From contig CAWDTM010000008.1 of NCBI GenBank assembly GCA_963805305.1, positions 50,679 to 114,678 on the forward strand: a stretch of 64,000 nucleotides of DNA. Direction: 5' to 3'. Below the pieces are notes generated by a model. The model worked only from the letters and a program-made list of their open reading frames with translations, ran no database searches and had not been told where the DNA came from. Position 1 is the stretch's first letter, and the number at the start of each line of letters is the position of its first letter. Source of the stretch: an uncultured Chloroflexia bacterium (GTDB lineage: Bacteria; Chloroflexota; Limnocylindria; QHBO01). The position numbers were made by a program, and so were the translations under genes. Shown piece after piece: positions 1-64,000 of the stretch.

Positions 1-583
1 GAGGTGCGATCCGCGCGGCCGCGCGGATCACGTCCGCCCGTCGTCGCTCGATGCCGAAGGCGTGGAACGCGTACGAGGGCAGTCCGGCCAAGGTCGCCGG
101 CGTGGGTGCGAGCCAGAGGCCCGGTGGCCCCGGGGATCGTTCGCCGTGCGCGTGGATGAGCGCCCGGTAGGAACGGCGCGCCTCGACGCCGGTCACCTTC
201 TGCTCGCAGATCGCGGGGAGCAGCGCCTCGAAGAGACGGCGCGAACGCGGCAGGCGCAACCCCGGATGCCGGCGGACCGTGTCGCGGATCACCGGGTGCT
301 GCGGCACGAGCGCCGACGGGTCGTCGAGGGCACCGACCAGCTCGCCGGCCGCCGCGACCGCTTCCTCGGCGCCGGCGCCCCACGCGCGCACCACGATGCG
401 GTCGGGGCCGAGCTGGCGCAGCTGCCTGGTCGCCGGCCCGGACGCCATGCGGCTCGCCCGCCAGACGCCATCGGCTCCAAAACGGACGGTGGGATCTCCC
501 GTGCCATGCGCCAACGGCCAGAGCGTGGCCGCCAGCTCGACGGGGCCGGGGACGGTGATGATCTCCTCGACGTCGGGTGTCAT
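1..583 (-). CDS. DNA-3-methyladenine glycosylase 2 (AlkA/HhH-GPD) family protein, 3' end runs off the window
   Basis: Not in the ORF track (no stop in window). ATG at 583 overlaps the upstream stop (ATGA). Translation MTPDVEEIITVPGP...GLRLPRSRAVFEALLPAICEQKVTG...GIERRRADVI matches the FEAL..AI.EQ.V motif of the AlkA family. Confidence 0.8.
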   Translation of the reverse strand, partial: MTPDVEEIITVPGPVELAATLWPLAHGTGDPTVRFGADGVWRASRMASGPATRQLRQLGPDRIVVRAWGAGAEEAVAAAGELVGALDDPSALVPQHPVIRDTVRRHPGLRLPRSRRLFEALLPAICEQKVTGVEARRSYRALIHAHGERSPGPPGLWLAPTPATLAGLPSYAFHAFGIERRRADVIRAAARIAP

Positions 584-1590
584 CGGCGCATGGAGACGAT
601 CACCGGGCTCGAGCGCTGGACGCGCTCGAAGTCGGCGCGGCTGTGGATTCCCCGGTACCCCTCCCGCACCAGGACCTGGCCGCAGATCCCGCCCAGCGAG
701 TTGCCCGGTCCCGGGAGCACGAGGAGGTCCGGCGCCCATTCGCGGAGCGCGACCCGCATGCTCCCCGCGAAGTCGAACGGGGTGGTGACCTGCTCGTCAA
801 GGGTGTAGTCCCGCAGCGCCGCCGGGTCGGTGGACCAGGGGCTCCAGCGGGCGCCGCGGCCGTCGACCAGGGCCAGGCGCGGGACCTGCCAGTCCAGGCC
901 GCCCAGCCGTTGGCGGGCACGGTCCGCGACGTGGCGGACGAGCGGCGTGTGATACGGGCCGTGGAGCGCGAGCCGCAGCGGGTAGAGCCGTTCACCAACC
1001 CGGCGCGGTGGCAGGTGCTCCATGAGGTGGGCGACACCGGTCTCGGTCCCGGCGAGGACCGCGTACCCACCCAGGTCGATGCTGGGGTAGACCGTTGCGG
1101 CAGCGGCAGGCTCGCCGGTCATGGCGCTCACGACGGCGTCCTCCAGGGTCGGGTCCGGCCGCCAGTCCGTCCCGACCAACGGGTAGATGACCTGGCCTCC
1201 GGGTCCGTCGCTCGGCAGCGGCTCCTGCTGCAGGAGGCTCATCTCCTGCACGAGGCGCAGGCCGTCGTCGAAGGAGAGCGCTCCCGCGGCCGCCAGGGCG
1301 GTGTACCAGCCGAGCGAATTCCCGACCGCGACCACCGGCTCCGCATCGGGCGGCAGCGCGCCGCTGTCGATGAGGGAGATGAGGTAGATGAGCGGCGACG
1401 CGTTTGCGGGCGCGAGGTGGACCCGCGGATCAAAGCGCTCGGCCGCGTCGAGCTCCACGAGGGAGGGCAGGTCATACGTCGCGCGCACGGCTTCCGCGCG
1501 CTGTACGAGCGGGTGCGCCGGGTCCAGCGAGCCCAGGCTGGCCGACGTGTACGAGCCACCACCGGGCAGGACCAGGGCGGCGCGACTCAT
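580..1590 (-). CDS. FabD/ACP S-malonyltransferase-like acyltransferase (divergent)
   Basis: 336 aa. PGGGSY (FabD PGQGSQ), nucleophile GNSLG, HGPYHTP (FabD xAFHS). ATGA overlap with the upstream E1 gene. Confidence 0.8.
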   Translation of the reverse strand: MSRAALVLPGGGSYTSASLGSLDPAHPLVQRAEAVRATYDLPSLVELDAAERFDPRVHLAPANASPLIYLISLIDSGALPPDAEPVVAVGNSLGWYTALAAAGALSFDDGLRLVQEMSLLQQEPLPSDGPGGQVIYPLVGTDWRPDPTLEDAVVSAMTGEPAAAATVYPSIDLGGYAVLAGTETGVAHLMEHLPPRRVGERLYPLRLALHGPYHTPLVRHVADRARQRLGGLDWQVPRLALVDGRGARWSPWSTDPAALRDYTLDEQVTTPFDFAGSMRVALREWAPDLLVLPGPGNSLGGICGQVLVREGYRGIHSRADFERVQRSSPVIVSMRR

Positions 1591-3854
1591 GCCGGCGTCC
1601 GTCCCGAGGCGGCCGCCAGCGCAGCGGCCACGATCCCGTCGAGGCTCGCCAGCACCGTCATGCTCGCGGGTCCCAGTGGCACGAACGAGTCCACCGACCG
1701 GACCGATGCGAGGCGCCGGCCGACGGCATGCTCCGCGAGGTCGGCGATGATCGCGTCAGCGACGCCGCCGCCGGTGGCCCGGCATTCGTCCACCACGAGC
1801 ACCGAACCCACCCGCTCCGCTTCCTCGCGCAGGGCGGCGAACGGGAGCGGGTTCAGCCACCGCAGGTCGATGACGCGCGCGCGCACCCCATGGTCGACAG
1901 CGAGCCGGCGCTGGGCCTGGAGCGAGAGGCGCAGTCCATTCGCGTAGCTGACGAGCAGGAGGTCGGCGGGCTCATCCGGCGCGGCGCCATCGGTCTCGTA
2001 GCGACCCACCTCGCCCGGAAGGAGCACGGACGGCGGTGGCGGGTAGTTCGTCAGCCACGCGCCGTCGCCGGGCTCGTGGAGGTCCTTCTCGTGGTACAGC
2101 GCGATGGGCTCCAGGAAGGCCACGACGCGCCCGTCCTCGAGGCTCATGGCGACCGCCCCGCGCAGCATGCGTGCCGCATCGTCGCCGCGAGCCGGCACGG
2201 CAATCACCAGCCCGGGAATGTCGCGCAGGGCGCCGACGCTGTTGTCGTTGTGGAAGTGGCCGCCAAAGCCCTTCTGGTAGGCGAGCGATGCGATGCGCAC
2301 CACCATGGGGTTGCGGAATTGGCCGGCGCTGAAGAACTGCAGCGAGGCTGCCTCGCCGCGGATCTGGTCCAGCGCGTTGTGCACGTAGGCCAGGTACTGG
2401 ATCTCGGGAATCGGGAGCAGGCCGATGTGCGCGGCGCCCTGGGCGATCCCCAGGATCGATGTCTCGTCCAGCAGCGTGTCGAAGACGCGTCCCGGACCAA
2501 ATCTCCGCTGCAGCCCGTGGGTGACGTTGTACACACCCCCCTTGCGCGCAACATCCTCCCCGAAGGCGATCAGCTCCGGGCGGCGGGCCAGCTCATCGGT
2601 GAGGGCGGCGTTGATCTGGCCGGCAAGCGTCCGCGCGTTGGGGGCGGTGGCGTCCTCCGGAAGGCTGCCATCCCATGTCGCGCGCCGGGCGTCGTCGGGG
2701 AGCACCGGTGTCTCTGCCCGCGCCGCAACACGGTCGGGATGGTCGGGCGCCAGGGGTGCGACCACCTCCGCAGTGGTCATCAGCCGTGGGCGGCTCGCCG
2801 CCTCCTCGGCTGCAGCGGCCACCCGGTCGCGAAGGTCGCGCACGAGCGCGCGCAGTGCGTCCGGCGTCGCGGCTCCGGTCTCCACCAGGCGTCGGGCGTT
2901 GCGCAGGAGGGGATCGCGCGCCTCGGTCGCCTCGATCTCGTGCGTTCGGCGGTAGACGTGCTCCGCGTCGCTGCCGGCGTGGCCCCACAGCCGGACCGTC
3001 TCCAGGTGGAGGAAGGCGGGTCGCCGTGCGCTGCGCACGAACTCGATCGCCTCGGTGGCCACCTCCCACACCTCGTCGAGCTCGCCGTCTGCGTGCCAGT
3101 AGCGCAGGTGGGGCTGGTTCGAGAACGTCTCACCGATCCAGTCGGGCGGGGTCGGAACGCTGATGCCGGTTCCGTTGTCCTCGCAGATGAACAGGATGGG
3201 CATGGGGAGCCCGGTCCGGGATGCGTAGCGCGCCGTGCTGAACGCCGAGAGCGCCGTTGCGTGGTTCGCGGAGGCGTCGCCGAACGAGCAGGCGACGATG
3301 GCATCGGCGGGCAGGTCGTTCGCCACCCCCAGCCGGCGAGCCCGGGCCAGGGACAACGCGAGGCCCATGGCTTTCGGCAGGTGGCTGGCAATGGTCGAGG
3401 TCTGAGGTGGGACCCACAGCGCGCGGCTTCCCCAGACCTTGTGGCGTCCCTGGGCAATGGGGTCCTCGGCGGACGCCACCATCCCGAGCAGCGTGTCAAA
3501 GAGGGGCGTCGACCCGGGCAGCTGTCGCGCGCGGGCCATCATGAAGGCACCGGAACGGTAGTGGAGGAACGCCGGGTCCGTGATGCGCAGCCGCGCACCA
3601 AGCACCACGTTGTTCTCGTGTCCCGCCGAACCAATCGTGTAGTAGCTGCGCTCCGTCTTCTTCAGCTCGCGCGCCGCGACGTCCAGCACCCGGCTGGCGA
3701 CCTGGTCCTCGAACAGCTCGATGGCCCGCCTCACCGTGAGCGAGCCACCGGGGTGGACCGCCGTGGCCGCAGGAACCGCCGTGTCGGCAGGCGGAACTTC
3801 GGCGAGGTAGGAGTCGAGCGCTCCAGAGACGATGGCGACGCGGTCGAAGGTCAT
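1587..3854 (-). CDS. Thiamine diphosphate-dependent 2-oxoacid (2-oxoisovalerate-type) dehydrogenase E1, fused alpha+beta subunits
   Basis: 755 aa. YYTIGSAGHE, ThDP motif GDASAN...EDNG, GHAGSD, then beta-type GEDVA..GGVY, DTLLDE, EIQY, GGHFHN and a C-terminal transketolase domain. Confidence 0.88.
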   Translation of the reverse strand: MTFDRVAIVSGALDSYLAEVPPADTAVPAATAVHPGGSLTVRRAIELFEDQVASRVLDVAARELKKTERSYYTIGSAGHENNVVLGARLRITDPAFLHYRSGAFMMARARQLPGSTPLFDTLLGMVASAEDPIAQGRHKVWGSRALWVPPQTSTIASHLPKAMGLALSLARARRLGVANDLPADAIVACSFGDASANHATALSAFSTARYASRTGLPMPILFICEDNGTGISVPTPPDWIGETFSNQPHLRYWHADGELDEVWEVATEAIEFVRSARRPAFLHLETVRLWGHAGSDAEHVYRRTHEIEATEARDPLLRNARRLVETGAATPDALRALVRDLRDRVAAAAEEAASRPRLMTTAEVVAPLAPDHPDRVAARAETPVLPDDARRATWDGSLPEDATAPNARTLAGQINAALTDELARRPELIAFGEDVARKGGVYNVTHGLQRRFGPGRVFDTLLDETSILGIAQGAAHIGLLPIPEIQYLAYVHNALDQIRGEAASLQFFSAGQFRNPMVVRIASLAYQKGFGGHFHNDNSVGALRDIPGLVIAVPARGDDAARMLRGAVAMSLEDGRVVAFLEPIALYHEKDLHEPGDGAWLTNYPPPPSVLLPGEVGRYETDGAAPDEPADLLLVSYANGLRLSLQAQRRLAVDHGVRARVIDLRWLNPLPFAALREEAERVGSVLVVDECRATGGGVADAIIADLAEHAVGRRLASVRSVDSFVPLGPASMTVLASLDGIVAAALAAASGRTPA

Positions 3855-3894
3855 GGGGCGATTCGCATCATAGCCGTCATCGGGTCGCTATCGA

Positions 3895-3921
3895 GTAAGC
3901 GTGCCGTAAGGAGCCGATAAG
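3895..3921. promoter_or_regulatory. Three (G/A)TAAG direct repeats at 11-bp periodicity; candidate OmpR/PhoB-type binding site
   Basis: TAAG at 3896, 3907 and 3918, upstream of a minus-strand TATGAT -10 (3872-3867) for the E1 gene. Confidence 0.4.
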
Positions 3922-3996
3922 GGCTCCCGCGGTCTCCTGCTCGCGTGCGCGGTCATCCGGCAACCGATGTCGGGCCGCCACGTGGAGGAGGTCCTC

Positions 3997-4104
3997 ATGC
4001 CGCGCCCAGGCACCATCGCACCGGTTGGAACCGGCACCCCCGTGGCTCCTCGCCCGGTCACCAACGGGAGCGGCTTTCCCGGATGGTCGCCGCCCCGCCC
4101 CTGA
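3997..4104 (+). CDS. Putative small Pro-rich protein (35 aa)
   Basis: GGAGGAGGT Shine-Dalgarno just upstream of ATG 3997. Translation MPRPGTIAPVGTGTPVAPRPVTNGSGFPGWSPPRP*. Lies in an intergenic gap. Confidence 0.3.
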   Translation: MPRPGTIAPVGTGTPVAPRPVTNGSGFPGWSPPRP

Positions 4105-4127
4105 CCGACCGGCGCTGGCCGTTCGCG

Positions 4128-4967
4128 TCATCCGATCGAGATCAGGACGATCCCGGCCACCGCCAGGGTCACCCCGGCCAGTCCCAGGCGTGGGAGACGC
4201 TCGCGGAGGAACCCGCGGGCGAGGATCATGGTGACCAGGGGGTAGATGCCGGACAGGGCGGCCGCGAGGCCAACGGTCAGACCGCTGCGGGCGATAACGA
4301 AGAGCGCGTTGCCCGTCACGTCGAGCACGCCGCTGGCGGCCACGAGCGGCACGGCCCCGCGGACGGAGCGCAGGCTGCCCCGCGAGGCGGCCAGCAGCAC
4401 GGTGAAGAACGTCCCGGAGATCCGGCTGGTGGTCAGTGCCCACAGGCCCTCGGCCGACGCCGCCCGGTCCAGGAGCACGTACCACGTGCCGAAGGCCAGG
4501 GCCGCGAGCAGCGCCAGGCCCAGAGCGGTGCGCGAGGCGTGCGACGTGGCGGCACCACTCGCCGCGAGCACGGCTCCGATGACGCAGCCGACCCCGACGA
4601 GCTGGAGGGGATGAATCTCGCCGCCGAGCACGAAGAGGCTGGCGAGGAGGGGGACCACGACGGTCCCGGCGCCCGAAACGGCGGCCACCAGGCCCATGGC
4701 GCCGGTGGCGAGCGCCCGATAGAGGGATGCCATGCCGATGGCGCCGGCAATTCCGGCCGTCATGCCGATGCCCAACGATGCGACGGACGGCATGGGCGGC
4801 CGGACCGCGGCCAGCAGGCAGAGGAGGAGCACGCATCCGACCAGCTGGGCGACGGCGGCCACGGCAATCCCGCTCGCCCGCCTGGCGGCCATCCCGCCCG
4901 AGAAGTCGCCACCGCCGAACGCCGCGGCGGACGCGAGCCCGGCCAGCACGTATGGGGCGGTCGGCAC
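4128..4967 (-). CDS. DMT/EamA family transporter
   Basis: About 10 hydrophobic segments with GLASAAAFGGGDF and LSGIYPLVT..LA..FLRERL motifs. GTG start at 4967 with GAGGT SD; the ORF track uses ATG 4982. Confidence 0.88.
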   Translation of the reverse strand: MPTAPYVLAGLASAAAFGGGDFSGGMAARRASGIAVAAVAQLVGCVLLLCLLAAVRPPMPSVASLGIGMTAGIAGAIGMASLYRALATGAMGLVAAVSGAGTVVVPLLASLFVLGGEIHPLQLVGVGCVIGAVLAASGAATSHASRTALGLALLAALAFGTWYVLLDRAASAEGLWALTTSRISGTFFTVLLAASRGSLRSVRGAVPLVAASGVLDVTGNALFVIARSGLTVGLAAALSGIYPLVTMILARGFLRERLPRLGLAGVTLAVAGIVLISIG

Positions 4968-5242
4968 GAGATGGCACCTCATGGAGCGGGTGGGGCCGGA
5001 GGCGGCGGAGGGTGGACTCTAGCAGGAGGTCAACGTCGTGGCCCTGGTGGCGATCGTGGTCTCCGGGGTGCCGGTCCACCGGGCGTCCTGCCTCAACGCC
5101 GACGCGACCGGGGTTCTGCGCTGCGGTCCGGCACCGACCCGGAGTTCGTGACCTTTGGGGGATGCGCGCGTTCCGCGGCTCAGGCCTATCCTGTCCGCTG
5201 CGGCGCTTCATGCCGCATGGCATGCCCGGGAGGGGAATCAGC

Positions 5243-7003
5243 GTGATCACGGAGTCGGTACCACCGCAGACGCCACAGCCGGAGTCGATGGCTGCAGGTA
5301 CGCCACCCGCACGCGCGGCGCGACCGCGCTGGCTGATCGCCGCGGTCGTCGCGGTCGTCGCGCTGGCCGCCCTCATCGGCGTCATCGCCGGAACCACCCT
5401 GAACGCGAAGCGGACTGGCGGCGCCGCCAGCGCAGCTGCCGGATACGTCCCCGCGGACGCCTCGATGTACTACGAGCTGCGCGCGGACCTGCCCGGCGAC
5501 CAGCGCGCGAACTTCGAGACGCTCCTGGGGCACTTCCCCGACGCCGCAGCGACCACGCTCTTCGGTGGCCAGCTCGACACGCTGCTCGACGGCCCCTCCC
5601 CGGATCCGAGCGGAATCCGATACAGCACGGACGTGGCACCCTGGTTCGACGGCAGCCTGGCGGCCGCCATGGTCGGCTACCCGTCCTTCACCGGCACGGC
5701 GAGCATGACCGCCATGCCGGACATGCTCGCCTTCGCCGGCGTCAAGGATGCAGCGGCGGCCCGCGCGGCCATCGATCGGCTCCAGACCCAGGGCGGTGTC
5801 TCCGGAATCACCAGCACGACCCATAACGGTGCGACCATCTGGTCACTGCCCGCCGCAGGGTCTGGCGGCATGAGCCTCTCGGTTGCCTGGACCGTGACGG
5901 ACGACGAGCTCGTGATCGGGACGAGCGGCGACCTCGTGGCCGCCGCGCTCGACGTCCACGCCGGGAGCAAGCCCGCGCTCGGCAATCGACAGGAGTTCCG
6001 TGACGGGCTCGCTCGCCTGCCCGCCGACCGGGTGGCGACCGTCAGCATCGATACGGCTCCCATCCTCGCGAGCCTGCGATCGGCGATTGCCTCTGCCGCC
6101 CCGTCAGCCGCTTACCTGTTCGGCACGCTGGACACCGCCGCGCCGCAGTTCATGGTTGCCAGCGCGCGGTTCGAGGGTGATCGCCTGGTCATGGACGAGA
6201 CGACGACGCTGCCCAATGGATCCACCACGGCGAACCACGACACCGGGCTGGCGGCCGCCGCCCCCGCAGACGCTTTCTTCTTCGCCGATGCCAGCGACAT
6301 CGGAACCGGCCTCTCCGCCGCGCTCGATGGCCTCACCCAGACCCTTGGCACGAACCTGGGCGCGGACCAGCTCGGGCAGCTCAAGGCCGTGCTCGGTGGC
6401 GACCTCTCCTCGTTCGTGTCGTGGATTGGCGACGCGGCCGTCGTCGCGGGCATGGACGGGAGCGCGCCCTACGCCGGACTGATCATCACCACCACCGACG
6501 CGCACGAGGCCAGCCTCCGTCTCCTCCAGCTGCAGGGCCTCCTCCAGCTGAGCGCCTCCGGTGGCGGCCCGAAGGTCACCGTGTCCGATCAGGATCACGG
6601 CGGCACCCGGATCACCACGCTGACGTTCGATGTACCGCCCACCCTCGCGCAGGTCCCGGACGCCGTGGCGTGGGCCACGACGCTCCAGTACGCGGTGACC
6701 GACGCCCGGGTCGTGATCGGCACGGGGACCTCGTTCGTGGGCCGCGTCCTGGATATGACCACGGCGGACTCACTGGCCGCCCAGTCACGCTTCAAGGCGG
6801 CGGTCGACGCCGTCGGCGGTGCGTCGAACACCGGAATGGTCTGGCTCGACCTGGCCGCCATCCGCACGGCGGTCGACGGCGCCCTGGGCAATCAGATGCC
6901 GGCCGAGATCGGGCCCTGGGCCGCGCCGTTCGACTACCTGGCCAGCGCCGGGAAGGTCGACTCCGGGCGGCTGGAGGGCCATGCCGTCCTCGTCGTGAAG
7001 TGA
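5243..7003 (+). CDS. DUF3352 domain-containing membrane-anchored protein
   Basis: GTG 5243 after GGAGGGG SD. N-terminal TM helix, YVPADA, DVAPWFDG, and a duplicated half-structure typical of DUF3352. Confidence 0.7.
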   Translation: MITESVPPQTPQPESMAAGTPPARAARPRWLIAAVVAVVALAALIGVIAGTTLNAKRTGGAASAAAGYVPADASMYYELRADLPGDQRANFETLLGHFPDAAATTLFGGQLDTLLDGPSPDPSGIRYSTDVAPWFDGSLAAAMVGYPSFTGTASMTAMPDMLAFAGVKDAAAARAAIDRLQTQGGVSGITSTTHNGATIWSLPAAGSGGMSLSVAWTVTDDELVIGTSGDLVAAALDVHAGSKPALGNRQEFRDGLARLPADRVATVSIDTAPILASLRSAIASAAPSAAYLFGTLDTAAPQFMVASARFEGDRLVMDETTTLPNGSTTANHDTGLAAAAPADAFFFADASDIGTGLSAALDGLTQTLGTNLGADQLGQLKAVLGGDLSSFVSWIGDAAVVAGMDGSAPYAGLIITTTDAHEASLRLLQLQGLLQLSASGGGPKVTVSDQDHGGTRITTLTFDVPPTLAQVPDAVAWATTLQYAVTDARVVIGTGTSFVGRVLDMTTADSLAAQSRFKAAVDAVGGASNTGMVWLDLAAIRTAVDGALGNQMPAEIGPWAAPFDYLASAGKVDSGRLEGHAVLVVK

Positions 7004-7332
7004 GGGCTGCGGAACACGAGGCCGGGCCGGCGCCTGAGCCACTGCGCCTCCCCGCCGGCGAGTCCCCCGGCCGGGAGGCGGTCGCCCGCTTCCTGCGCGC
7101 CCGGGGCGTGGAGCCCTATGCCTGGTCGAACGGTCCGGGAGACCGGTACGCCCCCCATGAGCATGGATACGAGAAGCTGCTGATGTGCGCCGCGGGCTCC
7201 ATCACCTTCGAGCTCGACGGCGGCGCCGCGATCCAGCTGGGACCCGGCGAGGGCTTCAGCCTGCCGGAGGGAACGCGGCATGCAGCGGTCGTTGGGTCGA
7301 GCGGGTGCACCTGCCTGGAGGGGCACCGCTAG
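7000..7332 (+). CDS. Cupin domain-containing protein
   Basis: GTGA overlap with the upstream stop. Cupin motifs WSNGPGDRYAPHEHGYEK..GSITF and LGPGE...PEGTRH. Confidence 0.85.
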   Translation: MRAAEHEAGPAPEPLRLPAGESPGREAVARFLRARGVEPYAWSNGPGDRYAPHEHGYEKLLMCAAGSITFELDGGAAIQLGPGEGFSLPEGTRHAAVVGSSGCTCLEGHR

Positions 7333-7676
7333 GCGGCCGGATCGGTCTCCGCGCCGGCGCCTGCAGACGGCCCGCGCGCCGCCGTCGCGGCCGTGCGCGC
7401 GGCGACCTCGAAGGCATTGCCCCGGTACCACCCCCCTCCGGACCGCCACGAGCGGAAGGAGGCGCGCAGGTAGCGCGCCGCGAACGGCGGGCCGTATCGG
7501 TTCCATTGCCGCACATGCTCCAGCTCGTGGGCGAGCTCGTCGGGCGCGAGCGGGCGCCAGGTGAAGACGTGTCGGCCAAGGGTGATCGCAAGCCAGTCGG
7601 GCAGGAGGAGGCGTGCGCCGATCCCGCGCAGCGCGGGATGCACGTGGAGCCGATGGTCCGGAGCTTCGGTCCCCAC
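7329..7676 (-). CDS. DUF4157-like (eCIS core/zincin) HExxH protein
   Basis: 115 aa. AITLGRHVF, LAHELEHVRQW, YRGNAFEVAA. Confidence 0.75.
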   Translation of the reverse strand: MGTEAPDHRLHVHPALRGIGARLLLPDWLAITLGRHVFTWRPLAPDELAHELEHVRQWNRYGPPFAARYLRASFRSWRSGGGWYRGNAFEVAARTAATAARGPSAGAGAETDPAA

Positions 7677-7680
7677 CCGC

Positions 7681-8649
7681 TCAGTCGTGCTGACGCCGAT
7701 GCGATGGTGGCCACGGGCCGGGCGCCAGGAGCAGGTCCGGACGGTTGCCCCAGCGCTTCAGGAATCGGTAGAAGTTTCGTCGGCTGAGCCGGTCGCGCTC
7801 CGCGTCCGGCAGGGACGCGTACCCACGGTGCTCGTGCCGCTCGAGCGCCAGCGCAGCGGTTCGCATGGCGCGCCAGCCCGCGGCGCGCGCCGCGAACGAG
7901 AAGTCCAGGTCCGCATTTCGGTAGAAGCGGAACCGTTGGTCGAAGAGCCCCACGTCGCGGAGAACCTCGCGGCGGACCGCAAGGCAGTAGCCCTCGACGG
8001 CATCCACCTCGCCGGGAGGGGCCTCGCTGAACTGGCGCAGGTCGGCGGACCGCACGCCATACCCACCGGCGATCCCCACCTGCGGGCGCTCGAGAATGGC
8101 GACCAGCGGACCCACGAAGTCGCCGACCGGCTCCAGGCAGGTGTCGATCAGGATCGTGACCTTCCCCCGGCTGCGCCGCAGGCCCAGGTTCACCGCGTCG
8201 GCCCATCCGAGCCGTTCGCTCGTCCGCAGGACGACGGGTTCCCCCGGCAGCACGACCGCGGCCAGCAGCGGGTCGAGGTCGTACGAGGGTGCGTTGGCCA
8301 CCACCACCAGCTCCCACCGGTCGCGCGGTGGGTGGGCGGCCAGTCCGGCAACGAAGCGGGCGAGGTCGGCCGGGTGCTCGTCGGCCACGACGACCAGCGT
8401 CGCCGTCATGGTGGCCGGCTCGTCGAGGAGGCTGGCAAGGTCGTCGGCCCGCGCGTAGCCGACCCTGTCGGGAGTCGCGGCGGCCAGGGCGGGGCGCAGT
8501 GTCGTTCCCGTTGGGCCGTCGGCCACGTCCCAGCCCAGGGCGCGAAGCTGATCGCGGAGGATATCGGCCCGTGCGAAGTCGCCGGACGACCGCGCCGTAG
8601 CGCGCTCCTCGACCAGTCGTGCCGCTTCTTCGGGGATGGCGTCGCTCAC
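7681..8649 (-). CDS. Glycosyltransferase family 2 protein with N-terminal CysS C-terminal (anticodon-binding-like) domain
   Basis: GTG 8649 (GTGA overlap). The N-terminal ERATARSSGDFARADILRDQLRALGWDVADGPTGTT matches the CysRS C-terminus. GT-A motifs follow: ELVVVAN, LGWADAVNLG, GYCLAVRREVL.DVGLFDQRF. Confidence 0.8.
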   Translation of the reverse strand: MSDAIPEEAARLVEERATARSSGDFARADILRDQLRALGWDVADGPTGTTLRPALAAATPDRVGYARADDLASLLDEPATMTATLVVVADEHPADLARFVAGLAAHPPRDRWELVVVANAPSYDLDPLLAAVVLPGEPVVLRTSERLGWADAVNLGLRRSRGKVTILIDTCLEPVGDFVGPLVAILERPQVGIAGGYGVRSADLRQFSEAPPGEVDAVEGYCLAVRREVLRDVGLFDQRFRFYRNADLDFSFAARAAGWRAMRTAALALERHEHRGYASLPDAERDRLSRRNFYRFLKRWGNRPDLLLAPGPWPPSHRRQHD

Positions 8650-9041
8650 GGACGCGGGCGTCCTGTGCCGGCGGGCCAGGGCGCCGCCCGGCCCCGGGGA
8701 CGACCATCCGCGTCGCGCTCGAGCTTGTGGGCGCCCGGGGTGGGCGGGTCGTAGCGCAGGTGCTCGACCGGCTGACCCGCGACGAGGTGCCGGGCCACGA
8801 TCTCGTCCGCGTCGTCGGGGGTCAGGGCCGCGTACCAGGTTCCCTCCGGATACACGACCGCCATGGGCCCGTTGCCGCACTGGCTGAAGCAACCGGCGTG
8901 GTTCACGCGGACGCGATCACCCAGGCCGCGAGCCTTGACCAGGCTCTTCAGGCGGGCGTGAACCGCCAGCCCGTGACCATCGACCGTGGGGCACCAATCA
9001 CCGCCGGTGCAGACGAAGACATGGCGTTCGAAGACGGGCAT
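8646..9041 (-). CDS. Thioredoxin-like [2Fe-2S] ferredoxin
   Basis: ATG 9041. HVFVCTGGDWC...GCFSQCGNGPMAVVYPEGTWY provides four Cys ligands. Confidence 0.88.
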   Translation of the reverse strand: MPVFERHVFVCTGGDWCPTVDGHGLAVHARLKSLVKARGLGDRVRVNHAGCFSQCGNGPMAVVYPEGTWYAALTPDDADEIVARHLVAGQPVEHLRYDPPTPGAHKLERDADGRPRGRAAPWPAGTGRPRP

Positions 9042-9190
9042 GGGGACGAAACGTACTCCTGGCGGCAACCGAAAGTACCGGATGGTCGGACGGCACCCCA
9101 ACCTTACTATCCGATCAGGAACCGCGCCGACCGCACCCAACCCGACCGACGCGATCCCGATGCCAAGAGTGCCCCAGGAGTTCGCAACCG

Positions 9191-9376
9191 ATGATGACCA
9201 ACGAGGTAGGGAAGCTGCTGACGGCGACCGAGGTCGCCGAGATGCTGCACCTGCACGTGAACACGGTCAAGCGGCTCGGCGACCGCGGAGAGCTGCCGTT
9301 CTTCCGCGTCTGCAAGCGCGGGGACCGCCGCTTCCGCTACGACGACGTGCTGGACTTCCTGCGCCGGGCCAAATAG
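9191..9376 (+). CDS. Excisionase/BldC-like helix-turn-helix DNA-binding protein (HTH_17)
   Basis: 61 aa. LLTATEVAEMLHLHVNTVKRL.D.GELP...GDRRF. AGGAG SD. Confidence 0.85.
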   Translation: MMTNEVGKLLTATEVAEMLHLHVNTVKRLGDRGELPFFRVCKRGDRRFRYDDVLDFLRRAK

Positions 9377-9445
9377 CCCCGCGAATCACAAGCGGCCCGG
9401 CTCCCACGCCGGGGCGCCTGCGTTCCCTCCAGGGGGGCGCGCGAC

Positions 9446-9475
9446 GACCGCCGAGGTGCCGATCTCTCGGCGGTC
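9446..9475 (+). terminator. Hairpin downstream of the HTH gene (possible terminator)
   Basis: GACCGCCGAG-N10-CTCGGCGGTC perfect 10-bp stem; no U tract. Confidence 0.4.
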
Positions 9476-9516
9476 CTCGCATGTCCGGCCCAGGTTGTCG
9501 GTCATAATGCCGCCCC

Positions 9517-10680
9517 ATGACCGATGAACCCCGCCTGCGCCTGGCTGAGGGGCACCGTCTCCTCGACGCCAGCGACAACGACGCCGCGATCCGGATCCTT
9601 GCCTCCCTGACCGGGCACCCGGACCGCGAGCTCGCATCGGAGGCGTGGCTCCTGATCGGCACCGCCCGCTATCGGCTCGACGACGAGCCGGGCGCCCTGG
9701 TTGCCTGGCAGCAGGCCGCGGCCCTGGGCGGATCGAACGCCTGGCTGGGCTGGAAGAGCGTCGCGGAGCAGCAGGTCCGGAACGGGAACCTGGAAGAGGC
9801 GGTCGCCGCGTATCGCGAGGCCGACCGGCGTGCACCCGGCCCGGAGCGCGGGGCCATCGCGAACCGCATCGCCTGGCTGCTCAAGGAGACCGGCCACGAC
9901 TTCGCCGCCCGGCGCCAGTTCAACCGGGCACGCGGGTCGTACGGTGCGTATGCCGCGTACGTGACCTGGGGCCTCATTGCGATCAACGTCATCGTCTTCC
10001 TCATCGACGCCTCGATGGGCGGGAACCTGGGGAACATCTGGGGCGGATTCGGAGGCCCGCTGGTGCAGGCCGGCGCGGTGTACCAGCCGTACGTGGCGGA
10101 CGGGGAGTGGTGGCGGCTCATCACCTCCGCGTTCCTCCACCTGGGCCTGCTGCACATCGGCTTCAACATGTACGCGCTGTACCTGTTCGGGCCGATCATG
10201 GAGGACCTCTACGGGCACGTCGAGTACCTGGTCATCTACCTGCTCTGCGCCCTCGGAGGCTCCGTGCTCACCATCCTGCTCACGCCAACCCAGGCGGCGG
10301 CGGGGGCCTCCGGCGCCATCTTCGGGCTCTTCGGGGTGGGCTTCATGGTCTGGCGCCGCCGGCACCTGATCCTGAACCCCATGGCCCGCGCCATCCTGTC
10401 GCAGGTCGGGACGCTCCTGGTGCTGAACCTAGTCATCACCTTCACCATCCCCGGCATCAGCTGGACCGGCCACGTGGGCGGGCTCCTCGTGGGAGCGGCC
10501 ATTGGCTTCCTGATCCCGCCGGCGGGTGGAACCACGCTGGCCGGCATGTGGCGCACGGCATCGGGCGAGAGCATGGAACGCCCGTTCCCGATCCTGGCCC
10601 GGGTCGTGGTCTACGCGGTGATCCTCGCCATCCTGGTGGTTGGAACCTCCTGGGCCGTCCAGCCCGGGCGGTTCTTCTAG
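9517..10680 (+). CDS. Rhomboid family intramembrane serine protease with N-terminal TPR-like region
   Basis: GEWWRLITSAFLH, HIGFNM, GASGAIFG (catalytic Ser), GHVGGL (catalytic His), preceded by helical TPR-like repeats. Confidence 0.92.
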   Translation: MTDEPRLRLAEGHRLLDASDNDAAIRILASLTGHPDRELASEAWLLIGTARYRLDDEPGALVAWQQAAALGGSNAWLGWKSVAEQQVRNGNLEEAVAAYREADRRAPGPERGAIANRIAWLLKETGHDFAARRQFNRARGSYGAYAAYVTWGLIAINVIVFLIDASMGGNLGNIWGGFGGPLVQAGAVYQPYVADGEWWRLITSAFLHLGLLHIGFNMYALYLFGPIMEDLYGHVEYLVIYLLCALGGSVLTILLTPTQAAAGASGAIFGLFGVGFMVWRRRHLILNPMARAILSQVGTLLVLNLVITFTIPGISWTGHVGGLLVGAAIGFLIPPAGGTTLAGMWRTASGESMERPFPILARVVVYAVILAILVVGTSWAVQPGRFF

Positions 10681-10713
10681 GGGTTGCCACGGCGACGCGC
10701 CTAGAATCGGCGC

Positions 10714-11487
10714 ATGTGCTTTGACATCGATGCTCATCCGCCGCTGCCGCCCATCCACGGGGCCGCGCTCGACGCACGCGACCTGATCCTCACCTCGGCC
10801 GATGGGACTCGCGTTGCCGCCTACGCGGCCCGAGCGGCGGACGCCACCGGGGCGGGCATCGTGATCTGTCCCGACGTCCGCGGCCTGGTTCCGTACTACG
10901 AGGAGCTGACCCTGCGATTCGCGGAAGCGGGGGTCGACGCCATCACGTTCGACTACTTCAGCCGCACCGCCGGAACGGGCAAGCGGGACGCTGACTTCGA
11001 CTATCAGCCGCAGGTGGCGCTCACCCGGCCCGACACGCTGTACGCGGATGTTGCGGCTGCGGCGGCGCATCTCCGGACTCCGGAAGGCGGATCGGTGAGC
11101 CGCCTCTTCGCGGTCGGATTCTGCTTCGGCGGGCGGCTCAGCTACCTGCAGGCCGCGCGCCCGGATCTGGACCTCGCCGGCGTCATCGGCTTCTACGGCT
11201 GGCCCATCGGGACCCATCGGACCGGCCTGGCGTCCCCGGCGGAGATGGCGCCGAAGTTCACGTGCAGCGTGCTCGCCCTGTGGGGTGGCGCAGACCAGGG
11301 CATCCCGGCGGAGGCTCGCGACGCGTTCGACGCGGCCATGGATGCAGCAAGGGTCACGCACATCAGCGTCGCCTATGACGGCGCGACCCATTCATTCTTC
11401 GATCGGCGAGCGGACGAGTTCGCCGACGCGTCGGCGGATGCCTGGCGCCGGATGCTCGACTTCATGGCTGTCCCGACCCTGTCCTGA
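10714..11487 (+). CDS. Dienelactone hydrolase family protein
   Basis: GFCFGG nucleophile motif, GGAD, YDGATHSF. TAGAAT 6 nt before the ATG (leaderless). Confidence 0.92.
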   Translation: MCFDIDAHPPLPPIHGAALDARDLILTSADGTRVAAYAARAADATGAGIVICPDVRGLVPYYEELTLRFAEAGVDAITFDYFSRTAGTGKRDADFDYQPQVALTRPDTLYADVAAAAAHLRTPEGGSVSRLFAVGFCFGGRLSYLQAARPDLDLAGVIGFYGWPIGTHRTGLASPAEMAPKFTCSVLALWGGADQGIPAEARDAFDAAMDAARVTHISVAYDGATHSFFDRRADEFADASADAWRRMLDFMAVPTLS

Positions 11488-11494
11488 CGGCGGG

Positions 11495-12376
11495 TCAGAC
11501 CCGCGAGGGTGTCTGCTCGGTGCGTATGACCTCGGCCGGCTTCAGCGGGCGCAGGTAGAGCGTCAGCACCAGGCCGATGTACCCGAGCCACACGATCAGG
11601 CGCGTCCATTCCGGTGCGGCGGCGTAGCCGACCAGTGCGTGCAGGAACTGGCCGACGATCCCCAGCCCACCGCCGGCGTCGGGAAGCACGGTCGACAGGT
11701 CGAAGGCGGAATGCGTGCCGAAGCCGATCCATCCGATCTCGATGAACTCGTGCAGGGCGCTCGCGACCAGCCCGCCGGCCACGAAGACGAGGGCCACTCC
11801 GGTCCAGGTGAAGAAGATCCGCAGGTTGATGGCGCGAGACCCCCGGTAGAAGCCGATCCCCAGCACGGCGGCGATGGCCAGGCCGATGACGGCACCAACG
11901 AGAACCGAGAGGGCACCCTGCTCCGCCCGCGAGGCGGCGGTCGCCTGGCCAAGCAGGAAGAGCGAGGTCTCGATCCCTTCGCGAATGACGACGGTGAAGG
12001 CAAGGACGGCCAGTCCGGTGACCCGTCCGCCGGTGAGGGATCGGTCGACGGCGGCGCGCAGCTCGTGGCTCACCGACGTGGCCGTCCGCCGCATCCAGAA
12101 CAGCATCCAGGTCACGACGACGGCAGCCAGCAGCAGCGTCGTGCCCTCGAAGATCTGCTCCGCCGGCGATGGCAGCTCCTGGAGGGTGACCCACAGGACG
12201 GCGCCCAGGGCGGCGCTCAGGGCGATCGCCCACCCGACGCCGGCCCAGATCCGACCGAACGCCGAACGGTGCCCGGCGCGGGCCAGGTAGGTGAGGATGA
12301 TGCTCACGATGAGTGCGGCTTCGACGCCTTCGCGCAGCCCGGTCAGGAGCCCGGTCGTCAGTGATCCCAGATCCAA
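11495..12376 (-). CDS. FTR1/EfeU family high-affinity iron permease
   Basis: Two RExxE motifs (LREGVEA, IREGIET) and multiple TM helices. Probable TTG start at 12376 after GGGAG. Confidence 0.9.
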   Translation of the reverse strand: MDLGSLTTGLLTGLREGVEAALIVSIILTYLARAGHRSAFGRIWAGVGWAIALSAALGAVLWVTLQELPSPAEQIFEGTTLLLAAVVVTWMLFWMRRTATSVSHELRAAVDRSLTGGRVTGLAVLAFTVVIREGIETSLFLLGQATAASRAEQGALSVLVGAVIGLAIAAVLGIGFYRGSRAINLRIFFTWTGVALVFVAGGLVASALHEFIEIGWIGFGTHSAFDLSTVLPDAGGGLGIVGQFLHALVGYAAAPEWTRLIVWLGYIGLVLTLYLRPLKPAEVIRTEQTPSRV

Positions 12377-12453
12377 GAGCGTGCGTCTCCCGACATTCGT
12401 GCAAGGTGGCGGTGTCGCGGCTCCGCCGGTCCCTTCGTGGCCGGGAAGCACTC

Positions 12454-12489
12454 GCTGGTTAGGCTAGACAGAGGTCAGACGTTCGTCAA
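12454..12489 (-). promoter_or_regulatory. Sigma70-type promoter of the iron permease with an overlapping DtxR/IdeR-like box
   Basis: Minus strand TTGACG-17 nt-TAGCCT. TAGCCTAACC is a 10-nt contiguous match to the DtxR/IdeR consensus TTAGGTTAGCCTAACCTAA. Confidence 0.55.
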
Positions 12490-12610
12490 TACGAACTACC
12501 AGCGGCCAGGTCGGAAATAGACGGCTCGACACCGCCTTCCGGCCCGGGTCCGGCTGCGGCGCGTCTAGAATCGCAGAAGACGTCAACGACTCCTCCTGCG
12601 GAGACCTTTC

Positions 12611-13807
12611 ATGATCGATCTTTCGCTGACCGACGCGCAGCGCGAGGTGCAGCGGACCGCTCGCGCCTTTGCCGAGCGCGAGATCCTGCCGCGCATCGCC
12701 GACCTGGACAGCACGGCGACCTACGACCGCTCCCTCTTCGAGAAGATGGGCGCGGAGGGCTTCCTGGGCCTGCCCATCCCCGAGCGGTACGGCGGGGCCG
12801 GCATGGACTACATCGCCTTTGCGCTCCTCTGCGAGGAGATGGAGCGCGCCGACACCGCCTTCCGTGTCGTCTACTCGGTGCACACCGGGCTCAACTCGCT
12901 GACCCTGCTCCAGTGGGGGAACGAGGACCAGAAGCAGCGCTACCTGGTTCCCCAGGCCCGGGGCGAGAAGCTGGCCACGTTCGGGCTCACCGAGCCCGGG
13001 GTCGGCTCGGACGCGGCAAACCTGGCGACCACCGCGCGGCGCGACGGTGACCGCTATCTCCTCAACGGAAGCAAGATCTGGATCAGCCTCGCGGATACCG
13101 CGGACAACTTCCTGGTCTTCGCCACCGTCGACAAGAGCAGGGGCCACAAGGGGATCACCGCCTTCATCGTGGAGCGGGACTTCCCGGGCTTCTCCTCCGA
13201 CTCGCTCCACGGCAAGCTCGGCGTGCGAGCCGGCAACACGGGAATCCTCTACTTCGACAACTGCGAGGTTCCCGTCGAGAACCGGGTCGGCGAGGAGGGA
13301 GAGGGCTTCACCATCGCGATGAGCGCCATCGACCAGGGCCGCTATACGGTCGCTGCCGGCGCCGTGGGCCTCGCCGAGGCATGCCTCGGGGCGAGCCTGA
13401 AGTACGCTCACGAACGCAAGGCCTTCGGCGACGAGATCGGCCGCCACCAGCTGGTCAAGCAGATGCTGGCCAACATGCAGGCCGGCATCGAAGCCGGGAG
13501 GCTCCTCGTGTGGAAGGCCGGCTGGAAGAAGAACGCAGGCGAGCGCAACACGCGCGAGACGAGCCTGGCCAAGTGGTACGCCACGGACCATGCCGTCCAA
13601 TGCGCGCTCGACGCGGTGCAGATCCACGGTGCCTACGGATACAGCGCCGACTACCCCGTGGAGCGCTACCTGCGCAACTCGAAGGGTTCGGTGATCTACG
13701 AGGGAACCGACCAGATACACACGCTGCTCCAGGCGGACTACCTCCTGGGCTACCGCAGGGACCACCCGCTGCGCATGCCGCAGCCGCCGTTCGAAGGAGA
13801 GATGTAG
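12611..13807 (+). CDS. Acyl-CoA dehydrogenase family protein
   Basis: FGLTEPGVGSD, NGSKIWIS, KLGVRA, QIHGAYGY, IYEGT. Confidence 0.95.
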   Translation: MIDLSLTDAQREVQRTARAFAEREILPRIADLDSTATYDRSLFEKMGAEGFLGLPIPERYGGAGMDYIAFALLCEEMERADTAFRVVYSVHTGLNSLTLLQWGNEDQKQRYLVPQARGEKLATFGLTEPGVGSDAANLATTARRDGDRYLLNGSKIWISLADTADNFLVFATVDKSRGHKGITAFIVERDFPGFSSDSLHGKLGVRAGNTGILYFDNCEVPVENRVGEEGEGFTIAMSAIDQGRYTVAAGAVGLAEACLGASLKYAHERKAFGDEIGRHQLVKQMLANMQAGIEAGRLLVWKAGWKKNAGERNTRETSLAKWYATDHAVQCALDAVQIHGAYGYSADYPVERYLRNSKGSVIYEGTDQIHTLLQADYLLGYRRDHPLRMPQPPFEGEM

Positions 13808-13818
13808 CCGGAGGGGGC

Positions 13819-14805
13819 ATGGGGGACCGATCACGGCGAATCCTGTCGATAGACGGGGGTGGCGTCCGCGGCGTGATCCCCGCCGTCGTCCTCGCCGCGC
13901 TGGAGTCGAGGACCGGACGGCCGGTTCGCGACCAATTTGACTTTCTGGCGGGGACCTCGACCGGCGCCCTGATCGCGGGGGCACTGGCTGCGGGGATCCC
14001 GGCGGCGCAGGTGGTGGCGCTCTACGTGGAGCACGCGCCCGAGCTCTTTGCGCGGACGCCGGTGCTCTCGACGCTGGCCCGCATCCTGACCGGGCACATG
14101 TACGACGTGGAGCGGCTCCACGCGCGCATCCGCTCGGAGCTCGGGAGCCGATCGGCCGACTGGCGGCTTGCCGACGTTCCGGTCGACATCCTCGTCACCG
14201 CGAAAGGGCTCATCGACTCGCACCAGTGGTACTTCGTGAAGGACTGCCGCGGGCGGAACACGTGCCGAACCGGCAACCTGTCCCTGGCCGACTGCCTCAC
14301 CGCCTCGGCAGCGGCGCCCACCTACTTTGCACCATGGACGGTTCCCGGGCTCGAGGACCACGGCCCCATGGTCGACGGTGGAACCGGCGTGGCCGGCAAC
14401 CCCACCTACCAGGCCTGCGTCGAGGCGTTCGTCTACGCGGACGGATATCGGGCCGCGGACACGGTGATCGTCTCCCTGGGAACCGGCCTCTACCTGGACC
14501 GGTCGCGTCCGCGGTGGCTCTACGACTGGCTGGGCTGGCTGCTCGCGGAGCTGCTGCGCTCGCCGGGCGAGCAGCAGACCGAGCTCGTCAGCCGGCACTA
14601 CCCCGAAGCGACCTTCTACCGTCTCGACGTTCGCCTGCCGAGGGACTTCGCGCTCGACGGGGTGCGCGCACTGCCGGAGCTGCGGGCCATTGGTGAGCGG
14701 CTGGCGGATCGGATCGACTGGCCCGCGCTGCTGGACGGGACCGACACGACCTGGCTCGTCCACGACGGCAACCGACGCCCGGAGTCATACGCCGCGACGA
14801 TCTGA
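13819..14805 (+). CDS. Patatin-like phospholipase
   Basis: ATG 13819 after GGAGGGG. DGGGVRG, GTSTG, AAP, DGG motifs. Confidence 0.92.
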   Translation: MGDRSRRILSIDGGGVRGVIPAVVLAALESRTGRPVRDQFDFLAGTSTGALIAGALAAGIPAAQVVALYVEHAPELFARTPVLSTLARILTGHMYDVERLHARIRSELGSRSADWRLADVPVDILVTAKGLIDSHQWYFVKDCRGRNTCRTGNLSLADCLTASAAAPTYFAPWTVPGLEDHGPMVDGGTGVAGNPTYQACVEAFVYADGYRAADTVIVSLGTGLYLDRSRPRWLYDWLGWLLAELLRSPGEQQTELVSRHYPEATFYRLDVRLPRDFALDGVRALPELRAIGERLADRIDWPALLDGTDTTWLVHDGNRRPESYAATI

Positions 14806-15330
14806 TCAGGATCCGTCGCGCTCGTCGGGGTGAATGGGGACCATCCGGGAGGTGGGCCGCTCGTGGTGCGGGGTGAAGACAAGGAGGGCCGCCGCGGCAG
14901 CTGGCAGGAGCAGGGCCCCCGTCACCTCTCGCGGCCATGAGAAAGCGAAGGCGATGGGGTCCGGCCCGGCGAAGCCCGGGTACCGGAGGACCCCGAGCGC
15001 GGTGAGCCACCAGGCAAGGCCCAACCCCAGAACGGCCAGCCCGAGGAGGCGACGGATCCAGCTGCCCTCGACGATCGCGAGGAGCACGCCGATCAGCAGG
15101 GCAGCGGACGCGGCTCCGATCACCGCGCCGATCCCGATGGAGGTCCAGGGCTCGCGGCCACGCTGGTACGCGGAAAGCAGGGACAGGCCCGGATGGCTCA
15201 GGTACTCGACCCAGGCGTTGATGGCCAGGTCGGCCAGGCCCGCGAGGACCACGCCGAGAGCGAGATCGAGGGCGAGGGTGGCGCGTCGGAGGAAGGTCTC
15301 GAGACGATCCACGCGGTCAGCCGTCTTCAT
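14806..15330 (-). CDS. Hypothetical membrane protein (about 4 TM)
   Basis: 174 aa, hydrophobic. Start overlaps the end of the acylase gene, with GGAGG upstream. Confidence 0.7.
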   Translation of the reverse strand: MKTADRVDRLETFLRRATLALDLALGVVLAGLADLAINAWVEYLSHPGLSLLSAYQRGREPWTSIGIGAVIGAASAALLIGVLLAIVEGSWIRRLLGLAVLGLGLAWWLTALGVLRYPGFAGPDPIAFAFSWPREVTGALLLPAAAAALLVFTPHHERPTSRMVPIHPDERDGS

Positions 15331-17683
15331 CCGGCGCGCCTCCCGGCTCGAGGGTCAGCGTGTCCCGCGTGGCGGCCGCAACCTCGAGCTCCGTCCAGGG
15401 CATGGGAGCGCCGTCGCCCGCGAGCCACAGCTCGTACAGGTCCCGGTAGTGGCGCGAGAGCGGGTTGCCGCTCTGCCCGCCGGCCAGGGAGAAGCGGCTC
15501 GCAGCCGGATCGCCCAGGTCGATGACGCAGCGGGTATTTGCCAGGGCTCCCGGACGGCCGAACGGATCGAGCGGACCTGCCGAGACCTGCATGGGCGTAT
15601 TCGCGTCGCCCCCGATGGGGACCGGTCCCAGGTTGAAGATCCGGTCGAGCGGACGGCGCACGCCGATCGGGTGCTCCAGCGTGACCTGGCGAACGTGGCC
15701 CCATCCCCAGCCGGCGGGGTCGTCGCCGTGGTGATCCGCCAGCCAGCGAACCGTGCCTCCCAGCGCGGCGACCGACTCCGCCGTCCAGTCCGATCCGTCG
15801 AACCAGCCGTCCGGACGCTCGCGCAGCAGGCGCACGAGGCGGCTCATGGCCCGGGTCGAGAAGAGCGTGTACGGCACGACCTGGCCGAAGCCCGCGCCGA
15901 TCGCCCAGGACCACGAGCCGGGGGCCTTGGCGCGGGCCAGGCGCTGGGTGAGATCCGCGGCGAACCCCTCGTAGATCGCGGCGCCCGGTGAGTCCGCGGA
16001 CACCTCGCCGTCCCAAACCCGGAGAATCTCGAGCGCGCGAGCGGCATCGGGGTCCGCGGCCGCATCGACCGACAGGCTGAGCACGAAGTCACGAAGCTCG
16101 CGCCATGGCATGGAGGTGACGTCCATCTGGAGCCGCTGGGCGGCCGCGACGTCCCAGTCGAGCCGGTTCGACAGTGCCTCGACCAGCCGTGCGATGCGAT
16201 ATCCGTCGATGAAGTCGCTGCCCAGGAATGGCCCGTCGCCGTCCACGGTTGGCTTTCCGTTCGCCGAGGCGACCCACCCCGTATCCGGATCGAGGCTGTG
16301 GGGCATCTCGTGGAACGGCACCAGGTCGTCCTCCCACCCGTTCGTCGGATCCCAGCCGGGGAGCGGGACCGTCCCTGTCCCCGCTCGGCGGCGGGGAAGC
16401 TGTCCCACCAGCTGCCAGCCGATATGCCCGTCGCGGTCCGCGTAGACGACGTTGAGGGCCGGTCCGGGCCACTCCGCGAAGGCGCGCCGGAAGTCGTCGA
16501 AGGAGCTGGATCGGACGACGTCCAGAAACCCGCGGACCGGCAGCGGCCGAAGCCACACCGCGGACATGGAGAGCGCCTGGGGGATCTCCTCGGCGAGGAT
16601 GGCGGTGATCACCGGACCGCGCCTCGTCACGAGGATCCGCTCCTCGATCGGCTCGGCGCCCTTCACCGCGATCCGCTCGACCCGAGTGTCGCACGGCACG
16701 AAGGCATCCCCCTCCCGGACGGAGGCGCCATCCGGGCCGATCTCCTCGAGGAACAGGTCGGTGTTGTCGGTGAGCCCGGCGGTGATGCCCCACGCCGCGT
16801 GGCCGTTGGTCCCGATGGGGAAGGCGGGACCGCCCACGAACGAAGCTCCGGCGATCTCCCACTCCGGAGTTCGCAGGTGCGCGAGGTACCACGGCGCCGG
16901 CAGCGTGGGCGCGAGGTGCGGGTCGTTCGCCAGGAGCGCGGCCCCCGATGCGGTCCTGCGGCCCGCGATGGCCCAGTTGTTCGACGCGCCGCCCGTGGGC
17001 AGGGCGGCCTGGAGTGCCGCGAGGTCTGCTCCCAGGCGGTCGACGACCGCGGCCGCCTTCGCGCCGGGCGGTGCCGTCACCGGGAGCCAATCGGCATAGG
17101 CAGGATCCAGGGCGCGGACCGCGTCCGCGCCATCGGTCAGGAAGACCTTGAGGCGGGCGAGCTCGACGTCCCAGTTGCTCGAGAGGGAGAATGCCTGGAG
17201 GCCCACGAACGAGAGCACATCGAGCGCGGTCCATGGCGTTGGCTCGGCACGGAGCAGCCGCAGTTCGTGCGGTGCGCGCCGGAGCCCGTGTGCAAATCCG
17301 CCGTTGACGCCGGCCACGTAGCCATCCAGCGCGGCCAGCAGATCGGTGCCCAGGACGGCCAGCTGTGCCTGCGCAGTGCGGGAAAAGCCCAGACGCCGGC
17401 TCATGCGGTCGATAGGGATGCCGTCGGGGCCGATCAGCGCCGAGAGCGTCCCGGACCCCACTCTGCGGAGCAGCTCCAGCTGGAATCCCCGGTCCTGGGC
17501 ATGGCAGAAGCCCAGGCCGAACCAGGCGTCCGCGTCCGTCGACGCGTCGACGTGGGGGATGCCCCACCGGTCGCGCCGGATGGTGATCCGTCCATCCGTC
17601 CCGGACACGCGCAGGTGTCCGCGCGTGCGCGGGAGCCGGGTGCCCAGGACACGGAGGAGGAGGCCGGGCCAGTCGAACGCCAT
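15317..17683 (-). CDS. Penicillin acylase family (Ntn-hydrolase) protein
   Basis: RRDRWGIPHV, HAQDR, GASNNW (autocatalytic Ser), ANDPHL, GGQSG. No signal peptide. Confidence 0.93.
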   Translation of the reverse strand: MAFDWPGLLLRVLGTRLPRTRGHLRVSGTDGRITIRRDRWGIPHVDASTDADAWFGLGFCHAQDRGFQLELLRRVGSGTLSALIGPDGIPIDRMSRRLGFSRTAQAQLAVLGTDLLAALDGYVAGVNGGFAHGLRRAPHELRLLRAEPTPWTALDVLSFVGLQAFSLSSNWDVELARLKVFLTDGADAVRALDPAYADWLPVTAPPGAKAAAVVDRLGADLAALQAALPTGGASNNWAIAGRRTASGAALLANDPHLAPTLPAPWYLAHLRTPEWEIAGASFVGGPAFPIGTNGHAAWGITAGLTDNTDLFLEEIGPDGASVREGDAFVPCDTRVERIAVKGAEPIEERILVTRRGPVITAILAEEIPQALSMSAVWLRPLPVRGFLDVVRSSSFDDFRRAFAEWPGPALNVVYADRDGHIGWQLVGQLPRRRAGTGTVPLPGWDPTNGWEDDLVPFHEMPHSLDPDTGWVASANGKPTVDGDGPFLGSDFIDGYRIARLVEALSNRLDWDVAAAQRLQMDVTSMPWRELRDFVLSLSVDAAADPDAARALEILRVWDGEVSADSPGAAIYEGFAADLTQRLARAKAPGSWSWAIGAGFGQVVPYTLFSTRAMSRLVRLLRERPDGWFDGSDWTAESVAALGGTVRWLADHHGDDPAGWGWGHVRQVTLEHPIGVRRPLDRIFNLGPVPIGGDANTPMQVSAGPLDPFGRPGALANTRCVIDLGDPAASRFSLAGGQSGNPLSRHYRDLYELWLAGDGAPMPWTELEVAAATRDTLTLEPGGAPDEDG

Positions 17684-17787
17684 GCATCGCAAGCCTACCC
17701 CTTGCGATGCCTACGAATGTGGCATCCTTCGACCCCGCCGACCATGACCTGTACGCCGTTCGCCCAACGGCAGATTGGAGCGAACGG

Positions 17788-18882
17788 ATGCCTCTCCGGG
17801 GTGCCGCCATGGCCCTCGTCCTCGTGGTGCTGCTCGCCGCGTGTGCAAGCCCCGCACCATCGGTCTCCCCGCCTGCGCCAAGCGTCGGCCCGTCGACGGT
17901 TCCGGACGCCAGCGCGGTGGCCCTCGCCTCGCCGTCGGCCACCGCCGTCCCGACCCCGAGTCCCGTGCCGTCGGGACCCCTGCCGGGCAACCTGCTGATC
18001 GCCGACCGGGGGAACGGTCGCCTGCTGATCGTCGACCCGTCCGGCACCATCCTCTGGTCGCTCACCCTCAACCGGCAGGCCGGCTGGTCGCAGGCACCGC
18101 TGGCCGCGGACGACGCCTTCTTCACCGCCGATGGCCGCCAGATCTCGATCAACGCCGAGGACGAGCACGTGATCGCCCGGGTCGACATCGCCACCAGGCG
18201 CATCGTATGGAGCTACGGCCACGATGGCGTCCCCGGCAGCCGCGCCGGCTACCTGAACACGCCGGATGACGCCTACCCGCTCCCGAACGGCGACACGCTC
18301 GTGGCGGACATCTTCAACGAGCGGATCCTCGAGATCTCGCCGGCTGGCCGGATCGTGCGCCAGATCGGGACGACCCGCGTCCGGCGCCACGATCCGCCCA
18401 CCGCGTTCGCGGCACCCAACGGCGACACGCCGCTGCCCGACGGCGGGATCCTGGTCACCGAGATCGGTGGCAGCTGGGTCGACCGGCTGACCGCGTCGGG
18501 CGCCCTCGCCTGGTCCGTGCAGCTGAAAGGGATCCACTACCCGTCTGACGCGCAGCTCCTGCCGAACGGCGAGATCCTCGTCGTGGACTACCACTCGCCC
18601 GGCGCGGTTGCCGTCTTCCGACGGGATGGCACGCTGGTCTGGAGCTACCGCGTCACGAGCGGGGCGGGCCGCCTCGAGCATCCGTCGCTCGCGGTGCTGC
18701 TCCCGAACGGGAACTACGCGGTCACCGACGACGACAACAACCGCGTGGTCGTGATCGATCCGGGGACCGGGAAGATCGTCTGGCAGTACGGACATCGAGG
18801 CGTGGCCGGTACGGCACTCGGCTACCTCAACGGGCCCGACGGGCTGGACTTCGCCGGGCCGGCGGTCCTCCTTCCGTCCTGA
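17788..18882 (+). CDS. Lipoprotein with PQQ/NHL-like beta-propeller repeats
   Basis: Lipobox LLAAC, Pro/Ser/Thr linker, repeated P.DA..LPNG..LV.D and GxIVWxY blades. Confidence 0.8.
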   Translation: MPLRGAAMALVLVVLLAACASPAPSVSPPAPSVGPSTVPDASAVALASPSATAVPTPSPVPSGPLPGNLLIADRGNGRLLIVDPSGTILWSLTLNRQAGWSQAPLAADDAFFTADGRQISINAEDEHVIARVDIATRRIVWSYGHDGVPGSRAGYLNTPDDAYPLPNGDTLVADIFNERILEISPAGRIVRQIGTTRVRRHDPPTAFAAPNGDTPLPDGGILVTEIGGSWVDRLTASGALAWSVQLKGIHYPSDAQLLPNGEILVVDYHSPGAVAVFRRDGTLVWSYRVTSGAGRLEHPSLAVLLPNGNYAVTDDDNNRVVVIDPGTGKIVWQYGHRGVAGTALGYLNGPDGLDFAGPAVLLPS

Positions 18883-18906
18883 CGCGGCCTTCTATACTTC
18901 GCGGCC

Positions 18907-19455
18907 ATGAGCCGCACGATCGAGCTGGTTGCCGGCCTGATGCTCCTCGCCATCGGAGTGCTGGTCCTCGCGTCCGGTTGGATCGCGGACTGGATCGGCA
19001 CGCTGAGCGTGGGCGACCGCTGGCTCGCCTACTGGCCGGCGCTCCTGATCGTGCTGTCGGTGTTCTTCATTGGACCGGCGCTCATCGGTCGCCGCCAGCA
19101 TCGCCGCCTTCGCGCCGGGATGGCCATCCCCGGGGCCGTCCTGCTCGGCGCCGGCCTCGGGCTGCTGTACACGAGCCTGAACGGGCACTGGGGGACGTGG
19201 TCGTCGCTGTGGACCGTGCTGCCGTTCAGCTTCGGCATCGGCATGTACGCGGCCGGCTGGATCGCCGACGCGCCCGCCTTCAAGTGGATCGGTTTCGCGC
19301 TCGCCGTGGGTGCGGTGATCGCGTACCTCGCCCTGGCCACCGCCTTCGGCGGTGAGGCGTTCCGGCTGGTGGGCGCCATCGGCATCATCGCCCTGGGGCT
19401 GGCCCTCACGGTCGGTGGTCTCGCAGAGAGGCTCAGTCGCAAGTCGCCCGCCTGA
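18907..19455 (+). CDS. Membrane protein (LiaF/LiaI-like TM region)
   Basis: 182 aa, about 7 TM segments, YWPALLI motif. TATACT 8 nt before the ATG. Confidence 0.75.
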   Translation: MSRTIELVAGLMLLAIGVLVLASGWIADWIGTLSVGDRWLAYWPALLIVLSVFFIGPALIGRRQHRRLRAGMAIPGAVLLGAGLGLLYTSLNGHWGTWSSLWTVLPFSFGIGMYAAGWIADAPAFKWIGFALAVGAVIAYLALATAFGGEAFRLVGAIGIIALGLALTVGGLAERLSRKSPA

Positions 19456-19465
19456 GGCGCTCGCC

Positions 19466-20794
19466 TCAGCTGCCCCGCGCGTACCACACGTTGCCCGGGC
19501 CGTCGTAGCTGTTTCCCTCGCCCCACAGGGCGTGGAGCGAGGATCCGTCGGAGGCGAGCTCGAAGTAGTCGCCGTAGGGCTGCAGGAACCCTTCCATCGG
19601 AGACGCGAGCTTGTACGAATAGCCCGCGACGTAGGCGGACAGCCGAACGACCGCTCCGAAGGACGCTCCGCCGTCATCCGAGGCGCGCAGGTACGTGTTC
19701 CACCGGGCGCCCGGATCGTTTCCGCCGCCGTCATGTCCGTTGCGGTCATCCATCCAGGCGATCGCGACCCCGTCATCGCCGGTGGTGACCAGCGCCGGGA
19801 ATGCACCATTGACCCCGGAGGCGGCCCCTGAGACGTCCCGGGCCGCGCTGAAGGAGAGCCCCCCGTCGTCGGAGCTCGCGTACAGGACGCGGTTCGGGCC
19901 GCCGGCCTCACTGCTCGCGTTCCACAGCACGTGGACCCGGTCCCGACCGTCCACGCCGAGTGCCATCTGGGCACCCCAGAAGTCCCAGCCGGGGCAATCG
20001 CAGGTCGGCGGTGCCGCGGAGACGCCGACGAGCGTCGTATGCCAGGTCGTCCCCCCATCCGTCGAGCGGGTGACGTACAGGTTGATGTCGCCCTTCGCCT
20101 GCCCGGGACGGGTCACGCCGTTCCAGGCGAAGTAGACCGCGCCGCTGCTGTCCACCGCCCCACCGCTCGGGAGCGAGACACCCACCTTGGCGGTGCTCTT
20201 CATGGGCTGCTGGAGGGTCCAGCTCGCACCGCCGTCGTGGGACGCGGAGACGAAGATCTTCTGCTGTGTGTGATAGGCGAGGTACACGTGCCCGCCTCGC
20301 ACGGCGAGGATGTCCTTGTCGGTCCCGCGCATGAGGGGCTCCACGAGCACGGTCTGCCAGGTGGCGCCGAAGTCATCGGATCGTGCGACGTACTCGGAGG
20401 CCTTGTTGGCCTGCATGAACGCGGCGTAGACCGTCGAGCCGTCGGCGGCATCCACCTCGATCTGTGGATCGTCCTGCCGCTCGTCCGCGGGGGCCAGCGG
20501 CCGTGGCGCGTCCCAGGTCGTCCCGCCGTCGTGCGAGATCTGCAGCTCCGTGTGGGGACTGGCGCAGGTCGGGCACGCAGGATCGGGACCGTAGTGCGTC
20601 CACGTCGCGTACACGGTTCCATGGGCGTCTGCAGCGATCGCCGGCTCCCAGTCGTCGCCGGCCGCGAACCCGAGGCGAGTGGGAGCCCCGAACGCGGGGT
20701 TGGAGCCGGCGGCAGTGAGCAGGATGCCCGCGGCGAGCGCCGCGCCAAGACGGGGGAGGGTCAAACGGTGTCGCACCAGGCACCTCGATGGCAT
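19466..20794 (-). CDS. Secreted BNR/Asp-box repeat (sialidase-fold) protein
   Basis: Signal peptide and at least six S-x-D-x-G-x-[TS]-[WF] Asp boxes. Start may be ATG 20794 or GTG 20776. Minus-strand TTGACG-18-TAGGGT promoter upstream. Confidence 0.82.
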   Translation of the reverse strand: MPSRCLVRHRLTLPRLGAALAAGILLTAAGSNPAFGAPTRLGFAAGDDWEPAIAADAHGTVYATWTHYGPDPACPTCASPHTELQISHDGGTTWDAPRPLAPADERQDDPQIEVDAADGSTVYAAFMQANKASEYVARSDDFGATWQTVLVEPLMRGTDKDILAVRGGHVYLAYHTQQKIFVSASHDGGASWTLQQPMKSTAKVGVSLPSGGAVDSSGAVYFAWNGVTRPGQAKGDINLYVTRSTDGGTTWHTTLVGVSAAPPTCDCPGWDFWGAQMALGVDGRDRVHVLWNASSEAGGPNRVLYASSDDGGLSFSAARDVSGAASGVNGAFPALVTTGDDGVAIAWMDDRNGHDGGGNDPGARWNTYLRASDDGGASFGAVVRLSAYVAGYSYKLASPMEGFLQPYGDYFELASDGSSLHALWGEGNSYDGPGNVWYARGS

Positions 20795-20886
20795 GCGGGA
20801 CGCACCGCGCGGGTTCGCGCTTGACGGCACCCTACGGCGGGTCGCGACGATGCGTCAACATGTGCGTGCACGCACCACCCGGTGGG

Positions 20887-22905
20887 TCAGGCTCGATACG
20901 GACGCCGGTCCTCGAACGCGCGCGCAAACCAATCCAGGACGCGTTCCAGCCGGTCGATCCGCCGGTCCGGGCGCCCAATGGACTGGAATGGGTGGTGCTC
21001 CCCGGGGTAGAGGAGGTACTCGACGGGGCGATCCAGCGCCCGGAGGGCGGCGAACAGCTGCACGTTGTCGGAAGCGGGGCAGATGCGGTCCTCCTCGGCC
21101 TGGATCATGAGCAGCGGAGTACGGATCCTCGCCACGTTGTGCAGCGGCGACCGATCCCACAGCTTGGCCGCGCCCGCGTCGCTCAACGGATCGCCCAGGC
21201 CGCTGCGCCGACCGTCGTATATGCCGAAATAGCACTCCGCCCAGGCGGTGGCCTGGTTCGAGACCCCGTTCTCGCTGACCGCCGCCGCGAAGCGCTGCGT
21301 GACGCCCACCAGCCAGCTGGTCAGGAATCCGCCGTACGAAAGGCCGATGAGGCCCAGGCGGCCGGGATCCGCGAGGCCGCGGGCCACCAGGCCCTCGACC
21401 ACCGCGAGGGCATCAGCCGCGTCGACGTCGCCCCAGCGATCGCCGAGTGCCTCCACCCATGCCCGTCCGAAGCCGGCAGAGCCGCGAATGTTGGGCTGCA
21501 CCACGCGCCAGCCGCGCGCGGTCATGGCCAGGACGTCCAGCGACGGGCCGAATCCCCAGGATCCGGTCGGTCCGCCATGGATGTCCAGGACCGTCGGCAG
21601 GGGCGCGTCGTCCGCGCCGGCGGGGGAATGGAGCCAGGCATGGATGGGGCCTGCGGATCCGGCCAGCTCGAGCTCGTCGAGCCGCGGCCGCGGAAGGCGC
21701 CGCTGCCAGGCGGCGCCATGAGCGGTGAGCCGGCGGAGGGCGCCCGCGTCGACCCGGTACAGCTCCTGCGCCCGACCGCCGAGCTGGGCGTTCACGGCGA
21801 CCCGGCCGCCGGCAACCGCGAGGCCGCGAGCCACGAGCCGGGTCTCCGGGGCAACCATGGGCTCGGCGGAGCCGTCCAGGCCGATGCGCCAGGGGGCGAC
21901 CCGGCCGCGACGCGTGACGAGCACGGCGATCGTCTCTTCGTCGAGCCAGAAGGGGCCCTCGGGCTGGTCGCTGCGGCTCAGGTGCGTGCTCGCCCAGGCG
22001 CCGATCGGCAGATCGAGCCCGGCGGTCAGGGATCGGATCTCGCCGGACGCGGCGTCGATGACGAAGATCTCCGGCTGCGCGGCCTCCGGCGGGTCGGCGA
22101 CGTCGGTGCCGATGGCGGCGATCCAGCGCCCGTCGGGCGAGAAGGCCGGCGCCGCCAGGTCGCCGCGCAGCGAGGCGAGCCGGCGGGACCCGCCGTCCTC
22201 GACCGGGACATTGAAGAGGATGGACTGCGGATTCAGCCCGGCGTCCGGTCCGGCATCGGCCGCGAAGACGATGCTTCGTCCATCCGGCGACCACACGGGC
22301 GTCTGGACGTCGAGGTCGCCCCTGGTCAGCTGGACTGGCCGGGCTCCGCGGCGTGGCGCGACGAGCCAGAGGTGCCGGCGGTGGTCCAGGAACCCGGTGT
22401 CGTCACGGAAGTCCATGCGCGTGATGCGGCGCACCGTGGGTGCCTCGCGTCCGGGTGCGCGGCCCTGGACGAAGCGCTCCTCGGCGACCGGCGCGACGAC
22501 GGCCAGCCGCCGACCATCCGGGCTCCAATGCACGGAGTCGACGCCGTGGGGGAGGTGGCCCAGGGGACGCGCGGGGCCGCCGGCCGCCGGGATGACCCAG
22601 GCCTGGGCCGGGCGCTCGGGATCGGGGACGGTCCGGTCCGCGGGAGCGCGGAGGAACGCGATGAGCCGACCGTCCGGCGAGATGGCGGGATCGGTGTCCA
22701 TGACCCGGCCACTGGTCAGCTGCTGCGGAGGCCCTCCCCCGAGCGCCACGCGCCACAGGTGCCGCCGATACTCGCCCGCGACGACGGTGCGACGCACGTA
22801 GGCGATCCATCCGGCGTCGGCCGCGAGGGTCAGCGTGTCGATCGCGACCTGGGACGCGACCAGCTTTGCGGGGGAGGTGGCGGTGCCGAAGACCGATCGA
22901 TTCAC
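20887..22905 (-). CDS. S9 family peptidase (acylaminoacyl-peptidase-like) with PD40 propeller
   Basis: GTG 22905 after GAGGA. Repeated WSPDG, IHGGP, GLSYGG (Ser), EEDRIC (Asp), GEHH (His). Confidence 0.93.
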   Translation of the reverse strand: MNRSVFGTATSPAKLVASQVAIDTLTLAADAGWIAYVRRTVVAGEYRRHLWRVALGGGPPQQLTSGRVMDTDPAISPDGRLIAFLRAPADRTVPDPERPAQAWVIPAAGGPARPLGHLPHGVDSVHWSPDGRRLAVVAPVAEERFVQGRAPGREAPTVRRITRMDFRDDTGFLDHRRHLWLVAPRRGARPVQLTRGDLDVQTPVWSPDGRSIVFAADAGPDAGLNPQSILFNVPVEDGGSRRLASLRGDLAAPAFSPDGRWIAAIGTDVADPPEAAQPEIFVIDAASGEIRSLTAGLDLPIGAWASTHLSRSDQPEGPFWLDEETIAVLVTRRGRVAPWRIGLDGSAEPMVAPETRLVARGLAVAGGRVAVNAQLGGRAQELYRVDAGALRRLTAHGAAWQRRLPRPRLDELELAGSAGPIHAWLHSPAGADDAPLPTVLDIHGGPTGSWGFGPSLDVLAMTARGWRVVQPNIRGSAGFGRAWVEALGDRWGDVDAADALAVVEGLVARGLADPGRLGLIGLSYGGFLTSWLVGVTQRFAAAVSENGVSNQATAWAECYFGIYDGRRSGLGDPLSDAGAAKLWDRSPLHNVARIRTPLLMIQAEEDRICPASDNVQLFAALRALDRPVEYLLYPGEHHPFQSIGRPDRRIDRLERVLDWFARAFEDRRPYRA

Positions 22906-22921
22906 TCGTCTCGATCCTCCT

Positions 22922-23467
22922 CTACACGCTGAAGAGCATCCGGAGCGAGAGCGCCGCGACGGCCACGCCAGCGGCGGCGGGTACCAGCGAGCGGCGCGCG
23001 CGGGAGGCTGCGCCCGCGAAGTTCGGCGCCAGGATGGATGCCACCAGGGCTCCGACCAGCCCGGCCGCTGCGGCCAGGAACGCCTGAGCGACCGTCGGGG
23101 AGGCGGCGCCCACCTGTCGCTGCCCGGCCAGCGCCGCCCCCACGATGACGGTGACCAGGGCGGCGAAGAGGCCGGAGCCAAGGGTGCCGGCGAAGGCGCG
23201 CACCGGCCCGATCTGGGTGCTTCCGGTGGCGACGGCGCCCACGACGAGCACCGCGGCGACCAGCCAGGTGCCGGCCACCGGGTGCGTGGAGGCGGCGGGC
23301 GCCGCGAGCCAGAACCAGGCGAGGGCGACGATGGGCGCGGCGAGCATGCCCAGGGCGGCGACCCAGGTCAGCGGGCGCGTCCAGTCCTCCGGGTCCTCCG
23401 GCGGCACGACGGCGCCGAGCTTCACGCTGACCGGGACCGCATCCTCCTCGGGCACCGGGGGCGTCAT
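22922..23467 (-). CDS. Hypothetical membrane protein
   Basis: 181 aa, about 5 TM. ATGA overlap with the upstream ligase gene. Confidence 0.75.
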   Translation of the reverse strand: MTPPVPEEDAVPVSVKLGAVVPPEDPEDWTRPLTWVAALGMLAAPIVALAWFWLAAPAASTHPVAGTWLVAAVLVVGAVATGSTQIGPVRAFAGTLGSGLFAALVTVIVGAALAGQRQVGAASPTVAQAFLAAAAGLVGALVASILAPNFAGAASRARRSLVPAAAGVAVAALSLRMLFSV

Positions 23468-24750
23468 GCGATCGCTGCGCCTTCAGGCCTCTCGGCCGAC
23501 CCGACAGCTTGAACCGTCGCGAGGCGGAGGCCCAGGATGCGCGCTCCGAGCTCGCGCACCATCCAGCCGGCCTGTACGGCCAGCTCGGGGTCCGCATCGG
23601 CCCTCGCCAGACCAGCCAGCGCGTGCAGCTCCGGCAGCGCGGCGGGCGTGTCGAGGTCGTCGTCCATGGCAGCCAGGAAACGCGCGCGATGCTCGGCCAC
23701 CACCGGCTCGAGGGTGCCGGGGTCGGCGTGCGCGGGTGCCAGCGGCTCCAGCTCCTCCGCGATGCGGGCGGCGTGCCGCAGGGAGGCGACGCGGGCTGCC
23801 GAGAGGTCGAGATCGGCCTCGTCGAAGTCGACCTCCTCGCGGTAGTGGTGGCTGACGAGGTAATGCCGGATGGCATCGCCGGAATAGGAGGCCAGGAGGT
23901 CACGCACGAGGACGAGATTGCCGAGCGACTTGCTCATCTTCTCGCCGCCGTAGCGCAGCATCCCCGCGTGCATCCAGTAGCGCACGAAGGGACGCGTGCC
24001 GCTCGCTCCCTCGGACTGCGCGATCTCGGCCTCATGGTGCGGGAAGACGAGATCGCCGCCACCGCCGTGGAGCTCGAACTGCGGGCCAAGGTAGGCCATG
24101 GACATCGCCGAGCACTCAATGTGCCAGCCCGGCCGACCCGCGCCCCACGGTGAGGGCCAGGACGGCTCGTCGGCCGCGGATGGCTGCCACAGGACGAAAT
24201 CGAGCGGATCGCGCTTGCCCGCCATGTCCGGCACGTTGCCCCGCTCGTTCGCGATGGGCAGCATCGCCTCGCGGGGAAGGTGCGAAAGCTCGCCGAACTG
24301 CGGGCGCGAGGCCACCGAGTAGTACACGTGGCCCTCGGCTGCGTAGGCGTGCTCGCGGGCGAGGAGCGCGGCGATGATCTCCTGCATCTGCGCGATGTGC
24401 TGCGTGGCGCGCGGGAAGTGATCGGGCGGCAGCCAGTTGAGAGCCGCCATCTCCGTGAGGAAGGTGGTCACGTGGCGGTTGCCCAGGTCCAGGTAGTCCT
24501 CCCCGAGCTCGCGCGCCTTGCGCAGCAGGTCGTCGTCGACGTCGGTCAGGTTCTGCACGTAGGTCACCGGGTGACCCAGGTACTCGAGATACCGATGGAG
24601 CACGTCGAAGCTGATGTACGTGAAGGCGTGGCCCAGGTGACCGGTGTCGTAGGGCGTGACGCCGCACACGTAGAGGCCCACCGGCCGATCGCCGATGGGT
24701 TCGAAGGGCAGCGCCTCGCCGCGGCGGACGTCGAAGAGACGGAGGGTCAC
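23464..24750 (-). CDS. Cysteine--tRNA ligase family paralog, MshC-like (cysteine ligase), lacking the anticodon-binding domain
   Basis: GTG 24750 with TAGAAT 7 nt upstream. [58 protein letters not shown]. Ends shortly after DDLDTPAA. Confidence 0.85.
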
Positions 24751-24817
24751 GCTCGCGATTCTAGGCCGCTCGCGAGGGGCTGGGTCGGGCTGCCGCAGCG
24801 TCCGATCGCGATGGTGC

Positions 24818-24879
24818 GAGGTTGGCAGGCCTCGTAGAATTTCGGCCACCCCGTACGCCTCGGGTGAGCTGCCAACCTC
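24818..24879. repeat. Perfect 11-bp inverted repeat flanking a TAGAAT element
   Basis: GAGGTTGGCAG (24818-24828) and CTGCCAACCTC (24869-24879); TAGAAT at 24835-24840. Confidence 0.7.
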
Positions 24880-24903
24880 CGCCGTACCTCGGGAGCCGAG
24901 TCC

Positions 24904-25011
24904 ATGTGGGAAGTCCTGCGCTGGATGATCGTGTTCGTCCTGGCGCTCCTCTTGATCGTCGTCGCCATCTACCTCGTCCTCGGCGAGCCCCTGCCGATTC
25001 CGCAGTTCTGA
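24904..25011 (+). CDS. Small single-pass membrane protein (35 aa)
   Basis: MWEVLRWMIVFVLALLLIVVAIYLVLGEPLPIPQF*. GGGAG SD and GC-ending codons typical of the genome. Below the ORF-track cutoff. Confidence 0.7.
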   Translation: MWEVLRWMIVFVLALLLIVVAIYLVLGEPLPIPQF

Positions 25012-25020
25012 TCGGCGACC

Positions 25021-25494
25021 TCAGAAGTCCGGCTTCGCGCTCATGAGGAAGCCGATCAGCCCGGTCGCGCCAGCCATGGCATAGGCGATGGCCCGCTGGC
25101 GGCGTGCCCGGCGCTGCCAGTGCGCCGCGTCGGTCTCGGCATTGCGGCCGACCAGCCGGCGGAGGTTCGGGCGGGAGACGAAGGCCGCCACGACCAGGTT
25201 CGCGGCGTAGATCCCCAGGGCGGCGAGAAGCCACGGGCGGCGCAGGAGGTCCGCCCCAAGGATGGCGACGAGGCCCGCCCCCGTCACCGCGAGCGCGATC
25301 GCGATCGCCACGCTGCCGCTCCCCTGCATCGCGAGAAGGGCACGGCGTGTCACGCCCCGTGCCGCCCGCGGCGACGAGTCCCGATCCGAGGTCCCGTCGT
25401 GCGCGCGGAGCAGGAAGGGGAGCAGAAGGCTGGGAAGGAGCAGCGAGACCGCCAGGGTCACGTGGACGGCGAGCAGGATGGCGAACCACGGCAT
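25021..25494 (-). CDS. DUF2269-like membrane protein
   Basis: LLAVHV N-terminus, 4 TM, C-terminal FLMSAKP motif. Confidence 0.75.
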   Translation of the reverse strand: MPWFAILLAVHVTLAVSLLLPSLLLPFLLRAHDGTSDRDSSPRAARGVTRRALLAMQGSGSVAIAIALAVTGAGLVAILGADLLRRPWLLAALGIYAANLVVAAFVSRPNLRRLVGRNAETDAAHWQRRARRQRAIAYAMAGATGLIGFLMSAKPDF

Positions 25495-25567
25495 GGTCGC
25501 GGCATCCTACCCGAAGTGCCGGACCGGGGGATAGGCCCCGTTCGCGCGGGAGCCTAGACTCCGTGGC

Positions 25568-26518
25568 ATGCAGTTCTTCGATGCCTCCGCGATCCGTGCC
25601 GCGACCCCGGTCATCGCGCTCCTCGACGCCGTCGAGGCCGGCTATCGGGACGTTGCCGCCGGTCGGGACCGCTCGCCTGTGCGGACCCGGGTTGGCCTCC
25701 CGGGCGGCGACCTCCTCGTGATGCCGGGCGTCCGTGAGGGCGGAACGGGCGCCGCGGTGAAGCTCGTGACCGTAATCCCCGACAACGCGTCACGCGGACT
25801 GCCGACCCTGCATGCCGTGATCGCCTGGTTTGACGCGGTGACCGGGGAGCCGCTGGCGATCCTCGATGGTACGGAGGTCACCGCCATGCGCACCGGCGCC
25901 GCCTCTGGCGTCGGCACCCGGCTGCTGGCCCGCGAGGACGCATCGGTCCTGACACTGTTCGGCTGTGGGGGCCAGGCGGCCTGGCAGGTGCGGGCGGTCT
26001 GCGCGGCTCGCCCCATCCGCGAGGTTCGCGTCTTTGCCAGGAACCATGCGAGGCGCGAGGCCTTCGCGGCAGCGATGGCCGGCGAGCTGGGCCCGGCGGT
26101 CCGTGTCGTGGCCAGCGCGTCGGCCGAGGCGGCCGCCCGCGGGGCGGACGTCATCTGCTGTGCCACCACGGCGACGGAGCCGGTCTTCGACCCGGCCTGG
26201 GTCGCCCCCGGCACTCACATCAACGGGGTCGGCGCGTACCGCCTGGACATGGTCGAGATCCCCCCGGCGCTTTTCGCGCAGGCGGATGTCGTGGCGGTCG
26301 ATTCACGTGACGCGGCCCTGGCCGAAGCCGGGGACCTGGTGGCGGCGTTCGGTGCCGGCCATCTGCCGCGAGACGGCTTCATCGAGATCGGCGAGGTGGA
26401 GCGCGACTGGGCCGCCACCCGTGATCCGTCGGCAGTCACCATCTTCAAGAGCGTCGGCCTTGCGATCCAGGACGTGGCCGCCGCCGAGCTGATCGTCGGT
26501 CGGATTCTCGCGGGCTGA
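25568..26518 (+). CDS. Ornithine cyclodeaminase/mu-crystallin family protein
   Basis: KLVTV.PDN, TAMRTGAAS, GCGGQA, HINGVGA, FKSVGLAIQD. Confidence 0.92.
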   Translation: MQFFDASAIRAATPVIALLDAVEAGYRDVAAGRDRSPVRTRVGLPGGDLLVMPGVREGGTGAAVKLVTVIPDNASRGLPTLHAVIAWFDAVTGEPLAILDGTEVTAMRTGAASGVGTRLLAREDASVLTLFGCGGQAAWQVRAVCAARPIREVRVFARNHARREAFAAAMAGELGPAVRVVASASAEAAARGADVICCATTATEPVFDPAWVAPGTHINGVGAYRLDMVEIPPALFAQADVVAVDSRDAALAEAGDLVAAFGAGHLPRDGFIEIGEVERDWAATRDPSAVTIFKSVGLAIQDVAAAELIVGRILAG

Positions 26519-26527
26519 TCGACCCGC

Positions 26528-27823
26528 TCAGAACAGGCGAAGCAGCGCGGCGAGGAGATCGGTCGGGCGAATCTGCGCGGCCAGGCCGCGTGCCAGGCGT
26601 TCGAGCGTCGGGGCGAGGCGTGCCCGGAACGCCGTGAGACGAGGATCGATCCCGAGCCGCGAGCCGGCATCGCGGGCCAGGGTCGCGTCGAGGGCGGCGA
26701 CCTCGGATGGGCTGGTCGCCACCCGGCCGGACGTCACACCGCCGGACGCGCTGCCGGCGATGTCCCACGGGTCCGCCCATTCCAGGGGTCCCGAGGTCCC
26801 GATCATTGCGTGCGATGGACCCACCGTCGCAGCGGTGGGAACCGGTTCGGCGACCACCGGGGTCGGATGCGCCGGCGGTGGTGGCGGTGGAGCGCTGGCG
26901 TGGGCGACCGTCAGTTGGCCGCCGCCGGGCAGCTGCTGGTCAGGTGGTGGGATGGGCAGAGGCGTCGGGACCGGCGTCGGTCGGGGGGTTGCGGTCGGGA
27001 ACGCCGTTGGTGTCGGTGCGACGGTCGGCGACGGCGTGGCGGTCACCGCGGCCGTGGGTGCCGCCGTCGGGGTGGCCGAGCCACTGGCCGTTGCCGTCGG
27101 CGACGCGGTCGGGACCGGAGACGGCGTCGCCGTTGTCGTGGGGGCGGGGGGTGTTGCCGTGGGCGCCGGTGTTGGTGTCGCCGGTGCTGGTGTCGGCGAC
27201 GTGCCAGGCGCACCGGTGACCGTCACCCCCGGGTAGTAGTAGGCGAGGATGATCTGCGAGGCCGTAAGGCCGGCGAGCCCGCACGCCTGGGTGCCCCACT
27301 GGTAGGCCTTCCAGCCGTTGGCGTTCGCTCCGCACGCCTCGCCGATGTCGCCCGCGTTGTAGTACGTCGGGAAGATGTGCCCGCTCTTGTAGACGCGCCA
27401 GGACCAGGTGTCGTCAACCGCCGCCGCCGCCGTGCTCCACGTCGTCCGTGATGGATCGTAGACCTGGTCCCAGGTGTCGTCGCGCAGGTCGAAGCACTGC
27501 CCGTCGGCGTTGACCCCGCCGCGCCAGTGGAGGACCTGGTACCAGGCGTAGTTGCGCACGGCGAGCGCTCCCGAGCGCAGGGACTCCGTGGTCCAGGAGC
27601 CGATCCACTCGCGGGAGAGCACGTTCCTGGCGTAGGTCTTGAAGTCCACGGTATCGACCGCACCGCTGACATGCCGATACACGCGGATCGTGGGTGGTGG
27701 TGTCGACTCGCTGCTCCACGAGGAGCAGGACGAGGCGGCAACCGGGGACAGGGTGCCGGGCAGCAGCCCTCCGGAGAGCGTGGCGACCGCGAACAGGGCG
27801 CTCGCGACGATGCGGCGTGCCAT
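26528..27823 (-). CDS. Secreted SpoIID/LytB domain protein with Pro/Thr-rich linker
   Basis: Signal peptide, Y..NVLSREW...W..ESL..GALAVRNYA, DQVY, ILAYYYPG, followed by a long PT-rich region. Confidence 0.8.
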   Translation of the reverse strand: MARRIVASALFAVATLSGGLLPGTLSPVAASSCSSWSSESTPPPTIRVYRHVSGAVDTVDFKTYARNVLSREWIGSWTTESLRSGALAVRNYAWYQVLHWRGGVNADGQCFDLRDDTWDQVYDPSRTTWSTAAAAVDDTWSWRVYKSGHIFPTYYNAGDIGEACGANANGWKAYQWGTQACGLAGLTASQIILAYYYPGVTVTGAPGTSPTPAPATPTPAPTATPPAPTTTATPSPVPTASPTATASGSATPTAAPTAAVTATPSPTVAPTPTAFPTATPRPTPVPTPLPIPPPDQQLPGGGQLTVAHASAPPPPPPAHPTPVVAEPVPTAATVGPSHAMIGTSGPLEWADPWDIAGSASGGVTSGRVATSPSEVAALDATLARDAGSRLGIDPRLTAFRARLAPTLERLARGLAAQIRPTDLLAALLRLF

Positions 27824-27882
27824 CTGGGTCGACCGTACAGGTCACCCGACCGCACCAGAAGCCACCAATGGTCCTAGGCCGA

Positions 27883-28761
27883 TCAGCCGCTCGCCCAGCG
27901 GTGGACTCGCTCCCGTACACGGTCGAAGCCCAGGTCGGCGCAGAGTGCGACGAAGGTATCCCTCGGAACGCCGGCCCAGGCGAGGTCGTCGAGCGTGCCG
28001 ACAATGGACGCATCGCGGTTCAGCGTCGCCAGCCGACGGAAGAGCAGCGCGTCCGCGCGTTGATCGCGCAGGGTGGCGGCCAGGCGGCTCGCCCCGCGAA
28101 GGGGGATCTCCCAGTCGAGCGGGGATTCGGGGATCGCCTCGAGGCGGCCGAACCGGCCCAGCACGGCCGCGGTGCTCTTCGCACCCCAGCCGGGCAGGCC
28201 GGGATAGCCGTCGGAGCTGTCGCCAACGAGGGCGAGGTAATCCGGGATCGACGCGGGCCGGACGCCCCATTTCTCGACCACTCCCGCCTCATCGTACGTG
28301 ACCCGTCGCATCCGGTCGCGCAGCACGACTCGCCCGTCGTCGACGCACTGGGCAAGATCCTTGTCCACCGAGCAGATGACGATCTGCTCGAGGCGCGCAT
28401 CGGCCCCGAACCGGGCGACCGCGGTGGCGATCCCGTCGTCGGCCTCGTCCTCCACCATGGGCCAGGTCGCGATGCCCAGGGAGCGCAGGGCGCGCTCGGC
28501 GTCCGCGAACTGGGCCAGGAGCTCCTCGGGGACGCCGACGCTGCTCTTGTACGGCGGGTAGATGTCGTTCCGCCAGGACTCGATGACATGATCGGTCGCC
28601 GCCGCGACGTGGGTCACGTCGGGCTCCCGCAGCAGCGAGAGCATGGAGTCGATGAGCCCGCGCACGGCGTTCACCGGCCTCCCGTCGGGTCCTCGCTCGG
28701 CTGGATGCGAGAAATACGCGCGGAACAGCTCGAAGGTCGCGTCGACGAGGTGGAGCTTCAT
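27883..28761 (-). CDS. 5'-3' exonuclease / flap endonuclease (stand-alone PolI N-terminal domain)
   Basis: ATG 28761. LHLVDA, EADD, SVDKDLAQ, LVGDSSDGYPGLPGWGAKS (H3TH). Confidence 0.93.
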   Translation of the reverse strand: MKLHLVDATFELFRAYFSHPAERGPDGRPVNAVRGLIDSMLSLLREPDVTHVAAATDHVIESWRNDIYPPYKSSVGVPEELLAQFADAERALRSLGIATWPMVEDEADDGIATAVARFGADARLEQIVICSVDKDLAQCVDDGRVVLRDRMRRVTYDEAGVVEKWGVRPASIPDYLALVGDSSDGYPGLPGWGAKSTAAVLGRFGRLEAIPESPLDWEIPLRGASRLAATLRDQRADALLFRRLATLNRDASIVGTLDDLAWAGVPRDTFVALCADLGFDRVRERVHRWASG

Positions 28762-28832
28762 CCGCCACGCCCCGGGGCGCGCTCGAGCGGGTTCGGGCCG
28801 GGCGCAAACCCTGCCCGCTGCGTGAACGGCAT
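28758..28832 (-). CDS. Putative leaderless upstream peptide (24 aa) coupled to the exonuclease
   Basis: TACCAT (28844-28839), 6 nt, then ATG. Translation MPFTQRAGFAPGPNPLERAPGRGG*. Its TGA overlaps the exonuclease ATG (ATGA). Confidence 0.4.
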   Translation of the reverse strand: MPFTQRAGFAPGPNPLERAPGRGG

Positions 28833-28890
28833 ACCCCGATGGTACGCGGGCCGGTAAGCGGGCAGTAAGCCACGCTGCACGAAGATTGTC

Positions 28891-28971
28891 CCGCAGGGAG
28901 CCGGCGCGGGCGCGTGCCCTGCGAAGGCCGTGACGGATCACCGTCACGGCCGCCGCGCCGGCTCCTCGCGG
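28891..28971. other. Branched RNA/DNA secondary structure 3' of apbE
   Basis: Outer 13-bp stem GGAGCCGGCGCGG/CCGCGCCGGCTCC enclosing an 11-bp hairpin GGCCGTGACGG-ATCA-CCGTCACGGCC. Confidence 0.6.
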
Positions 28972-28982
28972 CCGGCAAATCC

Positions 28983-29963
28983 TCAGGCGCTGCGCCTGCG
29001 TGCGACCGGGCGCTCCCAGATCGTTGCCGCCCGCGCGGCCGGCGTCATCTCGAGGGTTCCGTCCTCGCGCACCCACCATGCCGCAAGCGACCGTGCGCGT
29101 GCCGCCGAGCCGATCCGCGAGGAGCCCGCCAGGAAGAGCGCCTTTGACCAGACCTCGGCCCACGCGGGGTCCGCGAGCGCGACGGTGACGGCGGCGAGGC
29201 CCTCGCCCCCCGGCTCGCCCGTGCGCGGATCGATCAGGTGATGCACCGGGCGCCCGTCCGGAGCCGTCCAGCGTCGAACTGCGGTCGACGAGGTCGCGAC
29301 CGACGCATTGCGCAGCTCGATGACCGCCATCGGCTCGCCGCCACCATGGGGGTCCTCGATCCCGATCCGCCACGGGCCGCCATCCGGCTGGGGGCCGAAG
29401 GCCACGATATCGCCCCCGGCATCGAGCAGCAATCCGGAGCCGGACGGCAGCGCGGAGCGCGCCACCCGGGCCGCCCAGCGCAACCCGAGCCCTTTGCCGA
29501 CGCCCCCGGAGTCGACCGGCTCTGCAACGCGGATGGCCCGCTCCCGGGGACGCCGCTCCAGCCCGCTGCAGGCATCCACCGCGTTACGCGTGTGCGGCAA
29601 TGCCCGCGGTCCGGGGTCGGGAATCTGCACCCCGGCGCGCTCGCCCAGCTCCTCCAGCCTTCGCAGGACGCGGACGTCGAAGCGGCCGGCCGTGACCCGT
29701 TGGGCGCGGGCAGCCATGGCGACCATGGCGTACAGCCGATCGCCCGCTGGCTGCCAGGCACCGGAACCTGCTCCCCGGTTGAGACGGCTCAGCTCGCTCT
29801 CGCTCCGAAAGCGCGACAGCGCCGCCTCCGTGCGTTCCATCTCCTCGACGACGAGCGCCCACGCGCGGTCAGCGCGCGGTCGCCGGCAATGCACCACCAT
29901 GGCGCGCAGGACCGACCCCATGGCGCGCGTCGAGTACTGCTGAACCCGGACTCGTCCGGTCAC
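28983..29963 (-). CDS. apbE: FAD:protein FMN transferase
   Basis: GTG 29963 after GAAGGGAG. AMGS, LSRFRSESELSRLN, DSGGVGKG, DAGGDI, VATS, HHLIDPRTG. No signal peptide or lipobox visible. Confidence 0.92.
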   Translation of the reverse strand: MTGRVRVQQYSTRAMGSVLRAMVVHCRRPRADRAWALVVEEMERTEAALSRFRSESELSRLNRGAGSGAWQPAGDRLYAMVAMAARAQRVTAGRFDVRVLRRLEELGERAGVQIPDPGPRALPHTRNAVDACSGLERRPRERAIRVAEPVDSGGVGKGLGLRWAARVARSALPSGSGLLLDAGGDIVAFGPQPDGGPWRIGIEDPHGGGEPMAVIELRNASVATSSTAVRRWTAPDGRPVHHLIDPRTGEPGGEGLAAVTVALADPAWAEVWSKALFLAGSSRIGSAARARSLAAWWVREDGTLEMTPAARAATIWERPVARRRSA

Positions 29964-29977
29964 TGGTCTCCCTTCGG

Positions 29978-30409
29978 CTATGGCTTGCCCGATGCTCCGG
30001 TCGTTGCCTGCGTTGCGGGCGCCGTCACGACCACCGTGACGGTCCGGGGTGCCGTCGGCAGCCGTGAGGCGCTCTGCGGGATCCGCGCGGCGGCGCCGGT
30101 GGCGGCCTGCACCTGGGTGGCGAGGGCGGCGACCGATGCCTCGAGGTCCGCGCTGCGCGCCGCTGCCGACCCGTAGGCGCCGGACGCCGCGTTCAGGGAC
30201 TCGACCGTCGCCTGCAGGTCCGTCTCCAGCGATGCCCGGTCGCGCGCGAGTCCCGAGATCGCGTCGGCGAGAGGCTGCTGTGCCGTGCTCGCGACGACAT
30301 CGGCCTGGTGCTGGAGCGCTGTGATGCCGGCAAGCGACACCGCGTACAGGCCTGCCGTAACCCCGAGGGCAATGGGAACGTGGAGCGGGGCCTTCTTCTT
30401 GCCGGGCAT
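29978..30409 (-). CDS. Membrane-anchored coiled-coil protein with C-terminal TGAS flavinylation-like motif
   Basis: ATG 30409 (TGATG overlap). MPGKKK + TM, Ala/Leu heptads, ends APATQATTGASGKP. Confidence 0.75.
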   Translation of the reverse strand: MPGKKKAPLHVPIALGVTAGLYAVSLAGITALQHQADVVASTAQQPLADAISGLARDRASLETDLQATVESLNAASGAYGSAAARSADLEASVAALATQVQAATGAAARIPQSASRLPTAPRTVTVVVTAPATQATTGASGKP

Positions 30410-30855
30410 CAATCGTCGCCCTCGCCACCTTCGCCATACGGCGCGGAGGTTGCGGTTGGAGCGGCGGTCTGGGTCACGACACGCGTCACCGTTGCGGGCG
30501 CGGCCACCGCCTGGGACTCGAGGGCGGCGAGCTTGGCCTGGGCTGCCTTGAGCTGCGCGGCGAGCTGCGCGGCGGCGCCGGCGTCGGTGGTCGCCTTTGA
30601 CTGGGCGGCGGTGAGCGCATCGCTCAGCTGCGCGGCCTGGGCGCTGACCTGGTCGAGCTGCGCACGGAGGGCGGCGCTGCGCGCCTGCTCGTCCCGGAGC
30701 TGGCCCGCCAGGGCCTGTGCGTCGATCGGCTTGGCGGTCAGCGTGGCGTTCGTGCTGGTCCACGCGCTTGCACCGCGCACGACGGCCACGGCGCCAAGGA
30801 GGCTCAGCACGGCGACGATCGCCACCAGGCTACGCCGCGGGGTGTGATCGGACAT
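30409..30855 (-). CDS. Exported coiled-coil protein with acidic Gly tail
   Basis: ATG 30855 after GGAGGA. PRRSL + hydrophobic stretch + ASA, long heptad region, ends GEGGEGDD. Confidence 0.75.
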   Translation of the reverse strand: MSDHTPRRSLVAIVAVLSLLGAVAVVRGASAWTSTNATLTAKPIDAQALAGQLRDEQARSAALRAQLDQVSAQAAQLSDALTAAQSKATTDAGAAAQLAAQLKAAQAKLAALESQAVAAPATVTRVVTQTAAPTATSAPYGEGGEGDD

Positions 30856-31564
30856 CGGATTCCTCCATGAGGTCATGTGCGGGCACCGGCACCAGGACCG
30901 GCGCCCGGCCGGGCAGCTGCGGGACATGGGCACGCCGTTCGGCGCGCCGGCGGACGATCCAGTAGCGGTAGACGGCAGATGCGACGACCACGACCGCGAT
31001 CCCCCAGTAGACGAGCCGAATGGCGCCGGTATCGGTCCCGGAGAGCGCGCCGTGGATCCAGCCCAGGCCAAGGGCCACAGCGGCAAATCGATGCAGCTTC
31101 AACCAGATCCCGGACGGCAGGAGGCGGGTCCAACGAGCGGTCGCCCCGGTGATGAGGGTGGCGTACAGGCCCAGCGATCCCAGGGCCACCGGCACGCTCC
31201 GGTATTTCGAAAGACCGGGGAGCAGCGCGCCCAGGACGTCCACGTTGGCATACGGGTCCAGCAGGATGGCGGCGATGTGCACCCCGAGGAACGCGATGAC
31301 GAAGACCCACAGGGTCTCGTGCCACGGATAGATGCGCTTCGCCTGCTTCCACTGCGCCTGGTCAGGATGGCTCAACGCCAGTCCCAGGACGACCATGACC
31401 GCCAGCAGGACCAGGACCGTGACCCCGGTCGCCCGGGCCGCGAGCCACACGCGCATCTGGGCCTGGTACGGCGTGGCCGGCGGCACGACCTGGTCGGTGA
31501 TGACCAGGATCGCGAGGCCGGCGATGGCGAAGAGGATGGCGAAGGTGCGCGTGCCGAGCTTCAT
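30830..31564 (-). CDS. Ferric reductase-like (MsrQ-type) transmembrane heme protein
   Basis: WLAARATG, four His in TM helices (WHETL, VHIAA, WLKLHRF, WIHGALSGTD). Confidence 0.85.
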   Translation of the reverse strand: MKLGTRTFAILFAIAGLAILVITDQVVPPATPYQAQMRVWLAARATGVTVLVLLAVMVVLGLALSHPDQAQWKQAKRIYPWHETLWVFVIAFLGVHIAAILLDPYANVDVLGALLPGLSKYRSVPVALGSLGLYATLITGATARWTRLLPSGIWLKLHRFAAVALGLGWIHGALSGTDTGAIRLVYWGIAVVVVASAVYRYWIVRRRAERRAHVPQLPGRAPVLVPVPAHDLMEESDVRSHPAA

Positions 31565-31735
31565 GCTCAGTCTGAGGCGCGCGGACGCGCCAAGGTTTCA
31601 GGCTCGTGCCGGACGATCGGCACCCGGGGCTCACATCCGATGGTCCTGCCGCGGCAGCCGAGCCGAATCCCGGCATGCGGGCTTCGCGGCCCTGGCCGAT
31701 CCGCAGGCCCCGCGCCGATATCGCGGGCGGGCAGG

Positions 31736-33484
31736 TCAGACGGCGAGCGGCTCCCGGTATTCGCCGTAGACGCGGCGCAGGATGCCGCACATCTCGCCGA
31801 TGGTGGCGTAGGCCCGCACCGCCTCGACGATGGCCGGCATGAGGTTCACGTCGCCGGCCCGCGCCTCATCCTCCAGGCGGCGCATGGCAGCGGTGTGGGC
31901 CGCCCCATCGCGTTGCGCGCGCGTCCGCGCCAGGCGCTCGAGATGGCGCCGCTCCTGCTCCCCGGTGATCTCGACCAGCGGGATGCGCAGCTCCTCGCTC
32001 GGATCGGCGTAGCGCGTGACCCCCACCAGTTCACGCTCGTGGACCTCCAGCTCTCGCGCCTGCTCGTACGCCGCGTCGGCGATCTCCGCCTGGGGAAATC
32101 CCGCCTCCAGGGCCCTGACCATGCCGCCCATCTCGTCGATGCGGGCGATGTACCGCCATGCGGCCTGCTCCGTGCGGTTCGTGAGCGTCTCCACGAAATA
32201 CGACCCGGCCAGGGGGTCGACGGTGTTTGCCACGCCGGATTCCTCCGCGATGACCTGCTGCTGGCGAAGGGCCAGGAGCGCTGCCTCTTCGGACGGAACC
32301 GCCCATGCCTCGTCGTAGGCATCCGTATGCAGGCTCTGGGTCCCGCCCAGCACCCCGGCGAGGGCCTGGATGGCGACCCGGGTCAGATTGTTGAGCGGCT
32401 GCTGCGCGGTCAGGGACACCCCCGCGGTCTGGGTGTGGAAGCGCATCCAGGTCGATCGTTCGTTCTCCGCCCCGAAGCGTTCGCGGCAGAGCTTGAACCA
32501 GATCCGTCGCGCGGCACGGAACTTCGCGATCTCCTCGAAGAAGTCGTTGTGGCTGTTGAAGAAGAACGAGAGCCGCGGCGCGAAGTCATCGAACCGCAGG
32601 CCGCGCGCCATCGCGTCCTCCGCGTAGGCGATCCCATCGGCGATCGTGAAGGCCAGTTCCTGGACCGCCGTCGATCCGGCCTCGCGGATGTGGTAGCCGG
32701 AGATGCTGATCGTGTTCCAGCGCGGCATCTCGCGGGTGCCCCACTCCACGGTGTCGGTCACGAGCCTGAGCGAGGGGGCCGGCGGGAAGATGTACTCCTT
32801 CTGGGCGATGAACTCCTTGAGGATGTCGTTCTGCAGCGTCCCGGTCAGCTGGGCGCGCGGCACGCCCATCTTCTCGGCGGCGACGACGTACATGGCCCAG
32901 ATCATCGCGGCGGGGGAGTTGATCGTCATGCTGGTGCTGATCTCGCCCACGGGCAGCCCGTCGAGCAGGATCTCCATGTCGGCGAGGCTCGAGACGGCGA
33001 CACCGCAGGTGCCGAACTCGCCCGCGGCGTGCGGATCATCGTGGTCGTACCCGTACAGGGTCGGCATGTCGTAGGCGATCGAGAGCCCTGTCCCACCCTC
33101 CTCGATGAGACGCTTGAACCGCCGGTTCGTGTCCTCCGCGGTCCCGTAGCCGGCGAACATGCGCATCGTCCACGGGCGGCCGCGATGGCCGGTGGGGTGA
33201 ATGCCGCGCGTGAACGGGGGCTCGCCGGGCAGGCCAACGTCGTCGATCTCGTCCCATCCCGCGGCGGCGCCATCGGCGCCCGGGCTGAAGCGGTAGCGGG
33301 GACGTCCCGCATCGGGGTCGTTGGCGGGATCGTGCAGGTCGCTCGGGGTGTAGACCCGGTCGATCTCCACGCCGGACTGGGTGATGAACCGCGCCCGCCG
33401 CTCGCCACCCCGTTCCAGGGCCGGCCGCAACCGTTCGCGCTCCCATGCCTCCTGGTGCTCCGACCACCGCTTCGGATCGCTCAT
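31736..33484 (-). CDS. Methylmalonyl-CoA mutase family, substrate-binding large subunit (isobutyryl-CoA mutase IcmA-like)
   Basis: ATG 33484. [46 protein letters not shown]. No B12-binding domain. Confidence 0.92.
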
Positions 33485-33561
33485 GGAGCGCAGTGTGCGG
33501 GCAAGACCGATGCCGCCGCAACCGGGACCGTGGCGGCGACGACATCGGCGCGGGTGATGGC

Positions 33562-34479
33562 TCAGGCGGCGTCCACCACCCACTTGCGCGGATCGCCCGC
33601 GCCCAGGTCGGTGATCCCCGCCGTTGCCAGCGCGCCCAGGACCAGCGTGCGGCGATGCGCCGCGAACGTCAGCACGTGGGCGATGAGCCCTCCGTACGTA
33701 TAGATCTCCGGTGGGTCGCATTGGGCGTCAACGAAGGTCTCGTCCAGGCGTCCCTCGTCGACCACGCGCCGGACCTCGGCCAGGAAGGCGTCCCCCGACG
33801 ACCGCAGGCGGGTGCGCATGCTCGCAATGGACTCGCCACGCTCGATCGCGAAGTCGTAGTCGCGGCTGGCGATCACGTTGTTCCACATGTCCATCTGGCC
33901 GATGAGACGAGAGAGCAGGGTGCGGAGGGTCGGGTCGTCGTCGACGCCCTCCACGGAGAGAGTGATCGGGGCGTCGAGCGTGGCAGCGTCCAGCCTCGCG
34001 GCACGGTCGACGAGCTCGCCGACCAGCCAGACGTGGTGCTCGACCATGCGGACCAGGAGATGCATCGCGGTTACCTCGGTACGGGCGGGCAGCCGGAGGC
34101 CGCCCGGCGGGTGGAAATGCACGTCGGTGGGACAGGAGAGCTGGATCTGGCCGGGCGCTGCGCGCCAGGCCGAGGGAGCGGACCCGTAGGCGCGCTGGAA
34201 TGCCCGCGTGAACGCCTCGTTCGATCCGTATCCGGCCTCCAGGGCGATCTCCAGAATTCCCGCCCGGCTGGTGATCAGCCGGTAGGCGGCGCGCTCCAGC
34301 AGCACGCGGCGGCGGAAGGTGGCCGGCGGCTCGCCGGCCGTTGCGCTGATGATCCGGTCGAAATGGTGTCGCGAGAGATAGGCCCGCGATGCCAGATCGC
34401 CCGCGTCGAGCTCGAGGTCGTCGAGATCCGACGCCACCGAGTCGACGAAGCCGAGGAAGGTGTCCTGCGCCGTGCTCAT
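33562..34479 (-). CDS. AraC-family HTH regulator with C-terminal DinB-like domain
   Basis: ATG 34479. [36 protein letters not shown]-terminal [11 protein letters not shown]. Confidence 0.85.
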
Positions 34480-34597
34480 GGCCTCATCCTGCGGGTCGCT
34501 GCGGTGTCTTCGCTTGATCGTACTTGCGCAGGTTGCGTCAAGGACGGATTGACCGAACGGTCCATCTCGGCATGTCGGAGCGTCATAATCGCCCGGC

Positions 34598-37500
34598 ATG
34601 GCTGTTCGGGGCACGAGCGCAACGTTCATCGGCCGCACCGATGAGCTGGCAACGCTCGATCAGCTGCTCGGAACCGGCGGCGATCGGCTCAGGCTGGTCC
34701 TCATTGGCGGGGAGGCGGGGATCGGGAAGAGCCGGCTCATCGCCGAGTGGGCCGGTCGTGCCCGCGATCGGGGGGCGCTCGTGCTCACCGGCGGCGCCGT
34801 CGACGTGGGGGAGACCGGCGCCCTGCCCTACGTCGCGATCGTGGAGGCCCTCCGGCCACTGACCGTTGATCCGGGCCGGTCTCGCCTCGCGCGGGCGGGC
34901 CCCATCGGCGCCGACCTCACCCGACTGCTGCCTCGTCTGGGCCCATCGCCCACGAGCCGCGCTCCGGTGAGCGGCCTGCCCGAGGAATTCGCGCAGGTCC
35001 GTCTCTTCGAGCAGCTCCTCGCGCTGCTGACCCGGCTGGCGGTGCACACGCCAACAGTCCTGGCCCTCGAGGACCTGCAGTGGGCAGACCAATCCACCCG
35101 CGACCTCCTCGCCTACCTCGCGCACAACGTGGGCGACGCGCCCATCGGCCTGATCGGCAGCTTCCGGACCGATGAGCTCCCGCCCCTCCACCCCATGCGC
35201 GCGGTCCTGGCCCAGCTGATCCGCGGCCGCGGGACGGCACGCATGGACCTGGCACCCTTCGGGCCTGAGGAGCATGCCGCCCATGTCGCGCAGCTGCTCG
35301 GCTCCAGGCCGCCGCCGGCACTGCTGCGCGCCACGTACGCGCGGAGCGAGGGCAACCCCTTCTACACCGAGGAGCTCCTCGCGACCGAGGATCCCGACGC
35401 CGCGCGGCTCCCGGAGTCGCTGCGTGACGCTCTCCTGGTCCGGCTCCGCGAGCTCTCGCCCGCTGCCCGCGAAGTGGTTCGCGTCATTGGTGTGGGCTGG
35501 TCCGTCTCGCATCCGCTCCTGTCGCAGGTCACGACGCTCGACGAGTCGGCTCTCCTCGCGGCCCTGCGCGAGACGGTCGACCGCGCCGTGGTGGTGCCCG
35601 ACCCGCAGACCGGCCGCTACGGCTTCCGTCACGCCCTCATCGCGGAGGCCGTGTATGCGGACCTGCTGCCTGCAGAGCGGAGCCGCCTCCATCGCGCCTT
35701 TGCGGAGGCGCTCGCGGCCGACGCGAACCTGGGCGACGCTTCGCCGGCCCGCGCTGCAGCCGAGCTCGCGAACCACTGGTACGCGGCCGGCGCGATGCGG
35801 CAGGCCCTCCCGGCCCTCGTGGTCGCGGCCGACGAGGCGCGCGGCGTTCACGCCCAGGGCGAGACGCTGGCGCACCTCGTGCGCGCCACGGAGCTCGCGG
35901 ACCGGATCCACGATGCGGGTTCCCTCATACCCCTCCAGCGCTGGGAGCTCGACGCGCGGACGGCGCTCGCCGCCGAGGCGGTGGGCGACTTCGAGCGCGC
36001 CCTCGACAGCTGGCACCAGGCACTCGAGCACGCCGTGGACGCCGGTCACGCGGTGCGCGCCGACCTGCTGGTGCGATTGGGCGAGACGGAGTTCCTGGCC
36101 GGTCGACTCGACGGCCTCGTCGCGGCCCGCCGCGCCGCGGTCGAGCTCGTTCCGGCGGAACCGCCGACCGCGCTGCGGGCGTTCGTCCTGGCCAAGCTCG
36201 CGATTGCCCTGAGCCTTGCCGCCCAGCTGGAGGACGCGCGACCCATGGCGGAAGAGGCGCTCGCCGTGGCGCGTCGGGTCGATGCGCGGCCGGAGGAGGG
36301 CAAGGCGCTGAGCACCCTGGGCACCGTCCTCTACCTCTCGGGTGCATCCGAGATTGCCGTTCGACACCTCGGCGAGGGGCTCGTCATCAGCGAGGAGCTG
36401 GGAAGGTTCGGGGACGAGGCAATCGACCGCTCGAACCTGTCCGAGGCCCTGCACCAGGCGGGCCGGCTGAAGGAGGCGGCGGCCGTGGTCCTCGAGGGGC
36501 TCGAGCGCGCGCGGACAAACGGCCTGGAGCGCACCTACGGGGAGACGATGGGCGCGATCGCGGTGAACTGGCTCTTCCTGCTGGGACGCTGGGACGAAGC
36601 CGAGCGCATGGCCCAGGAGGTCCTCGACCATGCCCCGCGAGGTCTTTCGGCGGACTGGACCGCGATGGCGCTCGCCGAGCTCGAGATCGTCCAGGGCCGC
36701 TTCGACGAGGCAAGCGCCCATCTCGACCGCGTGCTCGACGGCGACCGAAGCGCTCGGACACCGGGCTGGTACGGGCCGCACGAGCAGCGCGCACACCTCC
36801 TGGTGGAGCTGGGCCGGCCCGCGGAGGCGGTCCAGGAGATCCGTGACGCGCTCGACGCGCTGGATCGCATCGGCATCGCCCCCGAGGCCGGCGAGATCCG
36901 TTGGCTCGCCATTCGGGGCATCCAGGCGGTGACCGACCTTGCCGGGTCGCCACGGGCCCGTGCGGACCAAGCACTGCCAGCCGGCGCCGCTTCGCTCGTC
37001 GACGATCTGCTGGCCCGGGTCGACGCCCACCTCGCCGCGGTCCGGAACCTCGCGGGCCACCTGGATCCGCACACCGCCTGTGACGCGCTCCTGATCCAGG
37101 CGGAGCTCACCCGGCTGCGCTGTGAGCCGGACCCCCGTCTCTGGCGCCGGGTCGCCGACCAGTTTGCGGCCATGGACCACGCGTGGGACGAGGTCGACGC
37201 CCGCTGGCGCCAGGCGGAGGCGCTTCTCCTCGCCGGTCGCCCGCGCTCCGCGGCCGCCGGCCCCCTGCGGGCCGCGCACCGAGCCGCCAAGACCCTGGGT
37301 GCCCCGCCCACGCTGGCGAGGATCGAAGCCCTCGCGAAACGGGCCAGGATCCGCCTGGAACCGGCTCCGGGACCTGCGGCCGACGGAGCGCTGCCGGGCG
37401 GTGGGGTCGTGGGTGACGACGGCATTGCCGATCGGGTCCGCCGGCTCACGCCGCGCGAACGGGAGGTCCTCGCGCTGCTCGCCGGCGGGCGGGCGAACCG

Positions 37501-37660
37501 CGAGATCGCGGCAACCCTGTTCATCAGCGACAAGACGGCCAGCGTCCACGTGACCAACATCAAGGAGAAGCTCGGGGTGCGGACCCGGGTGGAGGCGGCG
37601 GCGCTCGGCATTCGACTCGGGATCGGGGAGGCGACGGCGGGATCCGACGGGTCGACCTAA
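34598..37660 (+). CDS. Large ATP-binding LuxR-family (LAL/MalT-like) transcriptional regulator
   Basis: GEAGIGKS Walker A, LEDLQWAD, EGNPF, TPR region, C-terminal LTPREREVL..NREIA..LFIS.KT..VHV..KLG. Confidence 0.95.
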   Translation: MAVRGTSATFIGRTDELATLDQLLGTGGDRLRLVLIGGEAGIGKSRLIAEWAGRARDRGALVLTGGAVDVGETGALPYVAIVEALRPLTVDPGRSRLARAGPIGADLTRLLPRLGPSPTSRAPVSGLPEEFAQVRLFEQLLALLTRLAVHTPTVLALEDLQWADQSTRDLLAYLAHNVGDAPIGLIGSFRTDELPPLHPMRAVLAQLIRGRGTARMDLAPFGPEEHAAHVAQLLGSRPPPALLRATYARSEGNPFYTEELLATEDPDAARLPESLRDALLVRLRELSPAAREVVRVIGVGWSVSHPLLSQVTTLDESALLAALRETVDRAVVVPDPQTGRYGFRHALIAEAVYADLLPAERSRLHRAFAEALAADANLGDASPARAAAELANHWYAAGAMRQALPALVVAADEARGVHAQGETLAHLVRATELADRIHDAGSLIPLQRWELDARTALAAEAVGDFERALDSWHQALEHAVDAGHAVRADLLVRLGETEFLAGRLDGLVAARRAAVELVPAEPPTALRAFVLAKLAIALSLAAQLEDARPMAEEALAVARRVDARPEEGKALSTLGTVLYLSGASEIAVRHLGEGLVISEELGRFGDEAIDRSNLSEALHQAGRLKEAAAVVLEGLERARTNGLERTYGETMGAIAVNWLFLLGRWDEAERMAQEVLDHAPRGLSADWTAMALAELEIVQGRFDEASAHLDRVLDGDRSARTPGWYGPHEQRAHLLVELGRPAEAVQEIRDALDALDRIGIAPEAGEIRWLAIRGIQAVTDLAGSPRARADQALPAGAASLVDDLLARVDAHLAAVRNLAGHLDPHTACDALLIQAELTRLRCEPDPRLWRRVADQFAAMDHAWDEVDARWRQAEALLLAGRPRSAAAGPLRAAHRAAKTLGAPPTLARIEALAKRARIRLEPAPGPAADGALPGGGVVGDDGIADRVRRLTPREREVLALLAGGRANREIAATLFISDKTASVHVTNIKEKLGVRTRVEAAALGIRLGIGEATAGSDGST

Positions 37661-37684
37661 GGCCCGGCGGCGGCAGAAATAAGG
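37657..37684 (+). promoter_or_regulatory. TAAGG pair 22 bp apart upstream of the small downstream gene (candidate LuxR/LAL site)
   Basis: CTAAGG at 37657 and ATAAGG at 37679 in an otherwise GC-rich spacer. Confidence 0.35.
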
Positions 37685-37730
37685 CGTAGCCCAATGCGCT
37701 TCTCGCGCGCGAGCGCGAGACTGGGGTCCG

Positions 37731-38117
37731 ATGGAGCAGACCTGTCTCGTGATCCCGCTGCGTCCGGGGAGCCGGGAGATGGCACGCGTCTTCCTTCGCG
37801 CACTGCTGGGGTCGCGAGCCGATGAGCTGGCGCGGAGCGAGCACCGGCTCGGCATCGAGCGCCAGGCCTGGTTCACCGCAGGCGAGGGGACCGATCTTCT
37901 GATCGGCATGATCGAGGCGAGCGACTTTGCTCGCGCCCTGAGCCTGCTCGCCATCTCCATGGACCCGTTTGACCTGTGGTTCAAGCGATCCATCGAGGCG
38001 GTCACCGGGCTGGATCTGAACGATCCGCCAGCGAGGGATCCTGCCGCTCTCCTGTCGACGTACGTCGCGGAATCGGCATGGGTACCGGTGATGGCTCATC
38101 CGAGCCCGGTGGCCTGA
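37731..38117 (+). CDS. Hypothetical protein (DUF6176-like dimeric alpha/beta barrel)
   Basis: 128 aa with IPLRPG, GIERQAWF and DPFDLWFK..I..VTGLDL patterns. Confidence 0.6.
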   Translation: MEQTCLVIPLRPGSREMARVFLRALLGSRADELARSEHRLGIERQAWFTAGEGTDLLIGMIEASDFARALSLLAISMDPFDLWFKRSIEAVTGLDLNDPPARDPAALLSTYVAESAWVPVMAHPSPVA

Positions 38118-38122
38118 CACAC

Positions 38123-38195
38123 GGGGGGAGCCGAATCTCGATCAGGGCGGGATCGCGCGGACAGTAAGGGGGGAAGTCCGTGGATCCCGCCCTGA
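38123..38195 (-). ncRNA. Candidate structured RNA with two C6 runs (6C-like) or a bidirectional terminator
   Basis: 13-bp stem TCAGGGCGGGATC/GATCCCGCCCTGA plus an inner stem. G6 runs at 38123-38128 and 38168-38173 read C6 on the minus strand. Confidence 0.35.
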
Positions 38196-38233
38196 CCCCG
38201 GTTCCTTGGCGCTGATCGGGACGGACCTACAGG

Positions 38234-39496
38234 CTACGGGTAGAGGCCGCGCAGCGTCGTCGCGTCGGCGACGCGTTTGACCGCGAGCATCGTTGCGGCG
38301 CTTCGCAGGTCGACCCGCTGCCGGTCCGCAAGGGCCACCGCCGCTGCGGTGGCGCCGTCCATGATCCGGTCGAGGTTGGCAGCGATCTCCTCCTCGCTCC
38401 AGAAGAACGACTGCATGTCCTGGACCCATTCGAAGTAGCCCAGGACCATCCCGCCGGCGGTGCACAGAATGTCCGGCAGCACGGCGATCCCGCGGTCACG
38501 GAGGATCGCATCGGCCTCGGGGGTGGTCGGCCCATTCGCCGCCTCGACGACGATTGGAGCACGGATCTTGGGGGCCACCGCTGCGGTGATCTGGTTCTGT
38601 ACGCCCGCCGAGACGAGGATGCTGCAGTCGGACTCGAAGATGGCCTGGCGAGGCATCTGCTCGGTATCGGGAAGGTCCGTGATCGAGTCGTGGCCGTGAA
38701 CCCAGGAAATCGCCGCGGCCACGTCGATACCGCTCGCGCTGCCCACCGCGTCGCGATCGTCCGCGATGGCGACCACCTGGGCGCCGGCGGCCACCAGCAT
38801 CTGGGCCAGCGAGCTGCCGACGCGGCCGAAGCCCTGGATGGCGACCCGGGCCCCGTCGAGACCGATGCGCTTTGCCCGCGCGGCGGCCAGCGCAGCGCGG
38901 AAGGCACCGCGGCTCGTGGCCTCCCGCCGCCCCGCCGTACCGCCGACAGCCATGGGCTTGCCTGCCACCGAGCCGGCCACGGTGTACCCCAGGTGCATGC
39001 TGAAGGTGTCCATCATCCAGGCCATGGTCTGCGATCCGGTGTTGACGTCGGGGCTGGGAATGTCCTTCTCGGGTCCGACCAGCAGGCTGATCTCGGTGGC
39101 GTAGCGGCGGGTGAGGCCCTCGCGCTCATGCGCGGAGAGCCGGCGCGGGTTGACGACCACGCCGCCAAAGGCGCCGCCATACGGGATCTCGACCAGCGCG
39201 GCCTTCCACGTGTTCCACATCGCGTTGGCCCGCACGAGGTTCAGGGTCAGGTCCCGCGTGAACCGCACGCCGCCGGTGGCCGGGCCACGGTTCACGTTGT
39301 GGTGCACGCGGAAGCCGGCGAACGCCTCGACATGCCCGTCGTCGAAGCGGACCGGGAAGTGCACCTCGAGCTCGCGCTTCGGCACGCGCAGGACGCGGTG
39401 CATCGCATCGTCGAGCCCGAGCCGCTCGGCCGCGGCGTCGAGCTTGTGCTGCGCCTCCGACCAGACGTCGAGATCGACCGCCTTCGGCGGGACCAT
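38234..39496 (-). CDS. Glu/Leu/Phe/Val dehydrogenase family protein, predicted catalytically inactive GDH paralog
   Basis: Intact 420-aa ORF with strong GAGGAGGT SD. GPATGG and GGAFGG replace GPAKGG and GGGKGG. Confidence 0.88.
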   Translation of the reverse strand: MVPPKAVDLDVWSEAQHKLDAAAERLGLDDAMHRVLRVPKRELEVHFPVRFDDGHVEAFAGFRVHHNVNRGPATGGVRFTRDLTLNLVRANAMWNTWKAALVEIPYGGAFGGVVVNPRRLSAHEREGLTRRYATEISLLVGPEKDIPSPDVNTGSQTMAWMMDTFSMHLGYTVAGSVAGKPMAVGGTAGRREATSRGAFRAALAAARAKRIGLDGARVAIQGFGRVGSSLAQMLVAAGAQVVAIADDRDAVGSASGIDVAAAISWVHGHDSITDLPDTEQMPRQAIFESDCSILVSAGVQNQITAAVAPKIRAPIVVEAANGPTTPEADAILRDRGIAVLPDILCTAGGMVLGYFEWVQDMQSFFWSEEEIAANLDRIMDGATAAAVALADRQRVDLRSAATMLAVKRVADATTLRGLYP

Positions 39497-39698
39497 GAAA
39501 CCTCCTCGTCGTGGACAACCGGCCCCCGGACCTCGAGGGACGCAGCAAGGCTAGCGTCTGCGCAACGGCGGGACCAGCCCGTGGCGCTGGATCGGCTGAA
39601 CGTCGAGCGGGCGTGGCAAGATGAGGGTTGGCACGAATATCGCGGCGCCGGCGACCAGCAATGTCGACCGGCACCCCAGCGCATCGAGGTGCATACCG

Positions 39699-40637
39699 AT
39701 GGCCCCGCGCGTTCTCACCGTGAGCGGCCCGATCCCCCCGGAGCGGATCGGCTTCACCCTTCCCCACGAGCACACGTCCTGCCGGCTCGACCAGGTCGTC
39801 GCACGCGAGCAGCTCGTCGAGTTCACCTCCGATGCCGAGGTGATGGCCGATGAGCTCCGCGACTTCCGTCGCCGGGGCGGCAGCTGCGTCGTGGACCTGA
39901 CGCCGAGCGGCCTGGGGCGAGATCCGACATGGCTCCGCAACCTGGCGACCCGGACGGGTCTCTCGATCGTGATGGGGGCCGGCTGGTACCGCGAGAGCTT
40001 CTACCCGCCCCGGGCGGACATCGATCGGCGCAGCGCCGACGATCTCGCGGACGAGATCGTCGCAGAGGTGGAGCACGGCGTCGGGGAGACCGGCGTCCAC
40101 CCCGGGATCATCGGCGAGATCGGCACCGATGCAGGATGGATCAGCCCCCGGGAGGAGCGGGTGCACCGGGCGGCGGCGCGCGCGGCCAGGCGCACCGGGC
40201 TGGCCGTGGTGACCCATTCGCTGTGGAGCCCGGTGGCCCTGGACCAGCTGCGGATCCTCGAGGAGGAAGGGCTGGACCCGTCGCGCGTGCTCATCGGCCA
40301 CGCCGACACGGTTCCCGACCTGGACCACCAGCTCGCCATCCTCGAGCGCGGGGCGAATCTGTGCTTCGATCAGCTGGGCCGCCCGGGCGACGGCGCCGCC
40401 GCGCGGGAGGCCCGCCTCGTCGAGCTCATCGTCGAGCTCCTCGAGCGGGGCTTCACGGATCGGCTCTTCCTCAGCCAGGACATCTGCACCGACGACCAGC
40501 TCAAGGTGTACGGCGGAACCGGGTACGGCTACCTGGCCCAGCACTTCCTGCCGCACCTGCGGACCGCGGCCGTCGGGGAGGGAGAGATCGCGGCGATGAC
40601 CATCGACAATCCGCGTCGGATCCTGACGGTCGCCTGA
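39699..40637 (+). CDS. Phosphotriesterase-related (PHP-type) amidohydrolase
   Basis: ATG 39699 after GAGGT. TLPHEH, VDLTP.GLGRD, IGEIG, THS, GHAD, LSQD, NPRRIL. Confidence 0.9.
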   Translation: MAPRVLTVSGPIPPERIGFTLPHEHTSCRLDQVVAREQLVEFTSDAEVMADELRDFRRRGGSCVVDLTPSGLGRDPTWLRNLATRTGLSIVMGAGWYRESFYPPRADIDRRSADDLADEIVAEVEHGVGETGVHPGIIGEIGTDAGWISPREERVHRAAARAARRTGLAVVTHSLWSPVALDQLRILEEEGLDPSRVLIGHADTVPDLDHQLAILERGANLCFDQLGRPGDGAAAREARLVELIVELLERGFTDRLFLSQDICTDDQLKVYGGTGYGYLAQHFLPHLRTAAVGEGEIAAMTIDNPRRILTVA

Positions 40638-40658
40638 CCGGGGAGCGGCGACGGAACC

Positions 40659-41711
40659 GTGCCTGATCCCGCTCCGGCCCCCCGCGATCCACGCGCCGAC
40701 CTTCGCCGCATCGCGTTCCTGCTCGAGGCGGCGAGCGAGCCCGCGTACCGCGTGCGCGCCTTCCGCAACGCCGACGCGCTCCTGGCCCGGCTGCCGCCGG
40801 ACCAGCTGGCGGCGAGGATCCGCGCGGGGACCCTGCATGAGCTGCCGGGCATTGGCGAGGTCCTCGAGCGGACGATCAGCGAGTCGGCGCGCGGCGAGGA
40901 GCCGGTCTATCTCCGCAGGCTCGAGGCCACCGGCGGGCGGCCGGTGGCAGAGGGTGCTGCCGCCATCCTGGCCGCCCTGCGGGGGGACTGCCACGTGCAC
41001 TCCGACTGGTCCGATGGCGGCTCGTCGATCAGGGAGATGGCCGAGGCGGCCCGCGGCATCGGCCACGCCTGGATGGTCCTGACCGACCATTCGCCACGCC
41101 TCACCGTCGCGAACGGGCTGTCGGCCGATCGGCTCCGTGAGGAGCTGCTGCAGGTGGCGCAGCTGAACGACGAGCTCGCCCCCTTCCGGATCCTGACGGG
41201 GATCGAGGTCGACATCCTGCCGGACGGCTCCCTCGACCAGGAGCGCGACCTGCTGGCGCAGCTGGACCTCGTGGTCGGCAGTGTCCACTCTGAGCTGCGC
41301 ATGGACGGCCGGCTCATGACGCGCCGGCTGGTCACCGCCCTGGCGGACCCGCACCTCGACATCCTGGGGCACGTGACCGGGCGCATGGTCACCGGCAGGC
41401 GGCACCGACCGCCGTCGGACTTCGATCCCGAGATCGTGTTCGCGGCCGCCGCCCGGTTTGACAAGGCGGTGGAGATCAACAGCCGCCCGGAGCGTCTCGA
41501 CCCACCGAAGCGGCTCCTGCGCCTTGCCGTGGAGGCCGGCTGCCGCTTCACCATCGACTCCGATGCGCACGCGCCCGGGCAGCTGGCCTGGCTGCCGAAC
41601 GGCGCCGAGCGGGCGTTCCTGTCCGGCGTCCCCATCGATCGGATCGTGAACACCGGGGCCGTCGAGACGGTCCTGGCCTGGACCGCGACGCACGGGGACG
41701 GGGGAGGCTGA
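40659..41711 (+). CDS. PHP domain protein with N-terminal PolX-like helix-hairpin-helix domain
   Basis: YRVRAF, LPGIG, then DCHVHSDWSDG, TDHS, GIEVDI, GSVH, GHVTGR, DSDAH. No polymerase palm. Confidence 0.88.
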   Translation: MPDPAPAPRDPRADLRRIAFLLEAASEPAYRVRAFRNADALLARLPPDQLAARIRAGTLHELPGIGEVLERTISESARGEEPVYLRRLEATGGRPVAEGAAAILAALRGDCHVHSDWSDGGSSIREMAEAARGIGHAWMVLTDHSPRLTVANGLSADRLREELLQVAQLNDELAPFRILTGIEVDILPDGSLDQERDLLAQLDLVVGSVHSELRMDGRLMTRRLVTALADPHLDILGHVTGRMVTGRRHRPPSDFDPEIVFAAAARFDKAVEINSRPERLDPPKRLLRLAVEAGCRFTIDSDAHAPGQLAWLPNGAERAFLSGVPIDRIVNTGAVETVLAWTATHGDGGG

Positions 41712-41795
41712 GCCGCGGCCACCGCTGGCCGCGGCAGCGCCATCGGGCCATACTGGCCGCACGTAGCCACGCACCTGAATCGCACGGAGGTTTCC

Positions 41796-41999
41796 ATGTC
41801 CGTTGCCCGCGTCACCGAGCTCTCCTGCACATCCAACCAGTCCTTCGAGGATGCCATTCGCCAGGGTCTCGAGCGTGCGATGAAGACGCTCCGCGGGGTC
41901 CGCGGTGCCTGGATCAAGGAGCAGCGCGTCAACGTCGGCCGGGACGGCAGCCTGGAGTACCAGGCCAACATCCTGGTCACGTTCATCCTCGAGGACTGA
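41796..41999 (+). CDS. Dodecin family protein
   Basis: 67 aa. SFEDAIRQGLERAMKTLRGV.GAWIKEQ...VTF.LE. GGAGGT SD. Confidence 0.9.
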   Translation: MSVARVTELSCTSNQSFEDAIRQGLERAMKTLRGVRGAWIKEQRVNVGRDGSLEYQANILVTFILED

Positions 42000-42032
42000 G
42001 CCGGCCATCGGGCCGGGGCGCGAGACGGAGGC

Positions 42033-42929
42033 CTACCAGGGCGGCGCGAGGCGTTCCACGGTCAGGCGATCCGCGTGGAGGCCCGCCGCGTTGAGGGGGA
42101 TCATGGCCACGTGGTCGGCGCCGGCGTCGCGCAGTGCCGCCAGGCGCCGGCGGAGCGTGGGCTCGTCGCCCCACGCGACCAGCGCGTCCACCAGCCGGTC
42201 GGTCCCCGGGAGCGCGAGCTCGTCATCGGTGAATCCCAGGCGGCGCAGGTTGGCGAGGTAGTTCGGAAGGGACAGGTAGCGGGCCAGGTAGCGGCGCGCG
42301 GTCTCGCGCGCCGCGGCGGCATCGGCCTCCAGGCGGACAGCCAGGCTGACGACCAGCAGCGGGCGCGGCCGTCCGGCACCGCGTGCGACCGCGTCCAGGT
42401 GCGCGCGCGCCTCCGAGACCGCCTCGACCGGCACGCAGTACAGGAATGCGCCATCCGTGCGCTCGGCCGCCAGGCGTTGCATGCGATGGCGCAGCGCCGC
42501 GATGACCAGGGGCGGCTCGCCGTGGGGAAGCGGCCCGCGATAGGGGGCGGCCCGGTACGCGTCGAGGTATGCCCCCATCGCCTCGATGGGCGGCAGCCAG
42601 CGATGACCGCGCACCTGCTCGATCTCCTGGTGGCCGACGCCGAGGCCCATCAGCATCCGGCCCCCGGAGAGCTCGTGCACCGTGGCCGCAGCGGCGTGCG
42701 CTGCGAGGGCGTCGCGGGCGGTCGTCTGGGCGATGCCGACCGCCAGGCCGACCCGACCCGTCCGGGCGGCCAGGTGTCCGAGGAGCGCAAACGGCTCGCG
42801 GCCGGTGCCCTCCTGCGTCCAGGCGACGTCGTATCCGAGCCGCTCCGCGGTGCGGACCAGGGCGACCACCTCGTCGACAGGCAGCCGATCGTACCCGGAC
42901 CACAGGCCGTGCGGGCCGATGCCCTCCAT
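42033..42929 (-). CDS. LLM class (probably F420-dependent) oxidoreductase
   Basis: GREPF, GRMLMGLGVGH, IAALR.RM.RLA, YLSLPNYLANLRRLGF, DAGADHVA (TIGR03620-like). Confidence 0.88.
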   Translation of the reverse strand: MEGIGPHGLWSGYDRLPVDEVVALVRTAERLGYDVAWTQEGTGREPFALLGHLAARTGRVGLAVGIAQTTARDALAAHAAAATVHELSGGRMLMGLGVGHQEIEQVRGHRWLPPIEAMGAYLDAYRAAPYRGPLPHGEPPLVIAALRHRMQRLAAERTDGAFLYCVPVEAVSEARAHLDAVARGAGRPRPLLVVSLAVRLEADAAAARETARRYLARYLSLPNYLANLRRLGFTDDELALPGTDRLVDALVAWGDEPTLRRRLAALRDAGADHVAMIPLNAAGLHADRLTVERLAPPW

Positions 42930-42941
42930 CGCCAGGGAGCC

Positions 42942-43835
42942 CTAGTCGGCGAGACCGATGCGGTGGCCCACGCGGACGAACCGAGCCCGGTAGACCGGAT
43001 TGGAGATCCGGCCGTTGACCATCGCGGCGTCCAGCGGCCGGTTGGAGCGCGGAGCGCGGTACCGACCGCGGTCCCGGATCGCGTCGGCGATCTCAGAGGC
43101 CGTCGCCGGTCCCTTCTCGCTGATGACGGCGATGATCTCGTCATGCAGCGCGACCCGGCCGCCCTTGACTGCCGGCGGCGCGATACCCGTCGACGTCGGG
43201 TCGGCCCCGGCAGGCGCGGTGTCGGCCTTGCGCGGCCTCCCCCGTCGTCGTTGGGTCGGCTGCTGTGCCGCGACCGCGGGGACCTCCGCGGCGACCGCCT
43301 CGGTGCCGGTTGCCTCCCCGGCGGTACGGGTGGGTGGCGCCATGCGGGTCGCGAGCTCTGCCACCTGCGCCGCAAGCGAGGCGACGCTCGCCTCGAGCTC
43401 GGCGAGGCGCGAGGCACCCTCCGGCTGCGCGAGCGCTTCTCCTGCCCGTTCGGCGTCGAGGCGTTCCTCGACCCAGCGCTGGACGAGCTGCCCGGGTCGC
43501 AGGTCCGCGGCGGCGGCCAGCTCCTTGAGGAGGCCGAGACGCCGGGGATCGACCCTGATGGCCATGCCGCCCTCGTCCTGGCTGCGGGGGACGTAGGGGG
43601 CTCGCGGCGGCCCTCCCGGGGCGAACGGGCGTGGCGCGCTGTCGCGCCGCACGAAGTCGCGCGGTGCGTTGTCGCGCTGATGGAAGTCACGCGGTGCGTT
43701 GTCGCGCGGTCCGCGGTCGGCGGGTGGTCCCGGGGAGCGCCCGCCGGGGCGGAACGGTCTGCGGTCCGCGTAGCCGCCCCCGCCCCCACCGGGTCGCGAT
43801 GGTTGGCGGCGGTCGCCGCGTCGATCATTGGCCAT
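42942..43835 (-). CDS. Hypothetical multidomain nucleic-acid-binding protein (RG-rich IDR, RHH-like, coiled coil, AT-hook, winged HTH)
   Basis: 297 aa; TAGAGT 6 nt before the ATG. RRRGRPRK AT-hook and C-terminal LHDEII.VI...TASEIADAI winged-helix-like segment. Confidence 0.75.
   Translation of the reverse strand: MANDRRGDRRQPSRPGGGGGGYADRRPFRPGGRSPGPPADRGPRDNAPRDFHQRDNAPRDFVRRDSAPRPFAPGGPPRAPYVPRSQDEGGMAIRVDPRRLGLLKELAAAADLRPGQLVQRWVEERLDAERAGEALAQPEGASRLAELEASVASLAAQVAELATRMAPPTRTAGEATGTEAVAAEVPAVAAQQPTQRRRGRPRKADTAPAGADPTSTGIAPPAVKGGRVALHDEIIAVISEKGPATASEIADAIRDRGRYRAPRSNRPLDAAMVNGRISNPVYRARFVRVGHRIGLAD
43623..43706 (-). repeat. 30-bp coding tandem repeat (about 3 copies; RD[NS]APR[DP]F-xx)
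   Basis: Units start at 43623, 43653 and 43683, encoding RDNAPRDFHQ-RDNAPRDFVR-RDSAPRPF. Confidence 0.8.
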
Positions 43836-43891
43836 GGGGTCACTCTACCCGTCGCCATCTCGCTTGGCCAGCCGAGCGCGGCCGATCACGC

Positions 43892-45619
43892 CTAGAAGCT
43901 GCCGCTCGCGCCTCCGCCACCCGCGCTCGAGCCACCGCTGAAGCTGCCTCCGCCTCCGCCGCCACTGCTCGACGCCGGCGGGCTGCCGATGCTTCCGAGT
44001 GCGCTGAGCATGCCCGACACGTCCGGGACCGGCGATCCCGAGAGGAGACCGCCGCCACCGCGGCTGACCAATGGGCCGCCACCCGCGTCGAAGGCGCCCG
44101 TGGTGGTGCCGAGCCAGGCCGGGTACCAGGCGGGGTACGAGGCCACGCCCGTGCTCGGCGCCGGCGTCCTGCCGGCGGCGCGGTCCTCGATGCTTCGCTC
44201 CAGGACGGCCGAGACCTCCGCGTGCAGGCCCAGGGCGATCCCCCACACCATGGCCTCGTCCGGGGTCGAGGCCAGGACTCTGACCGTCGCGTCGGCCGCG
44301 ACCTGCTCCATGGATCGGGCCTGCTCCAGGGTTTTGCGCAGGGTGCGGCGGTACGCCTTGAGCATCCCGTCGACCATGGCGCCGTTCGGGGTGCGCTGGG
44401 ACATCGCGCGGGCGAAGGCGAGCGTTGCCGCGCCACCGAGTCCGAGTGCGATCCCCAGGACCACGAGCCCGCTGCTCGGCAGCAGGAGGCCGGGGACGAA
44501 GGCCACGCCGCCGGCGAGCAGCTCCGCGCCCCCAACCGCCAGCCAGCGCAGAATGGCGCGCCGGGGACGCTCGTGGAACCAGCCGAGCCGGACGGCATCG
44601 GTCTCCAGGAGCGTGTGGAAGTCGCCGATCGCCGCATGAAGCCGGCCCAGGGCCTCACGGTCGAGGACTCTGAGCGGCCCACCCATCGCGGTCATCACCT
44701 CGAGCAGATACGCCTCGGGGTGCGGCAGTGGCTTGGGGCCCGCGGGCGCGGGTGCGATGACCTCGATCGACAGACCGCCCTTGTCGTCGACCACCGGTGC
44801 ATCGACGTCGTGGAACACGATGAATCCGTCGCTCGCCAGCTCCATGAGCGCCGTGGTGACGCTCCGCTGTCCCGAGGCGCCGTCGTGGACGACCGTGGCG
44901 AGCGGCGGCGTGAGGTCGGCCGGTGGGCCTGCCATCAGGACCGACGGCGAATCGAGGAAGAACGGGTCCCGGCCCTGCCGGCGCCACGCGAGGTAGACCA
45001 GGCCGATGGTGCCCAGCAGCGCGATCGGGGCTGCGCCGAGAGCCAGCAGCGCATCGACGACCCGCGCCCGCTCGAGGCGGGCCCGGCCGCCGGAGGTCAC
45101 CCCGTGGTCGACGGCGGCCACGGTGCTCAGCATCGCGGCGTCGAGGTCGCCCTGCGCGGCCGAGGGCACGAAGTCCGCGGCGATGATGGCCGCCAGCTGG
45201 TCCTCGTCGAGGTACGCGGACTTGAAGCCGGACCCCGCATACAGGCTCACCTTTCCGTGGACGAGGTCCGGCTGCAGGCCCAGGAGGATCACGAGCCCGT
45301 CGTCAAAGCCGCTGCGGCCGACGCCCCACTGGTCCATCAGCGCCCGTGCCGCTTGGAGATTGCTCGCCTCCGTGGCGGACGGGTCGACCTGGATGTAGAC
45401 CGCGATCTCGGCGCCGCTGCGCGTCTCGACCCGGTCGATCTCGGTCTCGAGGTGGGCGACCGTGTCGGGGTGCAGCGCCCCGGGCCCGTCGTAGACAGCC
45501 TGGCCCGGGTTCGGGCTGGGGAACGGAGGACCGGCGGCCGAGACGGGGAAGGCGAGCAGCAGGGCCGCGAGGGCGGCGAGCGGACCCGCGACGGCGGCGC
45601 TCGCGAGCAGGCGGCGCAT
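43892..45619 (-). CDS. TPM domain + DUF2207-like membrane protein with Gly-rich tail
   Basis: ATG 45619. Signal peptide, TPM motifs (EIAVY, WGVGRSGFDDGLVIL), W.RQGRDP, PP.DLTP, ends GGGSFSGGSSAGGGGASGSF. Confidence 0.85.
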   Translation of the reverse strand: MRRLLASAAVAGPLAALAALLLAFPVSAAGPPFPSPNPGQAVYDGPGALHPDTVAHLETEIDRVETRSGAEIAVYIQVDPSATEASNLQAARALMDQWGVGRSGFDDGLVILLGLQPDLVHGKVSLYAGSGFKSAYLDEDQLAAIIAADFVPSAAQGDLDAAMLSTVAAVDHGVTSGGRARLERARVVDALLALGAAPIALLGTIGLVYLAWRRQGRDPFFLDSPSVLMAGPPADLTPPLATVVHDGASGQRSVTTALMELASDGFIVFHDVDAPVVDDKGGLSIEVIAPAPAGPKPLPHPEAYLLEVMTAMGGPLRVLDREALGRLHAAIGDFHTLLETDAVRLGWFHERPRRAILRWLAVGGAELLAGGVAFVPGLLLPSSGLVVLGIALGLGGAATLAFARAMSQRTPNGAMVDGMLKAYRRTLRKTLEQARSMEQVAADATVRVLASTPDEAMVWGIALGLHAEVSAVLERSIEDRAAGRTPAPSTGVASYPAWYPAWLGTTTGAFDAGGGPLVSRGGGGLLSGSPVPDVSGMLSALGSIGSPPASSSGGGGGGSFSGGSSAGGGGASGSF

Positions 45620-45631
45620 GGGGGGAGGATA

Positions 45632-45650
45632 GTACCGGTTTGACCGGTAC
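45632..45650. promoter_or_regulatory. Perfect palindrome GTACCGGT-TTG-ACCGGTAC (candidate operator)
   Basis: Overlaps the minus-strand TACTAT -10 (45634-45629) of the TPM gene, in a divergent intergenic region. Confidence 0.45.
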
Positions 45651-45789
45651 GTCCCTCTCTGGCAGCCTGTGGTCGACCCACCGGGTCTGCTGTCGTGGTC
45701 CATCGGGCCACGCCCGAGGCCCGCGCGAGACGCGGAACCGCTCAACGCGGACCGTGCGCGGAGCCTGAAGAACCCGCTACCGGAGCCCC

Positions 45790-46332
45790 ATGTTGCGTAA
45801 CCCGAGAAGGGTGCTGGTCACCCTGCTCCCGGCGGCTGCCCTTGTGCTTGCCGTCTCCGTCGCCGCGGCGCACGCCCCAGATGCCGCGCGTCCGGCGATC
45901 GTCAACCCGACCCTCCCAACGCTCACCGCCACGCAGCTGCGCGGCGTCGCCGACGATGGCCTTGGGCCGCTCACGGCGAAGGCCGATGCGACCCCCGCAC
46001 CCGCGGCGCGCAAGGCCCCTGCGCCGACGCCGGTCCCGCGGCGTCCAAGCGTGACCGGCACCGCCTCCCATTACCCGGGCACCCGCAGCTTCATCGGCCG
46101 GGCGGCCGTGGCCCTTCCGGGACCGCTGGGGGGCAGGTACACCGGTGGCATCAGCGGGACCGTCACCGTCTGCGCGGACCGCTGTGCGACGCTCCCCGTG
46201 GTCGACTACTGCAACTGCTACTGGGGCACCTCCAGCCAGCGCGTCGCGGATCTCACGCCCGAGGCGTGGGCCCTGGTCAGCGATCTGCCGCTGTCGCGCG
46301 GCCTGGTCAAGGTGACCGTCATCCTCGGCTGA
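45790..46332 (+). CDS. Secreted double-psi beta-barrel (RlpA/expansin-like) protein
   Basis: Signal peptide, [29 protein letters not shown]. Confidence 0.7.
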
Positions 46333-46365
46333 CCTTCCGGAGCGACCGGTGGCCCGCGGGGCGGG

Positions 46366-46848
46366 TTACTGGCAGCTCACCACGACGCTGGCCGGATCAC
46401 CGCCCACGCCGGGTATCGACTGGTCGTAGGTGACCGTCTGTCCGCCGCCCACCTGCGGGGAGACGGAGGTCACCGCCCCCAGCTCCCGCCCAGCTGCATC
46501 CCGGGCCTCGAGGCGGCACTTGGCGCGGCCTGCCCTGGTGCCCTCGTTGCTCACCGCGACGGTCGCCACCAGGACACCCTGTGACTGCGGCTGGAATGAG
46601 ACGGTGCGGGCCGAGTACGGACCAATCCCCCGCATTGCCAGGCTGGCGGCGAGGGCCAGCAGGGCCACCCCCGCGACGATGGCCACCACGATCGTGCCGT
46701 GATACTGGCTCGCGGACGGCGTTGCCATTCCGGCCCGGTTGCAGACCTCGCAGATGGACGCGTCCGGTCCGATCTCCCTCCCGCACTTGTAGCAGCGCCG
46801 CGGGGCGCGCGGGTCGAGGGCGCCGGCATCGGGCCTGTGCGCCGTCAC
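46366..46848 (-). CDS. Zinc-ribbon membrane protein with Ig-like extracellular domain
   Basis: CYKC...CEVC, one TM helix, V.VSNEG-type Ig-like strand pattern. GTGA overlap with the upstream gene. Confidence 0.7.
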   Translation of the reverse strand: MTAHRPDAGALDPRAPRRCYKCGREIGPDASICEVCNRAGMATPSASQYHGTIVVAIVAGVALLALAASLAMRGIGPYSARTVSFQPQSQGVLVATVAVSNEGTRAGRAKCRLEARDAAGRELGAVTSVSPQVGGGQTVTYDQSIPGVGGDPASVVVSCQ

Positions 46849-47477
46849 GCGTGGCCCTCCGGCAGGCGCTCACCGGCCCGGATCGGCACCGGCAGCCAGT
46901 TCTCCTGCGGCGCCAGCGGACAGCTCCAGCGAACGTCGTACACGCACGAGGGGTGGTACGCGTAGTTGAAGTCCAGCACGAGCTCATCGCCTTCGGAGCC
47001 CAGGTCGGCGCCCTTCGCGGAGTCCCACAGATAGCGGCCGGCGCCGTACGTCTCCGTGCCGCTGGTAGCGTCGCGGAAGGGAACGAAGATCCCGCCGGCG
47101 TACTCGTTCATCCAGTACACCGCGAGGGTGCAGGGCGTGCCATCCACGACGAACCGCACCCATCCGATCCGCGTGTACGGGAAGGACAGCCCCTCCCCGG
47201 AGCGCGGCAGGTCGAGTGGGGGAGCGTCGGGGTCCGGCTCCAGGGACGCGGTGAAGCGCAGGGACGCGTCATGACGCCAGTAGGCGACGCCGCGGAACGT
47301 CCGTCGCTCGTCGGCGGGAACGGGAGAGGAGGGGTGCTCGCTGAAGAGGCGGTCGCGCGCGGCGCGATAGGCGACCAGGCGCATCGGCTCGGGTCGCTGG
47401 TCGGCTCGCAGCGTCTCGTGGATGGCGGCGACGCGGCGTCGCCAGTCGGCGAGGTCGAGGTACTCGGACATGGACAC
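46845..47477 (-). CDS. DUF1684 domain-containing protein
   Basis: FVPFRDATSGTETYGAGRYL, LDFNYAYHPSCVY..CPLAP.EN.L..IRAGE. Confidence 0.92.
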   Translation of the reverse strand: MSMSEYLDLADWRRRVAAIHETLRADQRPEPMRLVAYRAARDRLFSEHPSSPVPADERRTFRGVAYWRHDASLRFTASLEPDPDAPPLDLPRSGEGLSFPYTRIGWVRFVVDGTPCTLAVYWMNEYAGGIFVPFRDATSGTETYGAGRYLWDSAKGADLGSEGDELVLDFNYAYHPSCVYDVRWSCPLAPQENWLPVPIRAGERLPEGHA

Positions 47478-47493
47478 CCGAGAGGATAGACGG

Positions 47494-47517
47494 CGGGCGC
47501 CCCGCGTGGGGCGCCCG
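47494..47517 (-). terminator. Hairpin downstream of the substrate-binding protein gene
   Basis: CGGGCGCCCC-GCGT-GGGGCGCCCG 10-bp stem; weak U tract. Confidence 0.5.
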
Positions 47518-47544
47518 TCATCGGCTGCTGCGGGAAGGCCCCGC

Positions 47545-48495
47545 CTAGGTCAGGCCGTTGTCGGTCAGGAATCCCTTTGCGACGTCCTCGATCTTCTGCT
47601 TGTCGACGTTGACCTTGACGCCCATCTGGGTCAGGGCGTCGGTCGTGAGCTTGGCCGAAACGGCGTTGAGGGTATCAGCCAGGTCGGACCCGCCGGCATC
47701 GGCGAGATCCTTGCGCAGGATCGGGATCATGTTGCCCGCCACCTGCGACTGCTGATCGTCCTCGAGGAGGACGAAGTTGAACCGCGCGATGTCCGGCTGC
47801 GTCGTGCACAGCTCGGCCACGTCGACGTTCTTGCTGTTGAGCGCCACCGCGATGTCCGCCGAGCACGGTGCCAGCTTGACCCACTGGAAGCCCGGAGCGG
47901 TGATGTCGATCCCGTACTTGGCCTTGAGGGCCTGCCCGCAGCCGGCGTTCGTGCCGCACTCGGGGGGCAGTCCCCACTTGAGCTGCGTGGCGACCTTGGC
48001 GGCGTCGCTCATCGTCTTGAGCGACAGTGAGCTGGCCGTCTCGGAGCGCACGGCGAACCCGTTCTGGTCGGTGCCCGGAGCGTAGTCCAGTGAGGTGAGG
48101 CCCAGCGGATCAAGGGCCGCATCGAGCGACGTCTTCGTCGTCGCCGGATCTCCGGTGGCGGTGGCCTTCAGCTCGGCCGCCTCGTAGCCCAGGTACTCGG
48201 GCATGAGGTTGATCTGGCCGCTCTTGAGGGCATCGTTGGTGAGGGTCCGCGCGCCCAGGTTGAACTTGCGGTCAACGGTGAAGCCCTTGGCCTCGAGGGC
48301 CTGTGCATAGATCTCGCCAACGAGGGCGGATTCGTAGAAGTCGGCGGAGCCGATGGTGACCTTCGGCATCTCCGCCATCTGTGACGCGGAGCTCATGGCC
48401 GATGGCGATGAGCTGCCGCCCCCTCCCGCCGTGCAGGCACCGACGATCAGCGCCAGCACCGACGCCCCGAGGGCGAGCATGCGGAATCTCCGCAT
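47545..48495 (-). CDS. Glycine betaine/osmoprotectant ABC transporter substrate-binding lipoprotein
   Basis: ATG 48495 after AAGGAGG. Lipobox VGAC, IGSADFYES..GEIYAQAL, PEYLG, LEDD. Confidence 0.9.
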   Translation of the reverse strand: MRRFRMLALGASVLALIVGACTAGGGGSSSPSAMSSASQMAEMPKVTIGSADFYESALVGEIYAQALEAKGFTVDRKFNLGARTLTNDALKSGQINLMPEYLGYEAAELKATATGDPATTKTSLDAALDPLGLTSLDYAPGTDQNGFAVRSETASSLSLKTMSDAAKVATQLKWGLPPECGTNAGCGQALKAKYGIDITAPGFQWVKLAPCSADIAVALNSKNVDVAELCTTQPDIARFNFVLLEDDQQSQVAGNMIPILRKDLADAGGSDLADTLNAVSAKLTTDALTQMGVKVNVDKQKIEDVAKGFLTDNGLT

Positions 48496-48554
48496 TGGGT
48501 CCTCCTTCTGGTGCGACGAGCTTGCCGCCACGTTCCGTGGCGGTTGAGTTCCGG

Positions 48555-48589
48555 AGTCTATCAGCCAACTCGTGACACTCCGATGACAG
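48555..48589 (-). promoter_or_regulatory. Internal promoter with OmpR-family-type direct repeat
   Basis: Minus strand CTGTCAT-CGGA-GTGTCAC (GTCAT-N6-GTCAC), 11 nt, then TAGACT. Confidence 0.5.
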
Positions 48590-48628
48590 GAATACGCCGA
48601 CCATTTCAGCCGGGTTCAGCTCGCGAGG

Positions 48629-49387
48629 CTAGACGTACGGTCCCCCGACCGGGGTCTGCGGCGAGTGGCGGTCGCCGCCCCCGGCCCGCGCCGGCGAGAG
48701 CGGATGGGTCCCGAGCCCGGGCGAAATCAGCCTTCGCTGCAGCCAGGCGAAGGTCAGCTCGGTGCCGATCGCGAGCATGCCGACCAGCACGGCGCCCATG
48801 AAGAGCTGCGCGTCATCCTGCTGTGCGATCCCGTCGATGATGAGCCTGCCGAGCCCGCCGGCCCCCAGCACCGCGGCCAGGGTGGCGGTCGCGACGATCT
48901 GCACCGCGGAGATGCGGAGGCCCGCGAGGATGGAGGGCAGCGCCAGCGGCACCTCGACCAGCCGGAGGAGCTGGAGCTCGCGCATCCCCATCCCTCGTCC
49001 CGCCTCGATGGCGTCCGGGTCGACCTCCCGGATGCCGGCGTAGGTGTTTGTCACGATGGGAGGAACCCCCAGGGCCACCAGGGCGACAACGGTGGGAATG
49101 AAGAAGAAGCCGATTGGCGGCCACCAGTTTGCGGTGATGGTCAGCACGATCCCGAGCAGGCCCAGCGTCGGCAGAGCGCGACCGATGTTCGAGACGCTGA
49201 TCGCCGCCAGGGCGCCGCGCCCGGTGTGGCCGATGGCGAGCCCCACCGGAAGCGCGATGAGGACGGAGAGCAGGAGTGACCCGCCGGAGAAGGCGAGGTG
49301 CTCCACGAGGCGGGGGAGCATGCCGTCGGCGCCGGTCCAGTGGGCCGGGACGGAGAGCCACTGCGCCAGCTCGCCGACGAGCTTCAT
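48629..49387 (-). CDS. Osmoprotectant ABC transporter permease
   Basis: ATG 49387 (ATGA overlap). NIGRALPT, NTYAG, EAGRGMGM..L..VEVPLALP EAA loop. Confidence 0.92.
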   Translation of the reverse strand: MKLVGELAQWLSVPAHWTGADGMLPRLVEHLAFSGGSLLLSVLIALPVGLAIGHTGRGALAAISVSNIGRALPTLGLLGIVLTITANWWPPIGFFFIPTVVALVALGVPPIVTNTYAGIREVDPDAIEAGRGMGMRELQLLRLVEVPLALPSILAGLRISAVQIVATATLAAVLGAGGLGRLIIDGIAQQDDAQLFMGAVLVGMLAIGTELTFAWLQRRLISPGLGTHPLSPARAGGGDRHSPQTPVGGPYV

Positions 49388-50052
49388 TCTGCGCTCCTGC
49401 GGGCCCGTGCCCATGGCGTCAGGCGTGCCTGGATTCCCAGGAGGCCCAGGTCCGCAAGGACCGCGAGCGCCACCGAAAGCAGCGACCCCACCCAGATGGC
49501 GGTGGGGAAGAAGCCCCGCAGACCGGTTACCACGATGAGGTACCCGAGGCCACCCTGGCCGATGAGGGCCGTGACCGTGACGAGGCCGACGGTGGTGACC
49601 GTCGCGATCCGGACTCCCGCCACGATGATCGGCACAGCGATGGGCAGCTCCACGCGCCATAGGAGCTGATTCCGGGTGTAGCCCATGCCCGTCGCGGCCT
49701 CCACGACCTCGGGCGGAACGGACTCCAGCCCGAGCAGGATGTTGCGGATCAGGATCAGGAGCGTGTAGCTCGTCAGCGCGATCTCGGCCGTGAGGAAGCT
49801 GATCCCGGTGAACGGGATGAGGAAGGCGAAGAGTGCCAGGCTGGGTATGGCGTACAGCAGGCCGGTGACGCCGATGACTGCGGCGGCCGCGCGCCTGCGC
49901 CGACGGATGAAGAGCGCTGCCGCAAGGCTGATCGCGAAGCCGATGACGACCGCCGTGAGCGTCATGCCCACGTGCTGCAGCAGACGCTCGCCGATCAGGT
50001 CGAGGTTGTTGCCGATCCAGTCGAAGCGGATGAACGGCTCTCCGGGCGGCAT
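49384..50052 (-). CDS. Osmoprotectant ABC transporter permease
   Basis: YAIPSLAL, EAATGMGY...VELPIA, GGLG. Confidence 0.92.
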   Translation of the reverse strand: MPPGEPFIRFDWIGNNLDLIGERLLQHVGMTLTAVVIGFAISLAAALFIRRRRRAAAAVIGVTGLLYAIPSLALFAFLIPFTGISFLTAEIALTSYTLLILIRNILLGLESVPPEVVEAATGMGYTRNQLLWRVELPIAVPIIVAGVRIATVTTVGLVTVTALIGQGGLGYLIVVTGLRGFFPTAIWVGSLLSVALAVLADLGLLGIQARLTPWARARRSAE

Positions 50053-50056
50053 GGGC

Positions 50057-51208
50057 TCAGCTCGCGGCGGGCGGCGTCGCGCTGCGGAGCACGGCGCTGA
50101 TCTGGTCGACGCTCACCAGGCCCAGCACCCGGTCACGCTCGTCCACCACGACGCCCAGCTGAACGGAGGAGGCGAGCATGGCCGAGAGGGCGTCGCGCAG
50201 GGTCGTCTCTGGCTCGAGCAGGCTCGCGCCCGGCGTCGCGAGCCCGCGGTCGATGGCACCGTCGCCGGCCAGGTCGCTGCCGTCGATCCAGCCGATGGGC
50301 CGATCCTCCTCGTCCACGAGCAGCGCGAAATCGAGGGGCGCGGCGTCGACCGCCCGCACCGCGTCGCGGCTGCGATCCCCGGCGTGGACGATCACCGGCT
50401 CGAGGAGGGGGAGATCGCGGACGCGAGCCAGGGAGAGCCGCTTCAGTCCCCGATCCGCGCCGACGAAGCGCTCCACGAACTCGCTCGCCGGCTGCGCGAG
50501 GATGGTGTTGGGCGTGTCGTACTGAGCCAGGATCCCGCCGCGCTGGAGGATGGCGATGCGGTCCGCCATCTTGATCGCCTCGTCCACGTCGTGGGTCACG
50601 AAGACGATCGTCTTGCGGACCTTGGCCTGCAGGCGCAGGAACTCGTTCTGGAGCCGCTCGCGACGAATGGGGTCCACGGCGCCGAACGGCTCGTCCATGA
50701 GCATCACGGGGGGATCGGCCGCCAGGGCCCTCGCCACGCCCACGCGCTGGCGCTCGCCGCCGGAGAGCTCCGACGGGTATCGGTCGCGGTAGCTCGCCGG
50801 GTCGAGGCCAACCAGGTCGAGGAGCTCCTCGACCCGATCTCGCACCCGGCCGTCCGGCCAGCGGAGCAGGCGTGGCACCACCGCGGTGTTCTCGCCGACC
50901 GTCATGTGCGGGAAGAGCCCCACCTGCTGGATCACGTACCCGATCCGCCGTCGAAGCTCGACGGCGGGCAGGTCCATGATGTCGTCGCCGTCGATGGTGA
51001 TGGTCCCCGCGGTCGGATCCACGAGACGGTTGATCATCTTCATCGTGGTCGTCTTGCCGCACCCCGACGGGCCTACCAGGACGCACACCTCGCCCGCGGA
51101 GACCGCCAGCGTGAGCTCGGTCACGGCGGGGGTCGTGCCGTCCGGTCCGTACCGCTTCGTGACGTGGTCGAGGGCGACGACCGCGCCCGTCGTGGCGGTG
51201 CTGCTCAT
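50057..51208 (-). CDS. Osmoprotectant ABC transporter ATP-binding protein with CBS pair (OpuCA/OsmV-like)
   Basis: GPSGCGKTT, KMINRL, LSGGERQR, MDEPFGA, C-terminal CBS domains. Confidence 0.93.
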   Translation of the reverse strand: MSSTATTGAVVALDHVTKRYGPDGTTPAVTELTLAVSAGEVCVLVGPSGCGKTTTMKMINRLVDPTAGTITIDGDDIMDLPAVELRRRIGYVIQQVGLFPHMTVGENTAVVPRLLRWPDGRVRDRVEELLDLVGLDPASYRDRYPSELSGGERQRVGVARALAADPPVMLMDEPFGAVDPIRRERLQNEFLRLQAKVRKTIVFVTHDVDEAIKMADRIAILQRGGILAQYDTPNTILAQPASEFVERFVGADRGLKRLSLARVRDLPLLEPVIVHAGDRSRDAVRAVDAAPLDFALLVDEEDRPIGWIDGSDLAGDGAIDRGLATPGASLLEPETTLRDALSAMLASSVQLGVVVDERDRVLGLVSVDQISAVLRSATPPAAS

Positions 51209-53262
51209 GGAGCCGATGATACGGGCCCTGTCGCGGCACCCCGTGTCACGAGCCGGTAGATGGTGAGCGACGGGTTGCGGTAGACCGCTTCGAAGCCCGG
51301 CACCGCGCTGAACTCGACCGGGTCCGGGCAGGGCGACGGCCAGCCTCCCTCGATGAGGTACGTGGCATGCAGCGATCGCATGAGGCTTGCCGTCCCGGTC
51401 GGGCTTCCACCGCAGAAGATGGCCCTCACCTGCGCGGCGCGCTCATCCGGGGAGTAGCCCAGGTTGGCCACGTACGGCTGGAAGGTGAGGAGCCGCAGCC
51501 GCCCCGCCGGATCGGTGGGGGCGTTCAGCCAACCGTCGGTCGCAAAGACGGCGTCGTCGGGCGTGTTGGCCGCAATCCATTCGGACGCAGCGAGCTGGTC
51601 CGCGGAGAGCACCTGCTCGCGGTTGAGCGCGGTCCAGGCGCCCACCAGGAGTGGAGACGGAAGGCTCAGGGCGAGCACAACGGCCACCGCCGGCCACGGC
51701 CATCGGCGCAGGAGCCAGCCGGCGAGGAGGGCGACCGCGATCCACATCGCCTGGAAGTACTTGTTCATGTCGAAGGCGATGGTGCTGACCTGGACCACGT
51801 TCGGGATCACGAAGAGCACGATCACCCATCCTGCCAGGAACCAGCGCACGGGCGTCCGGCGCCAGAGGAGTGCGGCGGCGGCCAGCACCAGCGGCACGCC
51901 CAGGTTCGTCACGTAGAAGAAGGCCACGGCCCAGGGACCATCCGCGAACGGGGCGGACTCCCAGCCGGCGACCAGCTTGAGCGCCCCTGACCCGGTCGCC
52001 TGGAGGAGCGGCGCCACGGCGAAGGGCAGGCTGAGGAGGTACGGGGCCAGGAAGAGCAGCGCGTTGCGAGGCGTGGCTGCATCGGTCAGTCGTCCGGCGG
52101 TGACGACCCAGAGCAAGGCCAGGAGCAGGCCGGCGGGGAAGAAGAAGAAATGGAAGGGAGCCAGGAGGGCTCCCGTCAGTCCGGCCAGGGCGATCAGCAT
52201 CGGGCGGTCTCGCCAGCCGGCACGCCGCCGTCTCGCGGTCGGCAGGCCCGCCACGAGGAGGAGGACCATGGCCACCAGCATGGGCAGGCCGGCCATCGTG
52301 GCGCGGTGGACGAGGAGCCCGGTGCCCATCACGGACGGGATCCGGAAGTACGGCCAGGTGACCTGGCCCAGCGGGTCGAACCACGCGTTGTCGTAGCTGT
52401 GCGCGGTGACCAGGCTCAGCGGGTCACCCAGGCCGTTGGCCAGGTCCCCCACCAACCGGATCCAGCCGAACCCCCCGGCGAAGACCGCGATGCCCCCCGC
52501 GATGAACGCGGCGCGGCGCGCGCCACGGCCCCGGAGCAGGGTCCGGCCGAGCCCATGGACACACAGGACCAGCGAGCCTGCCAGGATCGCGGACGAGGTG
52601 ACGAAGACCGGGATCGCGAAGAGCCCGGCCGCGTTCGCGACGATCGCGTCGTGGAAGTCGGCGAACCAGTGGTAGACGAGCGGTTCGCCCGCGAAGTACG
52701 GCACCTGCGGCGGGAAGTTGCCGGCGTTCAGGCTCTGGGCGATGGAGAGATGGACGCCGAGGTCGCTCCAGTTCGAGCCGCCGCTGTCGACGCCCGCGGC
52801 GGTGACGTGCCACAGTCCGCTGGCGAGGACGAGGCCCACGAAGCTCCCGGCGACGAGCGCCAGGAGGAACGGCGCCGGTTCCCGGGCGAATGCGTTCCAG
52901 GCGCCACGGACGCTGTGCGCCAGGCCGCCGAACGGGCTGCCGCGCCAGGCCGCGACGGGGATGGGGGCCGCGAGAAGCACGGCGGCCACGAAGACCGTTG
53001 CGCGCGAGTAGCCGAACGGCAACGAGAGCCACCAGACGAGGTGGGTGCTCACCGCGACGGAGAGGATGACCGCCAGTCCCAGGCGCCCGGTCGCGGGGAT
53101 CCGCGGCAGCGCCAGCGCAACGATGCCCCACCCGGGCACGAGGTAGAGGAGCGGCCAGACGACGGGGATGGCCAGCGCGGGCTGGAGCCACGCTCCCCCC
53201 AGCGCGACGAGCACGACGATCCCGGCGATGCCCGCCGCGAGCGGGGAGCCTGGGCGGCTCAC
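51205..53262 (-). CDS. Polytopic membrane protein, putative GT-C fold glycosyltransferase (DUF2298-like)
   Basis: 685 aa, more than 13 TM. NWSDLGVH...NFPPQVPYFAGEPLVYHWF loop; C-terminal WIAANTPDDAVF domain. Confidence 0.7.
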   Translation of the reverse strand: MSRPGSPLAAGIAGIVVLVALGGAWLQPALAIPVVWPLLYLVPGWGIVALALPRIPATGRLGLAVILSVAVSTHLVWWLSLPFGYSRATVFVAAVLLAAPIPVAAWRGSPFGGLAHSVRGAWNAFAREPAPFLLALVAGSFVGLVLASGLWHVTAAGVDSGGSNWSDLGVHLSIAQSLNAGNFPPQVPYFAGEPLVYHWFADFHDAIVANAAGLFAIPVFVTSSAILAGSLVLCVHGLGRTLLRGRGARRAAFIAGGIAVFAGGFGWIRLVGDLANGLGDPLSLVTAHSYDNAWFDPLGQVTWPYFRIPSVMGTGLLVHRATMAGLPMLVAMVLLLVAGLPTARRRRAGWRDRPMLIALAGLTGALLAPFHFFFFPAGLLLALLWVVTAGRLTDAATPRNALLFLAPYLLSLPFAVAPLLQATGSGALKLVAGWESAPFADGPWAVAFFYVTNLGVPLVLAAAALLWRRTPVRWFLAGWVIVLFVIPNVVQVSTIAFDMNKYFQAMWIAVALLAGWLLRRWPWPAVAVVLALSLPSPLLVGAWTALNREQVLSADQLAASEWIAANTPDDAVFATDGWLNAPTDPAGRLRLLTFQPYVANLGYSPDERAAQVRAIFCGGSPTGTASLMRSLHATYLIEGGWPSPCPDPVEFSAVPGFEAVYRNPSLTIYRLVTRGAATGPVSSAP

Positions 53263-53835
53263 TCAGCCGTTCGGTGTCGAGGGTGCCAGGCGGGGGAGCG
53301 GCTGCCTCGGATCGAGAACGGCGACGATGCGGTCGACCTGCGGATCGGTGAGAATCTCGTCGCGCATGATCCGGCGGGCAAGCCCGTCGAGGGTGGCGTG
53401 GACATGGATCCCGGGACGCTGGTCGGCCTCCCAGCCGATCTCGGTCTCCGCACCGGTGACCAGGCAGGCCTCCACGCCGGCAGGGAGTCCGGCGCGCTCG
53501 AGGATCAGCTCCAGCCGGTGCCCCGCGAGCCGGGCCCGGGTCACGGGCAGCGCGTCCCACGGAATCCACGAGTCGGTGGACCGACTCCAGCGGTACCAGT
53601 GGCCGTTCCGCTTGCGGAAGCGGCCGCGATCATGACCCAGAGAGAGTGCCCAGGTCCCACCCGGCCCGACCACCACCGCGTCGGTCGGCTCCGACCCGGC
53701 GGGCGCCGCGTGGCGGACGTAGTGGAATCGATCGTCGAGATGCCGGCCGAGTCCGGCGGCCAGGCGGTCGGGAGCGAGCGCGGAGAATCGGCCGAAGGGA
53801 AGGCGGGAGTGGGAGGCCGTGGTGTGCAGAATCAT
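53263..53835 (-). CDS. NERD-like nuclease-related domain protein (degenerate)
   Basis: LDDRFHYV, TDAVVVGPGGTW, C-terminal LTDPQVDRIV. Abuts the downstream gene with no gap. Confidence 0.55.
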   Translation of the reverse strand: MILHTTASHSRLPFGRFSALAPDRLAAGLGRHLDDRFHYVRHAAPAGSEPTDAVVVGPGGTWALSLGHDRGRFRKRNGHWYRWSRSTDSWIPWDALPVTRARLAGHRLELILERAGLPAGVEACLVTGAETEIGWEADQRPGIHVHATLDGLARRIMRDEILTDPQVDRIVAVLDPRQPLPRLAPSTPNG

Positions 53836-53902
53836 GGGTCGGACGATCGTCTGCCTGCGGTGGCGTGGTGTCGGGTGTCCCCCTGGATCGGACCGGTCAA
53901 GT

Positions 53903-54415
53903 CTACCGCGACAGGTTCGTCTCGCCTAGGTCCAGCGACATCGCGACCGCCCGCTCCTCGTATCCCAGCGAGCGGTACAGGCTGCGGGCCACCTGGTTGC
54001 CCCCGAAGACATTGAGATCGATGCGCGTCAGCCCCCTGGCCCGGGCCGTCTCCTCGACGAGCCGCATCGCCTGTCGCCCAAAGCCCCTGCCGCGGCTCTC
54101 GGGGTCGATCTCGACGTCCCAGACGTAGAGGACCGGGCGACCGTCGATCTCGCGATGGCCGACCCACAGGCGGCCCACCGCGTTCCCCTCCGCCTCGAGC
54201 ACCATGATCTGCTGGCCCGTGGTGTCGAGGCCGTCGGGCAGCACGGCGGCCATGTCGTGCTCCGCCTTGCGTTGCGCGGCCATTCGCTCCACGAGCCCGT
54301 TGGTGGCAATGTCCTCGGCGTAGGCATCCGTGACCCGGCGGTACCAGGCGGCGTACGCATCAGCGCGAAGGGGCCGCGCGGTGAGGGTCGGAGGCGTGGG
54401 ACGGGCGTCTGTCAC
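53903..54415 (-). CDS. GNAT family N-acetyltransferase
   Basis: GTG 54415 with TACCAT 6 nt upstream. RGRGFGR motif A, LNVFGGN..A..LY..LGY. Confidence 0.9.
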   Translation of the reverse strand: MTDARPTPPTLTARPLRADAYAAWYRRVTDAYAEDIATNGLVERMAAQRKAEHDMAAVLPDGLDTTGQQIMVLEAEGNAVGRLWVGHREIDGRPVLYVWDVEIDPESRGRGFGRQAMRLVEETARARGLTRIDLNVFGGNQVARSLYRSLGYEERAVAMSLDLGETNLSR

Positions 54416-54472
54416 GGCGGCATGGTAGCCGGAGCCGCGGGGCTCGTCCGGCGTGGCTGGTAGCATCCGCGC

Positions 54473-55051
54473 ATGGCAAGCATGCAGGTCGGTCCGGAGA
54501 TCGAAGAGGCGGTCCGCGTCATGCTCCTGGAGATCGGGGAGGATCCCGATCGGGCTGGGTTGGCGGGGACACCCGGCCGCGTGCGGCGCATGTACGAGGA
54601 GCTCGCGGCCGGCTACCGCGTGGACCCGGACGAGCTCATGAACGGCGCGTGCTACGACGTCGAGTACGACGAGATGGTGGTCGTGCGCGACATCGGCTTC
54701 TTCTCGCTCTGCGAGCACCACCTGCTGCCCTTCTTCGGGAAGGTGCACGTGGGATACCTGCCGAAGGGCCGGGTCATCGGCCTGTCGAAGATCCCGCGCA
54801 TCGTGGAGATGTACGGTCGACGCCTCCAGCTCCAGGAGCGGCTCACCCAGCAGGTTGCCGAGTTCCTCATGGAGCGGCTCGCGCCCCGCGGGGTGGCCTG
54901 CGTCGTCGAGGCCAGCCACATGTGCACCATGATGCGGGGTGTGAAGAAGGAGCAGGCGCGGATGGTGACCAGCGCCATGCTGGGCCGGTTCCGCATGGAC
55001 CCCAAGACGCGGACCGAGTTCCTGGCCCTGATCGGCAACCCGGGCGGCTAG
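54473..55051 (+). CDS. folE: GTP cyclohydrolase I
   Basis: [39 protein letters not shown]. Confidence 0.97.
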
Positions 55052-55063
55052 AATCGGCCAGCG

Positions 55064-55504
55064 ATGACGAACGAGAGCGGGACCGATGGCGGCGCCAGCG
55101 AACGCGAGGGGCCGATCCGGGTCCTGATCGCCAAGCCCGGCCTGGACGGCCACGACCGTGGCGCGAAGGTGCTCGCCCGCGGCCTGCGCGACGAGGGCTT
55201 CGAGGTGATCTACACCGGGCTGCGCCAGACGCCCGAGATGATCGCCGATGCCGCCGAGCAGGAGGACGTCGACGTCGTCGGGCTCTCGATCCTCTCCGGC
55301 GCGCACATGACGCTTCTGCCCAGGATCGCGTCGCTCGTTCGCGAGCGCGGCATGGGCGACGTCCTCATCGCCGCCGGCGGGATCATTCCCGACGCGGACA
55401 TCGGTCCCTTGCGGGAGGCCGGCATCTCGGAGATCTTCGGGCCCGGGACGAGCATCGGCGAGGTCGCTCGCTACCTGCGCGAGCACGTCCGTCGGTCGCG
55501 CTGA
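55064..55504 (+). CDS. Cobalamin-binding small subunit of acyl-CoA mutase (IcmB/MCM C-terminal-like)
   Basis: [13 protein letters not shown] (DxHxxG), [19 protein letters not shown]. Confidence 0.93.
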
Positions 55505-55525
55505 CCCGCATGTGCCGGCCGGCCC

Positions 55526-56443
55526 GTGGCTGATGCCTCCGCCCTCCTCGAGGCGGCGGTGGCCGGGGACCGGAGGGCGCTCGCGCGGCTTCTCACCGCA
55601 ATCGAGGGCGGCGACGCCGATACACGGGCCGTGCTGCCCGCGGTGTTCGGGGCCACCCGCGGAGCGCACGTGGTGGGCGTCACCGGTCCGCCCGGGGCGG
55701 GCAAGTCCACGCTGGTCAGTGCGCTGACCTCCGAGTATCGGCGCCGTGGCCGACGCGTGGGGATCGTGGCCGTCGACCCGTCGTCGCCGTACACCGGCGG
55801 CGCGATCATGGGCGACCGCATCCGGATGATGGAGCACGCGTCCGATCGCGACGTCTTCATGCGCAGCATGGCCGCGCGCGGGGAGCTGGGCGGGATCGCC
55901 GGCGCGACCTGGTTGGCCGCCGCGGCGCTCGACGCGGCCGGCTACGACCCCGTCCTGGTGGAGACCGTGGGAGCCGGCCAGAGTGAGGTGGAGATCGCCC
56001 GGCTGGCGGAGACGACGGTGGTGGTCGAGGTGCCGGAGATGGGCGACGAGGTCCAGGCCATCAAGGCCGGGCTCCTGGAGGTCGCCGACGTTGTCGCGGT
56101 GAACAAGGGCGATCGGCCGGGTGCGGACCGGGCCGCGCGCCAGCTCCGCGCGATGCTGGCCGGGGCCGGCGGGCGCTTCGGAGCGCCACCGCCGATCCTC
56201 GTCACGACGGCGGTCACCGGCGAGGGTGTCGCGGCGCTCGTCGATGCGATCGACGCCCATCGTGAGACGGCGCGATCCCGGGAGCAGGCCCTGGCCCGTG
56301 CGCGAAACCAGGTCCTCCGCGCACTCTCCGAGCAGGCGGCGCGACGGGCTGCGGCCGACCCACGGTGGAACGAGACGATCCGAGCCGTGGCGGACCGCGA
56401 GCTCGACCCGATCACCGCGGCGGGGAGCCTGCTCGAGCACTGA
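55526..56443 (+). CDS. meaB: Methylmalonyl-CoA mutase-associated GTPase MeaB
   Basis: GPPGAGKST, AVDPSSP, GDRIRM, ETVGAGQSE, NKGD. Confidence 0.94.
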   Translation: MADASALLEAAVAGDRRALARLLTAIEGGDADTRAVLPAVFGATRGAHVVGVTGPPGAGKSTLVSALTSEYRRRGRRVGIVAVDPSSPYTGGAIMGDRIRMMEHASDRDVFMRSMAARGELGGIAGATWLAAAALDAAGYDPVLVETVGAGQSEVEIARLAETTVVVEVPEMGDEVQAIKAGLLEVADVVAVNKGDRPGADRAARQLRAMLAGAGGRFGAPPPILVTTAVTGEGVAALVDAIDAHRETARSREQALARARNQVLRALSEQAARRAAADPRWNETIRAVADRELDPITAAGSLLEH

Positions 56444-56491
56444 GCTGCGGGGCAGCCTCGCGGCTCGCCGGCCCTGCTAGGCTAGCCAGCC

Positions 56492-57364
56492 ATGAGCATC
56501 GAACGCGTCTTCGTCATCGGCGCGGGCCTGATGGGGCACGGCATCGCCCAGGTCAGCGCCGCCGCCGGGAAATCGGTCACCCTCGCGGACCGCACCGCCG
56601 AGCTGGCGGAGAAGGGCAAGGCCCGCGTCGCCGGGAACCTGGGCCGCCAGGTCTCCAAGGGCAAGCTGGAGCAGACTGCCGCGGACGCAATTCTGTCCCG
56701 GATCACGACCTCCGCCGGCCCGGCCGCCGCCGCGGGTCACGACATCGTCGTCGAGGCCGTCTTCGAGGACGAGCCGCTGAAGCGTGAAACCTGGACGGCC
56801 CTCACGGCAGCGGCGGATCGCGGCACCATCTTCGCGTCCAACACGAGCAGCATCAGCATCACCGGCCTGGCGACGGTCACCGACCGGCCAGCGCAGTTCA
56901 TCGGGCTGCACTTCTTCAGCCCCGTCCCGGTCATGAAGCTGATCGAGATCATCCGTGGCCTGGAGACCGATGGCGCGACGTACGCGGCCTGCCGCACGTT
57001 CGCCGAGGAGCTGGGCAAGACCGTGATCGAGTCGAAGGACATGCCCGGCTTCCTGGTCAACCGGATGCTGGGCCCCTTCATCAACGAGGCCGTCTTCGCA
57101 CTGATGGAATCGACCGGTACCGCCGAGGACATCGATACCGGGGCCAGGCTGGGCCTGAACCACCCGATGGGACCGCTGGAGCTGAGCGACTTCATCGGCA
57201 ACGACGTCATGCTCGGCGTCATGGATGTGCTGTACCGCGGGTTCGGCGATCCCAAGTTCCGTGCTGCCCCGCTCCTGCGGCAGATGGTCACCGCCGGCCA
57301 CCTCGGACGCAAGGCGGGCCGGGGGTTCTACCGCTACGACGAGAGCGGGAGCAAGATCGGCTGA
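56492..57364 (+). CDS. hbd: 3-hydroxybutyryl-CoA dehydrogenase
   Basis: GAGLMGHGIAQ, SNTSSISIT, GLHFFSPVP, PGFLVNR, NHPMGPL. Confidence 0.9.
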   Translation: MSIERVFVIGAGLMGHGIAQVSAAAGKSVTLADRTAELAEKGKARVAGNLGRQVSKGKLEQTAADAILSRITTSAGPAAAAGHDIVVEAVFEDEPLKRETWTALTAAADRGTIFASNTSSISITGLATVTDRPAQFIGLHFFSPVPVMKLIEIIRGLETDGATYAACRTFAEELGKTVIESKDMPGFLVNRMLGPFINEAVFALMESTGTAEDIDTGARLGLNHPMGPLELSDFIGNDVMLGVMDVLYRGFGDPKFRAAPLLRQMVTAGHLGRKAGRGFYRYDESGSKIG

Positions 57365-58548
57365 TGGTCGCCGCGGCACCGCCCACCCGTCCGGACCCCT
57401 TCGCCCTCACGGAGGAGGAGCGGCAGGTTCGCGACACCGTGCGGGACTTCGCGCAGCGCGAGCTGGCACCCACGGCCGCCCAGCGCGACGAGGAGGAGCG
57501 CTACGACCGGTCCCTCTTCCGCGGGATGGCGGAGCTGGGCCTGGCCGGCCTGCCCTATCCGGAGAAGTACGGCGGGGCCGGGATGGGGACCTTCCCGTGG
57601 GTCCTGGCCTGCGAAGAGATCGGCGCGGCCGACATGGGGATGGCGGTGAGCCTCTCCGTTCACGTCCTGGCCCAGCTGCCCATCCTGGCGCACGGAACCG
57701 ACGAGCAGAAGGCGCGCCTGCTGCCGCCCATGACCGCCGGGGAGCGTCTTGGCGCCTTCGCGCTCACGGAGCCCGGAGCGGGGTCGGACGCCGCGGCGCT
57801 GGCGTTGCGCGCCGAGCGCACGGACGGGGGCTACGCGCTGACCGGCAGCAAGATCTGGATCACGAACGGCCATGAGTCGGAGGTGACCATCGTCTTCGCC
57901 ACGGTCGATCGCTCGCGGGGGCGAGAGGGGATCACCGCCTTCGCCGTCGAGCGGCCCACCGACGGCTTCACCGTTGCCGGGCACGAGCGAAAGATGGGGA
58001 TCCGCGACTCGGTCTCCGCGGAGCTCGTCTTCGACGGCGCTGTGGTGCCGGAGGCGAACCGCCTGGGAGCGGAGGGCGACGGGCTCAAGGTGGCGCTCTC
58101 ATCGCTGGGCGCCGGCCGGATCAGTATCGCTGCCATCTGCGTGGGCGTGGCGCGCGCCGCCCTGGAGCATGCCGGTCGCTATGCGCTGCAGCGGACCCAG
58201 TTCGGCCGGCCCATCGCCGACCAGGAGATGATCCAGGCGATGCTCGCCGATGCGGCCACCAAGGTCGAGGCGGCGCGCCTCCTGACCTGGCGGGCAGCGC
58301 GTCTGCGCGACGCGGGAGAACCCATCAACGCGGCAAGCAGCATGGCCAAGATGTTCGCGTCGGACGCCGCCATGGAGGTGACAACCGACGCCGTGCAGGT
58401 TTACGGTGGCGCCGGATACAGCCGGGACAACCCGGTGGAGCGCCTCATGCGGGATGCCAAGGGGGCGCAGATCTACGAGGGCACCAACCAGATCCATCGG
58501 CTCATCGTCGCGCAGCACCTGCTCGAGGGGCTGCGGCGGAGCACATGA
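57364..58548 (+). CDS. Short/branched-chain acyl-CoA dehydrogenase
   Basis: FALTEPGAGSDA, GSKIWITNG, KMGIR, GGAGY, IYEGTNQI. TGATG overlap with hbd. Confidence 0.95.
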   Translation: MVAAAPPTRPDPFALTEEERQVRDTVRDFAQRELAPTAAQRDEEERYDRSLFRGMAELGLAGLPYPEKYGGAGMGTFPWVLACEEIGAADMGMAVSLSVHVLAQLPILAHGTDEQKARLLPPMTAGERLGAFALTEPGAGSDAAALALRAERTDGGYALTGSKIWITNGHESEVTIVFATVDRSRGREGITAFAVERPTDGFTVAGHERKMGIRDSVSAELVFDGAVVPEANRLGAEGDGLKVALSSLGAGRISIAAICVGVARAALEHAGRYALQRTQFGRPIADQEMIQAMLADAATKVEAARLLTWRAARLRDAGEPINAASSMAKMFASDAAMEVTTDAVQVYGGAGYSRDNPVERLMRDAKGAQIYEGTNQIHRLIVAQHLLEGLRRST

Positions 58549-58622
58549 GCCGCGGTGGAGCCCGGGCCTATCCGTTCGCCCACCTGCAGGAGGATGACGC
58601 GGTTTCGAGGGAGGCCAGACCG

Positions 58623-60557
58623 ATGACCACCGCGATCGTTCCCGGGCCTCGGCGGGGCGCCGTCAGCCGCGGAGATCCGCTCGCGGTCCCCGACGAGCTG
58701 CGCGCCAGCAGCCTGGTGGACCTCGTGCGCCGCACCGTCGACCGGGACCCGGAGAAGGAGGCGCTGCGCTGGAAGCTGCCACGCACCCGGCGCCAGACGG
58801 GCGGCGACGCCGAGACCGAGGACGAGGTGGTCTGGCGATCGATCACCTACGGCGAGCTGTGGACCTGGATCACCCAGGTGGCCGTTGGCCTGCGACACCT
58901 CGGCCTGGAGGCCGGTGACCGGATCTGCATCATGAGCCGCACCCGCCCGGCCTGGCTGACCGCGGATCTTGCGTCGCTCTCGATCGGTGCCGTGAGCTGC
59001 CCGATCTATCCCTCGGTGGAGCCGGGCCAGGCGGCCTATGTGATCAACAACGTGCAGGCGCGGGCCGTGATCGTGGAGAACGCGCAGCAGGCGGCCAAGA
59101 TCGTGGCGATCCGCGAGCGATGCCCGACGCTGGAGCACATGATCGTCATCGACGACCGCGGCAAGGTCCCCGCCGACGCAATCAGCCTCGACGGGATCTT
59201 CGACATGGCGACCGCGAGCGCGGATGAGCTCGCCGCGTGGGAGGCCGGCTGGCGGGCGATCGAACGAGACGCCGTGGCCACCATCGTCCACACGTCGGGC
59301 ACCACGGCCAACCCGAAAGGCGTGATCCTCACCCACGGAAACATCCTCCACAACTTCGAAGCCGGGATCCAGGCGGTCGACTTCAACGAGCACGACCTGT
59401 TCCTCTCCTTCCTGCCGCTGAGCCACATGACTGAGCGGGCGGCCGGGCAGGTGGTCCCGCTCGGACGCGGCTGCACCATCGCCTACGCAGAGCCGGCCAT
59501 CGAGCGCCTGCCGGCGAACATGGTCGAGACCCATCCCACGGTGATGGTCGCCGTGCCGCGGCTCTACGAGCGGCTCTACGCCCGCGTGACCTCGACGGTG
59601 GAGGCCGGCCCGGCACTCCGCCAGCGCATCTTCCGCTGGGCCCTGGGCCTGGGCCGCGCCAAGTACGAGAACCATCTCGCGGGTCGTGCGGACTCGGCGT
59701 GGCTCGCCGTGCAGCTGGCGCTGGCGGATCGGCTCGTCTTCCACCGCATCAAGGAGCGAACCGGCGGCCGGGTTCGGTACTTCGTGTCCGGCGGCGCGCC
59801 CCTGTCGCAGGAGATTGGCGAATTCTTCTTCGCGATGGGCATGCTGATCCTGGAGGGGTACGGGCTGACCGAGACGGCGCCGCTCCTCACGCTCAACACG
59901 CCGCAGGACTTCAAGTTCGGGACCGTGGGTCGTCCCGTGGCCGGCACGGAGGTCATGATCGAACCCGAGACCGGCGAGATCCTGGCCCGGGGCCCGCAGA
60001 TCATGCAGGGCTACCTGGACCAGGCAGAGGAGACGGCCCGCGTCATCGACGACGACGGCTGGTTCCATACCGGTGACATCGGCGAGATCGACGAGACCGG
60101 GCGCATCCGGATCACGGACCGGCTGAAGAACGTGATCGTCCTCGCCAACGGCAAGAACGTGGCGCCCTCGCCCATGGAGATCGCGCTCCTCACGAGCAGG
60201 TACATCGCGCAGGTGCTCATCCTCGGCGACAACCAGCCCTACACCGGTGCGCTCATCGTCCCGGATTTCGACGAGCTCGGGCACTGGGCCGCGGGGAACG
60301 ACCTGGCGGAGATGCCGCCGGAGCAGCTCGTGGAGGAGCGCTCCGTGGTGAAGCTCATCGAGGGCGAGGCACGCCGCCTCCTCGACGGCTTCGCCGTCTA
60401 CGAGCGCCCGCGACGCATTGCGCTGCTCCCGCGGTTGCTGAACGAGGAGGCGGGCGAGCTGACGCCGTCGCTCAAGATCAAGGCACGGGTCGTGAAGGAG
60501 CGATGGGCGGCCAAGATCGGGTACCTGTTCGACCGGGGCGGCGACGCCGGCGACTGA
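58623..60557 (+). CDS. Long-chain fatty acid--CoA ligase (AMP-dependent synthetase)
   Basis: TSGTTANPKG, EGYGLTE, TGDIG, DRLKN. ATG 58623 has GGGAGG SD; alternative start 58545 via ATGA overlap. Confidence 0.92.
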   Translation: MTTAIVPGPRRGAVSRGDPLAVPDELRASSLVDLVRRTVDRDPEKEALRWKLPRTRRQTGGDAETEDEVVWRSITYGELWTWITQVAVGLRHLGLEAGDRICIMSRTRPAWLTADLASLSIGAVSCPIYPSVEPGQAAYVINNVQARAVIVENAQQAAKIVAIRERCPTLEHMIVIDDRGKVPADAISLDGIFDMATASADELAAWEAGWRAIERDAVATIVHTSGTTANPKGVILTHGNILHNFEAGIQAVDFNEHDLFLSFLPLSHMTERAAGQVVPLGRGCTIAYAEPAIERLPANMVETHPTVMVAVPRLYERLYARVTSTVEAGPALRQRIFRWALGLGRAKYENHLAGRADSAWLAVQLALADRLVFHRIKERTGGRVRYFVSGGAPLSQEIGEFFFAMGMLILEGYGLTETAPLLTLNTPQDFKFGTVGRPVAGTEVMIEPETGEILARGPQIMQGYLDQAEETARVIDDDGWFHTGDIGEIDETGRIRITDRLKNVIVLANGKNVAPSPMEIALLTSRYIAQVLILGDNQPYTGALIVPDFDELGHWAAGNDLAEMPPEQLVEERSVVKLIEGEARRLLDGFAVYERPRRIALLPRLLNEEAGELTPSLKIKARVVKERWAAKIGYLFDRGGDAGD

Positions 60558-60635
60558 CCGCCGGAGACCCAGGAGGGACGGCTGCGACGGATCGCCGCAG
60601 GCGCTGTCGGCGCAGGCCCGGAGTACCATTCCCGC

Positions 60636-61817
60636 ATGAGCGACGTCTTCATCCTGTCCGCGGCCCGGACGCCCATCGGCAAGTTCGGCGGCGGCCTGTC
60701 AACCACTCCCGCCACACGTCTCGGGAGCATTGCCATTCGCGCCGCCGTTGAGCGTGCGGGCATCGCGCCCGAGCACGTGGACGAGGCGATCATGGGCCAG
60801 GTCCTGCAGGCCGGCGCTGGCCAGGCGCCCGCCCGGCAGGCAGCCCTGGGCGGCGGTCTCCCGGACGGGGTCAGCGCGACGACCATCAACAAGGTCTGCG
60901 GATCCGGCCTGAAGGCGGTGATGCTGGGCGCCTCCGAGATCCGTGCCGGAGACGCGGAGGTGATCGTGGCCGGGGGCATGGAGAACATGAACCTGGGGCC
61001 GTACCTGCTGCCCCAGGCTCGGACCGGCTATCGCCTGGGAAATGGCGAGATCGTCGACAGCACGGTCCACGACGGCCTGTGGTGCGCGATCTGCGACGTC
61101 CACATGGGCCTCCATGCGGAGCGGGTGGCCGCCAAGCACGACGTGACCCGCGAAGCGCAGGACGCATTCGCCCTCCGCTCACACGAGCGTGCGCTGGCGG
61201 CCATCGACGCCGGTCGCTTCGCGGATGAGATCGTCCCCGTCGAGGTACCCGGCAGGAAGGGGCCAACCGTCGTGGACACCGATGAGAACCCGCGAGCGGA
61301 TAGCTCGCTCGAGGCACTCGCGCGCCTGAAACCCGCCTTCCAGCCGGACGGCGGAACGGTGACCGCGGGCAACGCCCCCGGGATCACCGACGGCGCCGCC
61401 GCGGTGGTCATCGCCTCGGAGGCGGCGGTCGAGCGGGAGGGCGCGAGGCCGCTGGCCCGCATCATCGGCTACGCGCAGGCGGACGTGGCGCCGGAGTGGC
61501 TCTTCGAGGCGCCCATTCACGGCGTGCGCCGGCTGCTCGAGAAGGTGGGCGGCACGGTGGACGACTTCGACCTGATCGAGATCAACGAGGCGTTCGCGGC
61601 CCAGGTCCTCGCCGATGGCAACGAGCTGGGCTTCGACTGGGACCGGGTCAACGTCAACGGCGGGGCCATCGCCCTGGGCCATCCGATCGGTGCGTCCGGC
61701 GCCCGAGTCCTCGCCACGCTGCTTCACGAGCTGCGGCGTCGGGGCGGTGGCAAGGGTCTTGCGACGCTCTGCCTGGGTGGCGGCGGCGCCGTGGCGATGG
61801 CCATCGAGACGGTCTGA
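60636..61817 (+). CDS. Acetyl-CoA C-acetyltransferase (thiolase)
   Basis: RTPIG, NKVCGSGLK, NEAFA, GHPIGASG, LCLGGG. Confidence 0.95.
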   Translation: MSDVFILSAARTPIGKFGGGLSTTPATRLGSIAIRAAVERAGIAPEHVDEAIMGQVLQAGAGQAPARQAALGGGLPDGVSATTINKVCGSGLKAVMLGASEIRAGDAEVIVAGGMENMNLGPYLLPQARTGYRLGNGEIVDSTVHDGLWCAICDVHMGLHAERVAAKHDVTREAQDAFALRSHERALAAIDAGRFADEIVPVEVPGRKGPTVVDTDENPRADSSLEALARLKPAFQPDGGTVTAGNAPGITDGAAAVVIASEAAVEREGARPLARIIGYAQADVAPEWLFEAPIHGVRRLLEKVGGTVDDFDLIEINEAFAAQVLADGNELGFDWDRVNVNGGAIALGHPIGASGARVLATLLHELRRRGGGKGLATLCLGGGGAVAMAIETV

Positions 61818-61891
61818 CCGGACCAGGTCCACGGGCCGCAGGACCCTCGCCTTCGGGCGTTCCGGCACCCGGGTGATTGGATTGGTCCTTC

Positions 61892-61897
61892 TATAAT
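61892..61897 (+). promoter_or_regulatory. -10 element (TATAAT) for the glutamate dehydrogenase gene
   Basis: Perfect TATAAT in a locally AT-rich patch about 90 nt upstream of the ATG. Confidence 0.55.
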
Positions 61898-61986
61898 TTG
61901 CACCGCTTGCGACTCAGGCCTGCTCTCGCCTGCATGACCTGCGAAGGCGCCGGGCCGCGATTCATTGGAGGCAACCTCACACCGCT

Positions 61987-63255
<1,269 letters not shown>

Positions 63256-63276
63256 ACTCCTCTCGGACCGACTCAT

Positions 63277-63315
63277 GCGGGCGCCGGCTCCAACGCCGGC
63301 GCCCGCCTTCTATTT
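63277..63315 (+). terminator. Intrinsic terminator after gdh
   Basis: GCGGGCGCCGGC-TCCAAC-GCCGGCGCCCGC 12-bp stem followed by CTTCTATTT. Confidence 0.7.
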
Positions 63316-63348
63316 GACGCAGCAATCGCCGGTGAGGAGGGCGAACCG

Positions 63349-63954
63349 ATGCTGGATCACGAGGAGCGATTCCTCTTCCGCGAGGAGATCGTGAACCTGG
63401 CCAACGCGCTCGCGGAGCCGGGGCAGCTGGACAACGTCGAGGACCTTCTCGCGGAGGTCACCACCTCGCCACGCTTTGATGCCGACGTCTTCACCCTCGA
63501 GCGTTCGCTGCAGGTCATGCTGGGAGGCCGCGCCGGCTCGACCCTCGTGGGGCTCCTGACCGTCGACCGCTCCGTCTTCGAGGAGACCGGTGAGATGGGA
63601 CTGCCGCCGGAGACCCACGAGCGGATGGTCTCGTGGCGCGCCCGATTCGGCCTGGCCATCGACAACGCGCTGAACTACCTGAACAATCCCGACGGAATCC
63701 AGGGGCACAACTTCGGGACCCAGGTGCTCCATGGCGAGGGCGGAACCACGCTCCAGGGGCGCCTGACCCTGGTCCGCTACAACAACGAGCCGCAGTTCTT
63801 CATCGCCGACGCGGACATCCTCATGACCGTGGCGGCCGACCTCCTCGAGCGGCTGGGGGAGCACCTCGCCCCGGAGATGATCGAGCCGGAGCTGGTGCAG
63901 CGCCTGCGCGAGGCGGTGGATCTCATCGAGCGTCGGAGCAAGGCCCGCGGCTGA
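63349..63954 (+). CDS. Hypothetical acidic cytoplasmic protein
   Basis: 201 aa, GAGGAGG SD, genome-typical codon usage, no recognised motif. Confidence 0.75.
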   Translation: MLDHEERFLFREEIVNLANALAEPGQLDNVEDLLAEVTTSPRFDADVFTLERSLQVMLGGRAGSTLVGLLTVDRSVFEETGEMGLPPETHERMVSWRARFGLAIDNALNYLNNPDGIQGHNFGTQVLHGEGGTTLQGRLTLVRYNNEPQFFIADADILMTVAADLLERLGEHLAPEMIEPELVQRLREAVDLIERRSKARG

Positions 63955-64000
63955 CCTCGACCGGGAGCGCGCCGGCTCGTACCATGCGCGCATGACCGCG

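Follow-up and report, generated by a model that had tools for sequence, protein, structure and literature searches.

We describe a protein from a 64,000-nucleotide stretch of DNA of an uncultured Chloroflexia bacterium (this whole stretch is called the window) in which the anticodon-binding C-terminal domain of cysteinyl-tRNA synthetase (CysRS) stands in front of a glycosyltransferase domain. According to the reading we prefer, to which we give a probability of about 45%, this protein, hereafter GT, is a tRNA-Cys-docking glycosyltransferase whose acceptor lies on, or is held by, tRNA-Cys. We know of no tRNA glycosyltransferase described from bacteria; tRNA sugar modifications are known in animals. 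A bolder form of our reading makes GT the first bacterial tRNA glycosyltransferase, in which a captured CysRS reader, often welded to a second CysRS, directs a sugar into the anticodon arm of tRNA-Cys, and this form we consider somewhat unlikely. The GT family joins a sugar-transferase to a module predicted to read the tRNA-Cys anticodon, often together with a spare CysRS, and gives a concrete way into what may be a new tRNA modification, or else a glycoconjugate pathway that depends on tRNA-Cys.

Table 1. Positions in the window of the GT domains, the adjoining genes and the short CysRS paralog.
Feature	Position	Strand	Basis
CysS_C domain of GT, residues 1-53	8491..8649	-	Pfam PF23493, Foldseek, conservation
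Linker of GT, residues 54-80, with conserved S73-x-L75 (SLLD-type)	8410..8490	-	pLDDT 58-72
GT2 domain of GT with predicted GT-A fold, residues 81-300	7750..8409	-	Pfam PF00535, AF2, Foldseek
C-terminal tail of GT (residues 301-322) and stop codon	7681..7749	-	pLDDT 39-63
Thioredoxin-like [2Fe-2S] ferredoxin gene, upstream of GT	8646..9140	-	NCBIfam NF041612
Gene of a 115-aa protein with invariant HExxHxxQW motif, downstream of GT	7329..7676	-	Locus comparison
MshC-like short CysRS paralog, proposed partner of GT	23464..24750	-	TIGR00435, TIGR03447, CysRS tree

The GT gene (positions 7681-8649, minus strand) encodes 322 amino acids comprising a CysS_C domain, a linker and a GT-A/GT2 domain (Table 1). 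Its GTG start shares bases with the TGA that ends the preceding ORF (GTGA), and alignment A1 places the N-termini of homologues at this start. In the linker, S73 is found in 286/307 and L75 in 292/307 family sequences, and the tail is variable and poorly conserved in alignment A1. GT has no transmembrane segment, with a maximum KD19 below 1.6 in all 28 sequences considered, which marks it as a soluble and probably cytoplasmic protein.

The upstream ferredoxin scores 63.7 bits against NF041612, below the cut-off of 150, and its homologues start at a Met at position 9041. It was rejected as a partner of GT because the adjacency is limited to the window's own family, where it occurs in 9/12 loci, as against 0/10 loci outside that family. 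Downstream, the HExxHxxQW protein gene begins 4 bases past the GT stop codon and probably belongs to the same operon. Among the 25 loci that hold this second family, it follows GT directly and on the same strand in 19 and is second downstream in 3 more. The HExxHxxQW protein has no significant match in PDB or Pfam; a weak match to Pfam eCIS_core was seen in 6/11 members (best E 0.0096). Apart from CysRS, clustering of 90 loci revealed only lineage-specific synteny around GT. The lineage-specific neighbours include rhomboid, cupin and DUF3352 proteins, Zn_peptidase_2 with SBP_bac_5, a cNMP-binding protein with FtsH, ManC with PepF, and YqeY with a Lon-substrate-binding domain.

The sequence-only reading had proposed that the N-terminus of GT matches the C-terminal domain of CysRS, and this was borne out by three comparisons of sequence. 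Pfam CysS_C (PF23493) matches residues 3-50 with 31.5 bits (cut-off 23, E 1.9e-7; 34.2 bits when the whole genome was scanned), residues 7-52 pair in phmmer with residues 414-459 of E. coli CysRS, which has 461 (1li5/1u0b), and a profile built from 34 family N-termini retrieves five matches in PDB, all of them CysRS chains (best E 1.9e-12) and always at the extreme C-terminus. The AF2 model of residues 1-58 (pLDDT 89.4) folds into two helices and a beta-hairpin that can be superposed on the C-terminal domain of CysRS. Its top Foldseek match is 1u0b_B, with TM 0.73, an rmsd of 1.2 A and 43% identity over 46 aligned columns, and probability 1.00. The E-value of this match is only 0.011 because the CysS_C model has just 58 residues, and no match reaches E 0.001. 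By sequence and predicted fold, the N-terminal domain of GT is thus a bona fide CysS_C. Another, weak PF23493 match, on contig 7 of the same genome, was set aside since the ORFs there are unlike CysRS by eye.

In the E. coli CysRS-tRNA-Cys complex (1u0b), Arg427 and Asp436 form hydrogen bonds with G34, which stacks on Trp432 and is linked by a water network to Arg423 (PMC12684709), and Arg427, Trp432, Asp436 and Arg439 have been mutated in order to alter the anticodon specificity of CysRS (PMC13449415). The equivalents of E. coli R423, R427, W432, D436 and R439 in GT are R16, R20, F25, D29 and R32. We counted these residues in 307 family sequences, 178 stand-alone and 129 fused to CysRS, with gapped rows excluded. 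R16, R20 and an aromatic residue (W, F or Y) at position 25 are each present in 178/178 stand-alone and 124/124 fused sequences, D29 in 177/178 and 124/124, and R32 in 177/178 and 125/125. D44 is also invariant or nearly so among the 307, and A28, G39 and W40 are likewise near-invariant in the stand-alone forms; identity at most other CysS_C positions is only 0.2-0.9. In these alignments, no positions of the domain are better conserved than the equivalents of the G34 contacts, in stand-alone and fused proteins alike.

That a GT-A fold follows the CysS_C domain, as had been claimed, is confirmed by Pfam Glycos_transf_2 (PF00535; residues 90-208, 37.9 bits, cut-off 23.3) and by the AF2 model of full-length GT (pLDDT 89.6), which has GT-A topology at residues 81-300 and a pLDDT above 90 over most of that domain. 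At least 500 PDB entries match the model at E <= 0.001, and all are GT-A enzymes among the matches listed. The best are polypeptide GalNAc-transferases, WrtF and 6p61 (E 2.6e-11 to ~4e-10), with TM 0.47-0.58 over the query and 13-20% sequence identity; viral models returned only generic GT2 proteins of phages and giant viruses. By profile and predicted fold, GT is therefore a GT2 family member, and it is predicted to be catalytic.

The two motifs singled out earlier, LIDTC as an atypical DxD site and FYRNADLD, are located at residues 167-171 and 242-249. No family member departs from D169 (306/306 non-gap sequences) or from D247, and position 171 is Ser in 302/307 sequences, the window protein being one of two with Cys. 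Conservation in the domain extends to D169-x-S/C171, E173, D216, D247 and H272-E-H274-R275. The family has a signature of its own (D-x-S, VDAxEGY, RFYRNxD and RHEHR), and a metal site may be completed by H272 and H274, both of them invariant. The C-terminal helix of the domain, residues 282-300, is conserved and basic-aromatic (SRRNFYRFLKRW). Two other identities were considered for GT and rejected. The mycofactocin glycosyltransferase MftF (TIGR03965) is its best NCBIfam match but scores 44.3 bits where the equivalog cut-off is 280, and the cysteine--tRNA ligase model (TIGR00435) gives 17.9 bits against a cut-off of 340, confined to model positions 419-464; GT has no class I catalytic domain, the part with the HIGH and KMSKS motifs and zinc ligands.

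GT homologues occur in 105/401 sampled Chloroflexota genomes and also in MAGs labelled Actinomycetota, forming 119 clusters at 50% identity (E <= 1e-30). ESM Atlas returns only the family's own clusters, named automatically by the two Pfam domains, and full-text searches found no paper on CysRS-glycosyltransferase fusions or on this family. In many lineages, a second, full-length CysRS ends in the CysS_C-GT2 module. These fusions are 588-754 aa long and have the CysS_C motif in 120/120 among the matches listed. The two that we scanned with Pfam contain tRNA-synt_1e, CysS_C and GT2 domains, and the fused CysRS scores 419-444 bits against TIGR00435 over model positions 1-463, as a full tRNA ligase does. 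Where free modules occur, CysRS may be close by: in the sister family of the window's, the CysS_C-GT2 gene lies tail-to-tail with the housekeeping cysS, and a convergent cysS lies at most 3.5 kb from GT in 13/73 loci with a recognised GT gene (Pfam was run on one). The type-B CysRS of the window's genome is on another contig.

In the tree of the module, the stand-alone forms of the window's family (f1), of family f2 and of the Actinomycetota-labelled MAGs make up one clade (100/98), and the stand-alone forms of family f24 sit among the fusions (96/95). By this placement the module has gone from fused to free, or back, at least twice, and each time CysS_C was retained with the glycosyltransferase. 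Eight called proteins of 241-268 aa have the glycosyltransferase signature and no CysS_C, although their called N-termini may not be the true ones, and one genome-encoded fusion (in genome G068) has no recognisable CysS_C. A further glycosyltransferase-only form, in genome G336, is only apparent, its gene being cut by the contig end. The GT gene is dispensable, being absent from 5/16 other genomes of the window's family.

In the mechanism we propose, the CysS_C copy would dock GT on tRNA-Cys by reading G34-C35-A36, as in CysRS, and the catalytic domain, held on a linker of ~27 residues, would take a sugar from a nucleotide-sugar donor and pass it to an acceptor that is part of this tRNA or is held by it. 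An anticodon-arm nucleotide would be the most likely acceptor; the cysteinyl moiety of Cys-tRNA-Cys is a less likely one, which at the CCA end would lie almost out of the linker's reach. In the CysRS-GT2 fusions, a single bound tRNA could be charged as well as glycosylated. We infer that GT binds tRNA, and that tRNA or Cys-tRNA is its acceptor, from the true CysS_C domain, the conserved anticodon contacts and the fusion to or adjacency with CysRS. These features lend indirect support, from sequence, to one half of the earlier proposal, which had offered either an RNA-targeted glycosyltransferase or an enzyme docked on a nearby ligase; the docking half is not supported.

Several observations count against this reading, among them the exceptions without CysS_C and the dispensability of the gene described above. 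The DxD site of the family is D-x-S and that of the window protein D-x-C. The closest folds are those of peptide and oligosaccharide glycosyltransferases, with no nucleic-acid glycosyltransferases among them, and the net charge of the GT domain is negative in 25/28 aligned members, an acidity atypical of an RNA-handling surface. The neighbourhood comparison found no recurrent tRNA-modification or nucleotide-sugar genes beside GT. Finally, of the genomes of the window's family that lack GT, the two in which the tRNA was matched do not differ from the carriers in the anticodon arm of tRNA-Cys. Over the first 50 bases of the tRNA, the anticodon stem-loop is identical in 17 genomes of this family, among them 6 with GT and 2 without. 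The tRNA-Cys of the window's genome has A36-A37-A38, and MiaA is present. A glycosylated hydroxy-isopentenyl-A37 was considered as a product and dropped, as a search of this genome (95.9% complete) gave no MiaE, the hydroxylase.

The same observations bear on an alternative in which tRNA-Cys is a guide or signal: CysS_C would bind tRNA-Cys, and the glycosyltransferase would modify something else, either a protein that accompanies tRNA-Cys, such as CysRS or an elongation factor, or some other acceptor whose production is adjusted to the supply of tRNA-Cys. Such a role would accommodate conserved anticodon contacts beside an acidic catalytic domain whose nearest solved folds are peptide O-glycosyltransferases. 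It also has precedents, since domains derived from aminoacyl-tRNA synthetases can be tRNA sensors (GCN2) and Lgt of Legionella is an example of a GT-A enzyme with a preference for a complex of factor and tRNA. However, an anticodon-binding domain alone could probably not separate charged from uncharged tRNA, no candidate acceptor protein except CysRS recurs near GT in the neighbourhood comparison, and fusion would put the glycosyltransferase at the anticodon end of the CysRS-bound tRNA, where direct action on the tRNA seems simpler. We regard the guide or signal role as improbable, though worth keeping in mind.

Lower still do we rate a small-molecule pathway, in which GT and a cysteine-activating CysRS-type enzyme (the type-B CysRS, fused or neighbouring), or Cys-tRNA-Cys, would make a cysteinyl-glycoside. 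The product could be a thiol resembling mycothiol or bacillithiol, or S-glycosyl-cysteine, and CysS_C would be kept since Cys-tRNA-Cys would serve as cysteine donor or scaffold. All four fusion-bearing genomes checked encode a further CysRS besides the fused, complete one, which is thus an extra copy, and the G068 fusion retains the catalytic CysRS body; both findings would suit such a pathway. The window's genome offers it an MshC-like ligase and an MshB-like deacetylase (180 bits, cut-off 224), but its best MshA match reaches 139 bits where 462.5 are required, so that neither of these two companion mycothiol genes is found there above cut-off. Genes for a deacetylase, an acetyltransferase or inositol/malate steps do not recur beside GT, the distribution of GT is uncoupled from that of the MshC-like paralog (see below), the score of the fused CysRS is that of a full tRNA ligase, and reading an anticodon would bring the enzyme no obvious gain.

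It is also conceivable, but quite improbable, that CysS_C is a relic left over from a broken CysRS-GT2 fusion and that GT is an ordinary envelope or polysaccharide GT2 enzyme. The called family members without CysS_C could be taken this way, the conserved basic-aromatic helix at the end of the catalytic domain could be an interfacial membrane helix, and the f24 stand-alone gene comes after a GDP-mannose pyrophosphorylase-type gene. A relic would be expected to drift, but the RNA-contacting residues are invariant in the 178 stand-alone proteins from several lineages, and CysS_C survived the independent switches between fused and free states. The absence of a transmembrane segment from GT and of a polysaccharide gene cluster around it also speaks against such a relic.

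The short CysRS paralog, 14.8 kb from GT, had been described in the sequence-only reading as missing exactly the domain that GT carries. It contains tRNA-synt_1e and DALR_2, ends past the DALR domain and has no Pfam CysS_C match at E <= 1, so that the domain is indeed absent. MshC-type proteins lack CysS_C as a rule, however, and its absence is therefore no sign of gene fission. The match of the paralog to TIGR00435 reaches 390 bits and is limited to model positions 1-375; against the MshC model TIGR03447 it scores 365.2 bits, below the equivalog cut-off of 485.1, and E. coli CysRS (343 bits) is nearer to it than the MshC structures 3c8z and 8hfm (298 bits). It thus resembles MshC in its length and in consisting of a CysRS core that lacks the anticodon domain, and differs from it in its sub-cut-off TIGR03447 score, in its greater closeness to E. 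coli CysRS and in the want of an MshA above cut-off in its genome. In the CysRS tree it groups with other short paralogs of ~400 aa (100/100), nested with type-A CysRS, whereas the GT-fused and GT-associated CysRS are type B, apart from this MshC-like clade.

The distributions of the two genes are likewise uncoupled. In family f14, GT is found in 0/25 genomes and orthologues of the paralog, ~50% identical, in 23 among the matches listed. In family f2, GT is present in 22/23 genomes. Of the genomes of this family, 18 have no paralog-level match at E <= 1e-90, and in the remaining five the matches go no further than E 1e-91 to 1e-94, as those of an ordinary CysRS do. In the window's family, the five other genomes without GT have the paralog. 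A predicted complex of the paralog (alignment A2) with GT residues 1-60 (alignment A1) scored 0.00 against a mark of 0.32, which is neutral on binding. The idea that CysS_C recruits GT to this ligase in place of the ligase's absent domain thus looks very improbable and a functional tie between the two is not supported: the ligase does end after its DALR domain and lies 6-26 kb from GT on one contig in G000 and nine other genomes of the window's family, but such loose synteny in one family is expected from shared ancestry.

A tRNA-Cys-docking glycosyltransferase, the reading we prefer, may be set beside several known systems. GT shares with the CysRS C-terminal domain (PF23493; E. coli ~407-461, 1u0b) its homology, its predicted fold and the five contact residues. 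In CysRS this domain ends the chain, whereas in GT it is N-terminal, no synthetase catalytic domain is present and the glycosyltransferase comes after it. For the catalytic domain, the best structural matches are the polypeptide GalNAc-transferases (GT27) and the bacterial GT2 enzymes WrtF and 6p61, the latter from Leptospira, and the D-x-[H/S] ... H arrangement common to this comparison plausibly fits metal binding. These enzymes use other acceptors, and GT has no lectin domain and has signature motifs of its own. LysX (LysRS-MprF) and GluQRS/YadB resemble GT in that a synthetase, or a piece of one, has been joined to or has become an enzyme that acts on tRNA or uses aminoacyl-tRNA. Their chemistry differs, being lipid aminoacylation and glutamylation of Q34, and neither has a glycosyltransferase or a free anticodon-binding domain.

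B3GNTL1 is a GT2-type GT-A enzyme. Mammals have tRNA glycosyltransferases in QTGAL (B3GNTL1) and QTMAN (GTDC1), which transfer a sugar onto an anticodon-loop nucleoside of specific tRNAs (PMC11755703). Unlike GT, these are eukaryotic proteins that act on queuosine in tRNA-Tyr and tRNA-Asp and have no anticodon reader derived from an aminoacyl-tRNA synthetase. Closest to GT are the CysRS-GT2 fusions of Chloroflexota (Dehalococcoidia, SAR202 and others), named 'cysteine--tRNA ligase' in the databases, which are 35-44% identical to GT over 91-98% of its length and have motifs in common with it. They differ in having a complete type-B CysRS in front, whereas GT is the free module. Hundreds of database entries under that name are bifunctional fusions or, like the window protein, no ligases. 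If the bolder form of our reading is true, charging and glycosylation would take place on the same bound tRNA in many Chloroflexota.

The amino-terminal CysS_C domain of the 322-residue glycosyltransferase is real and not a chance match. Pfam CysS_C (PF23493) covers residues 3-50 (31.5 bits, cut-off 23), phmmer places residues 7-52 against 414-459 of E. coli CysRS (1li5/1u0b; 461 residues), and a profile of 34 family N-termini (alignment A4) matched five PDB chains, all of them CysRS and all at the extreme C-terminus (best E 1.9e-12). The AF2 model of residues 1-58 (pLDDT 89.4) comprises helices 7-21 and 25-37 and a hairpin at 40-53. For this model Foldseek ranks first the synthetase chain of 1u0b, CysRS bound to tRNA-Cys (E 0.011, probability 1.00; TM 0.73, with 43% identity and rmsd 1.2 A across 46 columns), and second B. 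burgdorferi CysRS (E 0.075); these E-values are weak because the domain is tiny. The agreement of Pfam, phmmer, profile and Foldseek therefore bears out the sequence-only reading, which had recognised this domain and had also placed the gene start correctly: the GTG overlaps, as GTGA, the TGA of the upstream ORF, and homologue N-termini (MSE.IPEE) align there with VSDAIPEE. The G+C of the window is 68-75%, and its genome (G000; 2.76 Mb, 8 contigs) is 95.9% complete. Close homologues bear names that put it in Chloroflexota, 'Candidatus Limnocylindria'.

Positions of the features discussed, in the window, elsewhere in its genome and in loci (L) of sampled genomes
Feature	Sequence	Positions	Strand	Remark
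Ferredoxin-like gene	window	8646-9140	-	first in window order, then the glycosyltransferase
Longest ORF at the glycosyltransferase locus	window	7681-8892	-	begins TTG
Glycosyltransferase gene	window	7681-8649	-	GTG start at 8649
115-aa HExxH protein	window	7329-7676	-	after the glycosyltransferase
Short MshC-like CysRS paralog	window	23464-24750	-	DALR_2 present, no CysS_C
tRNA-Cys(GCA) gene	G000:C8	472820-472893		only copy in the genome
Repeat of tRNA-Cys 3' 44 bases	G000:C8	485921-485964		exact, 13 kb downstream
Sole full-length CysRS of G000	G000:C7	252316-253698		type B
MshB-like deacetylase	G000:C3	254271-255236		180 bits, just under cut-off 224
Fusion with His-rich tail	L021	2368-4770	+	also in the G393 and G287 fusions (L034, L039)
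Fusion without CysS_C	L131 (G068)	1278-3368	+	697 aa

As part of one article has it, Arg427 and Asp436 of CysRS in 1u0b hydrogen-bond G34 of the tRNA, Trp432 stacks on G34, and a water network links G34 to Asp436 and Arg423 (PMC12684709). Part of another names Arg427, Trp432, Asp436 and Arg439 as the four residues randomised in re-targeting CysRS to another anticodon (PMC13449415). In the phmmer alignment, adding 407 to a residue number of the window protein gives its E. coli equivalent. Conservation was counted over 307 sequences, 178 stand-alone and 129 fused to CysRS (the latter trimmed to their last 345 residues), leaving out rows gapped at the position concerned. R16 (E. coli R423), R20 (R427) and an aromatic W, F or Y at F25 (W432) occur in 178/178 stand-alone and 124/124 fused forms, D29 (D436) in 177/178 and 124/124, R32 (R439) in 177/178 and 125/125, and D44 (D451) in 178/178 and 128/128. 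At most remaining CysS_C positions identity is only 0.2-0.9 in this alignment; A28, G39 and W40 are also near-invariant in the stand-alone forms, which come mostly from Limnocylindria relatives and include those of family f24 and of Actinomycetota-labelled genomes. In this pattern purifying selection falls on exactly the RNA-contacting residues of the domain.

A word-indexed protein search scored 8000 candidates, of which 3033 matched at E <= 1e-3; the top 120 of the 3033 are 306-339 aa long and 63-100% identical, most with PF23493 and PF00535. Names in the sources are 'GT2 family glycosyltransferase', 'cysteinyl-tRNA synthetase' and 'glycosyltransferase [Candidatus Limnocylindria bacterium]', and ESM Atlas clusters are automatically called 'Cysteinyl-tRNA ligase anticodon binding/Glycosyl transferase family 2'. 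In a search of 1.84 billion cluster representatives, E <= 1e-3 was reached by 6316, 1e-10 by 652 and 1e-30 by 119. In an even sample of Chloroflexota the gene was matched (E <= 1e-10) in 105 of 401 genomes, one of which (G344) is flagged unpublished: 28/28 genomes of f24, 22/23 of the sister family f2, 11 of the 16 others of the window's own family f1, 9/12 of f23 and 5/6 of f5, and none of the 25, 24 and 25 genomes of f14, f10 and f21. The five f1 genomes lacking it are 92-98% complete. Species-representative genomes yielded 599 candidate stretches, and 539 of them were confirmed. Of the 80 best among these 539 loci, most bear the label Limnocylindria, Chloroflexia or Chloroflexota, and eight the label Actinomycetota or Actinomycetes (43-46% identity over residues 5-310 or 5-318); the few other taxon labels among these 80 may be a binning effect. 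Another genome tally takes in six genomes flagged unpublished (G227, G038, G344, G272, G173 and G145); no claim here depends solely on genomes so flagged.

The module of CysS_C and GT2 domains is recurrently tied to full-length CysRS. Of the matches listed from outside the class to which the window belongs, about 44 sit in open frames of 720-930 aa; five that were read span 737-880 aa, and two fusions both gave tRNA-synt_1e + (DALR_2) + CysS_C + Glycos_transf_2 in Pfam. A search for longer relatives returned 284 proteins, the best 120 of which (588-754 aa, 35-44% identity, covering 91-98% of the window protein) are named 'cysteine--tRNA ligase' and come from Dehalococcoidia, SAR202, Chloroflexota MAGs and one sponge metagenome record; the CysS_C motif is present in 120/120 of the best-listed fusions. 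In all four fusion-bearing genomes checked, the fusion is an extra copy beside another full-length CysRS; G111, G287 and G393 additionally carry a short paralog of ~400 aa, and G393 a free CysS_C+GT2 gene as well. In f2-type loci the free gene lies tail-to-tail with a full-length cysS. A crude gene caller run over 90 loci recognised the glycosyltransferase in 73 and missed it in 17; the 73 comprise 7 fusions, 13 loci in which a CysRS gene converges on it from less than 3.5 kb away (distance 1 to 2724 bases; tRNA-synt_1e + CysS_C in the one neighbour run against Pfam) and 53 without.

A 28-row tree of CysRS cores, taken as the first 400 residues, has two groups at 100/100, labelled here type A, with classical CysRS and the short paralogs, and type B, with the fused CysRS (85/95), the glycosyltransferase-adjacent CysRS (100/100) and the only full-length CysRS that G000 encodes. 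Chloroflexota thus hold two deeply separated full-length CysRS types, and some genomes have both. In a tree of the module (37 rows; both trees midpoint-rooted for drawing only), free forms of f1, f2 and Actinomycetota-labelled MAGs make up one clade (100/98) and those of f24 fall among fusions (96/95). This placement therefore indicates at least two fused/free switches, with CysS_C kept each time. Forms without the domain also exist: the G068 fusion has none recognisable between its two parts at E <= 0.1, and eight called proteins of 241-268 aa, with starts as called, bear the glycosyltransferase signature alone. A similar-looking form in G336 is cut by a contig end. Another glycosyltransferase match in G068, more divergent than the first, falls in an open frame of 812 aa. 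Fusions of f24 and f66 type end in a His-rich tail of HxH repeats (~60 residues), absent from the window protein, which may be a metal-binding appendage.

In the window, the ferredoxin-like, glycosyltransferase and HExxH genes overlap or lie 4 bases apart. The ferredoxin adjoins the glycosyltransferase in 9 of 12 f1 loci and in 0 of 10 from other lineages. The HExxH protein (~98-115 aa, with invariant HExxHxxQW and WY..N.FE..AR motifs) is directly downstream in 19 of the 25 loci holding it and second downstream in three more; neither Pfam nor the PDB gave it a significant match, the best being a weak eCIS_core (E 0.0096). Other lineages show other neighbours, and none but CysRS recurs across lineages. 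The free f24 genes (L026, L027; G233, G138) follow a same-strand mannose-1-phosphate guanylyltransferase-type gene (NTP_transferase + ManC beta-helix), a weak hint of GDP-mannose as donor, and precede an oligoendopeptidase F gene. In two loci (L021, L023; G111, G273) the fusion is immediately preceded by a same-strand YqeY-like gene (GatB/YqeY domain).

The catalytic domain matches Pfam Glycos_transf_2 (37.9 bits, cut-off 23.3), and its top NCBIfam match, MftF, reaches 44 bits, far below the cut-off of 280. Modelled in full by AF2 from the 28 rows of alignment A1 (pLDDT 89.6, pTM 0.77), the protein has a GT-A domain at 81-300 behind a low-confidence linker at 54-80. The best PDB matches in Foldseek are polypeptide GalNAc-transferases (E 2.6e-11, TM over query 0.52-0.58), with WrtF fucosyltransferase and the Leptospira GT2 6p61 also among the best; viral models gave generic GT2s only. 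Across the 307 family sequences D169 is invariant (306/306 non-gap rows), as is D247 (307/307), and position 171 is Ser in 302 and Cys in two, including the window protein, so that the family motif is D-x-S and not DxD; the 'LIDTC' and 'FYRNADLD' of the sequence-only reading are correct. Also conserved are E173 (300), D216 (301), H272 (306), H274 (303) and R275 (294), and a basic-aromatic helix, S289-R-R-N-F-Y-R-F-L-K-R-W300, is family-wide. Among 28 aligned members none has a membrane segment (maximum KD19 <1.6), and the net charge of the domain is negative in 25.

The conserved RNA-contacting residues, the retention of CysS_C through independent fused/free switches and the recurrent association with CysRS together make tRNA-Cys binding the simplest function one may propose for the domain. 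We therefore tentatively regard the protein as a putative tRNA-Cys-directed glycosyltransferase, with a probability of roughly 45%. In the fusions, the single CysS_C that would hold the anticodon of the CysRS-bound tRNA stands directly before the glycosyltransferase, which would thus lie near the anticodon arm, ~70 A from the CCA end; an anticodon-arm nucleotide is a more likely acceptor than the cysteinyl group. Counting against a tRNA acceptor are the acidic catalytic domain and nearest solved folds that act on peptides or glycans, the forms without CysS_C, the absence of the gene from five f1 genomes, and the ordinary tRNA-Cys loop (C32 U33 GCA A37 A38), which is identical in 17 family genomes, including two without the gene (the comparison takes in G402 and G408, flagged unpublished). 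A tRNA serving as guide or signal, with the sugar going to another acceptor, is the best of the rivals and in our judgement unlikely. As to the tRNA gene itself, the repeat of its 3' end is the pattern left when an element integrates into such a gene; in G285, too, a partial copy of this kind lies 1.3 kb away from tRNA-Cys.

A cysteinyl-glycoside pathway in which the glycosyltransferase is coupled to cysteine activation is rather less likely still. Short MshC-like CysRS paralogs (~400 aa, 50-58% identical) occur in many Chloroflexota families, and G000 has an MshB-like deacetylase and no MshA above cut-off (best 139 bits against 462.5); they may belong to an undescribed Cys-aminosugar thiol pathway in Chloroflexota. 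That CysS_C is a relic on an ordinary glycosyltransferase, as its loss in some forms might suggest, is very unlikely given the same three facts that favour tRNA-Cys binding. Docking on the short paralog, one of two options in the sequence-only reading, is highly improbable, the paralog being of type A and its distribution uncoupled from that of the glycosyltransferase in f14, f2 and five f1 genomes.

The paralog gives 390 bits on TIGR00435 over model positions 1-375 only, 365 on the MshC profile (under the cut-off of 485), and 343 with E. coli CysRS against 298 with MshC among solved structures. Within type A it clusters with the ~400-aa paralogs of G111, G287 and G393 (100/100). It is not a front half lost by a fusion that split. 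Orthologues of the paralog are widespread (~50-58% identical, frames mostly ~390-560 aa; the tally includes G038, G272, G227 and G173, flagged unpublished) and occur in all 16 other f1 genomes, including the five without the glycosyltransferase. The 150 best matches listed include 23 f14 genomes; in f2, 18 of 23 genomes have no match at E <= 1e-90 and the other five only one at 1e-91 to 1e-94, where ordinary CysRS also score. In G000 and nine further f1 genomes a single contig carries both genes, 6-26 kb from each other, a proximity we read as inherited gene order.

The glycosyltransferase with CysS_C is thus real, conserved and unstudied, its architecture visible in domain databases and its meaning not; a full-text literature search returned no paper that treats the family or a fusion of CysRS with a glycosyltransferase. 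LysX, GluQRS, GCN2 and Lgt are systems with which a putative tRNA-Cys-directed enzyme may be compared. Among tRNA glycosyltransferases, those described in part of one article are QTMAN and QTGAL, from mammals only (PMC11755703).

Follow-up and report, generated by a model that had tools for sequence, protein, structure and literature searches.

A candidate flavinylation module in uncultured Chloroflexota with an ApbE-type motif on the tail of a domain-less coiled-coil protein

The substrates of ApbE described in the cited parts of three papers (FMN_bind, NqrB/RnfD, DUF2271, Flavodoxin_4, and FMN_red; PMC8238504, PMC11334425, and PMC12052999) bury the flavin in a folded domain. What, then, is the target of an ApbE that is encoded in an operon containing no such domain? 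This question is raised by four genes on the minus strand of a 64,000-nucleotide stretch of DNA from an uncultured Chloroflexota bacterium (hereafter, the window). These genes encode P0001 (positions 30830–31564; 244 aa), a cytochrome b-like membrane protein with six helices, of the ferric-reductase-domain (NOX/STEAP/MsrQ) type; P0002 (30409–30855; 148 aa, C-terminus GEGGEGDD), a coiled-coil protein whose acidic tail follows a Thr/Ala/Pro linker and has Asp-Asp at its end; P0003 (29978–30409; 143 aa, C-terminal end APATQATTGASGKP), in which the membrane helix is continuous with the stalk helix; and an ApbE-family FAD:protein FMN transferase (28983–29963; 326 aa, GTG start at 29963; PF02424).

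All four open reading frames of the overlapping operon posited in a preliminary description of this DNA are present, but only two of the three junctions overlap: P0001 and P0002 share 26 nt and P0002 and P0003 share 1 nt, whereas the P0003 stop is followed by a 14-nt gap before the ApbE GTG. Ahead of this GTG, the sequence reads a Shine-Dalgarno-like GAAGGGAG run (29968–29975, minus strand, 5 nt 5' of the start), the position of which fixes the short, leaderless ApbE N-terminus. A consensus scan of 28700–31800 yielded no sigma-70-like promoter and no terminator; thus, the 171-nt spacer that separates P0001 from the methylmalonyl-CoA mutase gene (31565–31735, minus strand) is presumed from its position alone to be the operon promoter region. 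In this genome, the operon is flanked by the genes for methylmalonyl-CoA mutase and a 5'-3' exonuclease. Spurious high-GC frames were ruled out by conservation at the amino acid level in 60 loci and 306 cluster representatives. Contigs from RNA libraries (soil metatranscriptomes) cover 424 nt over 29968–30390 and 198 nt over 31231–31428, which does not prove transcription and leaves the uncovered parts of the operon uninformative; they come from four runs in two studies, and the runs within each of the pairs X1/X2 and X3/X4 seem to be duplicate deposits of a single data set. The T137 codon of P0003 is interrupted by a 1-nt insertion in one soil RNA-library contig of low depth that is deposited under two runs.

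On balance, we favour the explanation that the four genes constitute one module in which FMN is attached to Ser140 of P0003 and serves electron transfer for metal reduction. P0003 had been described as domain-less, and its AF2 model (pLDDT 88.5) agrees, with a helix spanning residues 10–108 followed by a 35-residue coil, which places the motif on a tail outside any domain; the protein matches no Pfam or NCBIfam family. This unstructured tail, closing with ...ATQATTGASGKP, includes an ApbE-type motif, T136-T137-G138-A139-S140 (codons at 29990–30004, minus strand), with Ser140 (29990–29992) as the proposed FMN attachment site. Pfam and NCBIfam detect no known flavinylated fold (FMN_bind, NqrB/RnfD, DUF2271, Flavodoxin_4, or FMN_red) around the motif and, as already noted in the preliminary description, no FMN_bind, MsrP, or NAD/FAD domain across the four proteins. 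The motif is also conserved: TTG[AG]S is found in all 35 close homologues, and among 86 diverse homologues (28–85% identity) only L26 and S140 are invariant, with T137, A139, and G141 retained in at least 90%, so that Ser140 is the sole invariant residue of the tail (86 of 86). Given that P0003 always ends in an ApbE motif on a floppy tail, it probably carries a flavin without a folded flavin-binding domain.

How closely does this tail conform to the known requirements of ApbE? According to the cited part of PMC12052999, the enzyme needs only a seven-residue motif, in full D-x-x-[S/T]-G-A-[S/T]; tagging is best at a terminus, and Ser is accepted. The T-G-A-S of the window tail matches [ST]GA[ST] exactly. 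The core [ST]G[AG][ST] is present in 114 of the 150 cluster representatives and in 37 of the 52 intact loci, the remainder retaining T-x-A-S-G, and 51 of these 52 loci fit the looser pattern [STC]x[AGP]SG. As a background, 20 of 4281 GC3-rich ORFs of the genome carry [ST]G[AG][ST] within the last nine residues, a rough rate because the ORF definition (longest start, GC3 of at least 0.85) left out P0003; the small protein of the second cluster described below is likewise not in that list.

The enzyme is an ApbE, as previously annotated (PF02424, E 8.7e-46; 157 bits, with the cut-off at 25.6), and its score against the NCBIfam equivalog NF007774 (72.6 against 498 bits) marks it as a member of the ApbE family and not as the E. 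coli-type equivalog. It aligns with the solved structures 1vrm (E 2.3e-22) and 3pnd (E 4.8e-21) over residues 8–303, including HH-x-x-DP-x-TG, the conserved His of which would be the general base (compare the cited part of PMC12052999). The protein has neither a signal peptide nor a lipobox, starting about 14 residues ahead of the MGS motif, and a hydrophobic N-terminus is absent in 54 of 55 orthologues. The leaderless character of this ApbE was overlooked in the preliminary description; cytosolic ApbEs exist, according to the cited part of PMC12052999.

The genome encodes three ApbEs, each within its own cluster. Its only FMN_bind match (PF04205) lies on another contig, beside its own adjacent ApbE; this canonical FMN_bind protein is N-anchored as well, and its neighbouring ApbE is also leaderless. 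The mismatch between a leaderless ApbE and a tail predicted to lie outside is therefore a puzzle of the lineage and not of this operon. The second ApbE cluster contains a Ferric_reduct paralogue (35.5 bits, over the cut-off) and a NuoF-like protein; ahead of it lies a gene for a small, anchored protein rich in Ser and Thr, with the C-terminus ...HATGGGS. Of 17 related loci, 13 have a version of this small protein that terminates in ...GGS or ...SGS, Ser being the final residue; L088, one of these 13, belongs to the unpublished genome G011.

Gene neighbourhoods tie the tail protein to the enzyme. The order cytochrome, partner, tail protein, ApbE is kept in all 12 loci of close relatives. Across 60 further related loci, the four-His cytochrome is found upstream in every case and ApbE downstream in 56 of the 57 with downstream sequence, the clade with a Gly-less motif included; at the exception, L061, no ApbE lies within 4 kb of the tail protein gene. 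An actinobacterial origin of the window was rejected because the records of related loci are Chloroflexota MAGs, and its lineage is of the Limnocylindria type. Among related, and hence not independent, genomes, all 14 that bear P0003 have ApbE, and none of the 13 that lack ApbE has P0003. Four relatives, including G016 and G028 (94–95% complete), encode the module and ApbE with no detectable FMN_bind. The objection that this ApbE acts only on an FMN_bind protein encoded elsewhere is accordingly weakened, both by these relatives and by the separate ApbE of the only FMN_bind protein in the window's genome. In a sample of 401 genomes of the phylum, all 15 strong matches belong to the same class as the window; outside that class there are three matches, weak and partial, that cover the coiled coil alone.

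The alternative that best withstands these observations is that the T-x-A-S-G tail is a docking peptide or a site of another modification (O-glycosylation or phosphorylation), with ApbE serving a different substrate or role, such as flavin trafficking or FAD hydrolysis, as do some ApbE/Ftp proteins. The motif Gly, substitution of which lowers flavinylation (PMC12052999, cited part), gives way to T, A, R, K, C, N, or S in 36 of the 150 representatives and 15 of the 52 loci, and four loci (L046, L048, L054, and L057) carry no canonical motif on either protein and retain ApbE. The motif Asp is absent as well, its place being taken by Q134 in the window, with D in just 4 of 114 tails (H 55, Q 19, N 16, S 10, V 5, T 3, R 1, and Y 1); this Asp is called strictly conserved, yet its replacement by Ala had only minor effects, according to the same part of that source. 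Moreover, one ApbE homologue acts as an FAD pyrophosphatase (PMC4767422, cited part), and the operon ApbE is cytoplasmic by sequence whereas the tail is predicted to be outside. Against this alternative stand the exact motif in the window, the Ser that would be modified being the sole invariant residue of the tail, the adjacency of ApbE even in the Gly-less clade, the lack of any other candidate substrate in the operon, the second, unrelated family of small proteins that ends in ...[ST]GGS beside another ApbE, and the gene content of G028 (95% complete, P0003 and ApbE present), where no PF04205, PF03116, or PF10029 was found. Together, these points make a tail that is not flavinylated unlikely, albeit a reading to be taken seriously.

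If the tail of P0003 is flavinylated, what would the electrons be used for? In 38 of the 60 loci, genes for ZnuA (PF01297), an ABC ATPase, and ABC-3 (PF00950) are located directly upstream on the same strand, in two gene orders. This upstream ZnuA-type importer of the relatives was overlooked in the preliminary description. In the window's genome the importer is not adjacent, with a copy found about 115 kb away, and none is adjacent in the seven most window-like loci (L018–L024; P0003 61–85% identical). Each of the 26 aligned P0002 sequences has an acidic or His-rich tail that ends in DD; with the importer upstream, this lends indirect support to the earlier idea that the acidic tail may bind a metal. 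A flavinylated tail could also belong to some other electron outlet or inlet, one that reduces O2 or quinone-like soil compounds, supports redox enzymes of the wall, or takes part in an MsrPQ-like repair of envelope proteins. Consistent with such uses, there is no metal importer next to the operon here or in L018–L024, the flanking genes encode methylmalonyl-CoA mutase and a 5'-3' exonuclease, and flavinylated systems have several different uses (Meheust et al., PMC8238504, cited part). However, the recurrent importer, found in two gene orders, and the acidic, often His-rich P0002 tails point to metal, and neither MsrP nor another terminal enzyme was found in the operon, nor was an MsrP molybdoenzyme encoded in the flanking genes, so we regard a non-metal function as quite improbable.

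The candidate path for electrons across the membrane is P0001. The four transmembrane His residues reported earlier are H82 and H96 in helix 3 and H158 and H171 in helix 5; they are invariant in all 36 aligned sequences and are predicted to hold two haems across the membrane. P0001 falls below the Pfam cut-offs (Ni_hydr_CYTB, 30.0 against 30.1; Ferric_reduct, PF01794, 20.2 against 28 bits), so its labelling as MsrQ/ferric-reductase-like rests on topology, His pattern, and fold; 14 of the 36 family members match PF01794 at E of at most 0.01. The AF2 model (pLDDT 80) has six transmembrane helices. The best structural matches are STEAP1/2/4, cytochrome b561, NOX5, and SpNOX, and in VIA-align (STEAP1, Z 12.2, rmsd 4.8, 190 aligned residues; NOX5, Z 9.9) the top 11 rows are all haem-containing transmembrane electron carriers, but Z values below about 13 are common for helical bundles. 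A Foldseek search with the model gave nothing at E of at most 1e-3 (best, DUOX1, 1.2e-2), and the profile of the P0001 family produced weak matches alone among PDB sequences (best relevant, SpNOX, E 0.12). P0001 resembles the NOX/STEAP/MsrQ superfamily of ferric-reductase domains in having six helices, the third and fifth of which carry paired His, but no FAD/NAD(P)H domain is fused to it or supplied by a partner, there is no MsrP beside it, and its four invariant His set it apart from MsrQ, which has one haem and FMN (PMC12525009, cited part). Positive charges at the N-terminus, in loops 64–80 and 145–157, and at the C-terminus would put the loop 24–40, and with it the stalk, outside.

The P0002 residues R7, R8, W32, P43, D147, and D148 are invariant in the 26 aligned sequences. 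The invariant twin-arginine and the terminal Asp-Asp were overlooked in the preliminary description. Its account of P0002 as a protein of 148 aa with a GEGGEGDD end stands, but its designation as exported is unsettled: the N-terminus combines RR, a hydrophobic stretch, and A-x-A-W, the complex model shows a membrane helix, and the prediction is for either a signal anchor or a Tat-type signal. P0002 fits the pattern of Tat substrates, with a twin-arginine ahead of a mildly hydrophobic segment, and the genome encodes TatC (E 8.7e-64). In both P0002 and P0003, the helix is preceded by a basic N-terminus. BLASTP between the two is not significant (E 1.7), and tblastn cross-matches at E 1e-5 to 1e-11, obtained without composition correction, may be compositional; the case for paralogy thus rests on the shared architecture and on a sister clade where the P0002 equivalent itself bears HATTGASG ahead of its acidic tail, and we describe P0002 as a paralogue-like partner of P0003.

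Multimer modelling with controls favours the previously suggested complex of the cytochrome with two stalks (ipSAE 0.84, against 0.01 for the best control). In the calibration of this tool, 58 of the 80 solved complexes reached the mark, as did 2 of the 110 mismatched pairs; these counts are only rough here given that custom alignments were used and haem was included. The runs share at least 69% of contacts, with a partner pLDDT of at least 70. Both membrane anchors are modelled as packing on the cytochrome, P0003 residues 7–34 against helices 1–3 of P0001, and P0002 and P0003 as a parallel coiled coil with heptad-like contacts over residues 36–116. The P0003 tail (residues 111–143) has no confident position in the model, and no docking site can be claimed for it. 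A ternary complex with a coiled-coil stalk is thus model-supported. A side-by-side pair of small bitopic proteins in which a coiled coil follows the N-terminal membrane helix is familiar from the FtsB/FtsL type; P0002 and P0003 differ in having no cell-division context, being encoded with a cytochrome and ApbE, and possessing conserved C-terminal tails.

The reverse topology, in which the stalk and tail are cytoplasmic, the tail is flavinylated in place by the leaderless ApbE (no signal peptide in 54 of 55 orthologues), and its FMN feeds the inner haem, replacing the FAD/NAD(P)H domain of NOX-type proteins, the FMN of MsrQ, or the flavin cofactor of STEAP in an operon that encodes no cytoplasmic donor domain, is highly improbable, given the charge pattern of P0001 and model contacts that agree with it on the side of the stalk, the basic N-termini, the export-type N-terminus of P0002 (RR and A-x-A-W), the Pro/Thr/Ser-rich linkers, the Cys pair around Ser in 14 of 52 tails, which suggests a disulphide in an oxidising compartment, and the N-terminal anchor of the genome's canonical FMN_bind protein, whose neighbouring ApbE is leaderless too.

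With the stalk outside, the module may work as follows. P0001 would be a two-haem transmembrane electron conduit, on which the N-terminal helices of P0002 and P0003 pack, both proteins extending outward as a parallel heterodimeric coiled-coil stalk with about 76 residues, or roughly 11 nm, beyond the membrane. Ser140 (T-T-G-A-S-G), on the flexible P0003 tail of about 32 residues, would be esterified with FMN by the adjacent ApbE, which would hold the cofactor on a peptide tether and not in a folded FMN-binding domain; this presupposes that a cytoplasmic ApbE gains access to an exported tail. The system had been called minimal, but it is not a complete one, as the operon encodes no electron donor. 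A donor encoded elsewhere and located in the membrane or cytoplasm, probably menaquinol, would pass electrons in turn to the inner haem, the outer haem, the tethered FMN, and finally an extracytoplasmic acceptor. The likeliest use would be reductive acquisition of a metal, e.g., Fe(III) or Mn(III/IV); P0002 may bind the cation through its acidic Asp-Asp tail. A bolder version, which we put forward tentatively and consider doubtful as a whole, has a pocket-free FMN on the disordered tail of an 11-nm mast. Because the tail is about as long as the mast, the flavin could reach back to the outer haem at the membrane surface and also outward, to acceptors roughly 20 nm away at most, inside the wall or past it. 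The leaderless ApbE would load the tail in the cytoplasm, and the folded pair would be exported as a Tat 'hitch-hiker' through the invariant twin-arginine of P0002, which would remove the need to export FAD.

We found no description of this module in the literature searched or in the cited parts of the papers discussed here. The closest parallel is with the 'MsrQ-like' clusters, where apbE lies beside a six-helix, two-haem membrane protein of the ferric-reductase type (Meheust et al. 2021, eLife, PMC8238504). As described in the cited part of that paper, these clusters share with the present module the adjacency of apbE, the two-haem six-helix protein, and a proposed role in passing electrons across the membrane to a flavin outside the cytosol; iron uptake is connected with some of them. 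They typically include a gene for an FMN-binding domain and often an NAD-binding domain or NuoF-like protein, unlike this operon, where a coiled-coil protein bearing the motif on a bare tail is the candidate flavin carrier. The same part states that the class is defined by PF01794, a criterion that P0001 misses (20.2 against 28 bits), and that the survey kept ApbE and FMN_bind genes only if a signal peptide was predicted. FMN_red proteins, similarly to P0003, carry the flavinylation motif on an unstructured C-terminal extension, but their tail folds back onto the flavin-binding site of a folded FMN reductase, a domain that P0003 lacks (Huang et al. 2024, mSystems, PMC11334425, cited part). In the synthetic Flavin-tag (Tong et al. 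2021, as presented in the cited part of PMC12052999), a terminal seven-residue motif suffices without a native flavin pocket; that tag is an engineered label with a motif beginning with Asp, whereas the P0003 tail is natural, conserved, Asp-less, and encoded in an electron-transfer operon.

If P0003 is indeed a natural ApbE substrate that consists of a tail only, the principle of the engineered Flavin-tag is already present in nature, and a tethered-shuttle mechanism would be added to extracytoplasmic electron transfer in monoderm soil bacteria. Such a finding would also expose a blind spot of domain-based surveys, in which leaderless ApbEs are filtered out and Pfam is relied upon. The presence of a leaderless ApbE next to exported substrates makes the place and timing of flavinylation relative to export directly testable, and the link to a ZnuA-type importer suggests a route by which this abundant, uncultured lineage of soil bacteria could acquire Fe or Mn through reduction.

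The operon consists of four minus-strand genes in surroundings of 72–73% G+C and is flanked in the window by genes for a methylmalonyl-CoA mutase and a 5'-3' exonuclease. The first gene (P0001, 30830–31564) encodes a six-helix membrane protein of 244 aa, the second (P0002, 30409–30855) a 148-aa protein that begins with MSDHTPRRSLVAIVAV and has the C-terminus GEGGEGDD, the third (P0003, 29978–30409) a 143-aa stalk protein that begins with MPGKKKAPLHVPIALGV and has the C-terminus APATQATTGASGKP, and the fourth, with a GTG start at 29963, the 326-aa ApbE, an FAD:protein FMN transferase (Pfam PF02424, E 8.7e-46). All four open reading frames of the preliminary description were confirmed, with minor corrections; the overlap that it reported applies to the P0001/P0002 (26 nt) and P0002/P0003 (1 nt) junctions but not to ApbE, which starts 14 nt beyond P0003 and is preceded by a ribosome-binding-like run, GAAGGGAG. 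The absence of a folded domain from P0003 was borne out: this protein matches no Pfam family up to E 1, gives only faint, below-threshold NCBIfam matches, and is modeled by AF2 as helix plus coil. In the same databases, P0002 produced only weak coiled-coil noise, and P0001 fell marginally under the Pfam cut-offs for Ni_hydr_CYTB (30.0 vs 30.1 bits) and Ferric_reduct (20.2 vs 28). Also in the window are a 431-aa protein in which a SpoIID domain (E 3e-9) precedes a long low-complexity region rich in Pro, Thr and Ala (26528–27823, minus) and, upstream of the mutase gene, an AraC-type regulator (33562–34476, minus) divergent from the gene of a 1020-aa AAA_16/TPR/LuxR (MalT-like) regulator (34598–37660, plus).

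The four-gene module is real, conserved and restricted to a single lineage. The public records related to the operon belong to MAGs of Chloroflexota, carrying the label Candidatus Limnocylindrales or uncultured Chloroflexia, rather than to Actinobacteria. When 401 genomes sampled from the phylum were searched with the P0003 profile, 18 gave a match, and all 15 strong matches came from the class of the window; the three weak, partial ones outside this class covered the coiled coil alone. P0003 is present in 14 of 41 close relatives, among them each of the 7 other genomes in the genus, and in 12 close-relative loci, the four-gene order is kept wherever the contig allows. In 60 further loci, a P0001 homologue is invariably upstream of P0003, and 56 have ApbE downstream; of the remaining four, three end too early, and the fourth (L061) has no ApbE in the 4 kb downstream of the tail-protein gene. 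P0002 was detected by tblastn in 47 of the 60 loci, and inspection of 11 of the 13 negative ones identified an ORF of the same architecture in each. The P0003 tails in these loci include 52 intact, 6 apparently frameshifted and 2 running off the contig end.

The case for flavinylation centers on the tail of P0003. In 34 homologues (35–91% identity), every C-terminus consists of TTG[AG]S followed by 1–4 residues, with T136, T137, G138 and S140 invariant. When 1.84 billion cluster representatives were searched by profile, 306 matched at E≤1e-3 (251 at E≤1e-10), almost all with a length close to 140 aa. Among the best 150 of these 306, 114 carry [ST]G[AG][ST] near the C-terminus, and 34 of the 36 non-canonical tails, read by eye, retain [AP]-S-G, with Gly replaced by T, A, R, K, C, N or S (for example, HATTRASGG or NACTTASGKPC). 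Thus, of the terminal TGAS put forward in the preliminary description, the Ser stands, being invariant, along with L26 only, in an alignment of 86 diverse members (T137, A139 and G141 are conserved in at least 90%), but the Gly is not universal across the family. Because S140 is the sole invariant tail residue, the best-conserved tail position is the one that ApbE would modify. In the window, Q occupies the first motif position, where known substrates have Asp; only 4 of the 114 tails have D there. The canonical motif is present in 37 of the 52 intact tails and [STC]x[AGP]SG in 51, and a Cys pair flanks the Ser in 14. A sub-clade with the Gly-less tail [NH]ACT[TK][AG]SG..C (L025, L026, L031, L036, L038, L046, L048–L050, L054, L056–L058 and L066) has the Ser flanked by Cys on both sides, which might close a loop through a disulphide; in many of these loci, it is the P0002-like partner that has the canonical HATTGASG. 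One low-depth soil RNA-library contig, filed under two runs, has a 1-nt insertion in the T137 codon (29999–30001) that would put the motif out of frame and might be an assembly error or a variant. An ApbE review (PMC12052999) indicates that a motif of seven residues is enough, that the terminus is the best place for tagging, that Ser is tolerated as the acceptor, that Asp-to-Ala has only minor effects, and that Gly-to-Ala reduces flavinylation. Judging from the sequences, flavinylation of Ser140 is the best-supported reading, and we put it slightly on the probable side of even.

Alternatively, ApbE might act only on a protein with the folded flavin-carrier domain FMN_bind (PF04205) encoded elsewhere. 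This alternative is weakened: the sole FMN_bind gene of this genome is adjoined by its own ApbE. FMN_bind was not found in four genomes with P0003, namely, G009 (80% complete), G016 (94%), G022 (79%) and G028 (95%); PF03116 and PF10029 were not found in G028 either, and G016 and G022 gave weak PF03116 matches. ApbE is encoded in 14 of 14 genomes with P0003, and P0003 in 0 of 13 genomes without ApbE, these related genomes not being independent.

A second ApbE cluster of the same genome, outside the window (G000:C2, ~272.2–276.0 kb; L002 830–2669, minus), encodes a small N-anchored, Ser/Thr-rich protein with the C-terminus ...GRAHATGGGS, a leaderless ApbE, a Ferric_reduct paralogue (35.5 bits) with four His as in P0001, and a NuoF-like (Complex1_51K) protein. 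Across 17 related loci, the small protein of 13 (among them L088, from the unpublished genome G011) has Ser as its final residue, in the form ...GGS or ...SGS; the remaining four comprise two located at contig ends and two that have none or differ in gene order. Also outside the window, a canonical cluster (G000:C3, ~124.7–128.1 kb; L004) combines an FMN_bind protein that is N-anchored and carries SGAT with a ferric-reductase/FAD/NAD fusion (only partly contained in the locus) and an ApbE without a signal peptide; an ECF sigma factor-like gene is downstream. Another region outside the window (G000:C8:147890–148648), within a 577-aa open frame, gives a weak, below-cut-off NQR2_RnfD_RnfE match (19.2 bits) and may belong to an Nqr/Rnf-like flavinylated membrane protein.

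In the P0002-like proteins, an invariant Arg-Arg stands ahead of the hydrophobic segment, after which come a conserved A-x-A-W, a coiled coil and a tail that is acidic, often also rich in His, and always closes with Asp-Asp. In the clade where P0003 ends in NACTTASGKPC, the P0002-like protein often has a canonical HATTGASG just before the acidic tail; therefore, P0002 and P0003 appear to be paralogues that have diverged, and the motif can occupy either protein or both. Direct BLASTP comparison of the P0002 and P0003 of the window produced no significant match.

The AF2 model of P0003 is a single helix (residues 10–108) followed by a 35-residue coil (pLDDT 88.5), and that of P0001 is a bundle of six helices (pLDDT 80), in which H82, H96, H158 and H171 are invariant across 36 sequences including the same-genome paralogue. 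A Foldseek search with the P0001 model returned nothing at E≤1e-3, the top rows being DUOX1, NOX5 and STEAP1; VIA-align gave Z 12.2 for STEAP1 (rmsd 4.8, 190 aligned), 11.9 for STEAP2, 11.3 for STEAP4, 10.8 for cytochrome b561, 9.9 for NOX5 and 9.8 for SpNOX, where Z below ~13 is common for helical bundles. The multimer model of P0001, P0002 and P0003 with two haems supports binding among the three membrane proteins, with ipSAE 0.84 vs 0.01 for the best control. In calibration, the threshold was reached by 58 of 80 complexes of solved structure and by 2 of 110 mismatched pairs, although these counts apply only roughly because custom alignments were used and haem was included. Contact agreement between runs was at least 69%, and partner pLDDT at least 70. 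In this model, P0003 residues 7–34 contact P0001 helices 1–3 with the P0002 helix alongside, the contacts between P0002 (36–116) and P0003 (37–110) have heptad-like spacing, and the P0003 tail is given no position. From the textbook rise per residue, the stalk would extend ~11 nm beyond the membrane, and the tail to Ser140 another ~11 nm. P0003 His10 (30380–30382), just ahead of the membrane helix, is invariant in 35 closer homologues, and residues of the 7–34 segment contact P0001 80–85 beside the inner-haem ligand H82. P0001 residues 175–178 (31030–31041), [SA]-G-T-D, are located in a short outer loop right after the outer-haem ligand H171; G176 and D178 are invariant, T177 is conserved in at least 90%, the loop is kept in the paralogue, and residues 177–178 contact P0003 in the model. 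This loop could contribute to a site for flavin or metal.

The positive charges of P0001 place its N-terminus, loops 64–80 and 145–157, and C-terminus inside, so that the stalk would emerge outside, on the H96/H171 haem side. The ApbE of the window has neither a signal peptide nor a lipobox, its start being fixed by the ribosome-binding-like run, and 54 of 55 ApbE orthologues have no hydrophobic segment ahead of the MG[ST] motif. None of the three ApbEs encoded in the genome has a leader, and this holds for the one next to the canonical N-anchored FMN_bind protein as well; therefore, the topology mismatch is a property of the lineage rather than evidence against the operon. TatC is present in the genome. 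Hypothetically, the tail would be loaded with flavin in the cytoplasm and then exported by Tat via the RR of P0002.

A literature search of article full texts did not find a domain-less tail substrate of ApbE described, and the module architecture is absent from the literature so covered. The survey of Meheust et al. 2021 (PMC8238504) left out genes without a predicted signal peptide. Some FMN_red proteins likewise carry the motif on an unstructured C-terminal extension, but one that returns to a folded flavin site, according to Huang et al. 2024 (PMC11334425). MsrQ binds one haem and FMN, as PMC12525009 reports.

In 38 of the 60 loci, same-strand genes for a ZnuA (PF01297) binding protein, an ABC ATPase and an ABC-3 (PF00950) permease are directly upstream of the module, in two gene orders. 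A metal importer is not directly upstream in this genome or in L018–L024, the seven loci most similar to the window; a ZnuA-type importer copy is found in this genome ~115 kb away. Taken with the upstream importers, the acidic and His-rich character of the P0002 tails points to reductive metal acquisition, which we infer to be the function of the module.
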